Shown: piece by piece, positions 1 to 64,000 of the stretch
How the letters are laid out: the number at the start of each line of letters is the position of its first letter
Position numbering within the stretch: the stretch's first letter is position 1
Position numbers and translations under genes: made by a program
Notes under the pieces: generated by a model
What the model was told of the DNA's origin: nothing
What the model saw: the letters and a program-made list of their open reading frames with translations, nothing else
Database searches by the model: none
Assembly (NCBI GenBank): GCA_051546255.1
Contig: CP128817.1
Span: 124,001 to 188,000 of the forward strand
DNA length: 64,000 nt
Reading direction: 5' to 3'
Source of the DNA: Meyerozyma guilliermondii
Taxonomy: Eukaryota

Positions 1-75
1 ATGCAGGATCGTATACTGGACCAACTAGAACCATTGTGTCGTGGTGTACTCAGGAACTTTGTATGTAAGCTTGGT

Positions 76-1119
76 CTAAAAACCATCGAATGTGGTTCCC
101 GTGCTTCCAATAAGCATCTTTGCCACCACTAGGTCCATATTGGACATTCCCACGATTTTTTGCACAACGATGTTTTCTGCCATAGTAAAGTCTTGTCTAT
201 CAGTTTTCAGCAACTGTGCCAATTCTACCATTTGCGAGCGAGACAAACCAGCATCCGCCACTTCTCCTGCTTCCTCGAAAACCCCCTCAGCTGTGTCTAC
301 CACCAATTTCTTTCCGGAAGCCTTGAGAGCACTCAAGTCGAGCTCTCGCATGGTGGGCTTATAAGAGCCAATTAAAGATACAAATACTGGCACTTTGGGG
401 TCCTTATTGAGCGCCGAAAAGTCAATGGCAGGCAGGGTGCTCGGAAGACATCCAAAGACGACACAACTCCCGGATAACTTTTGATTGATAATTTCTGTGT
501 GTGTAGCAACTTGATACAGATAGGCATTTACCGTAGCAATATTTGTACCAAAATCCTTCTTCAATTCTTTCGCAAACTCTTGGGCTTTTTCGTAGCTTCG
601 GTTTACAACAGTGACACTTTTGATGTTAGGAAACAAAATGAGTGTCAACTTTACGTGCCAGTAAGCTTGCGGTCCAACTCCAAACACAGTCAAGCTCGAT
701 GTCATGGTCTCGGGCACATTTAAAGGGTCAATTGCATTGACTAAGCCTATAGAACTAGCCAATGCTGTTCGAAAGGGAGTAACTGTTTTGGCATTCACCA
801 CCCCAGTTAATGTTCCATCGATGTCATCAACAGTAGCAATAAAGCCCTGAAACCCTAAACCTTTTTGTGAGTTTGACGGACCTCCGCTGATGATCTTCAC
901 GCCTGTGGCATCGGGTGCAACGCAGGGCATAAAGAGATGAGTCAAATCGGAGTTTTTGGTAGTTGTTGATCTCACCGTTCGAGGAGGAACAATTTCTGGA
1001 TTGTGCTGGTAATCACGAAGGCTGCCAAGGAGTGCTGGTTGGTAATGGTTTAGTATGGAGTCTCTGGTGAGCGATTTGTCTAGAAACTCGTGGACATTTT
1101 GGTCACTAACTATCTTCAT
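76..1119 (-). CDS. Ornithine cyclodeaminase / mu-crystallin family protein (YGL159W-like)
   Basis: 347-aa ATG ORF with family motifs: HLFMP, GVKIIS, T-x-FRTALAS, Rossmann FGVGPQA, SLIGSYKPTMREL, KIVGMSNMD. Confidence 0.85.
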   Translation of the reverse strand: MKIVSDQNVHEFLDKSLTRDSILNHYQPALLGSLRDYQHNPEIVPPRTVRSTTTKNSDLTHLFMPCVAPDATGVKIISGGPSNSQKGLGFQGFIATVDDIDGTLTGVVNAKTVTPFRTALASSIGLVNAIDPLNVPETMTSSLTVFGVGPQAYWHVKLTLILFPNIKSVTVVNRSYEKAQEFAKELKKDFGTNIATVNAYLYQVATHTEIINQKLSGSCVVFGCLPSTLPAIDFSALNKDPKVPVFVSLIGSYKPTMRELDLSALKASGKKLVVDTAEGVFEEAGEVADAGLSRSQMVELAQLLKTDRQDFTMAENIVVQKIVGMSNMDLVVAKMLIGSTGTTFDGF

Positions 1120-1310
1120 GGTTGATTGAATCAGAAAGAAATTGAGATCAAGCTGCGAAATTTCGGCAAATAGAATGAAAATGAAGTTGAGATTGAAGAT
1201 AGAGACTAATACGCCAGTCTGATTCTGAGCATTATTGCGGTCACTTTTTACAGTTTCGTTGCTTTATTTATATCTTTTATCGTTATCTTTTATCGTTATC
1301 GTGTCTCGTA

Positions 1311-2459
1311 TCAAGCAGGCATGAATATCCACTCTTCGTTGGGTGTGGAAGAGTCTCGTAAGTTTCTTACTTTTTTCAACAACTCTTCGATGCCAGCCAC
1401 TGTTATCAACAACTTTTCCATACTAGAACACACCTGCTGAGTCACCATGTCTCTCTCACCAGTGCCAAACTTATCTGGCAAATGTAAAGCATGCAATTTG
1501 TTCTTGATCGATATATGCTTAAGTTGGCCAACTATCCGAACTTGATCTGACCGTGATAAATTGTTCTGTTGCAGTACACTCGAACATATCTCAAAGATTA
1601 TGCGTTGCAATGGTACCAATTGCTTGTCTTTGGACAATTTGACCGCAAGAGTATAATTGTCATTGGTAGCTTCCCATAGCAAAATCTCAGACTTGATACT
1701 ACGCAAGCCACTGTTGTTTGTCTGCAGCTTGAAGTATTCATGGTGAAACTTCCAGATTATTCGTTCGTAAAACGGAGAAATCGTCCCTTGCTGGATACTT
1801 GGCAAGTAGCTTTTTTCAAAGTGTTCTTTGAGATTCTTGACAATTTGGAGCGGCTTCTTCTGGTCATAATACTTCTTCAACATGATGACATTCCACCTCA
1901 AAAACGATTCCTCGGGCCAGTACGGAAGTGCTTCGGGCGATAGCCTATTTACATCAACTGGTAACTTTTCTAGATGAAGGAGATTTTTATTGAGCACCAA
2001 GTCGAAAAGTACTGGAAATGTCAACTTATCTTGAAAATAGAAAAGCTTGGCAATGGCAATAATAACAGCTTCATCCTCAAGTCCTTTTATGTACTTACTT
2101 ACCACATGCTGTGGACTTGTAAGGAGTTCGTAGTTGGACATTGTGTGGGTGGTGAACACATTCAAACCCGCAAGTAAATGGTCCAAATGTTTCTTGGTAT
2201 CACTGGCAGGCATTTTAAATTGCTCTGAAGGTGCTTGTTTCGAAAACTTTTCGTTAACAGGTCCATGCCTCAAATTATCAATGAGTGAGGGCAGATAATC
2301 AACAGGTTTATGGTCGTTCTGAGGAGAAAGTAAATTTAATGCATCAGCTAAGGAGACACCATCGTCATTTTTAAACGAAAATAATCGAACATGCAAAGAA
2401 GTGAGGCGTCGAGACCCCAAAAGTTGGAGGTTTCGGGCCTGAACTCGACTTAAAATCAT
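1311..2459 (-). CDS. Uncharacterised protein, probably mitochondrial
   Basis: Long ORF; first ATG at 2459 (track start is TTG); Arg/Leu/Ser-rich, acid-free N-terminus resembles a mitochondrial presequence; family not recognised. Confidence 0.65.
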   Translation of the reverse strand: MILSRVQARNLQLLGSRRLTSLHVRLFSFKNDDGVSLADALNLLSPQNDHKPVDYLPSLIDNLRHGPVNEKFSKQAPSEQFKMPASDTKKHLDHLLAGLNVFTTHTMSNYELLTSPQHVVSKYIKGLEDEAVIIAIAKLFYFQDKLTFPVLFDLVLNKNLLHLEKLPVDVNRLSPEALPYWPEESFLRWNVIMLKKYYDQKKPLQIVKNLKEHFEKSYLPSIQQGTISPFYERIIWKFHHEYFKLQTNNSGLRSIKSEILLWEATNDNYTLAVKLSKDKQLVPLQRIIFEICSSVLQQNNLSRSDQVRIVGQLKHISIKNKLHALHLPDKFGTGERDMVTQQVCSSMEKLLITVAGIEELLKKVRNLRDSSTPNEEWIFMPA

Positions 2460-2568
2460 GCGAAAAGGGATGATCAAGAAAGAAGCGTGAGAAAGTTGAG
2501 AATTTCGATATCGAAGGTACTGTATATAATATACACAAACGGAGGTTATGAATGTTATGCTTAGAGGG

Positions 2569-4506
2569 TTATTTTTTTGGTTGTTGCCTTTCAGACCCGG
2601 CTATTATGCCCTCCCAGATCGAGGCTGTATTTTGGTAGTTTCTTGGAAGCATCAAGTAGTTAATTCGTAGATCGTCGTTATAGGTGAACGAGATGGGTTC
2701 GCCAGCAAAGAAGGACAAGAGTACTGTCAATTTGGTTCTTTTCTTTGCATTTTTGTTCCTGAAAAGTTTGAGAAAATCAGCAAATATTTCCTGATATGTC
2801 AATGTCTTATTGGACAAATCGAGGTAATTTGTAGTTGAGCTTTGACCCATGAATGATAAGTGAACTCCACCTTGTAAACGGTTCGAATTTTTGAGCTTGA
2901 GTATGACAACAAATAGCGGAAGAAAGTTAAGGACAATGAGAATGCTTTCAATCAAATTCATGATACCCAATTTGACCATCTGGACACAGAAAAATATCAC
3001 ATAAAATGCAAAGATTGTGGGTAAAAGAAGCACTAGAACGATGAACATCAAGGTCCCAACCAACATTTGGTCAATTTCAAAGTATTGAGCTGGTACTTTG
3101 GAGTAGTTGTCCAAGTTATCAACTCTTTTTCTCAAGACATTGTATTTCTTTCCTCGAAACAATTGACAAAGTGACTTTATAGTGTTCACCTGACGATTGA
3201 AAATTCTGGTTGAGCTGTAGTAGCAGCAGTAGATATGGAAGGTGATGATATTGGTTAAGTCTGCAACCGCTCCCAAGAAGAATGAAAAGCCACAAAAGCA
3301 CAAAACCTGAATAATTCGCTCAATGATTCCACGACTATGACCAACAGATTCGCGAGATATGGAGCCAGTTATTGAGTATATGGCACCACTAGATATGAAT
3401 TCCTGCCATACTTTCAAGCTCCATAAAAACATATTACCCATAAACAGTCCTAGTTCATTGTTGAGCTTGAAACCAGCTGGATGGTTGAATGAAACCCATG
3501 AAACCAAGTTGTACAAATCATGGTCCAATGTACGGATAATAATGGTTTCGTCAAATAAAGACGCAAGGTAAGCTAAGTTTGGCTCTATCACCCGCCAAAA
3601 CGTTATTCCCAAAATGACATCGTTGAGAATCATCCACAATGAATTGAATAGGTTGATATAGTTTGAGTTGTTGACGTTCAAGTTTTTGTTCTTTAATGGA
3701 ATCTGTAAGCTTGAGACTATTTTTTTGTCGTCGTATAGGTATTCTTTGTTGTAATAGCAGAGGAACTGAACAGGAAAATAGTTGATCTGTCTCATGCGGA
3801 CCTCAAGCTGTCTAAAAGCTTGAGAAATGGTCACAAGGCTCATGTTGTACACCTTATAATTGAGTAACCATATCATCCAAATCGTGAGCTTTTCTATACT
3901 CCAAATGATAATGACGAGGACCCGAATTAAATGAAGTCGAAGCTCATTCCACACGAAATTGAGAAAGTTCGGTATAAATACTTTAGGCCTTATGTAGCGA
4001 TTCTTCAAGAGATATTTGTGAAGTTTTTCACGAATCATGTGGCACTGATTAATACTGTCGAGGACCTCGTCATCAGTGAGAGTTGATCTGATGGGTGTAG
4101 GAGGAGGCTCCACCATTGCTAGGGTATCGAGAAGTTTTGGATTGGTTGTGATGTTGACAGAACCAGTTGATTGAAGTAGAATATGGCTGATTGAAAAATA
4201 CTCCAAATTTCGAAAATTGGGAGGCTCAAATGTGACAATTGTACGGTGTTTTGAGCAGAGCGGATACTTCTCGTCCATGTCAAGCCTGAACGATAAGTTC
4301 TGGTTGGGTATGCTACAATTGGCCAGACCACAAATTTTCAATCCAATTGGAAGCTTCGCCGCATCTTCAATGAGAGCTTTTCCAGTATGTTCTTCCACAC
4401 TATCAACGATAACCAAAGCTGTTGGCGACAGAAGACCCATCAAATATAGTTTTTGTCCCCTTTGGGAGCGCTTTAAGAGGCGCTTGGGTATGAAAACGAG
4501 GTCCAT
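2569..4506 (-). CDS. GPI1: GPI-GlcNAc transferase subunit (PIG-Q)
   Basis: 645 aa with Gpi1 motifs NSLWMILNDVILG, PAGFKLNNEL, LFRGKKYNVLRKRVD, DQMLVGTLMF; several TM segments. Confidence 0.93.
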   Translation of the reverse strand: MDLVFIPKRLLKRSQRGQKLYLMGLLSPTALVIVDSVEEHTGKALIEDAAKLPIGLKICGLANCSIPNQNLSFRLDMDEKYPLCSKHRTIVTFEPPNFRNLEYFSISHILLQSTGSVNITTNPKLLDTLAMVEPPPTPIRSTLTDDEVLDSINQCHMIREKLHKYLLKNRYIRPKVFIPNFLNFVWNELRLHLIRVLVIIIWSIEKLTIWMIWLLNYKVYNMSLVTISQAFRQLEVRMRQINYFPVQFLCYYNKEYLYDDKKIVSSLQIPLKNKNLNVNNSNYINLFNSLWMILNDVILGITFWRVIEPNLAYLASLFDETIIIRTLDHDLYNLVSWVSFNHPAGFKLNNELGLFMGNMFLWSLKVWQEFISSGAIYSITGSISRESVGHSRGIIERIIQVLCFCGFSFFLGAVADLTNIITFHIYCCYYSSTRIFNRQVNTIKSLCQLFRGKKYNVLRKRVDNLDNYSKVPAQYFEIDQMLVGTLMFIVLVLLLPTIFAFYVIFFCVQMVKLGIMNLIESILIVLNFLPLFVVILKLKNSNRLQGGVHLSFMGQSSTTNYLDLSNKTLTYQEIFADFLKLFRNKNAKKRTKLTVLLSFFAGEPISFTYNDDLRINYLMLPRNYQNTASIWEGIIAGSERQQPKK

Positions 4507-4838
4507 TATTGGGCAAAACTGGCTCTTCGTAAGTACGGTGAGCTTGTGTTCAAGTTTTTGTGGAAGCGTTGAGTGGGCAAAATAGAAATCGTTTCGTCGT
4601 CGCTGTCGCTATCAGAAACGGCGGATGTATCTTTCCGGAGTGGAGAACTTGATTCCTGAAATATGTAGCGGTGAACAATTTCGCTCGTTATCCAAAAGAG
4701 CGTAATTGCCAGTACCAAAAACAAAAGTGAGACTACACCGCTCCTTAGAAGTACTTCTTTGGTGACCCTTGCAGGAGAGAGGATATAACCGTAATTACCG
4801 GAAGTATAAGGATCTACTTCAGCGGCACGCCAAAGCAT
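4506..4838 (-). CDS. Small single-pass membrane protein; stop codon overlaps GPI1 start (TAATG)
   Basis: ATG at 4838, 110 aa, one hydrophobic stretch (GVVSLLFLVLAITLFWIT) followed by Ser/Asp-rich tail; no homolog recognised. Confidence 0.5.
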   Translation of the reverse strand: MLWRAAEVDPYTSGNYGYILSPARVTKEVLLRSGVVSLLFLVLAITLFWITSEIVHRYIFQESSSPLRKDTSAVSDSDSDDETISILPTQRFHKNLNTSSPYLRRASFAQ

Positions 4839-4971
4839 ATACAGTTGGCAAGAAAGTCAAATTGAGAAGCCGCGCAGTAGGGCCCATTACACCAATCTGG
4901 GGTAATGGGTAGAACAAGCAATAGAGACTTTAGATGGTGAGGTATAAAGCAAATATATAGCTACGAGCAGG

Positions 4972-6801
4972 TCACGTTTGTGTTCTCAGACGCTGAACAA
5001 AACTGTTCTTGCGGTGCAAATCCGTCAAGCTTTTGTGAGATGGGAGCGTTGGAGGAGTTGAGTCATCACCTGGAGTCTCATATGACACCGACGATCCCGA
5101 GCGGGAGAGCACAGGTCGAGTCTCTGTTGTCAAGTTGGACAATTGCTTTGTAAAGATGAGTGCTATGAGGCAAACAAAAGTCAAGGCGGAAAGAATTAAA
5201 TAAATGATTCCAGGCTTGTGCCACTTCGATACCGATAACTTGTAAACCGAGAGAATTCCAATAGGAGAAAGTATGGCAAAGAAGTTTTTGACAAGAGCCA
5301 ACGCTCCAAAGACCTCCCCAATTTTTGATTCGGGGTAAAACTTGATAATGGTGGAGTTGAGAGCGGGAGATGTAAACGAACTGAGACTGTTGAACACCAT
5401 TGCAAGTAAGAAAAAATTGGTGCTAGGTGCAATGTACACAAGCAAGAACCCAATTGCTTCAGCCACCAAGCCAAGCACACATATACTGAAGTCAATCAAG
5501 TCGTATTGTCGCTTCATCATGGTAAATCCACACCACTTATGGAAGACCTTGTGGGTCAAAATTGGCGACACGAACAAAAGTGCTATTGCTCGAGCAGAAC
5601 AAGCAACTGCTAGCAAATGCCCAATTTCGATCGAGGTCCAGTCAAATGCGTAGATTCCATAAAGAACGTAAACCTGACCCATGGGAACCGCCAAACACAT
5701 CAAAAAGCAGTCCACTATTACCAAGGTCAAAACCACGATTCGCTCTCTAGGAATATTCCGTCTATGGGCATTTGTGATTGCATCTGCTGGTAGAGTCAAC
5801 AACCGCAAAGGTTTCAAAAAGTTTGGATTGAGCACCTGGAACCAATTTGACCGGGGAACTGCTTCGGGTGCGTCGATGGCAGATAGCGACAGAGACCGCG
5901 AGAGCGACCGGGACTTTCCACGGGCCTTTGCAGATCTCAGCTCAGGAACCACCGCCACGAAAACAATAAGGGCCAAGGCAAAAATAAGTATTTCAAACTG
6001 GAGCGGTCTGTATTCTGCGTGGTCAATTATAGCGTAGTATGACTGTTTCATCGATGCTACCTTGGTCTTGCCCATAGACTTGGAGAGGATAAAGTTACCC
6101 ACCACTGGCCCCAAAGACAATCCAACAAAGAGACCAGCCATGCCCAAACCCAACGAGTAAATACGCTCGTGGGGCTCAACTACATCGGAAATGTAGCAGT
6201 TGGTCAAAGTGACAAAAGACATGACTCCTCCGAACATGTTACCAAGAGTCTCCGAAAGAACAATCAAACCAAATCGAAGGGTGTCATAGTGGTACATCAA
6301 GTAGAAACGAGTCACTCTGGCAACCAAAAAGCCGCCAATGATCAAAGCAAGGAAAGGTTTTCTGCCGTGCTGATCAGACAAGGGACCCAATTTTCCCAGT
6401 GCAATAAGCAGAAATACCGCCGCCAATATCATCACTGCAAGCAGAAGATTCGACACCAACAACTGGGTTTCGTTGGGATCACAAACTCCGGTGTGGCTGC
6501 TACTAGCCAAGTAATTACAAGCAAGTTTCAACGTTATCATGTTTCTGGTAGCTTCACCACTAGAAGTTGCAAATGCCACGCCAAAAGCACAGCAGCTTAT
6601 CATTACCGCCGAGGGCCTCTTCATCCAGTGAGTGGCCTTGTTCAAAGTTCTTTGTTCTCGTAACCATATTGCATCCTCATTATTTTCATCTTCATCGTCA
6701 TCGATGATGGCTTCATAAATGTCATTTACAGCACCTTCCAAGGTTGTTGCTGGGTCTATAAGGGGCAGGTGTTCACCGTATGTTTTGGTGGACCCGCTCA
6801 T
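4972..6801 (-). CDS. MFS transporter (YJL163C-like), copy 1
   Basis: 609 aa, about 12 hydrophobic segments, MFS motif A GPLSDQHGRKP, YISDVV, GLSLGP. Confidence 0.88.
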   Translation of the reverse strand: MSGSTKTYGEHLPLIDPATTLEGAVNDIYEAIIDDDEDENNEDAIWLREQRTLNKATHWMKRPSAVMISCCAFGVAFATSSGEATRNMITLKLACNYLASSSHTGVCDPNETQLLVSNLLLAVMILAAVFLLIALGKLGPLSDQHGRKPFLALIIGGFLVARVTRFYLMYHYDTLRFGLIVLSETLGNMFGGVMSFVTLTNCYISDVVEPHERIYSLGLGMAGLFVGLSLGPVVGNFILSKSMGKTKVASMKQSYYAIIDHAEYRPLQFEILIFALALIVFVAVVPELRSAKARGKSRSLSRSLSLSAIDAPEAVPRSNWFQVLNPNFLKPLRLLTLPADAITNAHRRNIPRERIVVLTLVIVDCFLMCLAVPMGQVYVLYGIYAFDWTSIEIGHLLAVACSARAIALLFVSPILTHKVFHKWCGFTMMKRQYDLIDFSICVLGLVAEAIGFLLVYIAPSTNFFLLAMVFNSLSSFTSPALNSTIIKFYPESKIGEVFGALALVKNFFAILSPIGILSVYKLSVSKWHKPGIIYLILSALTFVCLIALIFTKQLSNLTTETRPVLSRSGSSVSYETPGDDSTPPTLPSHKSLTDLHRKNSFVQRLRTQT

Positions 6802-7039
6802 GACTAGCAGTGGCGAAAAATAATCGCCTCAAAATATACACTTGATATGATTTCTGATTGCTGCGCGGCTCCGGCTCCAATGCCCAAAACGGTGCGAAGT
6901 CCGTATGATAAGCGGCGATTAGGGAGAGAAGGAGACGACTGGAAAAGGGAAATTGCAGATGGCAAGGGGGAGTAAGAGATATCGAGCACTCTTATAGCAA
7001 AATGTACCCTCTCAGCAAGTCTACCGGTAACATTGAAGA

Positions 7040-7290
7040 CACCACAGTGTACACAGTACCACACTAAGAAGTATACCACAGTAAGTACAAGTATACCACA
7101 CTAAATATAGGAACCACCCGGGTGTAGCTGGTATAGCTGGCAGTATCTGGCAGTAGCTGGGCCAGAGCGAAGCCTCAAATCTTCTAGTAATATGTAGCAA
7201 ACACAGCAAAACTAGCAGACCATATATAGCAAAGATATAGCAAAGCCTTTATAGGCACCAAAGAAGTAATATCCATCGTAGCATACCATA
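7040..7290. repeat. Degenerate short tandem repeats between the MFS paralogs
   Basis: Recurrent AGTATACCACA, TAGCTGG/TATCTGG and ATATAGCAAA units visible by eye. Confidence 0.5.
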
Positions 7291-7425
7291 TAGCAAAAGT
7301 GCAAGCAACATTCCTCAATATCATAACTCATCACAGCATATCAGTGAGAATGTAAATCGTTGCAAGCATATAATACAAGGTTTATCAAACCCGTAAATTT
7401 GCAGCCAAATTTTAATTTGTAGCAT

Positions 7426-9171
7426 TTATCCCCGCAAAGATACCTCTGCCGCTGTGGAGATCAACTGCTCGTCGGTTGAATATTTGTTCAACCTCAAAAT
7501 GTGCTTTGCGGCCACCACGGCAAAGAAACAAATCACCACAATGCCCATATGAATATAGAGGACCATAGAAGGCCAGGCACGATGCAAACTCCAATTGTAC
7601 AATCTCATGACGACGTATGGAACCGCCACGTTCAAGACATTGGTGAGCATCAAACATGCGGTGAACAACTCTGCTCTTCTTGAAGCCGGGTAGAATTTCG
7701 ATATAGTCGATATTGTGGCCGGCGTCACCAAAGATGCAAGACTAACCAGAACAAAAGCCACAAGCATTCCTGTTGCAGATCGGCTTTGAGCCATGCTGAA
7801 GAACGCAATGAACTCGAAAAAGTATCCCGTCAAGAGAACATAAAAGTCCACCATATCCATTTGGCGTTTCATGGTTTTGAGCCGAAACTTTCTCTGCAAC
7901 AACCAGTTATTAAGCATGGGAGACAAACCAACCAACACCGCAAATCTAGCTAAAGAGTAGAATGATAACAGGTGTCCGATGTCTCCTGCAGACCAATTGA
8001 ACCTGTAGACTCCGTACTGGACCAAAATGGCCGAAACTCCCATAAGCCATGTCGCACAACCGGTATTGATAGCCACCATTATCATCACACAAGCTCTGGC
8101 ACGGCCGGCGTGCCTCTTGTGGGTTTGAGCCACAACACTGTCAGGGTAAGTTAACAAGTGTAATGGTCTGAAAAAGTTTGCAATTTGAGTGTAAATTGAG
8201 CTGGTGAGATTGGGGTTGACATCACGAACCGCACTGCGTGCAGAGTCAGCGGTGGATACAAACGAAGAAGCCCGTGACTTTTCCAATGCCTTGTAGCCTC
8301 TGGATTCCGGAATTGCCAAGAAATAAAGAAAAGTCAACACCAGCACTGCAAATTCGATGCGAAGAGGAAAGAATTCCGACAGGGTTACTTTGGAGGATCT
8401 AGTGATTGCCAGAGCCAGGAACCCATCTTGAGGAGTTTTGGGCATTGTTGCTGGATCTTTGCCCATATAACGAAGTACAGCATCACTAATAAGCGGACCA
8501 AGCGCCATCCCCATACAAGCAGCACCTTGAGCCAAACTCAAACTCACAGTCCGCTTTCTAGCCGACAGCACGTCCGAAACGTAAGCAGCTGACATAGACG
8601 ATTGGGCAAATTGACCACCTAGAATGGAGTCTATCAAGTCACCAAAAAGCAATCCAAAGAAGGGAAGACCATCTTGATGGTGAGAAAAAAAGTATAATTT
8701 GATCAATTTGGCAACAGCATTGGTGATGGTCAAGGCGATAAGCACGGGTCTACGGCCGTAAATGTCGGCCAATCTTCCCATCCGACCCACCACGGTTGTT
8801 CCAGCAATTGACATCACCAAAAGCGAGTAGAAGTTGTAGGTTGACACAAGTTCCAGTGTGGCAATTGGGTCACAAATACCATGCGAATCTGCCACCGAAT
8901 TACAACTTTGTTTGAAAACCACCATTTGACGAGGTCCCTCTGCCAAAGATGTGGACATCATATACAAGAACGACCCAAATGCAAGTATTTGTAAACTCGG
9001 TCTTTGGTACCAAGGCATTGAACTCATCAACTCTTGATGTTTACGTTGAATATAATCGTCTTCATCTTCATCTGAGATCAACGAAAGATTGTCAGATTCA
9101 ACCTCATTGATCTCTTCAACTGCTTCATAGGCCACCTCGTCGGTGTTGAGAAGAATGTTGGTTTCTTGCAT
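7426..9171 (-). CDS. MFS transporter (YJL163C-like), copy 2
   Basis: First ATG at 9171 (MQETN); motif GRLADIYGRRP, YVSDV, GMALGP; collinear with copy 1 (W..RPS, C...G.CDP, MKRQ.D..DF, KFYP). Confidence 0.87.
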   Translation of the reverse strand: MQETNILLNTDEVAYEAVEEINEVESDNLSLISDEDEDDYIQRKHQELMSSMPWYQRPSLQILAFGSFLYMMSTSLAEGPRQMVVFKQSCNSVADSHGICDPIATLELVSTYNFYSLLVMSIAGTTVVGRMGRLADIYGRRPVLIALTITNAVAKLIKLYFFSHHQDGLPFFGLLFGDLIDSILGGQFAQSSMSAAYVSDVLSARKRTVSLSLAQGAACMGMALGPLISDAVLRYMGKDPATMPKTPQDGFLALAITRSSKVTLSEFFPLRIEFAVLVLTFLYFLAIPESRGYKALEKSRASSFVSTADSARSAVRDVNPNLTSSIYTQIANFFRPLHLLTYPDSVVAQTHKRHAGRARACVMIMVAINTGCATWLMGVSAILVQYGVYRFNWSAGDIGHLLSFYSLARFAVLVGLSPMLNNWLLQRKFRLKTMKRQMDMVDFYVLLTGYFFEFIAFFSMAQSRSATGMLVAFVLVSLASLVTPATISTISKFYPASRRAELFTACLMLTNVLNVAVPYVVMRLYNWSLHRAWPSMVLYIHMGIVVICFFAVVAAKHILRLNKYSTDEQLISTAAEVSLRG

Positions 9172-9342
9172 CAAAGTACACAAGAAATTCCACCACACAT
9201 GGAGCTTATAAATTGGAGCCGTACGGCTCCTTATCTCGGCGCGCCGCAGACTGTGTGGTAAGAAATCGAAAGTTCGCACCAAAGTTGTGGAGTGTGGTGC
9301 ACCGAGGGCCGTCACTGAGGTAGCGCGGGCAGTGTGTGCCTG

Positions 9343-9396
9343 CACATGCGTCCAGGGCTCAACCCTCGCGGCCTCCCTGCACTCTAAAATTTTTCA
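9343..9396 (+). promoter_or_regulatory. RPS0 promoter: Tbf1-like inverted site and RRPE-like element
   Basis: AGGGCTCAACCCT at 9354-9366, CACATG just upstream, AAAATTTTTCA at 9386-9396. Confidence 0.45.
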
Positions 9397-9434
9397 ACCC
9401 TCACAGATTTTTTCACCGTTAACCAACCACGAAA

Positions 9435-10220
9435 ATGTCATTGCCTGCTTCCTTTGACTTGACTGCTGAAGACGCCAAGTTGTTGTTGGCTGCTAACGTC
9501 CACTTGGGTTCCAAGAACGTGATTGTGCACAACAAACCATACGTTTATAAGACCAGACCCGATGGTGTCAACGTGATCAACATTGGTAAAACATGGGAAA
9601 AGATCGTATTGGCTGCTAGAACCATTGCTGCCATCCCAAACGCTGCTGACGTTGCCGTGTGTTCGTCGAGAACCTTTGGTCAAAGAGCTGTGTTGAAATT
9701 TGCCGCTCACACCGGTGCCACCCCAATTGCTGGTAGATTCACTCCAGGTAACTTCACCAATTACATTACTCGTTCTTTCAAGGAACCAAGATTGGTCATT
9801 GTTACCGACCCAAGAACCGATGCCCAGGCCATCAAGGAGTCGTCGTACGTTAACATTCCCGTCATTGCTTTGACCGACATGGACTCTCCTACCGATTACG
9901 TTGACATTGCCATCCCATGTAACAACAAGGGTAAGCACTCGATCGGTTTGATCTGGTGGTTGTTGGCCAGAGAGGTGTTGAGATTGAGAGGAATCATTCC
10001 TGACAGATCCACCGAATGGTCTGTGATGCCCGATTTGTACTTCTACAGAGACCCAGAAGAGATTGAGCAAAATGCTGCTGAAGATTCCAAGGCTGAGGAT
10101 GCTGAAGAGGCTCCTGTTGCCGACGCCGAGCCCGACTGGTCCGGAGAGACCGAAGACGTCGACTGGGCCGAGTCCGGTGCCACCCCTGCTGCTGAGGAGG
10201 CTGCTGCTTCCAACTGGTAA
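9435..10220 (+). CDS. RPS0: 40S ribosomal protein uS2 (S0)
   Basis: [32 protein letters not shown]; strong codon bias; coding region uninterrupted. Confidence 0.98.
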
Positions 10221-10276
10221 TCATGTACTGTACCAAATAACATAATATAGTGTAGCGAAGCAAGTGTAGAGATACA

Positions 10277-10310
10277 GACACGACAAGAGATGGTAATCTC
10301 TTGTTGTGTT
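10277..10310 (+). terminator. 15-bp hairpin with GGUA tetraloop 3' of RPS0 (candidate Rnt1 site)
   Basis: GACACGACAAGAGAT-GGTA-ATCTCTTGTTGTGTT; 15 contiguous pairs, two of them G-U, which pair only on the + strand RNA. Confidence 0.5.
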
Positions 10311-10360
10311 GATAATCCTTATCTATTTTCTAGGGTCAGTTGAGGTGAAATCATATTCAG

Positions 10361-10403
10361 TCACTTTCAGTCTCTCACTTTCAGTCTCACTTTCAGTCTC
10401 AGT
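10361..10403. repeat. Short tandem repeat (TCACTTTCAGTC) x about 3
   Basis: Direct inspection. Confidence 0.75.
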
Positions 10404-10477
10404 TTTTTTCGTCGTTTCACGACCTATAAAAGCGCGAGTTTTTTTCTTCTCTTCATCAATTTGATTACCAACGAAAC

Positions 10478-10730
10478 CAACCAAATCAAACGTCCACCGT
10501 AGTTCGTGGATACTTGTATTCACATCAGATGGTGTTCTCGTTCTGAGTCCATTGTCTGGTGAGATCTATGTTTTTTGGAACTGCTTCTGTTTTCAGATTT
10601 TGTAGCTTTTCCTCGCGGTTTGTTAGGGCGCTTGTTTGCCATGGTTCCCATAAAAACTGCCCGGTTTATCGTACTTATTCTGGAGTGATCCGCCATAGAA
10701 TAGGTTCTTCATGCCCGGGCCATATCTGTA
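10478..10730 (+). ncRNA. Candidate structured ncRNA (H/ACA-like)
   Basis: TATAAAA at 10426; several stems; ANANNA (ATAAAA, 10650) between two stems; hairpin with internal pocket at 10659-10720; no convincing ORF; no target identified. Confidence 0.3.
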
Positions 10731-11241
10731 CAAAGTGCTACATAAGTGCTGACTGTCTATTGAGTGTCTGCTTAGCTCTCGATGAGCAAGCGACTTTTTC
10801 TTATTTTACATGCTTACTTCTCTACTGTCTACTCTAGGTTAGTTTTCTGTTCTTTCCTTGCTTTACTTAGCTATTTTTGTCTTGCTTACTTCCATGTTTT
10901 CATTTCTGGCTTTTCCCCATATTCGTCTCGGATCGCGATCCACGCGTATTCTTCCGATTGTATTTTGTGGTTATTGTCATTTCTCCACCACGTTGTTTCC
11001 GAGTCCCATATCTCGCCCATCGGTCTATCCACTGCCTGAGAGCCTATTGAAGTACTATAAACTCCTGGGCGCTGTTAGTTGCAACTATACAAACGATTTG
11101 TGTTTCTTGGTCATATATTTCGTTGATATAATTGAAAGACAATTTTACAAAAACGTCACAAATTCCTGACCATATTCATTGACTTATTGACTCATTCCGC
11201 TAAGTTTTGACTTTTGTTTACTTGCTTAATAATCCCTTGCA

Positions 11242-12588
11242 ATGAAAAAGCGGTTCCAAGAATGGTTCTATACCCTTCTGACCAACGACAAGTACTCCGA
11301 CTTTGACTCCCGCAAGTCTTTCAACCGTGTCTACAATTCGTCTTCTGACGTCCTTTTCCACCAAACAAATGGCAGTTCTGCGAGTCTAATGGCTCCCGAA
11401 AGAGATTCTACCGACATCGACTTGGCGTCTCGAATGGAAGGTGTTCATGAAGTACGGCTCGCTTGGCGTCACATAAAGAATTGGATTCTGAAAAACTTTC
11501 CTGAAGTCGAGTCTACGTTGCAGAGTCCATGTACAAACTCTGATCTAGCCGAAGTCCAGAAAGATTTGGGCATTATACTTCCAAGTTGCGTTCTGGAGTT
11601 CTATAAACTCACCGATGGACAGGAATTTCTCCAGGGCTCTGTAGGCTTGATTTATGGCCTTCGTCTTCTTCCCATTGACCAGGTGGTGGTGGAAACCGAG
11701 AACTGGAGAAAGGTAGTACACTCCACACCTCAGCAAGCATCCACCCATCCCCAAAGACGAACATTGCTGCAATTGGGTAAAGCCCAAGTCTCGGAATCGG
11801 ATCTCACGTCGCATTCGTCTTCTTCTGTTGATTTGTTCGAATCGACATCAAAACCTGATATTCATGATAATTCAAGAACCGCCTCAGACACTTCGTCTTT
11901 TTCTCATTCCTTCATACCCAGACAACGTTCAATCCCTCCGGGTGCCATCCACGAGTCATACGCCCACGATATGTGGATTCCACTCGTCACTGATGGCGTG
12001 GGAAACTGTATAGGCATAGACTTGTCTCCACCTCCAAACGGACCAGGAGTCGTGGGACAAGTAATACTATTCGGACGTGAGTTCGACACAAAGTACCAGG
12101 TTGCCAAAACTTGGGGTGATTTTCTTTTGATTTTTGCAAATGACTTGGAAAATGGTAATTTTAACTTGAAACAACCTACAGAAGATATGAATTATGGCGA
12201 TATGTTATTTGGAAGCATTGGCGAGCTTGTGTTTTACGATAAGGATACGAAAGAGGAGCTCGACTACTTTGAAGTTCTTAAACGAAGGACGATGAAACAA
12301 TGGCTTTCTTCCATAGATGAGTCCCAGCAATCAGAAACAGTGAAAACCTTAATTAACCAGTTCAGAAGCAAAAAGACAATGCTTGTTCCATTGAGGGAAA
12401 TGTCCGTTGACGATGTGATTCGCAGCAACTTGGCATCGATCGACACTATCAATGAACCATTGAATCTGAAACGCTCAAAGCTCACGGTCAAAACCACCTC
12501 CAAGTCCAGCTCCGAGAACGATAAACCAGATCTCAAAAGCCCGCTTTCGCAAGAAATTGAGTTCGACTTGGCCGATTCCGAATCATGA
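11242..12588 (+). CDS. SMI1: Smi1/Knr4 family cell-wall assembly regulator
   Basis: TTND.YSDFDS-like N-terminus, LAWRHIKNW, DGQE, QRSIPPGAI, WIPLVTD..GNCIGIDLSP, GQVILFGREFDTK; could be the SMI1B-type paralog. Confidence 0.9.
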   Translation: MKKRFQEWFYTLLTNDKYSDFDSRKSFNRVYNSSSDVLFHQTNGSSASLMAPERDSTDIDLASRMEGVHEVRLAWRHIKNWILKNFPEVESTLQSPCTNSDLAEVQKDLGIILPSCVLEFYKLTDGQEFLQGSVGLIYGLRLLPIDQVVVETENWRKVVHSTPQQASTHPQRRTLLQLGKAQVSESDLTSHSSSSVDLFESTSKPDIHDNSRTASDTSSFSHSFIPRQRSIPPGAIHESYAHDMWIPLVTDGVGNCIGIDLSPPPNGPGVVGQVILFGREFDTKYQVAKTWGDFLLIFANDLENGNFNLKQPTEDMNYGDMLFGSIGELVFYDKDTKEELDYFEVLKRRTMKQWLSSIDESQQSETVKTLINQFRSKKTMLVPLREMSVDDVIRSNLASIDTINEPLNLKRSKLTVKTTSKSSSENDKPDLKSPLSQEIEFDLADSES

Positions 12589-12600
12589 TACATAGACAAT

Positions 12601-13965
12601 TCACCAAATTATTCTTTGGATACTCGTTGGCTCACTGAGCCAATAAAATTCGTAGCCAAAGAATACACCCATGGCGAGCACGTTTACTCCATTGAGCCAA
12701 ACAAAATCAAGGACCTGGCGGTAATAGAAGTTTTCGTCTTTGTGCCAAACTAAATTGTCCATCTGAGGGCTGCAATAGATTTTAAACAATACCAACGGAA
12801 CGATGTAATACCTTGGTTCAAAGAGAGGGGACGGTATCACCGTTACACATATTGATACGAAATATGCCACCACCGCAGTCCAGCCCAACGAGGGGTTGTT
12901 TCTCTTGGATCTCAAGGAATCTGCCACTGTCCATGTTGCGAAATGGTAGATAGGAGCCATAAAGTACTTGCTATTTTTGTGCAGAAGAATTCGTCTCCAA
13001 ATGTAGAATGTATAGTGACGATTGTCAGCAAGTAAAAATGGGTGCACCACGGTGAAATTTTCGATTATCTTCGTGATTGCAAACAAGCAGATAGTTGTTA
13101 AAAGCAGATTGAAACCATAATTGTTCAAATAAGAGAACTGCAAGTATCTTTTGAGTTGGCCGCGAGAGAGCCAAATTGGCCAGGTGAAAATTGTGATGAA
13201 AGTGAGGCAATAAAAAACCTGAACTAGATGCAATTGCATCTCGTGGTTCTCCTTGTCGCCGAAAGTGATACCGCCGTTAACAACGAGAAATGCAATGAAG
13301 AAAATGCCGTTGGCTACAAAGGGAAGAATTAGGTGCCAATTCCTAAAACATCCCATGATAAAAAGCTGGATATCTGACATTTGGAACTGGGAGCCGATGT
13401 CTAGCTTCCTTTCCACCAACACCACGGTAATGAAAAAGATCCAAACGATGTTTGTTTGTCGAAACCACAAACTAGCGAATGCTAGTAATCCTCCTAGTAC
13501 ACTATTGGAAATCGTGGGTTGCTGAACAAAGGCTAAAGCTGAGACCAAAAGCACCGTGGACCACACATCTGTGTAGAAGAGAAAGTAATACGTGAACAAC
13601 AATGGCAATGATACGATATTGATGGTCCATCCATTTTTGCTGTTGAGCCATTGCAACATATATGGCATCACAATAGTTCCACCCAATAGGTTCAATGACC
13701 TTAGTACATCATAATCTGAGCAGTAATCTGCGTTTCCGACAATATTCAAGGCTTTGCCGTACAAATAGCCAAGTATATAGAGTCCTGGAGGAGTGGTGAT
13801 TTTGTTATCCCAGTTATAAAAGTCATTATTGCAGTATTTTATGCACTGCCGCAAGTGAAATATCTCATCTATGAATGGAGCCCGTACGTTTTTCTTCACC
13901 AAATGGTATATTACAGCCACAAAAATTCCAAACGCTGCTTGTAGGTGGATCTGTTTTATGGCCAT
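12601..13965 (-). CDS. DIE2: Dol-P-Glc alpha-1,2-glucosyltransferase (ALG10)
   Basis: ATG at 13965; PFIDEIFHLRQC, WDNKITTPPGLY, FRQTNIVW, HPFLLADNRHYTFY, EPRYY, C-terminal QRIIW. Confidence 0.95.
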   Translation of the reverse strand: MAIKQIHLQAAFGIFVAVIYHLVKKNVRAPFIDEIFHLRQCIKYCNNDFYNWDNKITTPPGLYILGYLYGKALNIVGNADYCSDYDVLRSLNLLGGTIVMPYMLQWLNSKNGWTINIVSLPLLFTYYFLFYTDVWSTVLLVSALAFVQQPTISNSVLGGLLAFASLWFRQTNIVWIFFITVVLVERKLDIGSQFQMSDIQLFIMGCFRNWHLILPFVANGIFFIAFLVVNGGITFGDKENHEMQLHLVQVFYCLTFITIFTWPIWLSRGQLKRYLQFSYLNNYGFNLLLTTICLFAITKIIENFTVVHPFLLADNRHYTFYIWRRILLHKNSKYFMAPIYHFATWTVADSLRSKRNNPSLGWTAVVAYFVSICVTVIPSPLFEPRYYIVPLVLFKIYCSPQMDNLVWHKDENFYYRQVLDFVWLNGVNVLAMGVFFGYEFYWLSEPTSIQRIIW

Positions 13966-14251
13966 TGATGAAATTGAGTCGCGCGGAAAAGTAATTTGGT
14001 TTGGCTGAGCGTGGGACGATGTCCATAGTATAACAAAATCATTTTTTGTATTTGAGGTTAATTCAATCACACTTTCAAAATGAGCTCAAAACTGATTCTA
14101 TTCTAGAATGCTCGCTTGTTTTGTTTGTGGCAGCTTTCTTTCTGTGTCGGCTTCTCACCGCTTTCTAATCTTTACTCAGCTTTTGCTCAAATAGCTTTTC
14201 TCAATTGACTTGCTCAATTCTCAACTATCTCTCTAGCTTTCTTCTTGCTCA

Positions 14252-15670
14252 ATGCAGAGATCTTTTGCTGTTGACAACTCTAGGTTTCTTGCTAGTACTC
14301 TGCAACCTGCTACTTTTTACACCAAAGAAATAGAATTGCTTCTTGCTCAAATCCTTGATACTCGACCTACCACACTTAGGGTACGTCGCAGTTCCCGATT
14401 TGGGCTCGTGGATGTATCTGCTCCTTTGTTACTGAGTGCTCCTTTGCACCATCTTGCAGCATATCTCGCTGAAAAAAATGGCTGCGAAAAAAATGAACAT
14501 GTCAAGAAAACTAGCGAAGTCGAAACAGTTCAATATTTTCAAGGCATTGGTTTGGTCGACGACTTCTACTTGAGTCTCGTAAGCTGGAGCAGAAAGTACG
14601 ATCGACGGGCCGTAGCATTGGGCCCCAATCTTTATTTTTGGGGAGGACTGGCCGAAGGCATCGATGAACTCAAATTGGAAAAATATCACCTTGGCCATAT
14701 AACATGCATTTCTTATTCCAGAAGAGATATCCTCTTGGTGTGCACTGCTCGCAGTTATGTCGTGGTGTACTCACAATTACTAAAAAAGATTGTAGCCACC
14801 ACTTGTCTTGCGGGCTCATATATCTGCTGCGCAGAGTGGCTCGGAAACTCCAACATAGTTTTTACTGGCAACGACAAAGGAGTGGTGTGCTGTCTCCAGG
14901 TATCTGAGCGCGAAATTGTGGTGCGCCGGCGGATCCAATTCCACGAGCAGCAAATATGTGGTGAGTATTGAATGGAGCAAAGTGAAAAATGAAACTGAAA
15001 ATTGCGAATTTCGAAAATTTGAAATATTTCACTATTTTGCTTTCTTTTGCTATTCCCCTTTCTCTCTTTCTCTAACACAGGCCTCGCTCTAAACAAGTCA
15101 ATGACTACTCTAGCCATCGGAAGCAACGACAACAAGTGCAGTATATGGGACATCTCCAACTTGGCACTGCCAGTACACCAGTTCACCTTGAACCATTTTG
15201 CAGCCGTGAAAGCTTTGGCGTTCTGTCCTTGGTCCCACGCGCTTCTAGCGACCGGTGGTTGCCGCAAGGATCGCACTATACGTTTTTGGCATACTAAAAG
15301 TGGCACTTTGGTGCGGCAAGTACACACCGATTATCAAATCACTTCACTAATTTGGTGTCGCAGCCGCCGCGAATTTGCAGCCATTTTCGGCGCCGGTGGC
15401 ACCAGGTCCAACACCGATATTCTCCGCATATACACCTACCCGGGACTCAATTGCAAGGGCCAGGCCTCAGCAAAGACCAATCTTCGCTCTGTAAGTTCCG
15501 CAGTTTCTCCCGATGGAAATTCAGTGTGTGCCGCTTTTAGCGACTCTACCATCCGAGGCTATAATCTCTGGAATCCGACCGAAAAGGAACTTGGAGAAGC
15601 TGGGGAATACGGAAGCAGCATCTTGAATGCGGTGGAGAATACTTGGGGGATTAATCCTGGAATTCGATAA
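14252..15670 (+). CDS. AMA1: Meiotic APC/C activator (Cdc20 family); join(14252..14960,15081..15670), 432 aa
   Basis: Splicing restores HEQQICG|LALN; DDFY..LVSWS, HFAAVKALAFCPW...LLATGG, C-terminal IR tail; next to DIE2 and SMI1 as in S. cerevisiae. Confidence 0.88.
14961..15080 (+). other. Spliceosomal intron in AMA1 (120 nt)
   Basis: GTGAGT donor, pyrimidine tract, TCTAAC branch, CAG acceptor; joins two ORFs in frame. Confidence 0.9.
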
Positions 15671-15807
15671 CAACCAAATAGTCCTTGACTGTCGGCTCGG
15701 TTATGACTTGACGGGTTCAGCTGACCTAAGCACAATTCCCCATGACCGGGACTGTATCTAATAATAGCCAAGTATAAATCAATGCGAAGCCACCCTAATT
15801 TCCTCCC

Positions 15808-16725
15808 ATGTCTGCTGCGCTTATAAATCGGTCTCTTACGACGGTTAGAACTGAGCTAGAGTTCCTTCGTGACTCGGAGGTCATCACGGAAGCTTTATAT
15901 GACCGTCTTATAGCTTCGATCCCAACAAAATATGACAAAAATGCTTCTTCCTGGGACGTAGATCGGCTCAGCGTTGGTTCGTCCGGGGATAAACTTGCCG
16001 ATGATTTGTCCAGAGTGTCTATCAATAGCTCAGTTGAGTCCAAGGAGCAAACCGTGGTGCCAAAAAAAAGTGAACCGGCTCCAGTTTCTGCCGATTCGGC
16101 TCCACGCCCGGCACCTAAAGTTGATCCCAAACCTTTGGGATATTGCCGTTCTCTCTACGATTATAACGCCCAGGAGGCTGGCGACTTGGAGTTGAAAAAA
16201 GACGACAAAGTGGCGGTGTTGGAACACCTTTCCGAAGATTGGTGGAAGGGTTACCGGAGTGGCACCAGTCCAGCTGACGCTGGGGTTTTCCCTTCAAACT
16301 ACGTTACGGTGATTTCTCAGCAGGAATTCGAGCTCCAGCGTGGCTCAGCACCGGTCCCACTTCCAGACTCGAAAGATACCTTGAATGACAAAACAACTTA
16401 TAACGACCAATACGCTCCTCCGCAATACTCACCAAACCAGTACGCTCCACCTATGAATCAGCAGCCCTCGTATGGTGGTTATTCGCAATATCCTCCTCCA
16501 CTGACCAATTACTATCCTCCTCCACAACAGCAAATGGTACCAATGGGACAACCAGCGCCTCAACCAGTGGCTCAACCAATGGCCGCCCAAGATCCACAGT
16601 TATACCAACAGCAAAGCGGTGGTTCTCATCCACACTTGAAGAAATTTGGAAGTAAGTTCGGTAATGCCGCTATCTTTGGTGCTGGTGCCACCGTCGGTAG
16701 CAATATAGTGAACTCTATTTTCTGA
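15808..16725 (+). CDS. PIN3: SH3-domain Las17-binding protein (Pin3/Lsb1 family)
   Basis: N-terminal INRSLTTVRTELEFL, SH3 (LYDY...DWWKG...GVFPSNYV), PY/Q-rich region, C-terminal KFGNAAIFGAGATVGSNIVNSIF. Confidence 0.9.
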   Translation: MSAALINRSLTTVRTELEFLRDSEVITEALYDRLIASIPTKYDKNASSWDVDRLSVGSSGDKLADDLSRVSINSSVESKEQTVVPKKSEPAPVSADSAPRPAPKVDPKPLGYCRSLYDYNAQEAGDLELKKDDKVAVLEHLSEDWWKGYRSGTSPADAGVFPSNYVTVISQQEFELQRGSAPVPLPDSKDTLNDKTTYNDQYAPPQYSPNQYAPPMNQQPSYGGYSQYPPPLTNYYPPPQQQMVPMGQPAPQPVAQPMAAQDPQLYQQQSGGSHPHLKKFGSKFGNAAIFGAGATVGSNIVNSIF

Positions 16726-16985
16726 AAGAATAGACTTCTTATTGGTTTTGATTTACAAAGAATATATATGACGTTTGGTTAGGGTCAAGGATGTATTTTT
16801 AAGGTGAAGTTGTATTCCATTTGATAATGTTATCCATTTCTTGCAATGCTATCAATCCTTTATATATGATGATTGTAGCGTCCCAATCAAGGTAATCCTA
16901 ATGTTTAATAACTGAAGTGTACGGATTAGAATATTTGTCGTCTTTCTCAATTCTCTCCAATACGTATGTTCCATTATTTGTCCTC

Positions 16986-17894
16986 CTATTTTCTGCTATC
17001 TACAACGGTGTTTAACAACAACGAGTCATTGTCCAACAAGATTCTGTTGGGAGAGTTGGCCAAAATCTGAGCGATTTCTCGCGCAGTATCCAATCTCTTC
17101 AATTCGACATAATCCTTCGACTTCTTGATCGCCTCACCAATCAACTGCGCAGACTTGGCTTCACCAGTAGCCTTGACCACAAGTTGCTGCTTCTCTTGAA
17201 TAGCCTTGTCCACGATAAACGCAGCTCTCTGAGCATCCTGCTGGGCGATTTGCTTGGCTTCAACTGCCGCACTGAACTCGGGAGAAAATGTCATGAAAGT
17301 GAGCGAAACATCGTCCAACAAAATGTTGAACTTTCCAGCTCTGCGCACCAAGTTTTCCTTGACCAACCGACTGACTTTTTCTCTCTGGGTGATTAATTGC
17401 GATGCATTAAACTGAGCCACCACCGATTTCAACACTTCGTTGACGATCGAGGGCAACACCTTCTCGTCGTAATCTGTGCCCAAAGTACGGTATATCACCG
17501 GTAACTGCATCACTTCGGGGCGGAAAAGAACACGACATGTAATATTTACCATTTGCAAATCTTTGGTTCCGGTAAGCGAAGCAACGTTTCTTGGTTTGGC
17601 ACGAACGTCGTACACAATTGGACGCTGGAACCAAGGCACAACAAAATGAGTTCCCTCAGGGTAGATGGTGGGTTGCACACCGTTCAAACGTGAGTATATT
17701 ATGGCTCTTTGACCACCGTCAACGTTGAATAAGGAATTTTGAGCAACTATAGTGGCACCACCGAGAAGCAAAAGTCCACCGAAACCGGCGAATATTCCAA
17801 AGGGAGAACGGGGATTGCCGCCGCTTGTCTTCCGTGCGGAGTTGGCTCTCCTTCTGAGCTCATTGGAGAGGTTTTTCCAGTTTTGGTCGTTCAT
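16986..17894 (-). CDS. PHB2: Prohibitin 2
   Basis: ATG at 17894; FNVDGGQRAI, KPRNVASLTGTKDLQMVNIT, AQQDAQRAAF. Confidence 0.96.
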   Translation of the reverse strand: MNDQNWKNLSNELRRRANSARKTSGGNPRSPFGIFAGFGGLLLLGGATIVAQNSLFNVDGGQRAIIYSRLNGVQPTIYPEGTHFVVPWFQRPIVYDVRAKPRNVASLTGTKDLQMVNITCRVLFRPEVMQLPVIYRTLGTDYDEKVLPSIVNEVLKSVVAQFNASQLITQREKVSRLVKENLVRRAGKFNILLDDVSLTFMTFSPEFSAAVEAKQIAQQDAQRAAFIVDKAIQEKQQLVVKATGEAKSAQLIGEAIKKSKDYVELKRLDTAREIAQILANSPNRILLDNDSLLLNTVVDSRK

Positions 17895-18002
17895 AGGTGG
17901 CGATGGTTTGTGGGGCAAATTGAATGCGAATTTGATTTTTGTGTGGAAATGTCGCCGCCATACACCCACTGTTAAGAGACCTCAATATCAAATTGACCAA
18001 GT

Positions 18003-19709
18003 TTAACTTGGGACGCCCTCGTATCCATGCTGTTTGTTGTACTCGTTAATAGCTCTTCGCCAGTACCGTTTTCGGTTCGTTTGCACCGGATTGACCCGAA
18101 ATATTTTCTCAATGAAAATGAGAACTACGATCACCAGCGCTACCACGAAACTTGGCGCAATTAGCTCCACGAGCCTTCTACCAGAAACCGTTCTTTGGTA
18201 CGGGCACTGGGCGTATGGTCCTCCAGTAACAAAGCAATTGGCCACGGTTATGTCGTTGAGATCTACCCAAATCGGGTATTTTTCACCACTATTGGCAACT
18301 TCCTGTCGAAGCGAATCAACCTCGATGCTCAGCTGGGGAACATTGAACAGGTATCCTTCGGGACAGTCGCCGTAGTCGTCGGAAAAATATGTGTCGGAAG
18401 AAACTGAGATTTTCCATTCGTTGGGCGAATTGAACTTTTGGCATGCAAACTTGTGTTCCTCATAACAGTTGCTTAAAACAAACCCACTTTCCTGAAGAGT
18501 TACGCATTTGCGGGCCATCTGGTTGTCCGACGACTTATAGTCTCGTTTGTCAAAGGAGGACGTGTTTGCCGTGTGTTGTCGATCATGAGGCTGGCCAGGA
18601 GCCCACGACCAATACGACCGTGGAAAGTAGTAGGTGAGTATATCACTAATATCCGTCGTTGCGGGTTTGTTTGGTATGGAGTACCTCGAGGCATTGAGAA
18701 TGGGCGAGTAGCCGCATGTGACGTACTTGCGAAAACTGCTGGGGGTAAAAGGAACGTTCTCATTATCCACCACAGTCCGAAAGTTTGAATTCAATGAAAG
18801 TTGGTTGAAATCGCTCAATGTTCGTGATCCACAGCGCTCTAGTAGACTCTCGTCGCTGGTGTAGGAGATATCGGCAAAATCTTCATTGAAAAATATAGTA
18901 TTTTCGTCATTGGAACCGAGCGCCGATTTGGGGACCTTATTCTCGGCAACATATGTGATTAATCTCTTGTAATCGTTCAACAAGAACGTTTGCGACAGCG
19001 GAAAGTCGAATGCGGACGTGTTGTAGAAGGCTGAGATACCCGTACCACTTTGGGTTTTCTGATAAGTTGTGAGATCTTGGGGTGTATAAAGCATATCTGA
19101 AACCGATGATAAGCTCGAATTGAGGGTTGAATTGCCATAATTGGAAAACGTGGCATAGTTCTTGAGCTCCTTGGAAGCGATAGTTTTGTTTTTCGACTCG
19201 GAAAAATCAAAATCGTAGAGATTGAACATGATCTGAATCAAGTTGACGGCAATGTTGGTGTTCGTGCTCATGAAATATGACCGAAATTCCTGCATTACCA
19301 GGTCCAACGTGAACGACGGCTGGCAGTGGTAGTCTCTGTTGTTCCACCGAACTGTCCGTGTCTCGTAGGCATTGGTGGATGAGTTTTGGGGAAACGGAGC
19401 GGGACATAATTGCCAGTTACTGGTAGCATTATTGTAGTATAAGTCCAACATCCACGTTTGTAGTCCTCCATCCAATAGCTGCCTGATATAATCAAGTGAG
19501 GATGAATTGTAACCCACTTTTTCAAACAAAACCGTGTTGAGTGAAACACCCATGTTGTTGGTCTGGCCAATGGGAACCAACATAGAAATGTCTCTTTGAG
19601 TCCTTGACGCCACCACGATGGTATTCACCACATCAGACACGTTCAGTGCGGCCTGCACACCGAAAACCAGCCATATGTTACATACAAAACATACGAGAAA
19701 CAAGAGCAT
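18003..19709 (-). CDS. MTC6: Mtc6 family type I membrane glycoprotein
   Basis: Signal peptide, RTQRDIS..VPI.Q, WSWAPGQP, IWVDLNDI...NCFVTGGPYAQCPY, C-terminal TM and YEGVPS end. Confidence 0.82.
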   Translation of the reverse strand: MLLFLVCFVCNIWLVFGVQAALNVSDVVNTIVVASRTQRDISMLVPIGQTNNMGVSLNTVLFEKVGYNSSSLDYIRQLLDGGLQTWMLDLYYNNATSNWQLCPAPFPQNSSTNAYETRTVRWNNRDYHCQPSFTLDLVMQEFRSYFMSTNTNIAVNLIQIMFNLYDFDFSESKNKTIASKELKNYATFSNYGNSTLNSSLSSVSDMLYTPQDLTTYQKTQSGTGISAFYNTSAFDFPLSQTFLLNDYKRLITYVAENKVPKSALGSNDENTIFFNEDFADISYTSDESLLERCGSRTLSDFNQLSLNSNFRTVVDNENVPFTPSSFRKYVTCGYSPILNASRYSIPNKPATTDISDILTYYFPRSYWSWAPGQPHDRQHTANTSSFDKRDYKSSDNQMARKCVTLQESGFVLSNCYEEHKFACQKFNSPNEWKISVSSDTYFSDDYGDCPEGYLFNVPQLSIEVDSLRQEVANSGEKYPIWVDLNDITVANCFVTGGPYAQCPYQRTVSGRRLVELIAPSFVVALVIVVLIFIEKIFRVNPVQTNRKRYWRRAINEYNKQHGYEGVPS

Positions 19710-19828
19710 GCGTGGTGCTGGTGTCGCAGCCTTGCAATTTGTCTCTGTTGATGTTTCCTGCAGACAGGGCCAGCTTGATCTGATTTCGCAGCTTTTCGCA
19801 GCCTTTGTTTGATTTTATATCTACAAAC

Positions 19829-22321
19829 ATGCCACGACCATTAGACGAATTGCTAAGCTCGTTGAACGAGAACCAGCGGACCGCCGTCACCGCCCCACTC
19901 AATAGTCGAATATGTGTTATTGCTGGTCCAGGAACCGGAAAAACAAAAGTTCTTGTTTCTCGAGTTGCTCATCTTTTGCTACACGATCAAATTCCTCCAC
20001 AGCAAATCATCGTTACAACGTTCACCAAGAAAGCTGCCAACGAGATGGTTCTGCGTCTACGCTTGGTACTTCAAGACACCGATATTGATGTCAATAGACT
20101 AATGGTGGGCACATTCCATAGCATATGCTACCGTATAATCAAGAAGTATGGCCACTTGATTGGCCTAGAAGGATTTACCATTGCTGACGAAAAGGATAGC
20201 ATACATCTTCTCGAAGAATGTTTGGAAAAAATTGGAAAAAATCCACAGCAAAATGACGATGAAAAACAGGATACCAAGCGTTATAGAGCCAAGATCTCGT
20301 CATTGAAAAGCCGTGCAATAACACCAATAGTCTTCAAGAAATCTCATTCCGACGAGTATCTACTGTCTTTGTACGAGACTTACCAAGAGAGTTTGACGGC
20401 CGCAAAGTTGTTGGATTTTGACGACTGTCTCGTTCGGTGCCATGAATTGTTGTTGCAATATCCAGTGCTCAACTTTGTCAAATCGGTACTCGTCGACGAG
20501 TTTCAAGATACCAACGAAATACAGTTGCAATTGATGTACGAATTCGCCAAAGGACACCCTTCCGACCAAAATTTGCAAAATAATGTTTTGATCGTTGGAG
20601 ATCCAGATCAAAGTATCTATGGCTTTCGAGACGCTCAAGTGGGAAACTTTAAAAAGATGGTGACTTTTTACGAAAACAAGGGTCTTTCTTGTACTACTAT
20701 TCTTTTAGAAGAGAATTACCGGTCCACGGCTGGTATACTTGACTTTTCCGAGTCCATCATGAGACAGCAAAAACTGCGAACCATTAAAAACCTTCGTTCT
20801 CAAAAAAACGCAACTTACAAGCCTGTAATTGCGTCCCTCAAGGGCCTGGAGCAAGAAGGACGCTGGATCGTGTATCAAATCGAAACTTTACTTTCTCTTC
20901 CTGGCCAACCTCTTCGCCATGAAGATATTGCAATTCTCTTTCGAGCTGCTTACCAAACAAGAGCAGTGGAACAAGAGCTAACACGACGAGGAATTCCGTA
21001 CTTGATGCTTCGTGGTAAGGCATTCTGGGATCGAAAGGAAGTGGTGGTGTTCATGGACTATCTACGAGTGGTCTCCAACGAGAGCGATAGGTTGGCCCTC
21101 GTCAGAACTCTTAATTATCCCAAGAGAGGAATCGGAGAAAAGGCTATGAAGCTTATCGAAAATGAGTTGCAGAACTCAGCAAATCTGGTACATCAAACTC
21201 TAGTTGCGTTTTGCAAATCTGGTCAATTGTCCTCTAAAACCAAAGAAGGTTTAAGTGCCTATCTTGGTCTCATTGAACGGTGCCGCGAGCATTTAGATCA
21301 CTACGAAATGACCCACGACAAGAGTTTGCTTGAAAGGCTTTCGAGCGAGCTCCTTCGTGACTCGGGCCTTCAAACTGAGTTCGAAGACGACTCTAATAAA
21401 ATGCTCAATATCACCGAAGTGCAACGACAGTTACTTGACTTTGAGCCTCAAGACGAACAAATTGAACTTTTCGTTGGTGGCTCCGAAAATGATCAAGCAG
21501 ATGATCCGTTCAATCATATCCAGAAATTTGTTCAGGCAATCGGTCTTTATGAGTCCGAAGAGTCTGCACAGTCAAAAGAAAAAAGCACTAGCAGAATCAC
21601 ACTTTCCACCATCCATGGCTCTAAGGGACTCGAGTGGCATACTGTATTTGTCCCGGGCCTTTCAGAGGGTGTGCTTCCTGCTGGGTTTGCTATTGCTGAT
21701 AATAGCGAGCAGTCAGCGGATGAAGAACGTCGCTGCTTTTATGTGGCTACAACAAGAGCTAAGACTCTCTTGTATATTTCATCATACATAGAAGAAGAGG
21801 GTAAATGGGGTCGCAAGCCAATTGAAGCCGTTTCACGATTCTTGACGAAAATCAAACCAGATATGATATCTGAATTTCAATCGGCAATTTGCAGCAAAAA
21901 GGACCTAATCTCGTTATACCAACTCATGGCTCGTGAGTACGACGAAACGTTCGATATCGATCAATTTGCTTCGATGTACAAATTGAAACTTTCTGAGTTT
22001 GTCAGAGGAAAATCTAACATTGACTTGTCAAATTTGTCGGCTGGTTTTGTGAGTGCTCGTAAAACCAATGCCATCGCCAGTTCAGTGTTCGAAACAAACC
22101 GTCGTCCGGCACCCCGATCGGCCATTTCAAGGGTTTCCAAGGCACCTACAAAACAAAAAGGGTTCAATCCACCACGCCAAATCACTTCAAGTTCCAGTAA
22201 AGCTCCATCGTATGTCCGAACGACGGCTCCGACAGTTCCAAAAGCTACGAAAATGGCCCCTCCATACATTCCCGATCGCCGCAGAGCTCCCGCCTACATT
22301 CCAAATCGAAAAGCGCCATGA
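19829..22321 (+). CDS. SRS2: UvrD-family DNA helicase
   Basis: ATG at 19829; AGPGTGKT, TFTKKAANEM, VDEFQDTN, VGDPDQSIYGFR, ENYRST, TIHGSKGLEW, EERRCFYVATTRA. Confidence 0.9.
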   Translation: MPRPLDELLSSLNENQRTAVTAPLNSRICVIAGPGTGKTKVLVSRVAHLLLHDQIPPQQIIVTTFTKKAANEMVLRLRLVLQDTDIDVNRLMVGTFHSICYRIIKKYGHLIGLEGFTIADEKDSIHLLEECLEKIGKNPQQNDDEKQDTKRYRAKISSLKSRAITPIVFKKSHSDEYLLSLYETYQESLTAAKLLDFDDCLVRCHELLLQYPVLNFVKSVLVDEFQDTNEIQLQLMYEFAKGHPSDQNLQNNVLIVGDPDQSIYGFRDAQVGNFKKMVTFYENKGLSCTTILLEENYRSTAGILDFSESIMRQQKLRTIKNLRSQKNATYKPVIASLKGLEQEGRWIVYQIETLLSLPGQPLRHEDIAILFRAAYQTRAVEQELTRRGIPYLMLRGKAFWDRKEVVVFMDYLRVVSNESDRLALVRTLNYPKRGIGEKAMKLIENELQNSANLVHQTLVAFCKSGQLSSKTKEGLSAYLGLIERCREHLDHYEMTHDKSLLERLSSELLRDSGLQTEFEDDSNKMLNITEVQRQLLDFEPQDEQIELFVGGSENDQADDPFNHIQKFVQAIGLYESEESAQSKEKSTSRITLSTIHGSKGLEWHTVFVPGLSEGVLPAGFAIADNSEQSADEERRCFYVATTRAKTLLYISSYIEEEGKWGRKPIEAVSRFLTKIKPDMISEFQSAICSKKDLISLYQLMAREYDETFDIDQFASMYKLKLSEFVRGKSNIDLSNLSAGFVSARKTNAIASSVFETNRRPAPRSAISRVSKAPTKQKGFNPPRQITSSSSKAPSYVRTTAPTVPKATKMAPPYIPDRRRAPAYIPNRKAP

Positions 22322-22327
22322 TATTCC

Positions 22328-22933
22328 CTACTTAGTTATTTGGAAGCTCCATGGAAACGTCAAGTGCACCGTCAGGTCATCGTCAACGAACTTTGTCGTG
22401 GCAGAGTAACTTCCACGGGCCAACATTCCAGAAGGAGCCTCGACATCAGGAAAGTATTTCTCGTAAAACGGTTGCTTGGTGGTGTTGGGAGCATAAGAAC
22501 CCAATGGCTCTTCGACCTTGTCCACCCGAATGCCGGCTTTTTTCACCAGATGCAAGTACCGCAAGCCAGTAATGATCTCATGTTGAACTCTGAACTTGAT
22601 TTTGAGCCGGTAAACCGCCTTTTCCTTGATGGTGAATTTGATATCCTTCTTGATGGTGTTCCCGTCATTGTCCTCCATATTGATGACTATCGGGTCCAAA
22701 TCCTTCAGCTCGGGAAATTCCAACGCCATCTCTACAATGACCACTTTCCGCTTGTCCCCTGCCTTTACGGGATACGCGTCGGCGTCGGCCGCCAAACCCA
22801 ACGAAGCTTTCCACTTTGCCAAACTTTCATCCTCAGCGTCGAGTTTCGTGTATTCTTCAATTGTCTTCTTCTCGCCCACGGTATACCCTTCCACGGTCTC
22901 GGGAACCAAATCGTCGTCGTTGGCCTGACTCAT
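22328..22933 (-). CDS. RDI1: Rho GDP-dissociation inhibitor
   Basis: LDAEDESLAKWKASLG, GSYAP, EAPSGMLARGSY, WSFQITK. Confidence 0.96.
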   Translation of the reverse strand: MSQANDDDLVPETVEGYTVGEKKTIEEYTKLDAEDESLAKWKASLGLAADADAYPVKAGDKRKVVIVEMALEFPELKDLDPIVINMEDNDGNTIKKDIKFTIKEKAVYRLKIKFRVQHEIITGLRYLHLVKKAGIRVDKVEEPLGSYAPNTTKQPFYEKYFPDVEAPSGMLARGSYSATTKFVDDDLTVHLTFPWSFQITK

Positions 22934-22939
22934 TCTAAA

Positions 22940-23001
22940 CTATGTTAACAGTGTTAGCGACAAACGAGGAACTCTGTCGATTCCTATTGTGTACTGCATA
23001 C
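22940..23001 (-). other. Probable 5'UTR intron of RDI1
   Basis: Minus strand GTATGC donor at 23001, GCTAAC branch (22953-22958), TAG acceptor ending 22940 (alternative TAG ending 22935). Confidence 0.5.
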
Positions 23002-23242
23002 AATGCGTCTCTACCACGATACAACATGTGAATTTTTTTTGGCAATGTGGGATGTTTCTGGGTCAATTGATATTCAGAATGTGGTGTTGCTTGTGAATGG
23101 TCAATGCCAACCGTTTTTGGAATTATTTATCATCATTGGGGTGTTTTAGTGTGTTCCTCTTTCTTCGTATCTCTCGACTATATGAAGGATCGAAATGTGG
23201 GCGCGAACAGAAGCTTGAAGATTGCACATACTCCTGTTTCCT

Positions 23243-26200
23243 ATGGCTAGTGACCAAGATGTAAGTATTGAGTGGAAACTGTGCTCTGGCACCAAATTCA
23301 TGCTGTGGCTCTTCAAAAAAGCATTCTGAGTAATTATGGAGTCTTGGGATCTCCGCTTTTTTTGATTGTTGATCCAGTAGTTTTGAATCATTTCGAGCAA
23401 CGCCACTAACGTCCAGATTCGTGCCAAAAGGCTCGCTAAACTCGCTGCAGTGGGCGGCGGGTCTTCCTCGAGTGCCAATTCGGCGCCAGGGTCGTCTAAG
23501 CAAGAAAACAAGGCGGCATCCAATAGCGCTCTGTCCGGTATGAGTTCGTCAAACGTAGCTGAAAAATCACCCCGAACTTCCAATTCTGACACCAAATCAC
23601 CTATTGCACAGGCAGCTCCACCACCAACACCAAAACCAACTCCGTCTCAGAAACCAATCCCTCCAAAAAATCCTGAAGAATTACTTTCTCAATGGTTGAC
23701 AGAAGAGCTAGAACCCATTTTCCACGCCAGTCTCTCCGGAAACCACGACAGAGTTCTTACCAGTCTTGCCGACGAGCTTCGTGACGAAAATCGAGCATTT
23801 TCGGCCTCAGATCTCGACTCAGTGTTCATGCAAATCCTCACTGAAATGGGTCCCCCGTCGTCTTTTCCAATCCCTCTTGTGTACTTGTTTCACGTGTACC
23901 AAAAATCGTTCCAGCTCAAAAGAGTGCTTCCCAAAAAGGACCAGTTGTACGAGTCGAAGATCGGTATCCTTAACGAAATCATATCCCTCAGTTGTTCGTA
24001 CTCTCTCATCTGCTTTCAAATGGACGACATGTTTGTGAACAACGACATAAAGGCATCTGTGCTTCGATTTGTCACCTCTGACGATATGTCAACGTTCTTG
24101 GTGGATATAGTAAAGAAAAGCATTGAACAGGAGACCCTCACGGAGCTCATGAATATCATTTTCCCAACCTTGGCAGCTGAGCTCTATACCGTCAACTTGA
24201 ACGATAGACTGTATTCTCAATTCTTAAGTGTCATTGAGACGCTTGTTTCTATAAAGCCAGTTGCTGCAATCTTTTACCAGCTCGACGGATTTCAACCTCC
24301 AGACCCAACCCAACCGCTTGACTTTGAAAACAAGACTTTACTTGGCTCCATGTATCGATTATCACCATTGATAGATTCCATTAGCGCTTATTATTTCGCC
24401 GAAACTGTCGAGCACGGACTGAGTGCACAATTAAGTGCCAGTTACGAAGCTCTTCAAAACGAGTACAAGGTAGTGTCTGATAGACTATATTTCATCACCG
24501 ACAAGCTCATTCGTGGATCTCCCGAAACTAGAAATGCGCTCCTCAAATGGTTTGCTGACTTGATCAATTTGAGTCATTTGAGACGAGGAAGCCACGCAGA
24601 CTTGTCAAAATTACCCTCTGATGGCATCATGTTCAATATTTCGTTAATGTTGATCAGACTCTGTGGTCCTTTCCTTGATTATCCCACTTATGCCAAGATT
24701 GACAAGATAGATATGGACTTCTTTGGCAAAAGCTCGCTAATCGATGTTTCTGAAGAGTCAAGAATCAACTCTTCTCTTCTGGAAGCCACTGATTACGCCA
24801 AGGATCAAGCAGGGGAGACAAATTTTATTTCTGACTGTTTTTTCTTGACTTTGGCATATTTCCATTATGGAGTTGGAGGTATCTACTTGCATTACGACCG
24901 TTTGAAGTCTCAGATCAAGCAACTCTCACTGCGTGTTGAACTCATCTCAAACAACCGTGTTCCACCTGGCACAAATCCCATGATGTCTCACCTTTACCGA
25001 AACCAATTACCAACATTGCAAAAATCACTCAATAAAATGAAGGCTTCCAAGCATGCCATTCAAGCAATTTTTGGGTTTAGGTCTATGCAATTAGAGCTCT
25101 TCGATTTCGTTATCGGTACAACCACATTTTTCACTCGGGTCGTCGATCCCAAACATTTGTTCCCCAAATCTAAATTGAAGATCCCACTTTACTCTATTGC
25201 AAGAGTTTCTGAATTAGACGACCATGAGTTTTTGCAAACCAAAACACCTAAGCCATGGAAATATTATCCTGAATACATTTTGGAGGGTGTTGTCAATTAT
25301 TGCAAGTTTGTTACCAACTTTAGAAACCCACCTTTGTTTCAAAATGACGAAAAACTTAACTCTTTCGTTGAGTTTGCAGTCATATTATTACGGTGTCCCG
25401 AATTGGTGGGAAACCCGCACATGAAAGCACATCTTGTGGAAGTTTTGTTCGTCGGTACATTACCTTTGATGGACGGTAGACCTGGCTTTATTTCTAACAT
25501 CTATAACACAAATGAGTTGGTTCGAGAGAACATTCTCTATGCCTTGCTTGACTTTTACGTCATGGTTGAAAAGACAGGCGCTAGTTCTCAGTTTTATGAC
25601 AAGTTCAACAGTCGTTACTGCATATCGGTGATTCTTGAAGAGTTATGGAAGCATGGAACTTATCGTGAACAGTTGAACCACTACTCAAAGCATAATGTTG
25701 AGTTTTTCGTTAGATTCATCGCCAGAATGTTAAACGATACCACCTACTTGTTGGATGAGACTTTTAATGAGCTCAATCTGATCCACAAGTATCAGCAAGA
25801 ACTCAAGAAGAGACAAGCTGGAGCAGAACCTGATACAGAAACTTTTGGAAACGACGAAGAGTTGAATGGAAACTTGGATTCTGCCGAGAGTAAGGCAAAG
25901 TCCTACATGGGACTCACGAACAAAACGATGGAGTTATTCAAGCTATTCACCAAGCTGGTTCCTAAAGGATTTGTCTTGCCTGAAATTGTCGACCGGTTGG
26001 CCAGCATGTTGAACTACAATCTCGCAATTTTGGTCGGACCCAAATGCTCAAACTTGAAGGTTCAAGATCCTCAGAAGTACGAGTTTGATCCACGCAAAAC
26101 GTTGGGAGATTTGTGTGAAATATATAACAATTTGGCTACCCAAAACGAGTTTCTCGTGGCTGTTGCACGCGATGGCCGTTCGTTTGATGTCAGCTATTTC

Positions 26201-26593
26201 AACAAAGCTGCCCAGATCTTGTCGACAAAGACATACACCGATCCCAGAACTATACAAACGTTCCAGGAATTTGCTGCGAAGGCAGCTAAGCAGAAAGAAT
26301 TAGACGAGGACGAAGAGTTGGAATTGGGTGAGGTACCTGATGAGTTTTTGGATCCTCTCATGTTCACGTTGATGGAAGATCCAGTGATCCTTCCCGGGTC
26401 CAAAATAAGTATCGACCGGTCTACAATCAAAGCACATTTGTTGAGTGACCCCACAGATCCATTCAATAGAATGCCTTTGAAATTAGAAGATGTGAAGGAA
26501 GATGTCGAATTGAAGCAAAAGATACATGATTTTAAGATTCAGAAGAAACAGGAGCGGCGACAGGAGACGGAAGATGTCACAATGGCCGAATAA
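23243..26593 (+). CDS. UFD2: U-box E4 ubiquitin ligase; join(23243..23260,23417..26593)
   Basis: Exon 1 MASDQD then GTAAGT; CACTAAC..CAG; exon 2 starts IRAKRLAKL in frame; QFYDKFNSRY, U-box VPDEFLDPLM...DPTDPFNR. Confidence 0.95.
23261..23416 (+). other. Spliceosomal intron in UFD2 (156 nt)
   Basis: GTAAGT / CACTAAC / CAG, phase 0. Confidence 0.88.
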
Positions 26594-26670
26594 CCATTAC
26601 AATTACATACGTACACAGTAGCTTTATATTATCAAGACTAATCTTATACACTCCTCCCCAATGATGCTAT

Positions 26671-27213
26671 TTAAGCCTTGATGGCAAATCTTCTTTGTGG
26701 GAAGGCAATCTTTTGCTTTCTGGCCTTGTCGGTGATTTGCTTAGCCTCGTACTTGGTCAATTGTCTTCTGATAGCTCTGGTCTTCTTGGCTCTCAAGTCC
26801 TTTGGTTGGTACTTCTTACCGGCGTAGAAAGCCTTGACACTCTCTCTTTGGTTAGCGTTGATGACAGTCAAAACACGGGCAATGTTCTTTCTGACGGTGT
26901 GGATTCTTGGCAAAGATGGCTTTTGCAATTTCTGCACTTTCAAGTTGGCCAACTCTTGCTTCAACTCAACCAACTGCTTTTGCAATTTCTCCTTGGACTG
27001 GGTACGTAATTCGTAAGTCTTGATTCCGGCCTGGGGTTAGTAAATGTTGTATTTATGGTATTTTTCACTTGGAGGTTGTTGTCGTGAAACTGTGAAATAT
27101 CAACATTGGAGTCCACGTTTGGGCTGATTCTCGATACCAGTGTACTCTACGTAGTGGTGATAGTCGATATGACGCTTGACAAGCGTACCTCATGTTTCAA
27201 ATTTACATACCAT
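26671..27213 (-). CDS. RPL35: 60S ribosomal protein uL29 (L35); complement(join(26671..27030,27211..27213))
   Basis: ATG-only exon, then GTATGT; TACTAAC..CAG; exon 2 AGIKTYELR...PKDLRAKKTRAIRR. Confidence 0.97.
27031..27210 (-). other. Spliceosomal intron in RPL35 (180 nt)
   Basis: Canonical GTATGT / TACTAAC / CAG. Confidence 0.95.
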
Positions 27214-27297
27214 TTCGAATTTGTGTATGCTACTAAGCGGTGTCTTCTCGGGAATGAAAAAAACTTCTGGTGAGAAAAACGACGATGCAGGAATGCA

Positions 27298-27320
27298 TCA
27301 CGTGGTAGGGCGGAGCCCTA
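27298..27320. promoter_or_regulatory. Cbf1 + Tbf1 ribosomal-protein promoter module of RPL35
   Basis: TCACGTG (27298-27304) next to palindrome TAGGGC-GGA-GCCCTA (27306-27320), the known Candida-type RP promoter layout. Confidence 0.75.
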
Positions 27321-27471
27321 GACAAGTAGAAAAATAGAAAAATAGGCAAGAGCGGAATTGATATGAGCAGTATAGTATTCTAGAAGTGAGTGTGTTTAAC
27401 GATAGCTATTGCGTGATGGTAACTCTGTGTATTTATTATACTTATATAACTGTTGCACCCAGACTTTTTTC

Positions 27472-27842
27472 TGACATAATCGATCTGGTTATGTAAGCGC
27501 ATCTACAACACCCATGCATGGATTATCTGGCTTATCTGCAGTCTCTCATAATGAGTAATTTAGACTAACAGTGATGCACTATGGTGGTAAATGAGCACCC
27601 TTCCAGCTACTTATACGCAGTTTGTCGCTCGATCTTTAGGACAATGATGAGCTCGATATACAGGAAGAGAACGACATCGTTTGAAACTATCCATGTAAAC
27701 AACCTTATAGATTCTGAGTCCTTACACTAAGCGCTTATGTCAGTGATATACACGAGGCGGCGCATGAGTAGAAATTACTCATTCTTCCAAATGCGGAATC
27801 TGGGGCAGGCACGGCTCCTTTTTTCGGTCGCATATATATTTA
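27472..27842 (+). promoter_or_regulatory. bZIP-site-rich promoter and TATA-like element of the bZIP gene
   Basis: TGACATAA 27472, TTATGTAA 27489, ATGAGTAA 27551, TTATGTCA 27735, ATGAGTA-n5-TACTCAT 27764-27782, ATATATATTTA about 27832. Confidence 0.5.
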
Positions 27843-28008
27843 GCTAATCTCCCCCTGATGCGACATAAAAATTTTTAACTTTCTCCACTATCAAACCTGA
27901 GGGATCTCTAGGTGATTTGATAGTTTTATTTTAGTTTTCCGTCCGTACTAAAGCGCCGATAAGACTACTTTTCTCGGCGCCCTACAAGAAAACCTCTATT
28001 TCAGAACA

Positions 28009-28086
28009 ATGGCAGTCACACAATTCGTATCTGCTTACGTACCAAGAATGCTTTACGCAGAGTTTGGGGCAGGACGGCAACTTTAA
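28009..28086 (+). other. 25-codon upstream/overlapping ORF (MAVTQFVSAYVPRMLYAEFGAGRQL) ending CTT-TAA
   Basis: AACAATGG context; overlaps the bZIP frame, which is +1 relative to it. Confidence 0.6.
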
Positions 28087-28801
28087 GTTTAGTTCTGGTC
28101 CCACGGAAAATTTTCCGTTTGATTTAACTTGTGATAATTATGTTAACGGTGGCCACGATTTAAGTTTTGGTCACGGCTATGGTTCGGTTTACTCGTTTGG
28201 GGGTAGCGATGGATCCAGCAGTGTTTCGGAAGGACAAGGTGGAAGTGTTGAGGGGGGGAGTGTTGAAGGAGGAAGTGAATTTGAAACTGTCAAGGGAGGT
28301 GGTTCTTTCGAAACTGGCCTTTCTTTGGTTGGTCCAAAGGGTCTTTCTAATGACACTTCTTTCAATTCTTCCGGTTCTTTCGGCGGTTCCCTGAGCTCAA
28401 TCAACTCTGCTGGTGTGGCTTCTGGCTCACTTACTCCTGAGCTGGACTCCAATTCTCAGTCTCAGTTGGTGTGGGTGGACCATTCGCACGACGCTCTGGC
28501 TGCGAAAACTGCGGTGGATGAAGTTGGCAGTGTTCGCAAACGGCTCGAAAAAAGAAAACGTCGCAATGCGCCGAAATCCTCGCCTGTAGAAGTCTCGTCG
28601 GTGACTAAGCGCACCAGAAATACTTTGGCTGCGCGCCGGTATCGGCAAAGACGACAGGAAGAGGTGGAGATTCTCGACACTAAAGTTCGAGAACTCGAAC
28701 TGGAGCTTGCAAAGGCGAAACTCGAAGCCAAGTGGTGGCAGATGGAGTCGCAGCGATGGAAGGAGATGGCGAAGAAAGGGGAGAATGAGGGAACCGAATA
28801 G
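28009..28801 (+). CDS. bZIP transcription factor, JlbA/IDI-4 (Gcn4-related) type; start mechanism unresolved
   Basis: Basic region KRTRNTLAARRYRQRR plus zipper heptads; frame open 27935-28801 but its only Met codons lie after the bZIP. Confidence 0.78.
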
Positions 28802-29181
28802 ATGAGAGGAAGGTGGACCGAAGATAGAAGATGTAGAATTAGAATAGCTTAGTCGTTAACAAGTGTATTATTAGTGAGTGTAGCCAAGTTCATGGTACAG
28901 AATGGTTCATGGTATTTCTTTTCATGGTAATGTTGTCTATGAAATTTTTAGTGCTCCTAACTCCTATTCGCAATCTTTCTTCGTGAAGAGATTGAATAAG
29001 TGAGATTTGATCGAGAAAATATTTAAATCAAGTGAACTTTAGTAAAGTAAGCTGTACTTTTACCATTAGTCTCCTACATTAGTAATCCTTTTTTCTTGCT
29101 TCCTTCAGTGGTCCTCTACACCTTCTTATCAAGCTATATTCAGAATAAACTATATCACTCAATACATTCCGAATCGCCATC

Positions 29182-29751
<570 letters not shown>

Positions 29752-30066
29752 TTAACAAACCTCGTTGGTCAGGGATTTGTCTGAGTTTTTTTACCACGTA
29801 ATCGTCGCGTACACCGGGTTACCCGGCGTCTCTATTTTTGGCCCGAGAAATTTAGTCGCTAGCGACTATACATGGTGCAGGAAAATCCTCGACAAACTAC
29901 GTAATTGAGCTACATTAATTGTATTCATATATCAGTACGGATTAATTACGGTGGCAACAACCGGGTCGGATCTCGAGGCATACAATGTCGTCGCGCGACC
30001 TCGATTTGATCGATCCGCGAGCTTGCGCCAGTCCATATGCAGTCGGCTGCAAATTTCACCACCGGT

Positions 30067-30402
30067 TTAAAGAAGGTGGATGGCAGCAATCATGATGGCG
30101 CCAACAGGGAGTGCGGCGGCTCCGTTTGTCGTGGAGGATTGTGTGGAGGAGGTCGCTGTTGACTCAGAAGTGGAGGAGCTGGTATCTTCCAGTGTATGAT
30201 TGTTGTTATGATGTCTGTGGTGAGCTGCTGCTCCACCAGCAAGACCGGCTGCCCCACCGGCAGCTGCACCCCCACGACCACCTCCTCCACGACTGCCTCC
30301 ACTTCCACGTCCTCCACCCCCGTGCCCACCACGACGCTTCTCAAGCACCTGCGCCGATGTACTGGCGATGCATGCTAAGAAAACGAGAGACGTTGTTTTC
30401 AT
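30067..30402 (-). CDS. Small secreted, probably GPI-anchored Gly/Arg-rich protein
   Basis: ATG at 30402 (MKTTSLVFLACIASTSA signal), KR site, RGG tract, His/Asn patch, Ser/Thr stalk, NGAAA plus hydrophobic tail. Confidence 0.72.
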   Translation of the reverse strand: MKTTSLVFLACIASTSAQVLEKRRGGHGGGGRGSGGSRGGGGRGGAAAGGAAGLAGGAAAHHRHHNNNHTLEDTSSSTSESTATSSTQSSTTNGAAALPVGAIMIAAIHLL

Positions 30403-31036
30403 TGCTCCGCATCGTGCATAATCGGCTGCCTTATAACCAGTCGCGCCTGGTGTTCGGCTGTCGCTTACGACCGCAGTTTCGATGACGTGAGGCTGAAGAA
30501 TCATCAACTGACCAGAAAACGCTGATGTAGGCTGTAACTAGAATATAATAACACTGACCATCGGGTATGATATTTTATAGGATCACGAAATATGTAATTT
30601 TCAATATTGAATACTAATTGAATACTACTTTCATAATTCTGTAACTTTGTATAGCCTTTTTGATGCTACTATGTCAGTACAACTACTCCGTCGCTCGCCA
30701 TAGTTTGATCCTCATTTGCATATATGCCGTAACAGTGGTACATTTGTAGTTTTGAGTGTGGAAAATGGTTTTCTTGTCATCTGCAACTGGCTGCAAAACT
30801 TTGTTCAATGTGGAAAATCATCAATCAGATCAACCTGAATGAGACTAACCAGAAATACCAGACCACCAGAACGACCAGAAGAACCAGATCAACAATAAGA
30901 ACCAGCATCGACTGGCAAAACCATTAATACCATTCACTGAAGCGTCCATATTGACACCATGATGAGCATACTCACTTCTTCATTCTCTTTTCTGCGTGGC
31001 TATGCTCAACTTCCTTATTCGTCTCACATAGGCAGT

Positions 31037-32194
31037 CTAAAGCTGAGCTGCACTAGCAGATTCCAAACGGGGTGTTTCGCCGACATTATGGTTTCTCTTT
31101 CTGATCACATTTTCAATAAATGCTTCTCCAGCCTTGTACGAAGAACGCACTAATGGACCACTAGCAACGTACAAAAATCCCATTTTCAAGGCGGTATCAC
31201 GCCAGTAATCAAACTTCTCAGGAGTGACGTATTCAACCACCTTCATATGACGTTTTGTAGGACGCATGTACTGTCCAAAAGTAACGACATCGCATTTGAT
31301 TTCTCGCAAATCACGGAGCGTTTGCATTATTTGCTCGTCGGTTTCACCGAACCCCAACATCATTGACGTCTTGGTTACCAAAGATGGTTTGGTTTCCTTG
31401 GCACGCTGCAAAATCGACAAAGATTGACGATAAGTAGCCCGGCGATCACGAACATGTGGAGTCAAATCCTCGACCGTTTCTATATTGTGGGCATAAACAT
31501 CCAACCCAGACCGAGCCAACACCAGCGCCATATCCAAATCTCCTCGGAAATCTCCTCCCAACACTTCTACGAGAATCTGTGGTGCTTTTTCTTTGATTTT
31601 TCGCACCGTCTCCGCCAAATGATGAGCACCTCCGTCGACCAAATCGTCACGATCAACAGTCGTGAGCACCACGTACCCCAACCCCCATCTACTAATAGCC
31701 TCAGCTGTGTTTTCCGGCTCCATGGGGTCCGGAGGTGCCGGTTTCCGGCTCGTCTTCACGCTACAAAAACGACACCCACGAGTACAAGTATCTCCCATCA
31801 ACATGATGGTGGCGGTCGCCTCGGACTTCTTTCCACCCCAGCATTCACCAATATTGGGACACTTGGCCTCTTCACAAACGGTGGCTAATTTAAGTTCACG
31901 AACATCCTTCTTCAAAGTGTGAAATGACTTTCCTTTCGGAATGGGCACTTTTAGCCACAGTGGAAGCCTCTGGTCCGGATCTTGTCTGGCAGCTTCCAAT
32001 GGATCTATGGTCATATTTGAGGCTTTTCCGCTGACAAAATCAGCAAACGATGGTCCTTGGTTGAGTTTGTCAGTGAACATGGTTCTTTTTCTTTTTGGTT
32101 TGGGAGGTTCTGCCGTGGCTAATGTTCTCCATATCGTCTTTGTGGGGTTCTGTGAGCACCGAAATGCCGTTATTTGGCCTCGAACAGGAACCAT
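31037..32194 (-). CDS. LIP5: Lipoyl synthase, mitochondrial
   Basis: [41 protein letters not shown]. Confidence 0.97.
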
Positions 32195-32386
32195 AGTGCT
32201 TCGTATAGCGTTTAAGCGGATAAAAAACTCCGCAGAATCAAGAAGATGCCTGGGTTCGCGGTCACGTGCTGACTCGGCCGCACCCTTCCCCGGCCGCGCC
32301 CGGCGGCTAGTACAGAGTGCATTAGTGTACTGACTTGAATTGTTTTACTGATTTTATTATTGTATTGCTTCTATACTACATTACCG

Positions 32387-33232
32387 TCAGTCGTATAACA
32401 TTCTGTGGATGTGATCGTCCTTAAATGAATCCAAATTGTCAAGATTTTTCCACCACGTAAAAAGAAGTGTACTGCAGATAAGCTTGAACCATGGAGTGAA
32501 TACTAACGATTCGTCGTTGAACATTTCGTGCAATTCCTCGGCACTTACGTACTTGTAGTCCTTGACCTCGTTGTAGTTGGCTTCGATTTTGGGATTTTTG
32601 GTTTTCAAGATTAAAATGTAGTCGATTTCATGTTCTCCCCATTTAGACTTCTCATCTCCACTGGCTGATTTGTAATGAATTCTCGTCAAAAATTGGAAAT
32701 CTTCAATAGGTGCATCCTCGGCTGGAATCCCCAATTCGTGCTCGAGTTTACGCTGGGCTGCTATCTTGGCTCCAGCTACAGCGTTGTCCAAAGTTTTGCA
32801 GTCTCCGCCGGCAGAAATGCCCAATTCTCCCGCCACACATAACGGATGAGAGCAGCATGTGTTTGTCCACATAGCAGGGAAAGTAATTTTCTCGTCTGCA
32901 CGTTGTTGCAACAAAAGTTTCCCTTCTTCGTTAAACAAAAAAACCGAAAATGCTCTGTGGAGAAGACCTTGGTTGATATTATCCATTAAATGGCATAGTT
33001 TCTTAGTTCCAGCACCCAAAGGAGTGTCGTCGTAGTCTAGAACAATGCATAACTCGTCCATAAGACGAATTTGTTCTTCGTCATGGCCGGCAAAAACCGC
33101 ATCTGAGCCGTTGGACGAGTCGGAACTGGCCGATGTGGGGACCCCTGAAATCTTCTTCAAGGGTGTGATTTCAGGCCACGTTTGTAACACCTTTTCAGGT
33201 GTCAAACTCTTCACAAGCTGGTCGTACGACAT
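32387..33232 (-). CDS. IDI1: Isopentenyl-diphosphate isomerase type 1
   Basis: LLHRAFSVFLF, WTNTCCSHPL, WGEHEIDY, FTPWF. Confidence 0.97.
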   Translation of the reverse strand: MSYDQLVKSLTPEKVLQTWPEITPLKKISGVPTSASSDSSNGSDAVFAGHDEEQIRLMDELCIVLDYDDTPLGAGTKKLCHLMDNINQGLLHRAFSVFLFNEEGKLLLQQRADEKITFPAMWTNTCCSHPLCVAGELGISAGGDCKTLDNAVAGAKIAAQRKLEHELGIPAEDAPIEDFQFLTRIHYKSASGDEKSKWGEHEIDYILILKTKNPKIEANYNEVKDYKYVSAEELHEMFNDESLVFTPWFKLICSTLLFTWWKNLDNLDSFKDDHIHRMLYD

Positions 33233-33717
33233 GTCGAGAAGAACTCAGCGGAGCATCGCCAATCGCGATCGCAGCGTGTTGGTGTACGGGTGTGTCGGAA
33301 CGACGGTCACGTGAAAACCTCGAACATTAACGATATAGACCGGGTGGTTGCAATACCCTCGAGAATGGTCGGAAATGAAATGACACATTTGTGCATATGT
33401 AATGGCTGCAAATGGAACTGGAAGAAAGTGGTCAATCCACTTTTATTTCAAGCGTTCGTGATCGTGTACGAGATCATAGTGTTTCCAGTATTAGAATTGT
33501 ACTTAAAATGACTTTCTTCTTACTAATTTGAACAGCAGAAATTCAGTACTCAACTCAATGAGCCACTACAGCTTTCTTTACCTTTACAATCTTTGTTTAT
33601 TTTTCTCCCTTTTCTCCCTCTTTCCCAGTTGTCCTGCCACGGCTTCTGGGCGCCACACGACAATGTCGAAATTTTCACCACTTGACACCAAATCATACCG
33701 ACTCACACCTGTGTACC

Positions 33718-35052
33718 ATGGATTCCACCACCGAAACTTCCACCAATGGACGTCCCCGGCGCTTCATCAAGCGTCCTGACGACAGTGCCTTCAACAAGGA
33801 AATCGAGGAATTGAAAAGTGAAATCAAAAAACTCGATTTGTCTGCAAACGAAGTGAGCGCCCAACTCCAAAAGGTGGTGACGGAACCAGCATTGGCCGAA
33901 AGACGTAAGGAGCTTCAGGTGCAACTCCGCGAGTTGATCACCAAGCAGAATGCCATCAAGGGCGAGAGAAACGCCATTATGGACCAGATCAAGGCGGTGG
34001 ACGTTGTGATCAAACGCAAGTTGTCCGAGATTCAGACACAAACTTCGAAGCATAACTTCAAATCTGTGGGAGAAATCGACAAGCGAATTGCACACTTGGA
34101 CAGCTTGGTGGAAGCCGGCGACTTGAAGTTGGCCGAGGAGAAGCGGTATGTGATGGAGATGTCTCAATTGCGGAAAGTTCGCAAGGACTTTGGTGCGGTG
34201 GAAAAGACTCAAGAGTCTATTGATGCTGACAAGGCCAAGGTTGCGGAATTGAAAAAGAAGTTGAGTCAGGTGCAGAACCGGGAGATTCAGGCTCAATTCG
34301 AGAAAATTCAAGCGGAACTCGATGAACTTAACAAGAAAAACCAAGGTGTTTCCGAAAAGCGTAATGAGTTGTTCAAGAAAAGAAACCAGCTCCGCAAGTC
34401 CAAGGACGAAAAATGGGACCGTATCCGCAAGTTGAATGCCGACAAGTCTGCCGAGTTTGCCAAATTCAAGCAGGAGATGGAGGAGGAGAAAAAGAAGCGT
34501 GCCGAAGAAGACCGGTTGCACCGCGAAGAAGAAAAGCGCCGCAAGCGGAAAGAAAATGCTGAAAAGCAATTGGCAGACGCTTCCGTGCCTGCTTTCACCG
34601 CCGAAATCTCCGCAATCCACAATCTCTTATCGTACTTTGATCCTAGCTATGTGAAGCCTCAGCCCAAACCAGTGGTTGCCGGTCCGGCTAAATCCGAAAC
34701 CGTCGGCACTCCAACCACCATCAGAAAGGTGGAGATGCCCGCCGACTTGGTGGTGGTGAAAAAGGAACAAGAAGAGTTCTTTGCTGGCTCCAAGGGTAAG
34801 AAATCCAAGGGTAAAAAGGCCAAATCGAAGAACTTTACCGTGGACCCAGAGGTGATTGTTTCGCTTGGAGACTTGGCCATTCCCTTGCCAACAAAGTCCG
34901 AAGACGTTCCTGAAACCATTGCTACTTTGAAGGAGACATTGACCGCTCTTGAGGGAAAACAGGACGAACAGACCAAGATCAATATCGAGAGAGCCAAGGA
35001 AAGAATTGCCAAATTGGAGGCCGAGGAAACCGAGGAGGAAACTAGTCTGTAG
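33718..35052 (+). CDS. BFR1: Bfr1 coiled-coil mRNP protein
   Basis: ATG at 33718; RRFIKRPD, FKSVGEIDKRI..LD..V..GDLKLAEEKRYV.EMSQL, A..PAF..EI, IPLP. Confidence 0.88.
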   Translation: MDSTTETSTNGRPRRFIKRPDDSAFNKEIEELKSEIKKLDLSANEVSAQLQKVVTEPALAERRKELQVQLRELITKQNAIKGERNAIMDQIKAVDVVIKRKLSEIQTQTSKHNFKSVGEIDKRIAHLDSLVEAGDLKLAEEKRYVMEMSQLRKVRKDFGAVEKTQESIDADKAKVAELKKKLSQVQNREIQAQFEKIQAELDELNKKNQGVSEKRNELFKKRNQLRKSKDEKWDRIRKLNADKSAEFAKFKQEMEEEKKKRAEEDRLHREEEKRRKRKENAEKQLADASVPAFTAEISAIHNLLSYFDPSYVKPQPKPVVAGPAKSETVGTPTTIRKVEMPADLVVVKKEQEEFFAGSKGKKSKGKKAKSKNFTVDPEVIVSLGDLAIPLPTKSEDVPETIATLKETLTALEGKQDEQTKINIERAKERIAKLEAEETEEETSL

Positions 35053-35168
35053 ATATTGATAAGAAAATAAGCAAATAAGCTGAATAAAGACAAATATAAA
35101 GATAATTAAAGGTAAAAGTATTCGCTATACTGTTTGATTGAATTGTCTGGTTCTGCACCCGTGCACCA

Positions 35169-35178
35169 GCGATGAGCT
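35169..35178 (+). promoter_or_regulatory. PAC element
   Basis: GCGATGAGCT about 60 nt upstream of a ribosome-biogenesis-type gene. Confidence 0.6.
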
Positions 35179-35234
35179 CTGAAATATCTACTGAGTATCA
35201 GTCACTCACCACTACGTAATTACCACTTTGCACA

Positions 35235-36302
35235 ATGGCCAAAAGGAAGATTCTGGCTCCCGAGAAGCAAACCAAGAAACCGTACAAGTCAATGCCTCAA
35301 GTAGAGGTAGCACTTTGTATTCCATCGACGGTAATTTCCCATTCCAATGCTCGCAACTTGCAACAAGCTACATTTATAGCGTACCAAATTGCCAAAGCTG
35401 CGACTTTATACAATGTTTCTGAGATCGTAGTGCTCAGTATACCCGATGCTGAAGCTGTGGCCGAAATATCCGGCCCAAAAGTCGTCTCTGCTGCCACTGG
35501 AGGTCAGAAAATCATGTTTGATGAAGTTGCAAATTCGCCAAAAGTGGAACAAAATCATGAAAATCGGAACGACGACGACTCGCTACTCTTAGCAACGCTT
35601 CTCCAATACTTTGTCACTCCACCATACCTTGTCAAGGCTGTTTTCAAAGACAGCAAGTTTCGTAAGAAGTTCAAGTATGCTGAAAAATTGCCCAAAATTC
35701 CATCATTACCATTCATGGCCAACAATGACGTGCACAAAGACTTCAGAGAAGGCCTTTCTGTTGCCAAGAAGACGCCCAAGATCGTCAAAAAGAACAAGAA
35801 AGTATCGGGAAAGAAACTTTCTGTCACCAAATACGTCAATATTGGAGGTGATGAGCTACTCGAATTGGCAGGTCCCGATATTCCTGTAAACGTCAGAGTC
35901 ACCGTAGACGTTAAAAACAAGAAAGTGGTCAGTCCGCGCGACGCATATGGAGTATCTGGCAACAAATCTACGTTTGGATATTTCGTCAGAGTTTCCCGAT
36001 CATTTACGTCAATTTTCACCGAATCGACATTTCCCTCTGGTTATACAAAATCTTATTATATTAGCTGTGATGACTTCTATGGCAAGCCCGATACAGGTAT
36101 TAAGAAGGAAACGTTTGGTGACATTAGTGAGGGCAAAATTCTTTTGGTGATGAGCAATTGGAAGCATCTTGAAGCCAGTTTTCTGGTGGAAGCATTTGAA
36201 GGTGTTGCAAAAGTAAGTGAATTATTCGATGGAGAAATCGAAATGGAACAAGGAATTCGGGTCGAGGATGCGGTGATGGTGGGACTTGCGAGGTGCAGAT
36301 AA
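35235..36302 (+). CDS. SPOUT-family RNA methyltransferase (YGR283C/YMR310C, SPOUT1-like)
   Basis: LCIPSTVI, YQIAKAATLYNVSEIVV, LLQYFVTPPYL, FREGL, GYFVR, IRVEDAV; near BGL2 as in S. cerevisiae. Confidence 0.88.
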   Translation: MAKRKILAPEKQTKKPYKSMPQVEVALCIPSTVISHSNARNLQQATFIAYQIAKAATLYNVSEIVVLSIPDAEAVAEISGPKVVSAATGGQKIMFDEVANSPKVEQNHENRNDDDSLLLATLLQYFVTPPYLVKAVFKDSKFRKKFKYAEKLPKIPSLPFMANNDVHKDFREGLSVAKKTPKIVKKNKKVSGKKLSVTKYVNIGGDELLELAGPDIPVNVRVTVDVKNKKVVSPRDAYGVSGNKSTFGYFVRVSRSFTSIFTESTFPSGYTKSYYISCDDFYGKPDTGIKKETFGDISEGKILLVMSNWKHLEASFLVEAFEGVAKVSELFDGEIEMEQGIRVEDAVMVGLARCR

Positions 36303-36763
36303 TAATTGGTCTGATTAATCAAGTAGAGTAGAATAAAAGACCATGTTGCAGCTGCATATGCATTGACATGTCAATCGTGCAGTCTTTAGTATGGTAGCCG
36401 CATATCGGTAGCTGCATGATAGAATACAGTATCTCCGGGGCACCATACAAAATTCGGGGAAGATTTGTGAGCCATGGCCGCATTGGGATAGGAGATCAGC
36501 CGCTTACGCGATCGTACTTCCCAAATGCGTCATGATATTTCACGTAAACTCCGCGAACCCCCGACGGCCATACATTAGTGTACTGCAGATAGTGCTGAAT
36601 CTAGATGCTTACGATGCAACCGTTTCGTACATGCAGAATTCCGTGCGTTTAACTCACTGTGAAGAAGATGCGAGTCATTCCAATATTGACACCATTGTGA
36701 GTACTTAAGCATAGTTTCCTCCAACAATTACAATATCGTTTATCGTTTATCGAACCCGATTCA

Positions 36764-37120
36764 ATGCTTCTCATCAGTTTGACAATCGTCTTGACCGCGG
36801 CTACTGCCATCTACGTCCCAAATTACTTTAAGCTTGTTCTTCCTCCATCGGAAAATAAGGCCCTGGTAGACTCAGATGGAAGAGTGCAACCACAGCCAGT
36901 ATACCATCCTTACGAGCTGCAGTTTGTACCAACACCAAGATCTGCAGCTGCAGAAACTGCAAGCAGTGCAGAAACGGCTCCGACTGGTTCTGGCTCCACT
37001 AGCTCAAATTCAACCAGCTCGTCGATTTCCCCCACTTCTTCCACCTCCACTCATCATGGAGGTGCTCCAACAATAGGGATGTTTGCTGCTCCTTTTGCCG
37101 CTGGTTTGTTGCTACTTTAG
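36764..37120 (+). CDS. Small putative GPI-anchored protein
   Basis: 118 aa, signal peptide, Ser/Thr stalk, GGA plus hydrophobic C-terminus. Confidence 0.7.
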   Translation: MLLISLTIVLTAATAIYVPNYFKLVLPPSENKALVDSDGRVQPQPVYHPYELQFVPTPRSAAAETASSAETAPTGSGSTSSNSTSSSISPTSSTSTHHGGAPTIGMFAAPFAAGLLLL

Positions 37121-37516
37121 ACGAGATCAGCAGTTATGATTTTTTGAGCTGATCCAATTATTCAAAGATTATTGCAAGAATTTTTGATTACTATCAGAAT
37201 GTCATAATCATATCTTCTGCTTCCATCTATTCATATCCACTATGCTGTTTATCTATTCATTTTCTTTCTCTTTTAGACTTTATATTCGCACAATAAATTG
37301 TTTCATTTTGCACCCGTTGAGCCTGCACATAACCGTCCTGGTCGCAATCCTGGTTTTCCTGCATGTGCCGGCCCCAGTTTTACTGCGCCTTTCTCACTAT
37401 TTTTAGCACGGTCTAGGCCACCCCCCAACCTGATGTTGTGGTGACAGTATGCAGGTTTTCCGCATTTGTGTCGAAAACATACCCGAAAACTTCTTTTGTT
37501 TCATTCCACATTCGCT

Positions 37517-38440
37517 ATGCAATTCAGAACTTTAGCTGCTATTGCCACCGGTTTGACTTGTGTTTCCGCCATTGGTGACCTCGCCTTCAACTTGGGTGTC
37601 AAGGACAACAGTGGTAACTGTAAATCCACTTCGGAATACGAAAGTGACTTCCAAAAATTGTCCCTGTATTCCAAGATTGTCAAAACTTATGCGGTTTCTG
37701 ACTGTAACACTTTGCAAAACTTGGGTCCTGCTGCTGAAGACGCTGGTTTCCAGGTGATGTTTGGAATCTGGCCCAATGACGATGCTCATTTTGAGGCCGA
37801 GAAGGAGGCTTTGCAAACATACTTGCCAAAGATTTCTAAGAAAACCGCTTACGCTTTCTTGGTTGGTTCCGAGGCTTTGTACAGAGACGATTTGAGTGCC
37901 AGTGACTTGGCTTCCAAGATCAGCGAAATCAAGGACTTGTTGAGTGGTATCAAGGACAAGAACGGTGACTCGTACTCTGACGTTCAAGTTGGTACTGTCG
38001 ACTCATGGAACGTTTTGGTGGACGGAAGCTCGCAACCTGCTATTAAGGCTGCTGACTTTGTCTACTCCAACGCTTTCTCGTACTGGCAGGGACAAACCAC
38101 TCAGAACGCTTCCTATTCGTTCTTCGACGACATCATGCAGGCTTTGCAGGTGATCCAAACCACCAAGGGTTCTACCGACATTAACTTCTGGGTTGGTGAG
38201 ACCGGATGGCCCACTCAAGGTACCAACTTTGAGTCTGCTGAGCCCTCATTGGAGAATGCCAAGAACTACTGGCAAAACGCCATTTGTGCCATGAGAGCTT
38301 GGGGTGTCAATGTTGCTGTTTTCGAGGCGTTCGATGAAGCATGGAAGCCCAACACCTCGGGTACCTCTGACGTCGAGAAGTACTGGGGAGTTTTCGACTC
38401 GAACAACTCTCTCAAGTACACCTTGAGCTGCGACTTTTAG
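37517..38440 (+). CDS. BGL2: GH17 beta-1,3-glucanosyltransferase
   Basis: ATG at 37517; IGDLAFNLGVK, LVGSEALYR, WVGETGWPT, FEAFDE.WKP. Confidence 0.96.
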   Translation: MQFRTLAAIATGLTCVSAIGDLAFNLGVKDNSGNCKSTSEYESDFQKLSLYSKIVKTYAVSDCNTLQNLGPAAEDAGFQVMFGIWPNDDAHFEAEKEALQTYLPKISKKTAYAFLVGSEALYRDDLSASDLASKISEIKDLLSGIKDKNGDSYSDVQVGTVDSWNVLVDGSSQPAIKAADFVYSNAFSYWQGQTTQNASYSFFDDIMQALQVIQTTKGSTDINFWVGETGWPTQGTNFESAEPSLENAKNYWQNAICAMRAWGVNVAVFEAFDEAWKPNTSGTSDVEKYWGVFDSNNSLKYTLSCDF

Positions 38441-38525
38441 TTGGTCAAAAGTTGAATTTATACCCTTTCTTACGTTTGTTTTGTCTTCGGACGGCCATTA
38501 AATCATCATGTTCATTAACTGTAGG

Positions 38526-39803
38526 CTATATAAGAAGGAGCGGTAGGAAAACCAAAGGAGAGATGCCTATTATGGCGGCATTATTAGAGGTTGACGAACT
38601 CAGATTTGAAATCGATGACGATGTCTGTGCTGCCAAAGATGTTTGGGGAGTTGAGGTGTGAGCAGCTGAAGTGGAATTATGGGTTGACTCATTGGCGGAG
38701 ACGGTTGGAATGGACTTGGAAGTCACGACATATTTGGGGTAGATTTTAGTGGAAGAAGAAGAAGAAATTGTCGAAGACAATTTCGACGAAGACGATTTTT
38801 CACTTGAAAAGGTCGAACTGGACTCCGAACTCGAACTTGAAGAACTCAAACTTGATGAACTAGAACTTGAACTCGAAGTCGAACTAGAACTAGAACTAGA
38901 ACTTGAAGAAGTAGAGCTTGTTGAACTCGATCTCGAGCTAGAACTTGTTTCCTCCTTTTCCACAGACTTTCCCAGCTGCAACGCTTTAAAGTCAGCATCA
39001 GCCTGGTTTTGTCTTCCATTTACTTTTCCATTTTCTGCCTCGATCGACTGCCAGGATCCAGATTGGTTTGAGTACACATATTTGTCACCCGTAGAGTAGT
39101 CGGTGACAATCAACGACTTGATATGCATGGAGTATGTAGGACCATAAGTGGTGGGTCCTCCGGCCCATTCGATGGTTCCCGGTTCATTAGAAGAGTCTCC
39201 TCCAGCCCAAATTCCTCCCATGATGTACATTGGGGTTTGTGGGTATCCCTGGGGATTATTGGGAAGCAAGGTCCTTACAACTTGACCGTCCAAACTCCAG
39301 GTTAATGAGCCCTTTGACCAGTCAATTGTATAGGTGTGAAAATTTTCCAAAGGATTTGGAGTCACAGTATGAAACTCGCCACGATCGTAAGTTTGCACAT
39401 TTCCTTTGGAGAAGAAGTTGGACTGGAACTGGGTGTCGTCTCCTCCGAGCATTTCAATATCAATCTCGTCTAAATCGTCACTTTGAAGGTAGAAAGAAGA
39501 CACTATACCCTGGCCCTCGGCCGCTTGCATCACCACTTCCACCTTTCCAAACATGATGTAAAAGCTGGATTTGAACGAGGGGTTATCGAACCGCTTCTTA
39601 ATGCTAAGAGTGAGCCCATCACTTCCATAAGAAGCCTGAGCCTCGGATTTTATGATTGGAAAGTACTTGGAACTTTCGGCGAAATCTTCCTTTATGGATG
39701 TTGCCAACGCCACATTACCAGGACATCCTGTGGCCTTGAGCGGGTTACACGACGAAGCCGCCAACGTCGAGGTGGCAAATGCCAAAATACTGACAAGTTT
39801 CAT
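38526..39803 (-). CDS. CRH1: GH16 chitin transglycosylase, GPI-anchored (Crh1/Crh11 family)
   Basis: ATG at 39803; CNPLK...CP, SDDLDEIDIE, YPQTPM, WAGGD...PGTIEWAGG, Ser-rich stalk, GPI tail. Confidence 0.92.
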   Translation of the reverse strand: MKLVSILAFATSTLAASSCNPLKATGCPGNVALATSIKEDFAESSKYFPIIKSEAQASYGSDGLTLSIKKRFDNPSFKSSFYIMFGKVEVVMQAAEGQGIVSSFYLQSDDLDEIDIEMLGGDDTQFQSNFFSKGNVQTYDRGEFHTVTPNPLENFHTYTIDWSKGSLTWSLDGQVVRTLLPNNPQGYPQTPMYIMGGIWAGGDSSNEPGTIEWAGGPTTYGPTYSMHIKSLIVTDYSTGDKYVYSNQSGSWQSIEAENGKVNGRQNQADADFKALQLGKSVEKEETSSSSRSSSTSSTSSSSSSSSSSTSSSSSSSSSLSSSSSSSESSSTFSSEKSSSSKLSSTISSSSSTKIYPKYVVTSKSIPTVSANESTHNSTSAAHTSTPQTSLAAQTSSSISNLSSSTSNNAAIIGISPLVFLPLLLI

Positions 39804-40642
39804 CAACAAGATGTAGAAATCAGCGGCTGCAACTCTTTTTATAGCTGCTGCGGTCGTGCTGCATGATGCACCTTGCCCGCGCATAAAGACGCGAATCTAT
39901 TTTTGGGGCATGCCAAGCGGGCCGTAGTGATGGGCTCACAATTGCCGTGGCCAGGGTAGGTAAAATCGATTTTGGCAGAGTGATGTACACGTATGACTGT
40001 AGCTCTTACAGCAACCCGGGTCTTTTTGGCTTGTTTTTGGTGGTTTTCCGGGGTGCTGGGCCATTGCCTGATCTGCCCGTCCGCCAGCCATCGCATGCAG
40101 GCGGATCACAGATATGCTGCAGAAGATAAGGCGGTCGATCTGAGGTATAGAACAGTAGAAGGAGGCTGCAACTTGGCTCAATAGCAGGTTTTGGTTTTGC
40201 GGTTGCAGAAAATACTGTCTGATTTGCAGCTAGCAAGGAACAATAGAACAATAGATCGTAAATATGCATGCAATGGGTGCAAAGATAGAAAGTGGAGAAG
40301 CAACTTTTATGTGAGAAAATACTAAAGAGCAAAAGCGAATAGAGTCTTAACAGTTTGGAGAAGGTATATCATGTTTATGAAATTTATGGCTTATTTTTTT
40401 GCAAAAGTTTGGAAAAATGCAATTCTACGACAAACCCTCAAGCTCACACAAAGTTCGAAATTTTTATCTGAATTTAATTTCCACTTCTACTCACTTTCAA
40501 CCCTCTGTGTTGTTCCCCCATTCTTTTCTTCGTTCTCTTCTTCTCTTCTTTCTTTTCCTTTCTTCTTTTCTTTCTTCTTCTCTCTTCCACCTCCTGCACA
40601 CACCACACTATTTCCACAATCTCACGGTTTTCAACAGATAAG

Positions 40643-42118
40643 ATGAACTTGCTTGCAGCGCCCTCAGGGCCGCCAGACTTTTTCCAGCCCGATCCCGACG
40701 ACGGAAACCACTTTTCCGGTGATAGAGGCGACCAAACTCTTGATAAGATCATGTTTGTGACGTTTTTTCTGTTTTTAGGTGTCGCCGCCTTGATGGTCAT
40801 TCTTCGTGTGGCGGTGTATTTGGTCCGCAACCGGCAACGATTAAGCGAAGATGAGCTCATGCGCGAGGAGGAGAACCAGGCGTACCTCGAGCTTGGTTCC
40901 GAGGAACAAGAATTATATTTTCAATCCAAAGAGTACCTTTTGACGAATCCATATTTGCGAGGCGAGTTGGCCCTTTCTCAAAATTTGGCCATCCAGGAAC
41001 GAGGAATCAAGGCGTGGGAGTTTATCAAAGATCCCATGCTCACCAATAACGATGTGATCGTCGTAAACAAGACAGAACTCAACTTTTTGAAGGATTTCGA
41101 GTGTTCGGTGCTGACAAACTTGCCCATGCCTCAAAAGAACGATGTTTATTATTTCGAGTGCAAGATGTACCATCTCCCAGAAGATGGCATTACGGTGTCT
41201 GTTGGTCTCGGAATAAAACCATACCCGTGGTTCAGGCTTCCAGGAAGACATTCATACACTGTAAGTTACGATTCCGACGGTCATCGGCGTCATGCCCAAC
41301 CGTTTCCATTTACCGGCACCGCGCCACCATTCCCGCAATTTGCGGAGGGAGATGTCATTGGAGTAGGGTACCGAGTACGCAGCGGGACTGTGTTTTTCAC
41401 TCGAAATGGTAAAAAGGTGAGCGAACTGAAGATCGGCGGTCATATTCGCAACTTCAAAATTCCAGATAAGGGACATTTGTACCCGATTATAGGCGCCAAC
41501 AACATGTGCTCTGTGCATGTCAATTTGGGCCAGATGGGATTTGTTTTCATCGAGGGAAATGTCAAGAAATGGGGCTTTGCTCCTCTCGAAGGAAATGGTC
41601 CGGCACCTCCAGCCTACAATAAGTTTAACGCCGATATTCTTCTCGAGCGGTCTGAGATTGACGAGAGCGATATTTCGGATAGGGAAAGCGACTTTCCTCC
41701 AGATTTCTGGGAGGTGAATGACAACGATCAAGACAAATACAGTTACAATGCGTACGGAGAGGTCAATTCTACAGATGAAAGAATCACATTGGACAGCATA
41801 CGAAACGAGCACGAGGACAATGAGACTGAAGAAGTCGATCCGCCATCGCCTCCTCCATCATATAGTGATGGAAACGAGGTTGAAGCGAATTCGCCAAGAG
41901 AGGAGCCAGAAACGGGTGCGGAAGCCACACAAGAAATCGCAGAAAGTACAGAAGCTGGGGAAACTACCGAAGCTAGAGAAGAAGACGAGACGACTGAGCA
42001 CGAAACAGAAGCTACAGAGGACCACACAGAAGCTGAAAACGAATCAGAAGTGACCGCAGAACATTCAGAAGGCGCAGAAACCTCAGACACACACACGTCC
42101 ACTTCTCCCAACCACTGA
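40643..42118 (+). CDS. EAR1: SPRY-domain Rsp5 adaptor (Ear1/Ssh4 family)
   Basis: N-terminal TM, TNLP....VYYFE.K, KPYPWFRLPGRH, GDVIGVGYR, GFVFIEGNVKKWGFAP, PPAY and PPSY motifs. Confidence 0.8.
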   Translation: MNLLAAPSGPPDFFQPDPDDGNHFSGDRGDQTLDKIMFVTFFLFLGVAALMVILRVAVYLVRNRQRLSEDELMREEENQAYLELGSEEQELYFQSKEYLLTNPYLRGELALSQNLAIQERGIKAWEFIKDPMLTNNDVIVVNKTELNFLKDFECSVLTNLPMPQKNDVYYFECKMYHLPEDGITVSVGLGIKPYPWFRLPGRHSYTVSYDSDGHRRHAQPFPFTGTAPPFPQFAEGDVIGVGYRVRSGTVFFTRNGKKVSELKIGGHIRNFKIPDKGHLYPIIGANNMCSVHVNLGQMGFVFIEGNVKKWGFAPLEGNGPAPPAYNKFNADILLERSEIDESDISDRESDFPPDFWEVNDNDQDKYSYNAYGEVNSTDERITLDSIRNEHEDNETEEVDPPSPPPSYSDGNEVEANSPREEPETGAEATQEIAESTEAGETTEAREEDETTEHETEATEDHTEAENESEVTAEHSEGAETSDTHTSTSPNH

Positions 42119-42577
42119 ACCTCTCTGTTTCTCGTGTCTGCTTCCTAATAGACACATAGTTACATAAGATCCACACCTTCGTCTACTTTCCGACATGGTC
42201 CGAGTCGGCCACCTGATGTCAATACCCCACATTTCGCACGGCATTAGCGCCGCGAACCCATCGCCAACATAGACACTTATTTGTAGTAATGAAGTCATTC
42301 AACCTAAACACAAGAACAACAAACTAGACTGAACGGGGGAGTTACTCTCCATCTCGCTTCAATGCCTCTCTCTTCCAGAACAAGCCCACCCGTAACTTCG
42401 GACTTGTATGTCCTTCCCCGTGGGGTAATATTTGCGGCCCGCAGGCCCGGCGCAAAAACGCCGTGCAAAGTGAGAACTTTAAAGCTAGATAAGAGCGCGC
42501 AAAACCAATAGAATTGAAGAACCACTATCAGGAATACCAATTGGGCCATCTCTTAACTTTTGCCGTTTGCAGCCACA

Positions 42578-43249
42578 ATGATTCAAAGATTCACTTGCGT
42601 CCCCGCCGAAGAATACGAGGCACTTGTCGTAACCAACGGTAGCGTCGACCAGGTAGAATCGAGTATATGCAAAATCAACGACCAATGTCATGATTTTACA
42701 AGGTGTACCATAGTGTATTTTGACAATTTGAGAGATCTTTTTACTCATTTGCAACATAATGAGAATACCACCTACCACGGAAAAGTTCTTTTCATGTTTT
42801 TCAATGGTCTTGAATACGTCCAAGAAATCCTTGGCGATCTCATTGACAACTACAATGACCGGTGGCAGCCACGGTCAATTCCCTACAACTATAGCTTGAC
42901 CCTGATCGTCAAAGCTGGCACCGACGCACAAGGTGCGGCTGCAAGATCTGGCACTGCTGCAAGCTGCATGGAGCGTCTTGATAATGCATATTTCTACTTT
43001 GACAGCTCTGTGTGCAACCAAGGAGATGCTGTCGATACCCTGTTTCTTTCCATCGTGTGCATTGCTCAAGATATATTGAAAAAATCAGCATACCTCATAG
43101 GCAGAATCCGGGGCCTTTTTATAGATGACGCAAATCTCGCGGGAGAAAGGGTTTATCCACTTCACAGTTTGTTCCGGAACTTTCCCGCTATTGAGCGAGT
43201 CGAGCTCACCAGCGCTGCCTCAGTAGCATTTAATGATTTGGTATTATGA
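42578..43249 (+). CDS. Hypothetical protein
   Basis: ATG at 42578, 223 aa, fills an otherwise empty gap; family not recognised. Confidence 0.5.
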   Translation: MIQRFTCVPAEEYEALVVTNGSVDQVESSICKINDQCHDFTRCTIVYFDNLRDLFTHLQHNENTTYHGKVLFMFFNGLEYVQEILGDLIDNYNDRWQPRSIPYNYSLTLIVKAGTDAQGAAARSGTAASCMERLDNAYFYFDSSVCNQGDAVDTLFLSIVCIAQDILKKSAYLIGRIRGLFIDDANLAGERVYPLHSLFRNFPAIERVELTSAASVAFNDLVL

Positions 43250-43359
43250 AGTTTGTATAGAACCCGAATAGGCAGGTTTTTCCGCATGTACGATAAGGCG
43301 CATCTACCTTCCACGAAATAAAGCTGTCAATTTTGCAGCACTTGCATCACTTTTTCTTT

Positions 43360-44412
43360 ATGTTTTATTTGATTCCAATTACGTTTTTGCTAATATCTGC
43401 GGTTCTCTGGCATATATATACAAGAAAGACACCACGGCTGATCCTACAAGATGTAAAACCCATCGATAGCACTTTTGACTGGAAATGTACTCCACGAAAG
43501 ATTCGACCATTTGTCGGAAAAAAAACTCACAATGTCACCATGGCTATTCAGAATATTGCCAAAGTGCCCGAGGACTGGCTTCTCCTTGAGAACACCTATC
43601 TCGATGCCACAAACCTCAGAAGAAAGTACTCGAAACAGTACGAAAACCACATCATGTTTGCTCACGATGATCCTAGAACTACCGCTGCAGTCCGGGAATT
43701 TTACGAATTGGCCATTGGGTTCATGTGCCAGAGGTATCCTCACTACTTTATGAAAAAGGGAAACATTGTCCACAATAGCATTAGACAGGAGAACATTCCC
43801 TTTCCAGGTGCTAACATAGAGCCCATACAATTGTTGAACATCTTGACATCGACTATAGAGGAAGATATTCTCATTATGCTCAAAGACGACCCACTGAACC
43901 CAGAAGAAGAGTACATACTCCGAGCCAATGTCACTGGATTTCCCGCCGGATTCGACCCTGCTCACAATTTCAACAAGCCAATTTCGTTCATTCACGATCC
44001 GGTGCCGCAATATAAGACGAAATTGAAGCTCTCTATGAAACGGTTTTTCAACAGGTTGGAGCCTACGGACCTTTGGATGAGGTACAATTGGTCCGTGCAA
44101 ACCCACAAGTCACATTTTAACCTAAACTCGAATCATGCCTATGGAGAAAAAGTAGAACAACTTTCCATCAACGATATCGATTTTGATCAAGGTGCTTTTC
44201 TTCGATGTGAAAGACAGGTTTTGACCCGACTTCCAAAGCTGCGTGCAAATATAATGACAGTACGTACTTATTTGACCCCATTGAAACAGATAAAGGAGGA
44301 AGGACTTGGAAGAGAGATGTGCATTGGAATTGATGGTCTTCCAGAAGACCTTGCTTATTATAAACGAAGAGACGCATGGGGCAAAGCCGTTAAAGAGTAC
44401 ATGAGTTCATAG
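43360..44412 (+). CDS. DUF3445 / HRQ (heme-dependent oxidative N-demethylase alpha-like) protein
   Basis: ATG at 43360; N-terminal TM, IRPF, RYPHYF, EEDILI, FPAGFDP, IHDPVPQY, RYNWSVQ, LRCERQVLTRLP, RTYLTPL. Confidence 0.85.
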   Translation: MFYLIPITFLLISAVLWHIYTRKTPRLILQDVKPIDSTFDWKCTPRKIRPFVGKKTHNVTMAIQNIAKVPEDWLLLENTYLDATNLRRKYSKQYENHIMFAHDDPRTTAAVREFYELAIGFMCQRYPHYFMKKGNIVHNSIRQENIPFPGANIEPIQLLNILTSTIEEDILIMLKDDPLNPEEEYILRANVTGFPAGFDPAHNFNKPISFIHDPVPQYKTKLKLSMKRFFNRLEPTDLWMRYNWSVQTHKSHFNLNSNHAYGEKVEQLSINDIDFDQGAFLRCERQVLTRLPKLRANIMTVRTYLTPLKQIKEEGLGREMCIGIDGLPEDLAYYKRRDAWGKAVKEYMSS

Positions 44413-44441
44413 CATGAGTTCATATATTCAATATAGCCTTT

Positions 44442-46403
44442 TTACTCCTTCAAGGTAACATAGTTTGCAGGGAACAAACCCACCTCACCAGTAACTGAAT
44501 GCTTGCCGCTCCACCAGTCCTCATCGACAAATTCAATCTCTACAATTAAGTCCCCTTCGTCGAACCCAATCTCGTTGTCCTCGTCTTTCTCGTACTTGTA
44601 CTCGGCAATAGCGGTGGCTCCCTTTGTTTCCGGTTCTCCACCAGCATTTTCAGCGCCACCAGTTTCTTCAGCTCCACCATCTTGCCGTTTGACATATGTT
44701 GCGGGAAAGAGACCCACCTCTCCTGTCTTGGAATGCTTGCCCGACCACCACTCGGTGTCCACAAAATCGATCTCAACAATAAGGTCTCCTTCCTTGAAAC
44801 CAAGCTCGTTATCTTCTTCTTTCTCGTAGTCGTACTCAGCCACGGCGGTAGCACCCTTTGCTGCTGCTGGAGCGGTCTCCGGTTCAGGTTGAGAACGAGA
44901 GGGCAACGATGGAGCAGCAGTTTCCCGCTGAGGAGGCGGAGGAAGGTTACGAGCTGGCAAAGATGTCTGCTCTTCAGGTTCTTCAGGTTCTTCCTCGGGC
45001 TCTGCCTGTTCTTCTTTATCAGGTTCATCTTCTTGTTGAACTGGAACATTTCTCACAGGTGGTGGAGGAAGGTTGCGAGCTGGAGCAGGAGGCAAGTTAC
45101 GAGCAGGAGCCGGAGGCAAGCTACGGGCAGGAGCAGCCGGTGGTTCTTCGTCATGTTCGTCTTCTTCATGATCTTCGTGTGTCTCAGGTTCTTCCTCCTC
45201 TTCCTCTTCCTCCTCCTTCTTTGCTGACGGTTTATACAACTGAGGCTCTTCCACCGAGTCGTCAATTGAAGTCTTTGCAAAGCGATCCTCCAATTTAGTG
45301 GAATCTGGAGAAACAGACTTTTGTCCTCTTTTTTCAGCCCATATCTGGGCCGGTGTCTTGCCGCCTTCAACAGCAAAGTTTCTAGAAACACCTCCTACAA
45401 TTTTATCATTCTTGTTGATAACGGGACTTCCAAACGTGGGCTTTGACCCAAAAGCAGGCGCACTGCCCTTCAGCTCTGTTGGGTTATAGCGAGAAGCCAC
45501 AGAGTGACTAATTTTAGGCTTTGGTAAAGACGATAAACGACCATCCTCGTTGGCTTGATACGACTTCATACGCTCCGACAAAGGTTTTGAAGTGGCATCG
45601 TTGCCGGAATCAGACTCATTAATTGAAGACTTTTTGGGCTGCGAAGAAATGGTATCGGACTTTTGTTTGCGCAATTCGTTGATATCCACCTTGGTGGGTT
45701 TATAAGCCGAAGGAACCGAATCAAGCGGTTGAGTCTCAAAGTCACGCTCTTCAATTTCCTTAGCGTCTCCCCAGCCATCGTCGGCATCTTGTTTTGCAGC
45801 TGGTTTCGCTACAGCTGGTTTGGGCACAATTGGCTTTGGTCCAGAAGGTCCAGCTCCCACTGGTTTTCCGGTCGATTTGGGCACAAAGCTAGGCTTTGCA
45901 ACACTGGGCTTTGCAACAGAAGGCTTTGCAGCCACCGGTTTGGGAGCAGAAACTGGCTTGGAGGAAGAACCAGTAGAGCCAGAGTAACCAGCACCAGCAG
46001 CCGCTCTAACACGAGCCATGAAATCGTCCACGTCCAAGTCGTCCTGGTCACGAGCAGTGATCTGGACATGATAACCACTCAAAACACGAGCAACTTCGGC
46101 AAAATTACTGGCAAATGATAACCGGGATTTGGTGGGTGCATTATCGGGACACCATCCAATCAACAAGTTTTTAAAAACGTCTGACCCGGGTACAGAAACA
46201 CGCGCCAAGCCGAATTGAACCTGACCATCGGTGAAATTCTCGACAAAGTCGTCCAATGAGCCATCGCCAGTGGCTGATACTTCAACGGTCAGCAGCTTGT
46301 TTACTGAATATACCACATAAGAAGTTCCAGGAGTACCTCTCACTACCTTGTCGTAGGCTTCCTGGATGCTTCGAGATTGCGACGAGAGATCGAGTTTTTC
46401 CAT
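44442..46403 (-). CDS. ABP1: Actin-binding protein 1 (ADF-H plus two SH3 domains)
   Basis: ATG at 46403; GWCPDNAP, YHVQITARD.DDL, GKTPAQIWAEKR, Pro-rich region, two C-terminal SH3. Confidence 0.95.
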   Translation of the reverse strand: MEKLDLSSQSRSIQEAYDKVVRGTPGTSYVVYSVNKLLTVEVSATGDGSLDDFVENFTDGQVQFGLARVSVPGSDVFKNLLIGWCPDNAPTKSRLSFASNFAEVARVLSGYHVQITARDQDDLDVDDFMARVRAAAGAGYSGSTGSSSKPVSAPKPVAAKPSVAKPSVAKPSFVPKSTGKPVGAGPSGPKPIVPKPAVAKPAAKQDADDGWGDAKEIEERDFETQPLDSVPSAYKPTKVDINELRKQKSDTISSQPKKSSINESDSGNDATSKPLSERMKSYQANEDGRLSSLPKPKISHSVASRYNPTELKGSAPAFGSKPTFGSPVINKNDKIVGGVSRNFAVEGGKTPAQIWAEKRGQKSVSPDSTKLEDRFAKTSIDDSVEEPQLYKPSAKKEEEEEEEEEPETHEDHEEDEHDEEPPAAPARSLPPAPARNLPPAPARNLPPPPVRNVPVQQEDEPDKEEQAEPEEEPEEPEEQTSLPARNLPPPPQRETAAPSLPSRSQPEPETAPAAAKGATAVAEYDYEKEEDNELGFKEGDLIVEIDFVDTEWWSGKHSKTGEVGLFPATYVKRQDGGAEETGGAENAGGEPETKGATAIAEYKYEKDEDNEIGFDEGDLIVEIEFVDEDWWSGKHSVTGEVGLFPANYVTLKE

Positions 46404-46825
46404 GATGGTGCAATTGAGATATCTGGTCGCTATGGAGACTCGGTGGGGGGATTTATTGCTATTTATACCGACGCGCGCCTGCATACTTGGTCACAGGAGA
46501 TGGACATTGAGGCGAAGAATAGGGGAGAGAAATGATACCAAAATTTGTCATTGTGAAGTAAATGATGAATTCTTCAGCTCTGGATGCGCCGGTCATTTAT
46601 ATTTTTTCTTTTCTGCAGCAGAGAGAGTCATGCAAAGCTTTGCAACCGGTCACTCTGCAGAGCCGGCAGTAGATAAAGTCAATGAGTCCTAATGGTTCAG
46701 TGACCAATGTGCCCCAATTTCCCAAGTGTTCCTTGCCCAATTCTTCAGTTTACGCCGTGTTTTCCTGAAATCGGCAAATCTGGTCCTCAAAAAAATAATT
46801 CACTCTACCTTAAATTAACTCTACC

Positions 46826-47131
46826 TCACTTCACCAATGCATACACCAAACACCACATCATCACATATCCCGCCAAATTGCCGAGGATTCCATCGACAAA
46901 GATCTCCTGGACCGGCTTGCGAAAGTAGGCACTGGGTCGTCCTTCACAGACAAATATATAGAACACGACGTTGGTCAATGTGAGCCCAGCGGTATACATT
47001 AAAAAGCCCCATATAGACTCAAGCGTCAACACACCGGCTCCCACACCAAGCACCAAGCTCATAACATCGTGGACGTGCTGGAGCTTCTTTTTGTTGATGT
47101 CCACATTGGGACCATAGATCACTTGTTCCAT
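46826..47131 (-). CDS. EMC6: ER membrane complex subunit 6
   Basis: ATG at 47131; N...NKKKL..V.D..SL..G..AGVL.LES..GF, GYVMMWCLVYALV. Confidence 0.9.
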   Translation of the reverse strand: MEQVIYGPNVDINKKKLQHVHDVMSLVLGVGAGVLTLESIWGFLMYTAGLTLTNVVFYIFVCEGRPSAYFRKPVQEIFVDGILGNLAGYVMMWCLVYALVK

Positions 47132-47254
47132 CGTGCGGTCGCACTCGTTAGCAGCGAAGTTAATCCAGATAGAGTGCAAGTGCACCGGTGCACCGGTGCT
47201 GGCGACTGCGCGGCGGCGATAGATTTTGCCATCCCCACAAGTATTTGCCTCCAC

Positions 47255-50200
47255 ATGGAAACCACCCAATTCACTATGGTGGACGATACCGCTCTGCAGA
47301 CTACAAGCACAAATGCAAATTGCGGTAGGCTCAAAAGGTTTCTTTTTCGAACCCCTCAAGCCAGCAATTTTAAGTTCTCGTCAAACACTCGAACCGAGAT
47401 TCGAAAACAGATCTTCCTATCTGTGTCCAACGAAGGCCAATTTCTCGACTATTTCTTCCCCAATACACCCCTTGAGCTGAAAGCAGAACCTCACTTGTCC
47501 CAAGAGCTCGCAAAGGTGGTGGATACAGAATATGAATGGCTCTTCTCCAAGTACTTCAAGAGCATGTTGCAACTTCGCGATCCAAAGCTAGATACCCACA
47601 ACCACCATGCTTTTCATGCCAATGCGCCGTGTGCCCGTATATTTCGCAAGGGAGAACCGATATACAAGTGCTTGACGTGTGGGTTTGACGATACCTGTGC
47701 TCTTTGTTCTCATTGCTACCAGCCTGATTTTCACGAGGGTCACAAGGTCCATCTAACTATATGCCAGCGCGAGAACGGCGGTGTTTGTGACTGCGGTGAT
47801 CCCGAAGCATGGGTGAAGGAGTTCTCTTGTCCCTATGCCGATGCTTCAGCACTTCCGCCCGTGAAAGAGATTCCTGACAAGTTGGCAGAGTCAATCTTGG
47901 CGACGCTTGAGACCCTCTTGGACTACATAATCGACGTCATGTGCCATTCCAGCTTTGAGTACGACCCAGAAGAAGATTTCATACAGAGCACAGAAACCTT
48001 TCGGCTCGATCCATCTCACTATGCATTTCTTTCCGACGCCAATATCCATGACTTCAACCCTGACAAATACTACTTGATGGCCCACAATGACCAGGTTCGT
48101 CACTATAGAGATGCAATGGAGCGAATACACCTCACAAGTAAGAAAACCCCTCAATTTGCTCGCATGGTGACCGACAGAGTACAAACCTATGGCAAAGCCA
48201 AAGTTATTAGCTCCAGTAACATATCCATATTGAAGGAGCGACAAAAGATGTTGAGCTCAACCGGCCTTGCCACGTCAATACGGTCAGCTAGGGACGTTTT
48301 CAGGGAAGATATGTGCGACGAAATCTTGATTTGGTTGAATGATTTCACCGAATGTGACTTGTTTAAAACAAATAATAGAGTCAAAGACTTGTTTTGCCGA
48401 GCGTTTTGCGGTCGCTGGAAATGCGGCATTCCCCAATTTGCTAATGATACCGATCTCGAGCTAGATGCTACGGCTTTGGGGAATGAATATACCGTCGGCA
48501 ACCTTGATTCCAGGTTAATGATTCCCAAGGTTCCATCCCTTAATACTTCAACTAATCCTACAAAGGCTCACTGGTCGTTCCAACCGTCACCATGGAATCT
48601 AGACGAGCAAATATCCATTCAATGTGATTACAACCTTAATACTGACGACTATGACCCATCTCGCAGCCATCGAGGATCACGACTCCAGTACCTTTTATAC
48701 TTAGACATAAGGTTCTGGAAATCGATCCGTACCATGCTTCATGACATGTATTCCAATGCATTAATCACAAATCTACACTACAAAAATATCGTCTGCTGTC
48801 AATACGTGGACATTTATCCTGCTATTGCGGATATGTACTTGACCATTGATAGGGAACCAGAGATCAATATAATGTGCACCCTCGCCACTCAATTGTTTAC
48901 TTGTCCCACAAACTCAACTTCCATTGTTCAACACGGAGATGTGTCGCGAATTTTTGCAGCAATCTTTGGTTTCCTTACAGTTGAGCATATAATATCTCCG
49001 CTGGACGTTGATCTTTCACGTGAAGTGTCCCTCAAGAGCTTGAAGAATAGGAGATGGGGTCAGATTTTCTTCGATATTGGGTATATTTTGAGTCGAAGTA
49101 AGGATTCAAAAACGATTCTTACAAGCGACATCGTACCAATGGCATGCGATATACTTGCTTTATTTCAGGGCACTCCTGTCATGAAACGTGAGAGCAAAGT
49201 TCATGTTGAGTATGAAAGCCCTGATTATTCTGCGTTCTTCTTTGCCATTGTTGTCATCTACCAGTTTGCAGAATACATTGCCCATTGCTTAAACAATTTG
49301 ACCGAATTAGAAGCAGAACGAAGGAAATGGATATTTGAAAATGTTTTGTCATACGTGATAAGGTTTCTTATAAAAATTGAAACTGGACTATATCCGCATT
49401 CGAGCCAAAAATTGGTTGACGTGAAGATCACCAGAGACAAATTTGTACCAGAAGTATCGACTGATGGATTTGTTTTGCAAAACTATCGTATCGATAAAGA
49501 AAAAGTTAGTTTCCTTCACCCTTTGCATTCCTTCCTTTCTTGGTTGATAGAACTTTCTCGCTTCGAAAACCCTGAAGAGCTTCAAAGAATTATCAGACTG
49601 GCTCTTGACTCAATTCCTTCTGGACTGGCACATCCAGGGTATAAGCAGTATCTCACTAGTTTATTTGAGTACCCATTGCGAACTATTGTTTTGATGTCAC
49701 AAATCAAGGCGGGTTTGTGGGTCAGAAACGGATTTAGTGTGAGAACCCAGCTACAACTTTATTCAAATTCAGGACTCAGAGAAACCGGGTATCTTAGAGA
49801 CTTGTTTTTGACGCAAGTATTTGTAAGTTCAACCTCCCCAGATTTGTCTTGCAATTTGATACTAAACCGTTGGCTATTTGACGACCATTGGAGTATCACA
49901 CAAGTGCAAGACCAAGATGAAGACGATGAATTTCCATATGAGCCGAAAATACTCCCTTATATGCTTGAAGAATGTGTGGGTTTCCTCATTAACGTTCAAA
50001 CGGAGACCCTTTATCTTCGTGGACTTCGCGGTGAAGAAGTTACTAATATTCGACTTCAAAATGAAATCATCCACAATTTGTGCTTTTCACCTATAAGCTA
50101 CACAAAACTATGTTCACAAATTCCTGACCACGTAACCTCAGAAAAGCGCTTTGACTTGGTTCTTGATGAGCTTTCAAACTTCACACCTCCAATACAAAGC

Positions 50201-53062
50201 AATGACACCGGCGTATACAAGCTCAAAGAGAAGTATATGAATTGTGTGAATCCTTACTATTTCAACTATTCTGCCAACACCAGAGATGATGCCATGAAGT
50301 TTGTAAAAGATCGGATTCACAAGAAGACTGGCAAACCCAAGTCAGAAGTTGTTATTGAACCACAAAAGTGCGGTGAGTGCTTGGGAACCTATCAGTATAT
50401 TGGAAATTTTGCTGCTTCAGCACAGTTTTCCAAGTTCCTAGTCAAAATTCTTCATTATGTGACAAATGAAGAACCCAACAAGAACGAGAGTCTAATAGAA
50501 AGCACTCTTCATCTCATCCATATATGCTCCATGGAACATCTCATAAATACCGAATCTTACGGAGGGTTTTATATCCATGCAGCAAAGAAGCACGATGAAT
50601 ATGACTCTTCTGTTATACTGGCAATGTATAATCTTTTGTGCATGGAGAACGCAAAGAGATTTCACTGCAAAATCAGAAGAATATTTCAAATAATGCACGA
50701 GAAATGTGGAAAGTTGGTGGGCGATTTACTGAGTCAAATTATTCTGTTCAACGAATCCATTCTCGTTATGAATGAAAATGACTCTTATATTGAGAACGAG
50801 TACGAGACGAAGAAGAAAATGGCGAAAGAAAGGCAACGCAAACTTATGGAAAAATTCAAGAAGCAGCAATCGCTGTTCTTGAAGAATCATGAAGGTGAAG
50901 GATCGGCGTCAAGTGACATGGAAATGGAGGACCTTGACACGGAACAGGGCTGGAAGTTTCCTGAGCCTCACTGTTTGTTGTGTCAAAATGCGCTGGAAGA
51001 CGCTGGCCCATTCGGAATCATAACCTATATTACGAAGTCTTCAGAGTTTAGGGAAGTACCATTTAATGATCCCTACTGGTTCTTTAAATCATTTTCGGAC
51101 AGTGAAAACTTGAACGAAAATGAAACAGGAAACTCAAATTTGTTTTCAAGGAAGTGGGTAGACTTTATGAATCAAATCAAACAGGATCATGTTATTGGTC
51201 CCGGATTCACCAAAGGGGCCGTGGACAGCAAGCTCGTTTCCACCAGCTGTGGACACGGAATGCATTTCCAGTGTTATCTCAACTACATTGCTTCTAACAA
51301 CAACAAACAAAATCAAATAACAAGAAATGCCCCAGAGACTGTCGAACACAAGGAATTTCTTTGCCCTTTATGCAAAGCAATCAATAACATGTTCTTCCCA
51401 ATCCTTTGGACACCCAATAGGAGAAGCTTCGCGGATTTTGTGAAACCTTCAGAATACGTACAATTTGGTTCGTTACATGATAGAGTTCCCTGGACATTCT
51501 CGCCGTTCGACATGTTGGAAAAAGTTGGGTACGAGCAAAGTTGGTTTAATTCTTTTTGCGAGCTAGCTCGTCGGGATATCAGCGACATCAACTCATTAAC
51601 CGAAGAAGCAAAGACAATTATCGCGAGCAACGGAACAACAGTGACACCTGAACAACAACAATTTAGAGCATTATTGTCCAATATGTTTCAGGTTCTATCG
51701 CTTCTTACATTTCCTCATATTTTCAAGGCAGACTCCACGATAATGTTGGTGAATAGTATCAAGTCCACTGAAATCAGCTTGCGAGGTACGCAAGCACCCA
51801 ATGGTTTGGTTTTTTCTCAACTATCAAATAACTCTTTGATCAACTTGCGGACGTTGAATGAGTTCCGCAATACCAGTTTGCTCATGAAAACACAAAACTG
51901 GATTCATAGTCCAAAGCCCAGAAACGACGCATACGTGAAGGTTCTCGCGCAGTTGCTTTTGCTCTCATCGCTGAAAGTGAATAATGCTATCTTAGAGAAG
52001 GATTTCTTTGAGCTCCTTGTTAGTGTTGTTCCGCTTCGTTCGACCGAATTTTCATTCAATACCTTGTTGAGAACGTGCTATTTCTGCCATATCATTCAAT
52101 GTTTCAACTTATTAGTAATTGAAGTTGTGTCCAAAAATTTCTACATGACTCTGGGGATCTCAATTTTGGATATTCCCGTCATCCACGATATTTCGGAAGA
52201 GACTGCTTTAAGGGTTCTTTCACTATACGAAAAGGTTAAGCTCAACCATACAGAGTTAACGGGATCGAATTCGAGCATAGAGGAAAATCCCCTTTTTGGC
52301 AAGGTTTTGTACTCTATGCTCATCAAGTCAGTGACCCCCTTTTTACGCCAATCAGCTATCTATGCGTTTGTGTATTGTTCCGACATCGATAACATAAATG
52401 TGTCAGAAGACATCAAGATTGAAGCAGAAATGCTCACTTCAGTTTTGCAAATTGATAGCATTGATTTGCTTTTGCGCAAAATGAACGGAGAAATTGACTC
52501 ATTTGAACTGGATAGATTCATGAAGTTCTTGTCATACATCAAGAACACTTCTCCTGCTCTTGAAACTGTCAACCTCAAAAAGTCATTAGAGTATCCAGGA
52601 GTTGTTCTGTTGGCAGACCTACCTGAACGTCTAGACCATTTTTTCACAAAGTACTACTATCTGGACAAGTATGATAATCCTCATATGACAATAGAGGACC
52701 CAGCAGTCTGCTTATTCTGTGGAGACGTGGTGGATGCTCAAAAGCCGGCTGTAGGTTGCAAAGAAGGTCAGTGTACTACTCATTTCTTAAAAGAATGCGC
52801 CAACAACTTTGGTATTTTTTTGCTTCCAAAGGAGCGTTGCTTATTACTATTGCATAAAAATGGAGGCTCATTCCACACTGCTCCATTCCTTGATCTGCAT
52901 GGTGAACTTCCTGCCGAAAGCAAACGCAGTAAGACCCTTTATTTAATGAAGCCACGATACAATGATTTCATTCGAAACGTCTGGTTACTGCATAACATTC
53001 CAAACTACATTGCCAGAAGGATCGATAGTGTTGTCGATGCCGGAGGATGGGATACATTGTAG
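47255..53062 (+). CDS. UBR2: UBR-box / RING-H2 E3 ubiquitin ligase, paralog A
   Basis: Start at ATG 47255 or 47276; UBR box CARIFRKGEPIYKC...CDCGDPEAW, GLWVRNG, CGHGMHFQC...EFLCPLCK, ends GGWDTL; symbol tentative. Confidence 0.85.
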   Translation: METTQFTMVDDTALQTTSTNANCGRLKRFLFRTPQASNFKFSSNTRTEIRKQIFLSVSNEGQFLDYFFPNTPLELKAEPHLSQELAKVVDTEYEWLFSKYFKSMLQLRDPKLDTHNHHAFHANAPCARIFRKGEPIYKCLTCGFDDTCALCSHCYQPDFHEGHKVHLTICQRENGGVCDCGDPEAWVKEFSCPYADASALPPVKEIPDKLAESILATLETLLDYIIDVMCHSSFEYDPEEDFIQSTETFRLDPSHYAFLSDANIHDFNPDKYYLMAHNDQVRHYRDAMERIHLTSKKTPQFARMVTDRVQTYGKAKVISSSNISILKERQKMLSSTGLATSIRSARDVFREDMCDEILIWLNDFTECDLFKTNNRVKDLFCRAFCGRWKCGIPQFANDTDLELDATALGNEYTVGNLDSRLMIPKVPSLNTSTNPTKAHWSFQPSPWNLDEQISIQCDYNLNTDDYDPSRSHRGSRLQYLLYLDIRFWKSIRTMLHDMYSNALITNLHYKNIVCCQYVDIYPAIADMYLTIDREPEINIMCTLATQLFTCPTNSTSIVQHGDVSRIFAAIFGFLTVEHIISPLDVDLSREVSLKSLKNRRWGQIFFDIGYILSRSKDSKTILTSDIVPMACDILALFQGTPVMKRESKVHVEYESPDYSAFFFAIVVIYQFAEYIAHCLNNLTELEAERRKWIFENVLSYVIRFLIKIETGLYPHSSQKLVDVKITRDKFVPEVSTDGFVLQNYRIDKEKVSFLHPLHSFLSWLIELSRFENPEELQRIIRLALDSIPSGLAHPGYKQYLTSLFEYPLRTIVLMSQIKAGLWVRNGFSVRTQLQLYSNSGLRETGYLRDLFLTQVFVSSTSPDLSCNLILNRWLFDDHWSITQVQDQDEDDEFPYEPKILPYMLEECVGFLINVQTETLYLRGLRGEEVTNIRLQNEIIHNLCFSPISYTKLCSQIPDHVTSEKRFDLVLDELSNFTPPIQSNDTGVYKLKEKYMNCVNPYYFNYSANTRDDAMKFVKDRIHKKTGKPKSEVVIEPQKCGECLGTYQYIGNFAASAQFSKFLVKILHYVTNEEPNKNESLIESTLHLIHICSMEHLINTESYGGFYIHAAKKHDEYDSSVILAMYNLLCMENAKRFHCKIRRIFQIMHEKCGKLVGDLLSQIILFNESILVMNENDSYIENEYETKKKMAKERQRKLMEKFKKQQSLFLKNHEGEGSASSDMEMEDLDTEQGWKFPEPHCLLCQNALEDAGPFGIITYITKSSEFREVPFNDPYWFFKSFSDSENLNENETGNSNLFSRKWVDFMNQIKQDHVIGPGFTKGAVDSKLVSTSCGHGMHFQCYLNYIASNNNKQNQITRNAPETVEHKEFLCPLCKAINNMFFPILWTPNRRSFADFVKPSEYVQFGSLHDRVPWTFSPFDMLEKVGYEQSWFNSFCELARRDISDINSLTEEAKTIIASNGTTVTPEQQQFRALLSNMFQVLSLLTFPHIFKADSTIMLVNSIKSTEISLRGTQAPNGLVFSQLSNNSLINLRTLNEFRNTSLLMKTQNWIHSPKPRNDAYVKVLAQLLLLSSLKVNNAILEKDFFELLVSVVPLRSTEFSFNTLLRTCYFCHIIQCFNLLVIEVVSKNFYMTLGISILDIPVIHDISEETALRVLSLYEKVKLNHTELTGSNSSIEENPLFGKVLYSMLIKSVTPFLRQSAIYAFVYCSDIDNINVSEDIKIEAEMLTSVLQIDSIDLLLRKMNGEIDSFELDRFMKFLSYIKNTSPALETVNLKKSLEYPGVVLLADLPERLDHFFTKYYYLDKYDNPHMTIEDPAVCLFCGDVVDAQKPAVGCKEGQCTTHFLKECANNFGIFLLPKERCLLLLHKNGGSFHTAPFLDLHGELPAESKRSKTLYLMKPRYNDFIRNVWLLHNIPNYIARRIDSVVDAGGWDTL

Positions 53063-53145
53063 CTCTATATTGTCAATACTATACCTTAATATCACACCGT
53101 ATGCTAAATAATAACTCATATGAGGTCAATTCATTTGTCGTTTAC

Positions 53146-56100
53146 TCAAACAGGAATGAACCCACGTCTAAAACCCTGGCCGGGTTCAAGCGTTTCTAAT
53201 GTCTCGAAATTCAATTCATTCTCGCTAAGAGTTCTTGTGACATAGCCATAGAGTCCCAGATTGAGCCAAAGCTTGTTCAAATGACGATACCGTAAATGGT
53301 TGAGCTTAGCTTTACCGCGCATGAGGACCTTTTTGATTTCACCATGAGTGGTAAGATATGGAGCAGGCAATCCATATCCGACAGGAACTTTACCAATTCG
53401 AGTAGAAATTCGCAAAAAATTGAGTCGAGGCTGGAAATAAACCGCATGTCGACAACAATCCTTTGCATGCATTTGCTGACTTTCTGTTCCCACGTCAGTG
53501 CCACAGACTAGGCATATTAAGGTATCTTGCTCTCTGGTGCCGTCACTTTCGTGAGATGTAATACTGCTGAAATCTTCAGGAAGGTTGATGAGCTTTATCA
53601 CACCAGGGTATTCAAGAGTCAAAATGCCATCATCTAAGTGTCGGGGAATCTTGGCACAGATGATATTATCGTAGATTCTCAACTCAAAAAAACCGTTCTC
53701 CGACCTTTCTACCAATGTCTTTAAGAGCTCGTGGAGTCGAGGAACTCCTAACATATCACAAAGGACATCTGAGTTATCGGGGTGCTCCAGCAATATAAGC
53801 TGCTCTTTCAACGACTCGGTCGCTTGCAGTGAAACTAATGATGAAGTCGCGGCATCGTACCGGGATGTCAAGATATCAAAGAACACAATCACCTGCCGTA
53901 AGTATGGTAGCACAAGTCTCTCTATTGCATAGAAAATGCTGGAAACAAATTGATTGTCCTTCAAGTCTAAGTGGGGTAGACTAGCAGTGTCACATAGTCC
54001 ATGAAGAAGATTTCTAACATTGTTGATACTGCCTTCATCCAACTCTCTGTTGAAGGCTGGAACTTTGAATTTTCCTTCCAAAATACGCTGTACTAGAGAA
54101 TACACTGTTATACCGACAGTCTTAGTGAAACCAAGCTTCGAAAGGGCTTGAAAGGACTCATTCGTTTGAAAGAATAATCTCACAGTTTCATTGAAAGAAC
54201 AATCCGCCATTGTATCAGAGTCCAAAGGATCAAAGGCGTTCTTAGAAGCTTCAGGGCTGTGGTTCCTGATCGTCCCTAAATACACCCTACTCTGTATCAA
54301 CGATCTGATCAAAAGTTTTGCCAGCTGCGGAACCAATTCTAGGAAGTCTGTGTATGAGCAGCTTCCTTCTATACGAGAAGTGATTTCATGCATTCGAATT
54401 GTATCACCAATGACATCACTCAACTTGCTTAGCGAGTTCCTGTCAAAAGCACTATTGCGACTGGTGTCAAAACGAAGATTATGCAGTGACTTGATACGAG
54501 CCATCAAGCCTTCCTCTAGTGGTCTTAGCGTTTCGTTATCAGGCTGGAAATATTCTGAAAGCATCAATGCGGCCAGAAGTGCCTTCACTTTTTCTTGCGA
54601 ATCAGACTCCAATATTTCATTGTAGCTCAGAGTTAAAGGAGCATCACTCATAACATTTTCTGGCACAGTAGCATTTTGAGGAGTGATATATGTTGGAAGG
54701 AAAGTGTTTTGGTAACTTTGGCATAAAGGACAGTTGATATGAAGGGAGCGATTGGCTGAGCGCTTGAAACACCTATAGTGCATACCATGACCGCATGTTG
54801 AAAAAACAAGCCTGTATTCCTTGCGATTATTCAAAGAAGTTGTATTCTTTGGATAGGTATAGCCATAACCATACGATGACAGAGTTGCGTTGATAATGTC
54901 ATCAAAGTTTGCAAATGCGTCCACAACCAAGGGTCCTTTTTCGGGAAGCTTCCAGAAAACGGAGGATTCAGTATTACTGGCCAATATTCCAAATACATCC
55001 GAAGAACTTTCTGGCTCGCCACATAGTATACAAGTTCTAGCCTGCTCGACGCTGCCACCTTCTACCTGCAACTGGTCCTCTTTGAAATCACTTTTTTGCA
55101 AGAATTGTTGTCTTTGTTTTGCAAATTTCTTCATCACCTTCGCCTTCCTCTTCTCGGCCAAACTTCTCTTCTTGGAATTGTCAAACTTGATAAGCTCATT
55201 CTTATGCTCCATATACTTAGACATGTACTCTTCACCAAAGCAATCGATGAGAGAGTCCATGACCCGACTGTCGCGGGCCAAAAACAATCCTAATAAGTGG
55301 TCTGCCTTTTTCCTTACATGAGGAGACATTGAGGAGTTTACCAAGGTCATGAGCAAGTCGCCAATTGGAATCGAAACAAAGGAACTGTTCAAATACTCTG
55401 GGCCGTTCAAATACTCGTCATCACGAATAACCGCATGTAACAAGTGAAGTACAGGCATGATGTAGAATTCCTCTGAAGAGTCAATAGAAGCCCTCATGAA
55501 CTTGTAAATCAATTTTGCAAAATCGGTCGTTTTGGCAAACCGGGCAATTCGGCTATCAACAAACGAGTTTCCGCTTGGCTTGTTATTAGGCATCAAAATC
55601 ACATCAGCTTCTTTGATTCCCTTTGATTTCGAAATCTGTTTGGCAAGAGCATCGGAAACATCTTGGAATTTGGATCCGTCCATAAGAATGCTCATAGGAT
55701 CAAGGTTTTCATACATGCTTTCCCTGAGCTTGTATCTGCCTGAGTCAGTGAGGCCGGTTGGCGGTTGATATTCTGCACACTCGTCCAAGATATCATCAAA
55801 ATTGTCATGTTCACTTGCATCTGGAGAGACTTCTGACTTCAAGTATGAATATGTTTTGGGTCCATCACACAATTCGTAACAAATCTCTTGTCGAGTCTGA
55901 TAAAGAAACCATTCTTCATATGTGAACGTCAAAAAGCGGCTTCGGTCGATGATCAAATTATACAAGAAAATGATGAATTTTTCTCCAATGGCACTAAATC
56001 TCTCCTCGTAAATTGTTTCTTCGTGGCTCACCTTATTGACGTACCAGTCCAAAAGCTCCCATCTATCCAAGAAATTGTACAAAGTTGCTCGAGGATCATC

Positions 56101-58413
56101 TAACATAGCTGCGACCTGATTTAAATGAAAATCACGATGGTAAGTTGAGTCACTAATGCCTGAATTCGAATAAGCGGAACCTTGGCGTGCAACAGAAAAT
56201 CCATTTCTGATCCAGAACCCAATGTTAATCTGTGCTGCTAAAACGATACTTCGCAACGAAATATCGGAAATATTCACGAACGGAGTCCTGATGTTATTTA
56301 GGAGAGACTCAAAGTTTTCAAATCCATGGCGCTGAAGCATATATGACAAAAGCGAGTTTATCGGATTTATGAAAGACACTGGCTCTTTGCTAACAACGAA
56401 ATCGGGGATACCAGGTGCATTTTTCTTGACCTGTCTCAATAGCAAAAAGTCAATTATCAATTTGGTGGCATCTTGAGCCACCTTTATGTCAGTTTCTGCA
56501 GATGCAAGCGTTTGAACGATATCGAGAACAGGAGTCGAATAAAGACGATGAACGATGTAATCCATTTGTTCAATTTCAACATGATCACCGTACTTGCGTT
56601 CTAATGCCCAATAACCCTGAAAATTTCGAAGAAACATCAACAAGATCACGGTATTTTTGTGTGTGAAGAAGCTATGAAGACTGGATTTCACTGATTTGTC
56701 AATAATATGACGAATATCGTCAATTCCTCTTTGAATAGCGAGGACAATGGATCGATATGTATGTGGCTTATCATTGGTGATATCAACTAAATTGGGGTAC
56801 CCTGAATCATAGTTCCATATTGCAGAATGTTCTTCAATCAAGCGTGCCACTGGGCCCATGATAATACCGAGTTGGTCCTTTTGGAGAATGTACAGCACTG
56901 TTGCAGGGCAGGTCAATAATTGGGCCGATATATGTGACATACTGTTCAATTCTTCTTCCCTGTCGGACAAACACATTGTGGTAATTAGTTGAGGATACAA
57001 TTCAATGTATTGGTCGCTGAATGCTCTCTTGGATGGAATGTCCACAATCAAGTGTGATACGAGGAACATTCCAAGCTGTCGCCTAACCTTTGTCGAAAAC
57101 CGAATTTCAAATGCTAAGAAGAACTGAAGCCGAGAGCTCAGAATTCTGTCGAGTTTTGGCGATTTGGTCAAAACTAGATGAGCCGGTTTGTATAGCTGAG
57201 AAAGGTTATCATAGGGAGATACCTCACACAAGCCGGCATTTACGAATTTTCCATCGTAGAGTAGTCCATTTTCGAAGCAACGTCTTTTATCGTCAATAGA
57301 CAAACCTTTGATGAACTCAGCAGGTACAACTTTGGAGAGCTGGTGGTTGGGCTGCAACAAGAGTTCTGCAATAATCTTGCTACTCAAAGAGCTGAGAAGA
57401 GTATTGCCCTCTGCCAAACTCTGGAGCCAGGCAAAGACGATTTCCACCATCGACTCTTTCATGTAATCGCGAGCGCTGCAAATTGTCGCAACCAAGCCAT
57501 TGAGTTGTGCATTTCTAAGAGGCACCAAAAGCTCAGAGTACGAAGACTTCTCTAGTATGACCGCTTTTCCCTGTTCGCTGATGACTTGTGTGAGCGCCTG
57601 GGCCCTTGGTTTGGCCAACTTGGAGGCAGCGAGAATGGCTTGTAATGCCTGATCGACAGTGTGGTTTTCATCATTCCACAACACCAAGTACCATAGATTC
57701 GACGAGTTTGTGTCTACCGCACCCCCGTAGCGGCCGCTGGGCAAAGAGGAGTAGTTTGAGAGTCTCAACGACGTGAGCGGGCTTCCGGGAGTGTCTATGT
57801 GATCATGAATGAAAGGAAGGGTTTGAATGGAGAAGTTCGTAACGTCAAGGATGTAATCTAAGCAGATTTGGATTGTCAACCGTAAACTCTGCTCGAAATC
57901 TGGAGGGATATTTTCCAATTCCAGTGAATCCGTCTGGCATTTGCAATTTAATGGCACCACAAATGCTTCTGGGTCACCGCAATCGCACATTCCAGATGAA
58001 ATGCCACGCGAGTAGTATGAGAATACACTATGATCCTGGTGGTCACTGGGGTTGAAACAGTCTACACAAAGCACACATGTTTCATCGTACGAGCAATCTT
58101 GGCACTGGAATACAGGGTCTCCTTTCTTGAAAGTTCGAGCACATGCTCTGCCCTTTGGGTGGGTATATTTTTCTGGGGACTTTACGGTATAGAAGGGACG
58201 ACGGTCATGCAATGAAAGAGGAAATTCATAATTATCGAGTTCATCTATCTGATCTTGGATTATTAATGGGAACAAGTGACGAAGATATTTGCCCTCTGCT
58301 GTGGCAGCGTAGTATAAAGCTTTGAAGAGGCATTGTTCAAGGGCATCGTTATCGGTATAGCCCAACTTTGAAGGTAGCGAAACGAGAAATCGCCGGAGAT
58401 CGTCAGGATCCAT
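53146..58413 (-). CDS. UBR1: UBR-box / RING-H2 N-recognin E3 ligase, paralog B
   Basis: UBR box CARTFKKGDPVFQC...CDCGDPEAF, ClpS-like LWNDENH, GFWIRNG, CGHGMHYRC..CPLC, APYL..HGE; adjacent to TYS1 and QCR9 as S. cerevisiae UBR1. Confidence 0.88.
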   Translation of the reverse strand: MDPDDLRRFLVSLPSKLGYTDNDALEQCLFKALYYAATAEGKYLRHLFPLIIQDQIDELDNYEFPLSLHDRRPFYTVKSPEKYTHPKGRACARTFKKGDPVFQCQDCSYDETCVLCVDCFNPSDHQDHSVFSYYSRGISSGMCDCGDPEAFVVPLNCKCQTDSLELENIPPDFEQSLRLTIQICLDYILDVTNFSIQTLPFIHDHIDTPGSPLTSLRLSNYSSLPSGRYGGAVDTNSSNLWYLVLWNDENHTVDQALQAILAASKLAKPRAQALTQVISEQGKAVILEKSSYSELLVPLRNAQLNGLVATICSARDYMKESMVEIVFAWLQSLAEGNTLLSSLSSKIIAELLLQPNHQLSKVVPAEFIKGLSIDDKRRCFENGLLYDGKFVNAGLCEVSPYDNLSQLYKPAHLVLTKSPKLDRILSSRLQFFLAFEIRFSTKVRRQLGMFLVSHLIVDIPSKRAFSDQYIELYPQLITTMCLSDREEELNSMSHISAQLLTCPATVLYILQKDQLGIIMGPVARLIEEHSAIWNYDSGYPNLVDITNDKPHTYRSIVLAIQRGIDDIRHIIDKSVKSSLHSFFTHKNTVILLMFLRNFQGYWALERKYGDHVEIEQMDYIVHRLYSTPVLDIVQTLASAETDIKVAQDATKLIIDFLLLRQVKKNAPGIPDFVVSKEPVSFINPINSLLSYMLQRHGFENFESLLNNIRTPFVNISDISLRSIVLAAQINIGFWIRNGFSVARQGSAYSNSGISDSTYHRDFHLNQVAAMLDDPRATLYNFLDRWELLDWYVNKVSHEETIYEERFSAIGEKFIIFLYNLIIDRSRFLTFTYEEWFLYQTRQEICYELCDGPKTYSYLKSEVSPDASEHDNFDDILDECAEYQPPTGLTDSGRYKLRESMYENLDPMSILMDGSKFQDVSDALAKQISKSKGIKEADVILMPNNKPSGNSFVDSRIARFAKTTDFAKLIYKFMRASIDSSEEFYIMPVLHLLHAVIRDDEYLNGPEYLNSSFVSIPIGDLLMTLVNSSMSPHVRKKADHLLGLFLARDSRVMDSLIDCFGEEYMSKYMEHKNELIKFDNSKKRSLAEKRKAKVMKKFAKQRQQFLQKSDFKEDQLQVEGGSVEQARTCILCGEPESSSDVFGILASNTESSVFWKLPEKGPLVVDAFANFDDIINATLSSYGYGYTYPKNTTSLNNRKEYRLVFSTCGHGMHYRCFKRSANRSLHINCPLCQSYQNTFLPTYITPQNATVPENVMSDAPLTLSYNEILESDSQEKVKALLAALMLSEYFQPDNETLRPLEEGLMARIKSLHNLRFDTSRNSAFDRNSLSKLSDVIGDTIRMHEITSRIEGSCSYTDFLELVPQLAKLLIRSLIQSRVYLGTIRNHSPEASKNAFDPLDSDTMADCSFNETVRLFFQTNESFQALSKLGFTKTVGITVYSLVQRILEGKFKVPAFNRELDEGSINNVRNLLHGLCDTASLPHLDLKDNQFVSSIFYAIERLVLPYLRQVIVFFDILTSRYDAATSSLVSLQATESLKEQLILLEHPDNSDVLCDMLGVPRLHELLKTLVERSENGFFELRIYDNIICAKIPRHLDDGILTLEYPGVIKLINLPEDFSSITSHESDGTREQDTLICLVCGTDVGTESQQMHAKDCCRHAVYFQPRLNFLRISTRIGKVPVGYGLPAPYLTTHGEIKKVLMRGKAKLNHLRYRHLNKLWLNLGLYGYVTRTLSENELNFETLETLEPGQGFRRGFIPV

Positions 58414-58643
58414 GTTTTAAGTTGGGTGATCTAGAAAGAGTCGCAAATCGCAGACGGGGTTTGCAGTTCGGGTAGCGCAGCCCCTGCAGGAATCGAGCCC
58501 GGATTTCGAGCGATTAGAATGTTCCGCAGTTCGCACTCACGCTACTTAGTTCTTGACTTGATCTCGCATTACGTAATTCGTTACTGTTAACACAAAATTA
58601 AATTTCTGACTCAAGGTTTTTCAACTCTACCACTAATCTCATT

Positions 58644-59858
58644 ATGGCCGAGGTCGTCGATCCCAAAGAGCAGTTTCGCTTGATTACCAGAAACCTTCAA
58701 GAATACTTGAATGGCCAAATCATTGAAAACGTTTTGCAAAATGAAAAAAGACCAGTGAAAGTTTACTGGGGAACCGCACCCACTGGAAGACCCCATTGTG
58801 GTTACTTTGTGCCAATGGTAAAGTTGGCCGATCTCTTGAAAGCAGGATGTGAGGTGACTGTGCTCTTGGCAGATTTGCATGCCTTTTTGGATAACATGAA
58901 AGCACCATTGGAAACTGTCCAGTTTCGTGCTCAGTACTATGGAAAATTAGTGAAGGCTATCTTGAAGTCCATCAATGTTCCTATTGACAAGCTCAAGTTT
59001 GTGGTCGGATCGTCGTACCAGCTCAGCGAAAAATATACAATGGATCTTTTCCGGTTGTCTAACATCGTTTCACAGAACGATGCTAAGAGAGCAGGTGCTG
59101 ATGTCGTCAAACAAGTGGCCAACCCATTGTTGTCTGGTCTCATTTACCCCTTGATGCAAGCATTGGACGAAGAGTTTTTGGATGTGGATGTACAATTTGG
59201 AGGTGTAGATCAGCGGAAAATCTTCGTTTTGGCTGAAGAAAACTTGCCTGGTTTGGGTTACAAAAAGAGAGCACATTTGATGAACAAAATGGTTCCTGGC
59301 TTGGGACAAGGTGGTAAAATGAGTGCTTCCGACCCTAACTCCAAGATAGATCTTTTGGAAGACCCAAAGGTTGTCGTCAAGAAAATTAATAGTGCATACT
59401 GTGCTCCTGGTGATATTGAGAACAATGGTCTCATTGCTTTCATCGAGAACGTAATTCTTCCAATCCAGCAGTTGCACGCAGGCAAAGACGAGGGTGTGTT
59501 CAATTTTTTCATTGATAGACCAGACAAATACGGTGGTCCAATCACCTACACATCGTTGGATGAATTGAAGGATGACTACAAGAATGATAAATTATCCCCT
59601 GTGGATTTGAAGTCAGGAGTATCAAGTCAAATCAACGCTTTATTAGCTCCTATCCGTGCTGAGTTCGACGCTGACCCAGAATTCCAGGATTTCGAAGCTA
59701 AAGGCTACCCTAAAGAACAACCAAAGGAAGTGAAAAAGGTGAAAAAAGTGAAAAATAAGGGAACCCGCTACCCAGGAGGTGCTCCTCCAGCCAAGGACAA
59801 TGCTGAAGCTAATGCAGTGGCAGAAAAGTTGGAATCAACCAAGGTATCGGACCAATAG
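58644..59858 (+). CDS. TYS1: Cytosolic tyrosyl-tRNA synthetase
   Basis: YWGTAPTGRPHCGY, YPLMQALDE, QFGGVDQRK, KMSAS. Confidence 0.97.
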   Translation: MAEVVDPKEQFRLITRNLQEYLNGQIIENVLQNEKRPVKVYWGTAPTGRPHCGYFVPMVKLADLLKAGCEVTVLLADLHAFLDNMKAPLETVQFRAQYYGKLVKAILKSINVPIDKLKFVVGSSYQLSEKYTMDLFRLSNIVSQNDAKRAGADVVKQVANPLLSGLIYPLMQALDEEFLDVDVQFGGVDQRKIFVLAEENLPGLGYKKRAHLMNKMVPGLGQGGKMSASDPNSKIDLLEDPKVVVKKINSAYCAPGDIENNGLIAFIENVILPIQQLHAGKDEGVFNFFIDRPDKYGGPITYTSLDELKDDYKNDKLSPVDLKSGVSSQINALLAPIRAEFDADPEFQDFEAKGYPKEQPKEVKKVKKVKNKGTRYPGGAPPAKDNAEANAVAEKLESTKVSDQ

Positions 59859-59981
59859 AGTATTAAGTAGAGGTGTAAAGGTTGCAAAAATACGCACCCG
59901 CACACCCGTAATAAACAGAACCAATCAGGTTTTGCGCGAAGTGAAAATCGACTTCTACAGACTCAAAGAGCAAGACAAATA

Positions 59982-60540
59982 ATGGTAAGTAGCCACGCAC
60001 TCGAGGAAAGTGGCTGGTGTACATGAAGGATGCAACGTAATATGAGAATTTACCAAATTGAATTCTTGTGGCTCAAATAGAGACGAAATGGTGAAATTGG
60101 GAGGAGTGAAGACCGTGAAAAAGTTGAAAGAGAGGGAATTGGAAACAGGGTGCAACAGAAGAGCTCTGAGCGTGGTAGACTTTTGAACAGTCGCGTTCAC
60201 TGTCCTGATTTACGTTTTCAATCCCTTTCCTCTTCAAATTACCGAAGCATAAAGACTGAACTTTGAGATTATTTCAATGGCTGACTTTCATTCAACTCCA
60301 ACTTGACCTTAATCTTTGTCGCTTTCCACAACTCCAAACAGCTCAAACATACTAACACAGTTATCTGGTCTTTTTCAGAGAAATTCCATTTTCGTCGCTA
60401 CCATCTTTGCTGGTGCATTCGCTTTCGAATCGTCGTTTGACGTTGCTGTGACCAAGTGGTACGAGAATCACAACAAAGGAAAGTTGTGGAAAGACGTCAA
60501 AGGCAAGTTCATTGAGGGAGGCGATGACGACGACGAGTAG
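59982..60540 (+). CDS. QCR9: Cytochrome bc1 subunit 9; join(59982..59984,60361..60540)
   Basis: ATG then GTAAGT; TACTAACACAG; exon 2 FQRNSIFVATIFAGAF...WYENHNKGKLWKD. Confidence 0.93.
59985..60360 (+). other. Spliceosomal intron in QCR9 (376 nt)
   Basis: GTAAGT / TACTAAC / CAG directly after the start codon. Confidence 0.85.
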
Positions 60541-60602
60541 CTGAACATAACAATGCATGTAGAGATTAGAAATTGTAGATTCTAAAAGAAGCCGAATAAA
60601 GA

Positions 60603-60662
60603 CAAGAAAGTATACGATAATCTACTTTTGCTCAAGAAAGTATTCGATAATCTACTTTTGCT
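60603..60662. repeat. 30-bp tandem duplication, one mismatch
   Basis: CAAGAAAGTAT(A/T)CGATAATCTACTTTTGCT x2. Confidence 0.9.
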
Positions 60663-60770
60663 GAAGGTACTACATTTCAATATAATTGATTTTTCATTTT
60701 TCAAATCGCAATGCAAAGTCGCATTCTTTTCATTATTCACATAAAATATTAACCAAATACTCTCCACACC

Positions 60771-61532
60771 ATGGCAGTAATTAACCAACCCAACAGTCAG
60801 ATACGACTCACTAATGTCTCCCTCGTACGAATGAAGAAGGGAAAAAAGAGATTTGAAATTGCATGTTACCAGAACAAGGTTCAAGATTGGAGACAAAAAA
60901 CGGAAAAAGATCTTGACGAAGTGCTTCAAATTCCTCAAGTATTTACCAATGTTTCCAAGGGCCAGATAGCCAACAATGACGATTTGAAGGCTTGTTTTGG
61001 AAGCACCAACGTTGATGAGATCATTTTGGAGATTTTGGATAAGGGAGAGATCCAGTTAAATGAAAAAGAACGCAGTGCCAATTTACAACAAAAACAGAAT
61101 GAGTTCTTGAATATAATCTCCACAAAGTGTATAAACCCGCGTTCCAAGAAACGGTATCCCCCGTCAATGATTCAGAAAGCATTGAACGAAGTAAAGTACC
61201 ATGTTAATCCTGCCAAACCCACAAAAATTCAGGCTCTTGAAGCCATCAAGGTATTGATAGAGAAACAGATATTTCCCATTGCGCGAGCCCAGATGAAGGT
61301 TAAGGTTGTCCTAGCCAATAAAGTGAAGAAACAGGTATACGATGAGCACATCAAGCCATTGATAGACAAGATTGAAGATGAGCACCAAGACGCCAAGATG
61401 TTTGAGTGCATTGGTATAATTGATCCTTTTAACTACAGGGCGATAGTGGAACTCCTTCAAGGCGAAAATGCCAAAGTTAAGCAAGGGGAAGGCAGCATTG
61501 AAGTTATAGATATGGCTGCGGTGAAGGAATAA
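60771..61532 (+). CDS. SDO1: Ribosome maturation factor (SBDS ortholog)
   Basis: INQP..QIRLTNVSLVRMKKGKKRFEIACYQNKV, KGEIQL, PIARAQMKV. Confidence 0.96.
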   Translation: MAVINQPNSQIRLTNVSLVRMKKGKKRFEIACYQNKVQDWRQKTEKDLDEVLQIPQVFTNVSKGQIANNDDLKACFGSTNVDEIILEILDKGEIQLNEKERSANLQQKQNEFLNIISTKCINPRSKKRYPPSMIQKALNEVKYHVNPAKPTKIQALEAIKVLIEKQIFPIARAQMKVKVVLANKVKKQVYDEHIKPLIDKIEDEHQDAKMFECIGIIDPFNYRAIVELLQGENAKVKQGEGSIEVIDMAAVKE

Positions 61533-61750
61533 AATGCAAAAAGGTATAGAATGAATAATGGAAAAACCGTAGAATAAATAAAGGAAAAAGCCATAGAATG
61601 AATGCAATCGAACGTGTTTTCTCCAGTTGTCGTTTGCTACTCTTATTACTATATGTGTATTTTTTCCAAGTTTTGTCTTCTCCATTTCAGTCCCATTCCT
61701 GTATGGCCTTAGTAGTCTCACAAAATTTTCGACTCGAATCTCATCTCATT

Positions 61751-63037
61751 ATGACTGCCACTCTCCCCCAATTACCCAGCGGTATTGACAGCTTCAAGGT
61801 CGTAAGCAAGTACTCCGAGCCCGTAAGAAGGCCCGTGGAGCCTGTAGGCCGTTATTTCTTGGCCCATGCTTCCAGAATCATGAGAGGACACACCTGGTCC
61901 GAATACGAAAAATTGGAAGCGGAAAGAAACGTCAAACAAGTCGAGCTGGACAACGACGACGACATTGGTGACGAAGAACAAGACGAAGAATTGTTGGAGC
62001 ACGATCCAAGAGAATGGAAAACCGCCGACTTGTATGCGGTTTTGGGATTATCAAAGTTGAGATACAGAGCCACCGAAGATCAAGTTAGAAGGGCCCACAG
62101 AAAGCTGGTGCTTAAGCACCATCCCGATAAGAAGTCTGCCAGTGGCGGATTGGACCAGGACGGTTTCTTCAAGATTATTCAAAAGGCTTTCGAAGTGATG
62201 ATGGATCCAGTTAAGAGACGTCAATATGACTCGGTAGACACCAACGCTGATGTGGTTCCTCCTCCTGCCAAATCCAAGTACGACTTCTTTGAGGCATGGG
62301 GACCTGTCTTTGCTAGTGAAGCTAGATTTTCAAAGAAACAACCCGTTCCTTTGTTGGGCACGTTAGAGTCGAGCAAGGAAGAAGTGGATGCTTTCTACGC
62401 ATTCTGGGGTAAGTTTGACTCGTGGAAAACCTTCGAGTTCAAGGACGAGGATGTTCCCGATGACACTGCCAACAGAGACCACAAGCGTTATATCGAGAGA
62501 AAGAACGTTTCCAACAGAAAGAAGTTGAAGCAAGAAGACAACAAGAGAATCATTGATTTGGTGGAGAGAGCTTATAGTGAGGATCCAAGAATCAAGTTGT
62601 TTAAGGATGCTGCCAAAAAGGAGAAGGAAAGAAAGAAATGGGAGCGTGAAGCTGGCTCCAGAAAGGCCGCCGAGGAGGCTGCTGCCAAGAAGGCCGCTGA
62701 AGAAGAAGCCGCCAAAAAAGCTGCTGAAGAAGCTGCTTCCAGCAAGGTCAATGCTAAGAAAGCTAAGGAGGCTGCTAAGGCTGCCAAGAAGAAGAACAAG
62801 AGAGCCATCAGAGGTTCAGCCAAGGAAGCCGACTACTTTGGAGATGCAGGTAAAAGCGCTGATATCGAGGCCGATATTGACACCATCATAGAGAAGTTGG
62901 ACGACGTTCAATTGGGTTCAGTAGCAGGCAAAGTTAACGGTGCCAATGCTGATTCCGTTAAACAAGTGATTTCAGAAACTGCTTCTGAATTGATTGGAGC
63001 CGGCAAGCTTGAAAAATCGTACTTGAAGTACTTCTAA
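61751..63037 (+). CDS. ZUO1: Zuotin, ribosome-associated J protein
   Basis: ATG at 61751; RPVEPVG, J domain HPDK, FDSWKTFE, RDHKRYIERKN, DPRIK. Confidence 0.96.
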   Translation: MTATLPQLPSGIDSFKVVSKYSEPVRRPVEPVGRYFLAHASRIMRGHTWSEYEKLEAERNVKQVELDNDDDIGDEEQDEELLEHDPREWKTADLYAVLGLSKLRYRATEDQVRRAHRKLVLKHHPDKKSASGGLDQDGFFKIIQKAFEVMMDPVKRRQYDSVDTNADVVPPPAKSKYDFFEAWGPVFASEARFSKKQPVPLLGTLESSKEEVDAFYAFWGKFDSWKTFEFKDEDVPDDTANRDHKRYIERKNVSNRKKLKQEDNKRIIDLVERAYSEDPRIKLFKDAAKKEKERKKWEREAGSRKAAEEAAAKKAAEEEAAKKAAEEAASSKVNAKKAKEAAKAAKKKNKRAIRGSAKEADYFGDAGKSADIEADIDTIIEKLDDVQLGSVAGKVNGANADSVKQVISETASELIGAGKLEKSYLKYF

Positions 63038-63091
63038 GCTAGATGAGTCTTGATAAATTTCTCAATTAGTACAATAATCTCGTAATCATAA

Positions 63092-63697
63092 CTACTCTTC
63101 GTCCAACTGCACACCCTGTTTCAATGGAAGTGCCTTCATGTGATAATGCTGCTTACGCTTCTCCTCAAAGCGTTTATGCCTTTCTTCCGCCGTCAATTGC
63201 TTCGATTCTTCCTCCTTATCGTCATCGGATTCTTCCTCGTCGTATTTTTGATCCGGATCAACATATATCAGCCCACCATTCAAAGAGTCTTGTGGAGCTG
63301 ATTGCTTGTCGAGCTCGGATTCCCCCAAATTGAAGGCGGGAATATCTATCTCGTCCTCTTGGTAGTATTCTCCATCAGGATTGAACCCGCCAGTATAAGG
63401 AGTCTTGGGTTCATCTATCTTCATCGTAGCACACTTTTCTTGCTCGGTTTTATACAAGTTAATTTCGTCCCATTTGAGGTGTTCATTGTTTCCATTGCCG
63501 TCTGCTCCATTTCCGGTACTCAGTTTTCTAGCTTTAGCGATTTTGGCTCGAATCTCATCTCCCTTTGACGACTCGCTTGCCAAATTGGCATTGAGCATAG
63601 TATTCCTAATAACTTCCTTCCTGTCTAGCTCGTCCGCCAGCTCTCTGCGTTCGCGTTTCTCGTCTTTGTTGCGCAATATGCCTCTTGGTTCTGACAT
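63092..63697 (-). CDS. GLC8: PP1 inhibitor-2 homolog
   Basis: GILRNK, LKWDEINL, IDEPKTPY, FEEKRKQHY. Confidence 0.92.
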   Translation of the reverse strand: MSEPRGILRNKDEKRERRELADELDRKEVIRNTMLNANLASESSKGDEIRAKIAKARKLSTGNGADGNGNNEHLKWDEINLYKTEQEKCATMKIDEPKTPYTGGFNPDGEYYQEDEIDIPAFNLGESELDKQSAPQDSLNGGLIYVDPDQKYDEEESDDDKEEESKQLTAEERHKRFEEKRKQHYHMKALPLKQGVQLDEE

Positions 63698-64000
63698 ATT
63701 TTTCGGTAGCTACTTGACAATCAGCCAGTCATCGAATCTGGGGACACTTGGGTGCTGTATGCAGTATAAAAGTGGGCTCGTCTGCAGGCCGCCAAGAGGT
63801 CTCTGCAGGACGATTCTCATCTGCACCTGCTTGTGAGGCCGCGCCTATAATTAGTGTTGACAGTGACGGCAAACAGGACACTTACCACTCGTCAAAAAGT
63901 CTTAATTTCAACGCCAAACCATCATTGCTTCACTAGGGTGTGCTGAACTAGCCTAGAAGTCACCACTCATATTCATATACGTTTTCGTGGTTCATATTTG

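Follow-up and report, generated by a model that had tools for sequence, protein, structure and literature searches.

The window, the 64,000-nucleotide stretch of Meyerozyma guilliermondii DNA analysed here, carries a real bZIP gene that is under constraint and has no AUG from which its domain could be translated. The bZIP frame (27935..28801, on the forward strand, as are all features described below) is open for 288 codons from stop to stop. Its only in-frame ATGs, at 28742 and 28766, lie 3' of the bZIP domain. These coordinates were re-derived and agree in every case with the first-pass annotation. The AUG of the main ORF was either lost or never present and, judged from sequence comparison, its absence is an inherited, conserved trait of a fungal family. 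What stands out at this locus is that a gene both real and conserved is missing its start codon. It had been proposed that the gene is gated translationally through a +1 frameshift. The evidence supports the first part of that proposal, a real AUG-less gene that requires a non-standard translational route, and not the frameshift as its means. On balance, we lean towards non-AUG initiation of the bZIP frame, gated by a conserved overlapping uORF.

By its sequence, the gene encodes a small bZIP factor of the GCN4-related fungal family in which the domain is C-terminal. Residues 225-266, encoded by nucleotides 28607-28732, match Pfam bZIP_1 and bZIP_2. The conserved C-terminal region (28532..28798) is composed of VRKRLEKRKRR, the basic region KRTRNTLAARRYRQRR, the zipper, and a WWQMExxRW tail, with columns that are invariant in the homologue alignment. 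The basic region, K-R-x-R-N-T-x-A-A-R-R-Y-R-Q-(R/K), is invariant in the 15 homologues aligned (P0002-P0016) and common to loci L002-L024, and that of GCN4 is the nearest solved relative. A wider search gave 30 representative clusters at E<1e-10. Across the homologue alignment, the bZIP part is invariant and the middle of the protein is divergent. Just 3 of the 15 homologues are named in any source. The ESM Atlas search returned only generic fungal bZIP clusters, and the matches in searches for named relatives were only unnamed or "hypothetical" bZIP clusters. For the DNA of the three closest relatives, no match was found in a search of genome contigs or in the first metagenome scan with P0002 as the query.

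The three close relatives P0002, P0003, and P0004 are 97%, 91%, and 86% identical to the window protein and come from other assemblies. Gene callers start each of them at the TTG corresponding to 28064, which is the first ATG, GTG, or TTG of the bZIP frame. A decaying or recently disabled gene, in which the start codon was lost and the frame is a remnant that yields no protein, would explain the absent AUG and the weak coding signal of the bZIP frame 5' of 28064. The nearest annotated relative, P0005 of Meyerozyma sp. JA9, is also consistent with decay, having an ordinary M start that aligns near 28091. However, the frame is open over at least 245 codons in four sequences down to 86% identity, and the part that differs among the close relatives is the middle of the protein, with no change in the bZIP part or in the 50 residues that follow the TTG. 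The AUG-less layout also recurs in a distant yeast and in loci of filamentous fungi, and blocks of the promoter are conserved. Decay is thus very unlikely.

The promoter was aligned with that of L001, a yeast orthologue from the metagenome loci that likewise lacks an in-frame ATG ahead of the domain. The two genes share promoter blocks. The first, ATTACTCATTCTTCCAAA (27774..27791), comprises 18 invariant columns and includes TTACTCA, which we take to be a hybrid AP-1/Gcn4-like bZIP site. The second, GCAGG.ACGGCTCC, lies at 27805..27818. A TATA-like run, CATATATATTT (27831..27841), is found ~170 nt 5' of ATG 28009 and would place a putative transcription start site; L001 carries TATATAAG at the matching place.

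An AUG-begun uORF in the leader overlaps the main frame at its 5' end. This ORF1 (28009..28086) has 25 codons, is read in the -1 frame of the bZIP frame (frame +2), and ends CAA CTT TAA G. A second ATG at 28048 opens the same ORF1. ATG 28009 lies in the context agaacaATGg, and both ATGs have A at -3. As described in the first-pass annotation, the CTT is at 28081 and the stop at 28084-28086, and the near-cognate codons it listed are all in the bZIP frame. The first is ATT at 27998..28000, 11 nt 5' of ATG 28009, which has a poor context with T at -3. The others are 3' of ATG 28009 (28031..28066): CTG 28031, ACG 28037, ACG 28055, and TTG 28064, the last with A at -3 and G at +4. ATA 27959 and AAG 27986 are in the bZIP frame as well.

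Under the reading we favor, the bZIP frame would be translated from a weak near-cognate start. The favored candidate is ATT 27998: of the near-cognates 5' of the first AUG it is the nearest, which matches the relatives, and the choice is made by analogy of arrangement. Leaky scanning would also permit starts at CTG 28031, ACG 28037/28055, or TTG 28064. Eleven bases past the ATT, the conserved, good-context AUG 28009 would open ORF1 out of frame with the bZIP. As it overlaps the beginning of the main ORF, ORF1 would catch most scanning ribosomes. Output of the factor would therefore be low and would depend on start-codon stringency and initiation-factor status. A point against this reading is that the ATT context is poor and both ATGs have A at -3, so that very few ribosomes would initiate at the ATT or get as far as the downstream near-cognates. 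We infer the start codon used, the repressive role of ORF1, and the physiological signal to which it would respond. A near-cognate start with a repressive overlapping uORF had been listed as an alternative to frameshifting, and it is now the best supported reading, based on the architecture of the family and the literature on IDI-4 and ZIP-1.

The family architecture was surveyed in 24 sequences, 11 of which (the window, L001, and nine further loci) have no in-frame ATG ahead of the domain. In 14 sequences, the window and 13 related metagenome loci, an out-of-frame ATG comes first. In 14 of 14, that first ATG within the open frame lies in frame +2 and opens an ORF of 20-66 codons, and its position is conserved along with its frame. 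Of the 85 out-of-frame ATGs 3' of ORF1, only 10 (12%) fall in frame +2. No ATG occurs in any frame of loci L011, L012, and L015. In the bZIP frame, the conserved ATG is split between two codons, xxA TGG or xxA TGY, the second of which encodes Trp or Cys. Because this reading varies, it is the ATG itself that is conserved and not the residue. A near-cognate codon lies exactly three codons before the TGG/TGC in L017 (CTG), L022 (CTG), L024 (TTG), L021 (GTG), and L020 (ATC), which form one clade, and L006 has ATT ATA. The window ATT is four codons before and the L001 ATA five codons before, and across the family a near-cognate is found 2-5 codons ahead of the xxA-TGG/TGC codon. Compared with each other, the 5' peptides from the window and from L001 show no significant likeness in either frame (p about 0.9), and the equivalence of ATT and ATA is for this reason drawn from their arrangement. 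The recurrence in these sequences of the out-of-frame AUG, with a near-cognate in the bZIP frame shortly ahead of it, is new here.

Several observations bear on which frame is translated in the overlap. L001 and P0153 share a block in the bZIP frame, WPDLT(D/E)R(L/V)DY, that begins 11 codons 5' of the L001 ORF1 stop and in which the changes are conservative. In the window, the bZIP-frame peptide LTYQEC (28034-28051) is similar to MFQLS(S/Y)QEC, the N-terminus in eight relatives, the seven P0007-P0013 and P0138, with a best p of 0.002 and 0.04-0.4 for the remaining seven; the two other frames give p of at least 0.16. Codon usage over 28009-28083 scores the ORF1 frame at +2.6 bits versus -2.2 bits for the bZIP frame, a weak signal from 25 codons only, and stays mildly on the side of the ORF1 frame to about 28063. 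Between L002 and L008, substitutions by codon position number 9, 6, and 11 in the overlap versus 38, 18, and 82 downstream. The overlap counts are nearly flat, so this pattern does not demonstrate translation of the bZIP frame there. ORF1 is open longer than codon shuffles predict, with a combined p of about 0.02 (Fisher) over 12 of the 13 values, L008 being left out as a near-duplicate of L002. The lack of likeness between the 5' peptides of L001 and the window, the lean in codon usage, the flat substitution counts, and the openness of ORF1 weigh against non-AUG initiation.

The principal rival is a programmed +1 frameshift. Ribosomes would start at AUG 28009, slip at CUU-UAA-G (28081..28086) from CUU to UUU or skip the first base of the stop, and resume at AAG 28085, producing a 263-aa factor under an antizyme/prfB-like sensor. 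The arithmetic of this trans-frame product (25 + 238 = 263 aa), given in the first-pass annotation, is correct. The architecture also fits, in that ORF1 is short and opened by a strong first AUG and the long ORF in the +1 frame lacks an AUG. The frame relation is the same in 14 of 14 sequences despite the 12% base rate. ORF1 ends with NTT TAA in the window (CTT), in L001 (TTT TAA C), and in L004, L005, and L010 (GTT TAA T, within F-N-L or F-N-F). In the bZIP frame, these ends fall within an F-(N/K)-(F/L) motif, which in the window is part of N-F-K-F. The longest ORF1s, those of L005 and L010, stay open for 60 and 66 codons (P 0.004-0.12), and the mild codon-usage lean points the same way. Ivanov et al. 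raise frameshifting for uORF2 of cpc-1, which is in the -1 frame of its main ORF, in the portion of that paper drawn on here (PMC5487733). The openness of ORF1 and its NTT TAA ends also fit a frameshift model.

Against frameshifting, the last codon of ORF1 varies across the family. Ten different ones (CTT, TTT, GTT, AAC, GAG, TGG, TGT, ACA, and CAC among them) precede TAA or TGA in the 14 sequences. Family comparison had been suggested as a check on ORF1, the CTT-stop, and the +1 offset; the AUG and the frame offset recur in 14 of 14 and the CTT is not kept. Amino-acid composition largely accounts for the openness of ORF1 and for where it ends, at the first acidic motif: Q, S, P, T, and A abound in the leader, and stops in frame +2 need a T followed by AAx or GAx. 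Shuffles within the region give P 0.02-0.69 for this openness. The conservation between L001 and P0153 in the bZIP frame crosses the ORF1 stop from its 5' side. In L017, FSSGPAE (compare FSSGPTE in the window) sits 13 codons 5' of the ORF1 stop, a likeness that alone is not significant. L011, L012, and L015 offer no ATG to shift from. UAA-G is an efficient terminator context in yeast, which also counts against a shift.

No stimulatory structure was seen either. RNA folding 3' of the ORF1 stop is no better than in shuffles (z -0.21). The perfect 16-nt palindrome at 28103..28118, present as stated in the first-pass annotation, encodes T-E-N-F-P and is missing in L001. The window contains six such palindromes; block shuffles have a mean of 1.1, and 62 of 100 shuffles contain at least one. 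The palindrome is probably incidental, and as a frameshift stimulator it was dropped because it occurs at chance level in the window and is not conserved. CTT directly precedes 110 of 5166 stops (2.1%) in the six frames of the window. As both occur at chance levels in the window, the CTT-stop and the palindrome are each unremarkable. With a varying last codon, no stimulatory structure, and conservation in L001 that begins 5' of the stop, the +1 frameshift at CTT-TAA is unsupported, and we regard it as doubtful.

A broader form of the same idea takes the out-of-frame AUG as the true start throughout the family, IDI-4 and ZIP-1 included, with an antizyme-like +1 shift. We give it a still smaller chance. 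The shift sites under that reading would be CUU-UAA-G here and UUU-UAA-C and GUU-UAA-U in relatives. If it were true, the published "CUG start" would be a misreading, and this family, conserved between yeasts and filamentous fungi, would be the first of transcription factors under programmed +1 frameshifting.

Two further explanations would restore an ordinary AUG-initiated gene. An intron could join ATG 28009 to the bZIP frame, either as the 34-nt GTATCT..GCAG stretch (28027-28060) or through an unseen upstream exon. Removal of the 34 nt restores the frame, and both introns in the window sit right behind the ATG, as yeast introns often do. However, those two clear introns are 180 and 376 nt long, with GTATGT or GTAAGT, TACTAAC, and YAG. 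No GTA(T/A)GT is present in 27500-28250, and the sole TACTAA-like word in that interval, at 27946, has no 5' site upstream. Removal of the 34 nt would also cut the QEC codons that resemble the relatives, and the stretch has no counterpart in L001. We therefore reject the 34-nt intron offered earlier as an alternative, and splicing of either kind is highly improbable. Ire1-type unconventional splicing of the same stretch was dropped by eye. The gene is not HAC1-like, and the stretch does not fit the Ire1 loop consensus.

A 1-nt (or 4-nt) error in sequencing or assembly within 28011-28045 could mask an ordinary ATG ORF, since the frame of ATG 28009 and the bZIP frame are one base apart. This was likewise suggested in the first-pass annotation, and is rejected on the evidence of the close relatives, all three of which, from other assemblies, start at the same TTG and not at the upstream ATG. 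The out-of-frame relation is also the same in 13 unrelated metagenome contigs. An error has as negligible a chance as the intron.

Gene finders that require an ATG overlook the window bZIP factor. Given that only 3 of 15 homologues are named, the regulator is probably missing from many yeast annotations. Competition between a weak codon and an AUG could make the amount of a stress-type bZIP factor respond to initiation stringency or to eIF2 status. Non-AUG initiation versus +1 frameshifting is a clean either/or in a genetically tractable yeast. In the portions of the literature searched, apart from the 2004 IDI-4 paper, no description was found of a strictly conserved out-of-frame AUG a few bases past a weak start.

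The locus can be compared with several known systems. Antizyme (OAZ1) and prfB share with it a short AUG-begun ORF1 that ends at a stop and a long AUG-less ORF2 in the +1 frame. As in the Ty1, EST3, and ABP140 type, a P-site CUU can re-pair with UUU. The shift sites of Ty1, EST3, and ABP140 are CUU-AGG/AGU, as is partly quoted in a K. marxianus preprint. Unlike the antizyme/prfB/Ty1 class, the window gene has a candidate shift codon that is not conserved in orthologues, no stimulator was seen, and the L001 conservation crosses the supposed site.

Mammalian ATF4 is similar in that an out-of-frame uORF, its uORF2, overlaps the start of the bZIP ORF and sets its output. In C/EBP alpha and beta, adjacent weak and strong starts form a switch that responds to initiation factors, according to the part of PMC5487733 consulted. 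ATF4 and C/EBP differ from the window gene in having AUG main starts and reinitiation; the non-AUG start here would lie 5' of, or within, the uORF. Neurospora cpc-1, the GCN4 homologue, is likewise a bZIP gene. It has conserved upstream in-frame near-cognates, to which those of the window gene may correspond, and its AUG-begun uORF2 in the -1 frame overlaps them, much as here; the authors leave +1 frameshifting open in the same excerpted text (PMC5487733). Unlike the window gene, cpc-1 has a normal main AUG, and its near-cognate form is an N-terminal extension only. Such near-cognate extensions were not found in the Saccharomycotina GCN4 homologues covered by those sections (PMC5487733).

The closest parallels are IDI-4, ZIP-1, and JlbA. 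In the sections of the papers available to us, a CUG conserved in N. crassa is put forward as the start of Podospora anserina IDI-4 (PMC5487733), ZIP-1 (NCU08055) of N. crassa is described as having a "poor CUG start codon" and as controlled via eIF2alpha phosphorylation (PMC10241597), and Aspergillus jlbA is translationally regulated in ER stress (PMC3943501). The portion of PMC1325252 consulted reports IDI-4/JlbA from filamentous fungi only and lists 0 copies for both S. cerevisiae and S. pombe. In contrast, the window gene belongs to a budding yeast in a CTG-clade neighborhood. The near-cognate before the AUG is ATT in the window, in place of the CTG proposed as the start of IDI-4/ZIP-1, and the WWQMExxRW tail sets the window gene apart from the L017-type loci with their plain zipper. 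The description of IDI-4/ZIP-1 fits the CTG-CAA-xxA-TGG/TGC arrangement of L017 and L022. Like IDI-4, ZIP-1, and JlbA, the window gene is a small fungal bZIP gene with a C-terminal domain and a main ORF that lacks an AUG, and our analysis suggests that it is probably the yeast counterpart of this kind.

This yeast gene belongs to a fungal bZIP family in which the main ORF has no AUG. On the forward strand, the bZIP frame opens at 27935 and ends at the stop at 28799-28801, with Pfam bZIP_1 and bZIP_2 matches at residues 225-266 (nt 28607-28732). Its only in-frame ATGs, at 28742 and 28766, lie behind this domain. ORF1 overlaps the bZIP frame on the same strand, running 25 codons in frame +2 from ATG 28009 (A at -3, G at +4) through a second ATG at 28048 to the stop at 28084-28086. 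Its end reads CAA CTT TAA G, and a +1 step at the CTT leads into the bZIP frame at AAG 28085. The first-pass annotation had placed these features and a perfect 16-nt palindrome (28103-28118) at the same positions; its observation of a bZIP gene with no usable AUG and an overlapping ORF1 is confirmed on the sequence and by homologues. The bZIP frame contains five CTG codons (28031, 28391, 28442, 28496 and 28700). At two of these positions, residues 170 and 256, relatives carry Ser or a polar residue, which fits CTG being read as Ser; at residue 188 they carry Met.

Fifteen homologues (P0002-P0016) were found in a large protein collection, and searching 1.84 billion representatives with a profile yielded 84 hits, 30 of them below 1e-10. 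The family is small, and the organism is fungal wherever a source gives one. The homologues do not vary in the bZIP part or in a VRKRLEKRKRR stretch, but do so in the middle of the protein. The three closest relatives, P0002, P0003 and P0004 (97%, 91% and 86% identity), come from other assemblies, and all begin with M(G/R)QDGNFKF. This start corresponds to TTG 28064, taken as M by a prokaryote-type gene caller, and TTG 28064 is the first ATG, GTG or TTG of the window's bZIP frame; an upstream in-frame ATG thus seems to be absent from all three. This argues against recent decay into a dead gene and against the 1-nt assembly error that had been offered as an alternative, and both are unlikely. 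The gene is real and its lack of an AUG inherited. The nearest named relative, P0005 (Meyerozyma sp. JA9, hypothetical protein), has an M start that aligns near 28091. Names from any source are attached to only three of the 15 homologues, the others being from unannotated assemblies; such scarcity would be expected if gene finders for eukaryotes passed over genes without an AUG. The product of the neighbouring gene IDI1 (32390-33232, reverse strand) is 100% identical to one record only and at most 80% identical to all others, and its named relatives (at most 76% identity) are from CTG-clade and other budding yeasts.

A second metagenome scan, with the alignment as query, returned 24 related loci (L001-L024). 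L001, from a yeast-like contig, has two promoter blocks in common with the window, both upstream of a TATA run that is also shared, and is therefore an orthologue. Block 1, ATTACTCATTCTTCCAAA, has 18 invariant columns (window 27774-27791; L001 113-130), and block 2, GCAGG.ACGGCTCC, aligns at 27805-27818 with about 147-160 of L001. Block 1 contains TTACTCA, a bZIP-type site, and its conservation could reflect Gcn4-type or auto-regulation. The bZIP frame of L001 is open from 291, with no in-frame ATG before the domain.

Frames were counted in the window and 23 loci, L013 being omitted as a copy of L012. An in-frame ATG before the domain is absent in 11 of these 24 sequences; the others have their first in-frame ATG within the open frame, mostly far in. 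In the window and 13 loci (L001, L002, L005, L006, L008, L010, L014, L017, L018, L020, L021, L022 and L024), frame +2 holds the first ATG that falls within the open bZIP frame, which makes the bZIP frame +1 of that ATG. The ORF that it opens has 20-33 codons, or 60 in L005 and 66 in L010. Among the ten other sequences, L003, L004 and L023 run off the contig end, and the +2 frame of L003 and L004 stays open from the contig edge to the same stop as in the relatives. The first 400 nt of L011 and L012 are free of ATGs in all frames; in L007, L009 and L015 the open stretch ahead of the domain is only 102-336 nt long and contains no ATG; in L016 and L019 the first ATG is in-frame. In the 14 sequences of the first group, the out-of-frame ATGs downstream of ORF1 number 75 in frame +1 and only 10 in frame +2, so 14 of 14 first ATGs in frame +2 is far from chance, even if the 14 are counted as about 10-12 lineages. 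The frame +1 bias would keep ribosomes from reaching any internal start by leaky scanning. In the window, seven ATGs lie at 28140-28566 on the forward strand, all in frame +1 of the bZIP ORF and none in the bZIP frame; one opens a 71-codon ORF from 28179 to the stop at 28392-28394. Seen in the bZIP frame, the conserved frame +2 ATG reads xxA TGG (Trp) or xxA TGY (Cys), and it is the ATG that is conserved, not the bZIP-frame residue.

Near-cognate codons precede this ATG in many of the sequences. One stands exactly three codons before the TGG/TGC in L017 and L022 (CTG), L024 (TTG), L021 (GTG) and L020 (ATC). In the window the distance is four codons (ATT 27998), and in L001 it is five (ATA, the sole near-cognate from its in-frame stop to the ATG). 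L006 has ATT and ATA, L002 and L008 share a TTG, and L005 and L010 share an ATT further upstream. In L002 (62-161) and L008 (13-112), about 50 nt before the out-of-frame ATG are identical, including an in-frame TAG and the TTG, and the coding region after it differs; the identical stretch may be a conserved leader element. These near-cognates fit published CUG starts. Podospora IDI-4 is described as starting at a CUG conserved in Neurospora (PMC5487733), and Neurospora ZIP-1 (NCU08055) as having a poor CUG start and depending on eIF2alpha phosphorylation (PMC10241597).

Somewhat better than evenly probable, in our judgement, is that the bZIP frame is read from a weak near-cognate competing with the conserved out-of-frame AUG. 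Ribosomes would start at the near-cognate upstream of the AUG, and the AUG, opening an overlapping uORF, would compete with that start. ATT 27998 is favoured as the candidate start over CTG 28031 or TTG 28064, because a main start upstream would place the AUG inside the coding sequence and simply explain the strict frame relation. The first-pass annotation had listed near-cognates with an overlapping uORF as an alternative; the out-of-frame AUG in 14 of 14 sequences and the near-cognates upstream speak for it, and the poor context of ATT 27998 and flat substitutions speak against. Substitutions by codon position are 9, 6 and 11 in the ORF1 overlap, too flat to tell which frame is read, and 38, 18 and 82 downstream. 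The leader peptides of the window and L001 have no significant likeness.

The headline proposal had been a +1 frameshift at CTT-TAA, which is a live but weaker rival and rather improbable. The frame relation of ORF1 and bZIP, kept in 14 of 14 sequences, is the one such a shift requires, and ORF1 ends in NTT TAA in the window (CTT), L001 (TTT) and L004, L005 and L010 (GTT), inside an F-(N/K)-(F/L) motif of the bZIP frame; the last ORF1 codon, however, varies over the family. By codon usage, the ORF1 frame scores slightly better over 28009-28083 (+2.6 versus -2.2 bits for the bZIP frame). ORF1 is also longer than same-region codon shuffles (p about 0.02 by Fisher's method over 12 of 13 per-sequence values, L008 being omitted as a near-duplicate of L002), but its openness comes largely from a Q/S/P/T/A-rich leader, and this leader ends where the first acidic motif brings in +2-frame stops (T before AAx or GAx). 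In L011, L012 and L015, no frame offers an ATG to shift from. Between L001 and its relative P0153 (62% identical), the best-conserved N-terminal block lies in the bZIP frame, shows conservative changes and starts 11 codons ahead of the ORF1 stop. Upstream of the slip site, the window's bZIP frame resembles the N-terminus of eight relatives (best p 0.002, the other seven 0.04-0.4), and the other frames do not. No frameshift stimulator is seen. Each small feature by itself is not unusual: of the 5166 stops across the window's six frames, 110 follow a CTT, at least one perfect 16-nt palindrome occurs in 62 of 100 shuffles, and RNA behind the ORF1 stop folds no better than shuffles (z -0.21). The window holds six such palindromes, against 1.1 expected from block shuffles; the other five are at 9215, 13226, 29853, 47183 and 62106, and the one at 47183 extends to 18 nt from 47182, within GTGCACCGGTGCACCGGTGC.

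A 34-nt GTATCT..GCAG intron had also been suggested. The window has two clear introns, each directly behind its ATG and with GTATGT or GTAAGT, TACTAAC and YAG: that of RPL35 (27210 to 27031, reverse strand, 180 nt) and one at 59985-60360 (forward strand, 376 nt). The 34-nt candidate is far shorter, has no branch site and has no counterpart in L001, and is unlikely. No GTATGT or GTAAGT occurs within 27500-28250, and no 5' site precedes the sole TACTAA-like word near the gene, at 27946.

Among solved structures, GCN4 is the closest relative of the basic region. Orthology to IDI-4 is a lead rather than a result. A 2005 survey (PMC1325252) lists no IDI-4/JlbA for S. cerevisiae or S. pombe, whereas the gene described here is from a yeast. 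As far as searches of partly available literature show, a yeast member and its conserved AUG partner are undescribed. The kind itself is known: by their published descriptions, IDI-4 and ZIP-1 likewise have an AUG-less main ORF with a weak start.
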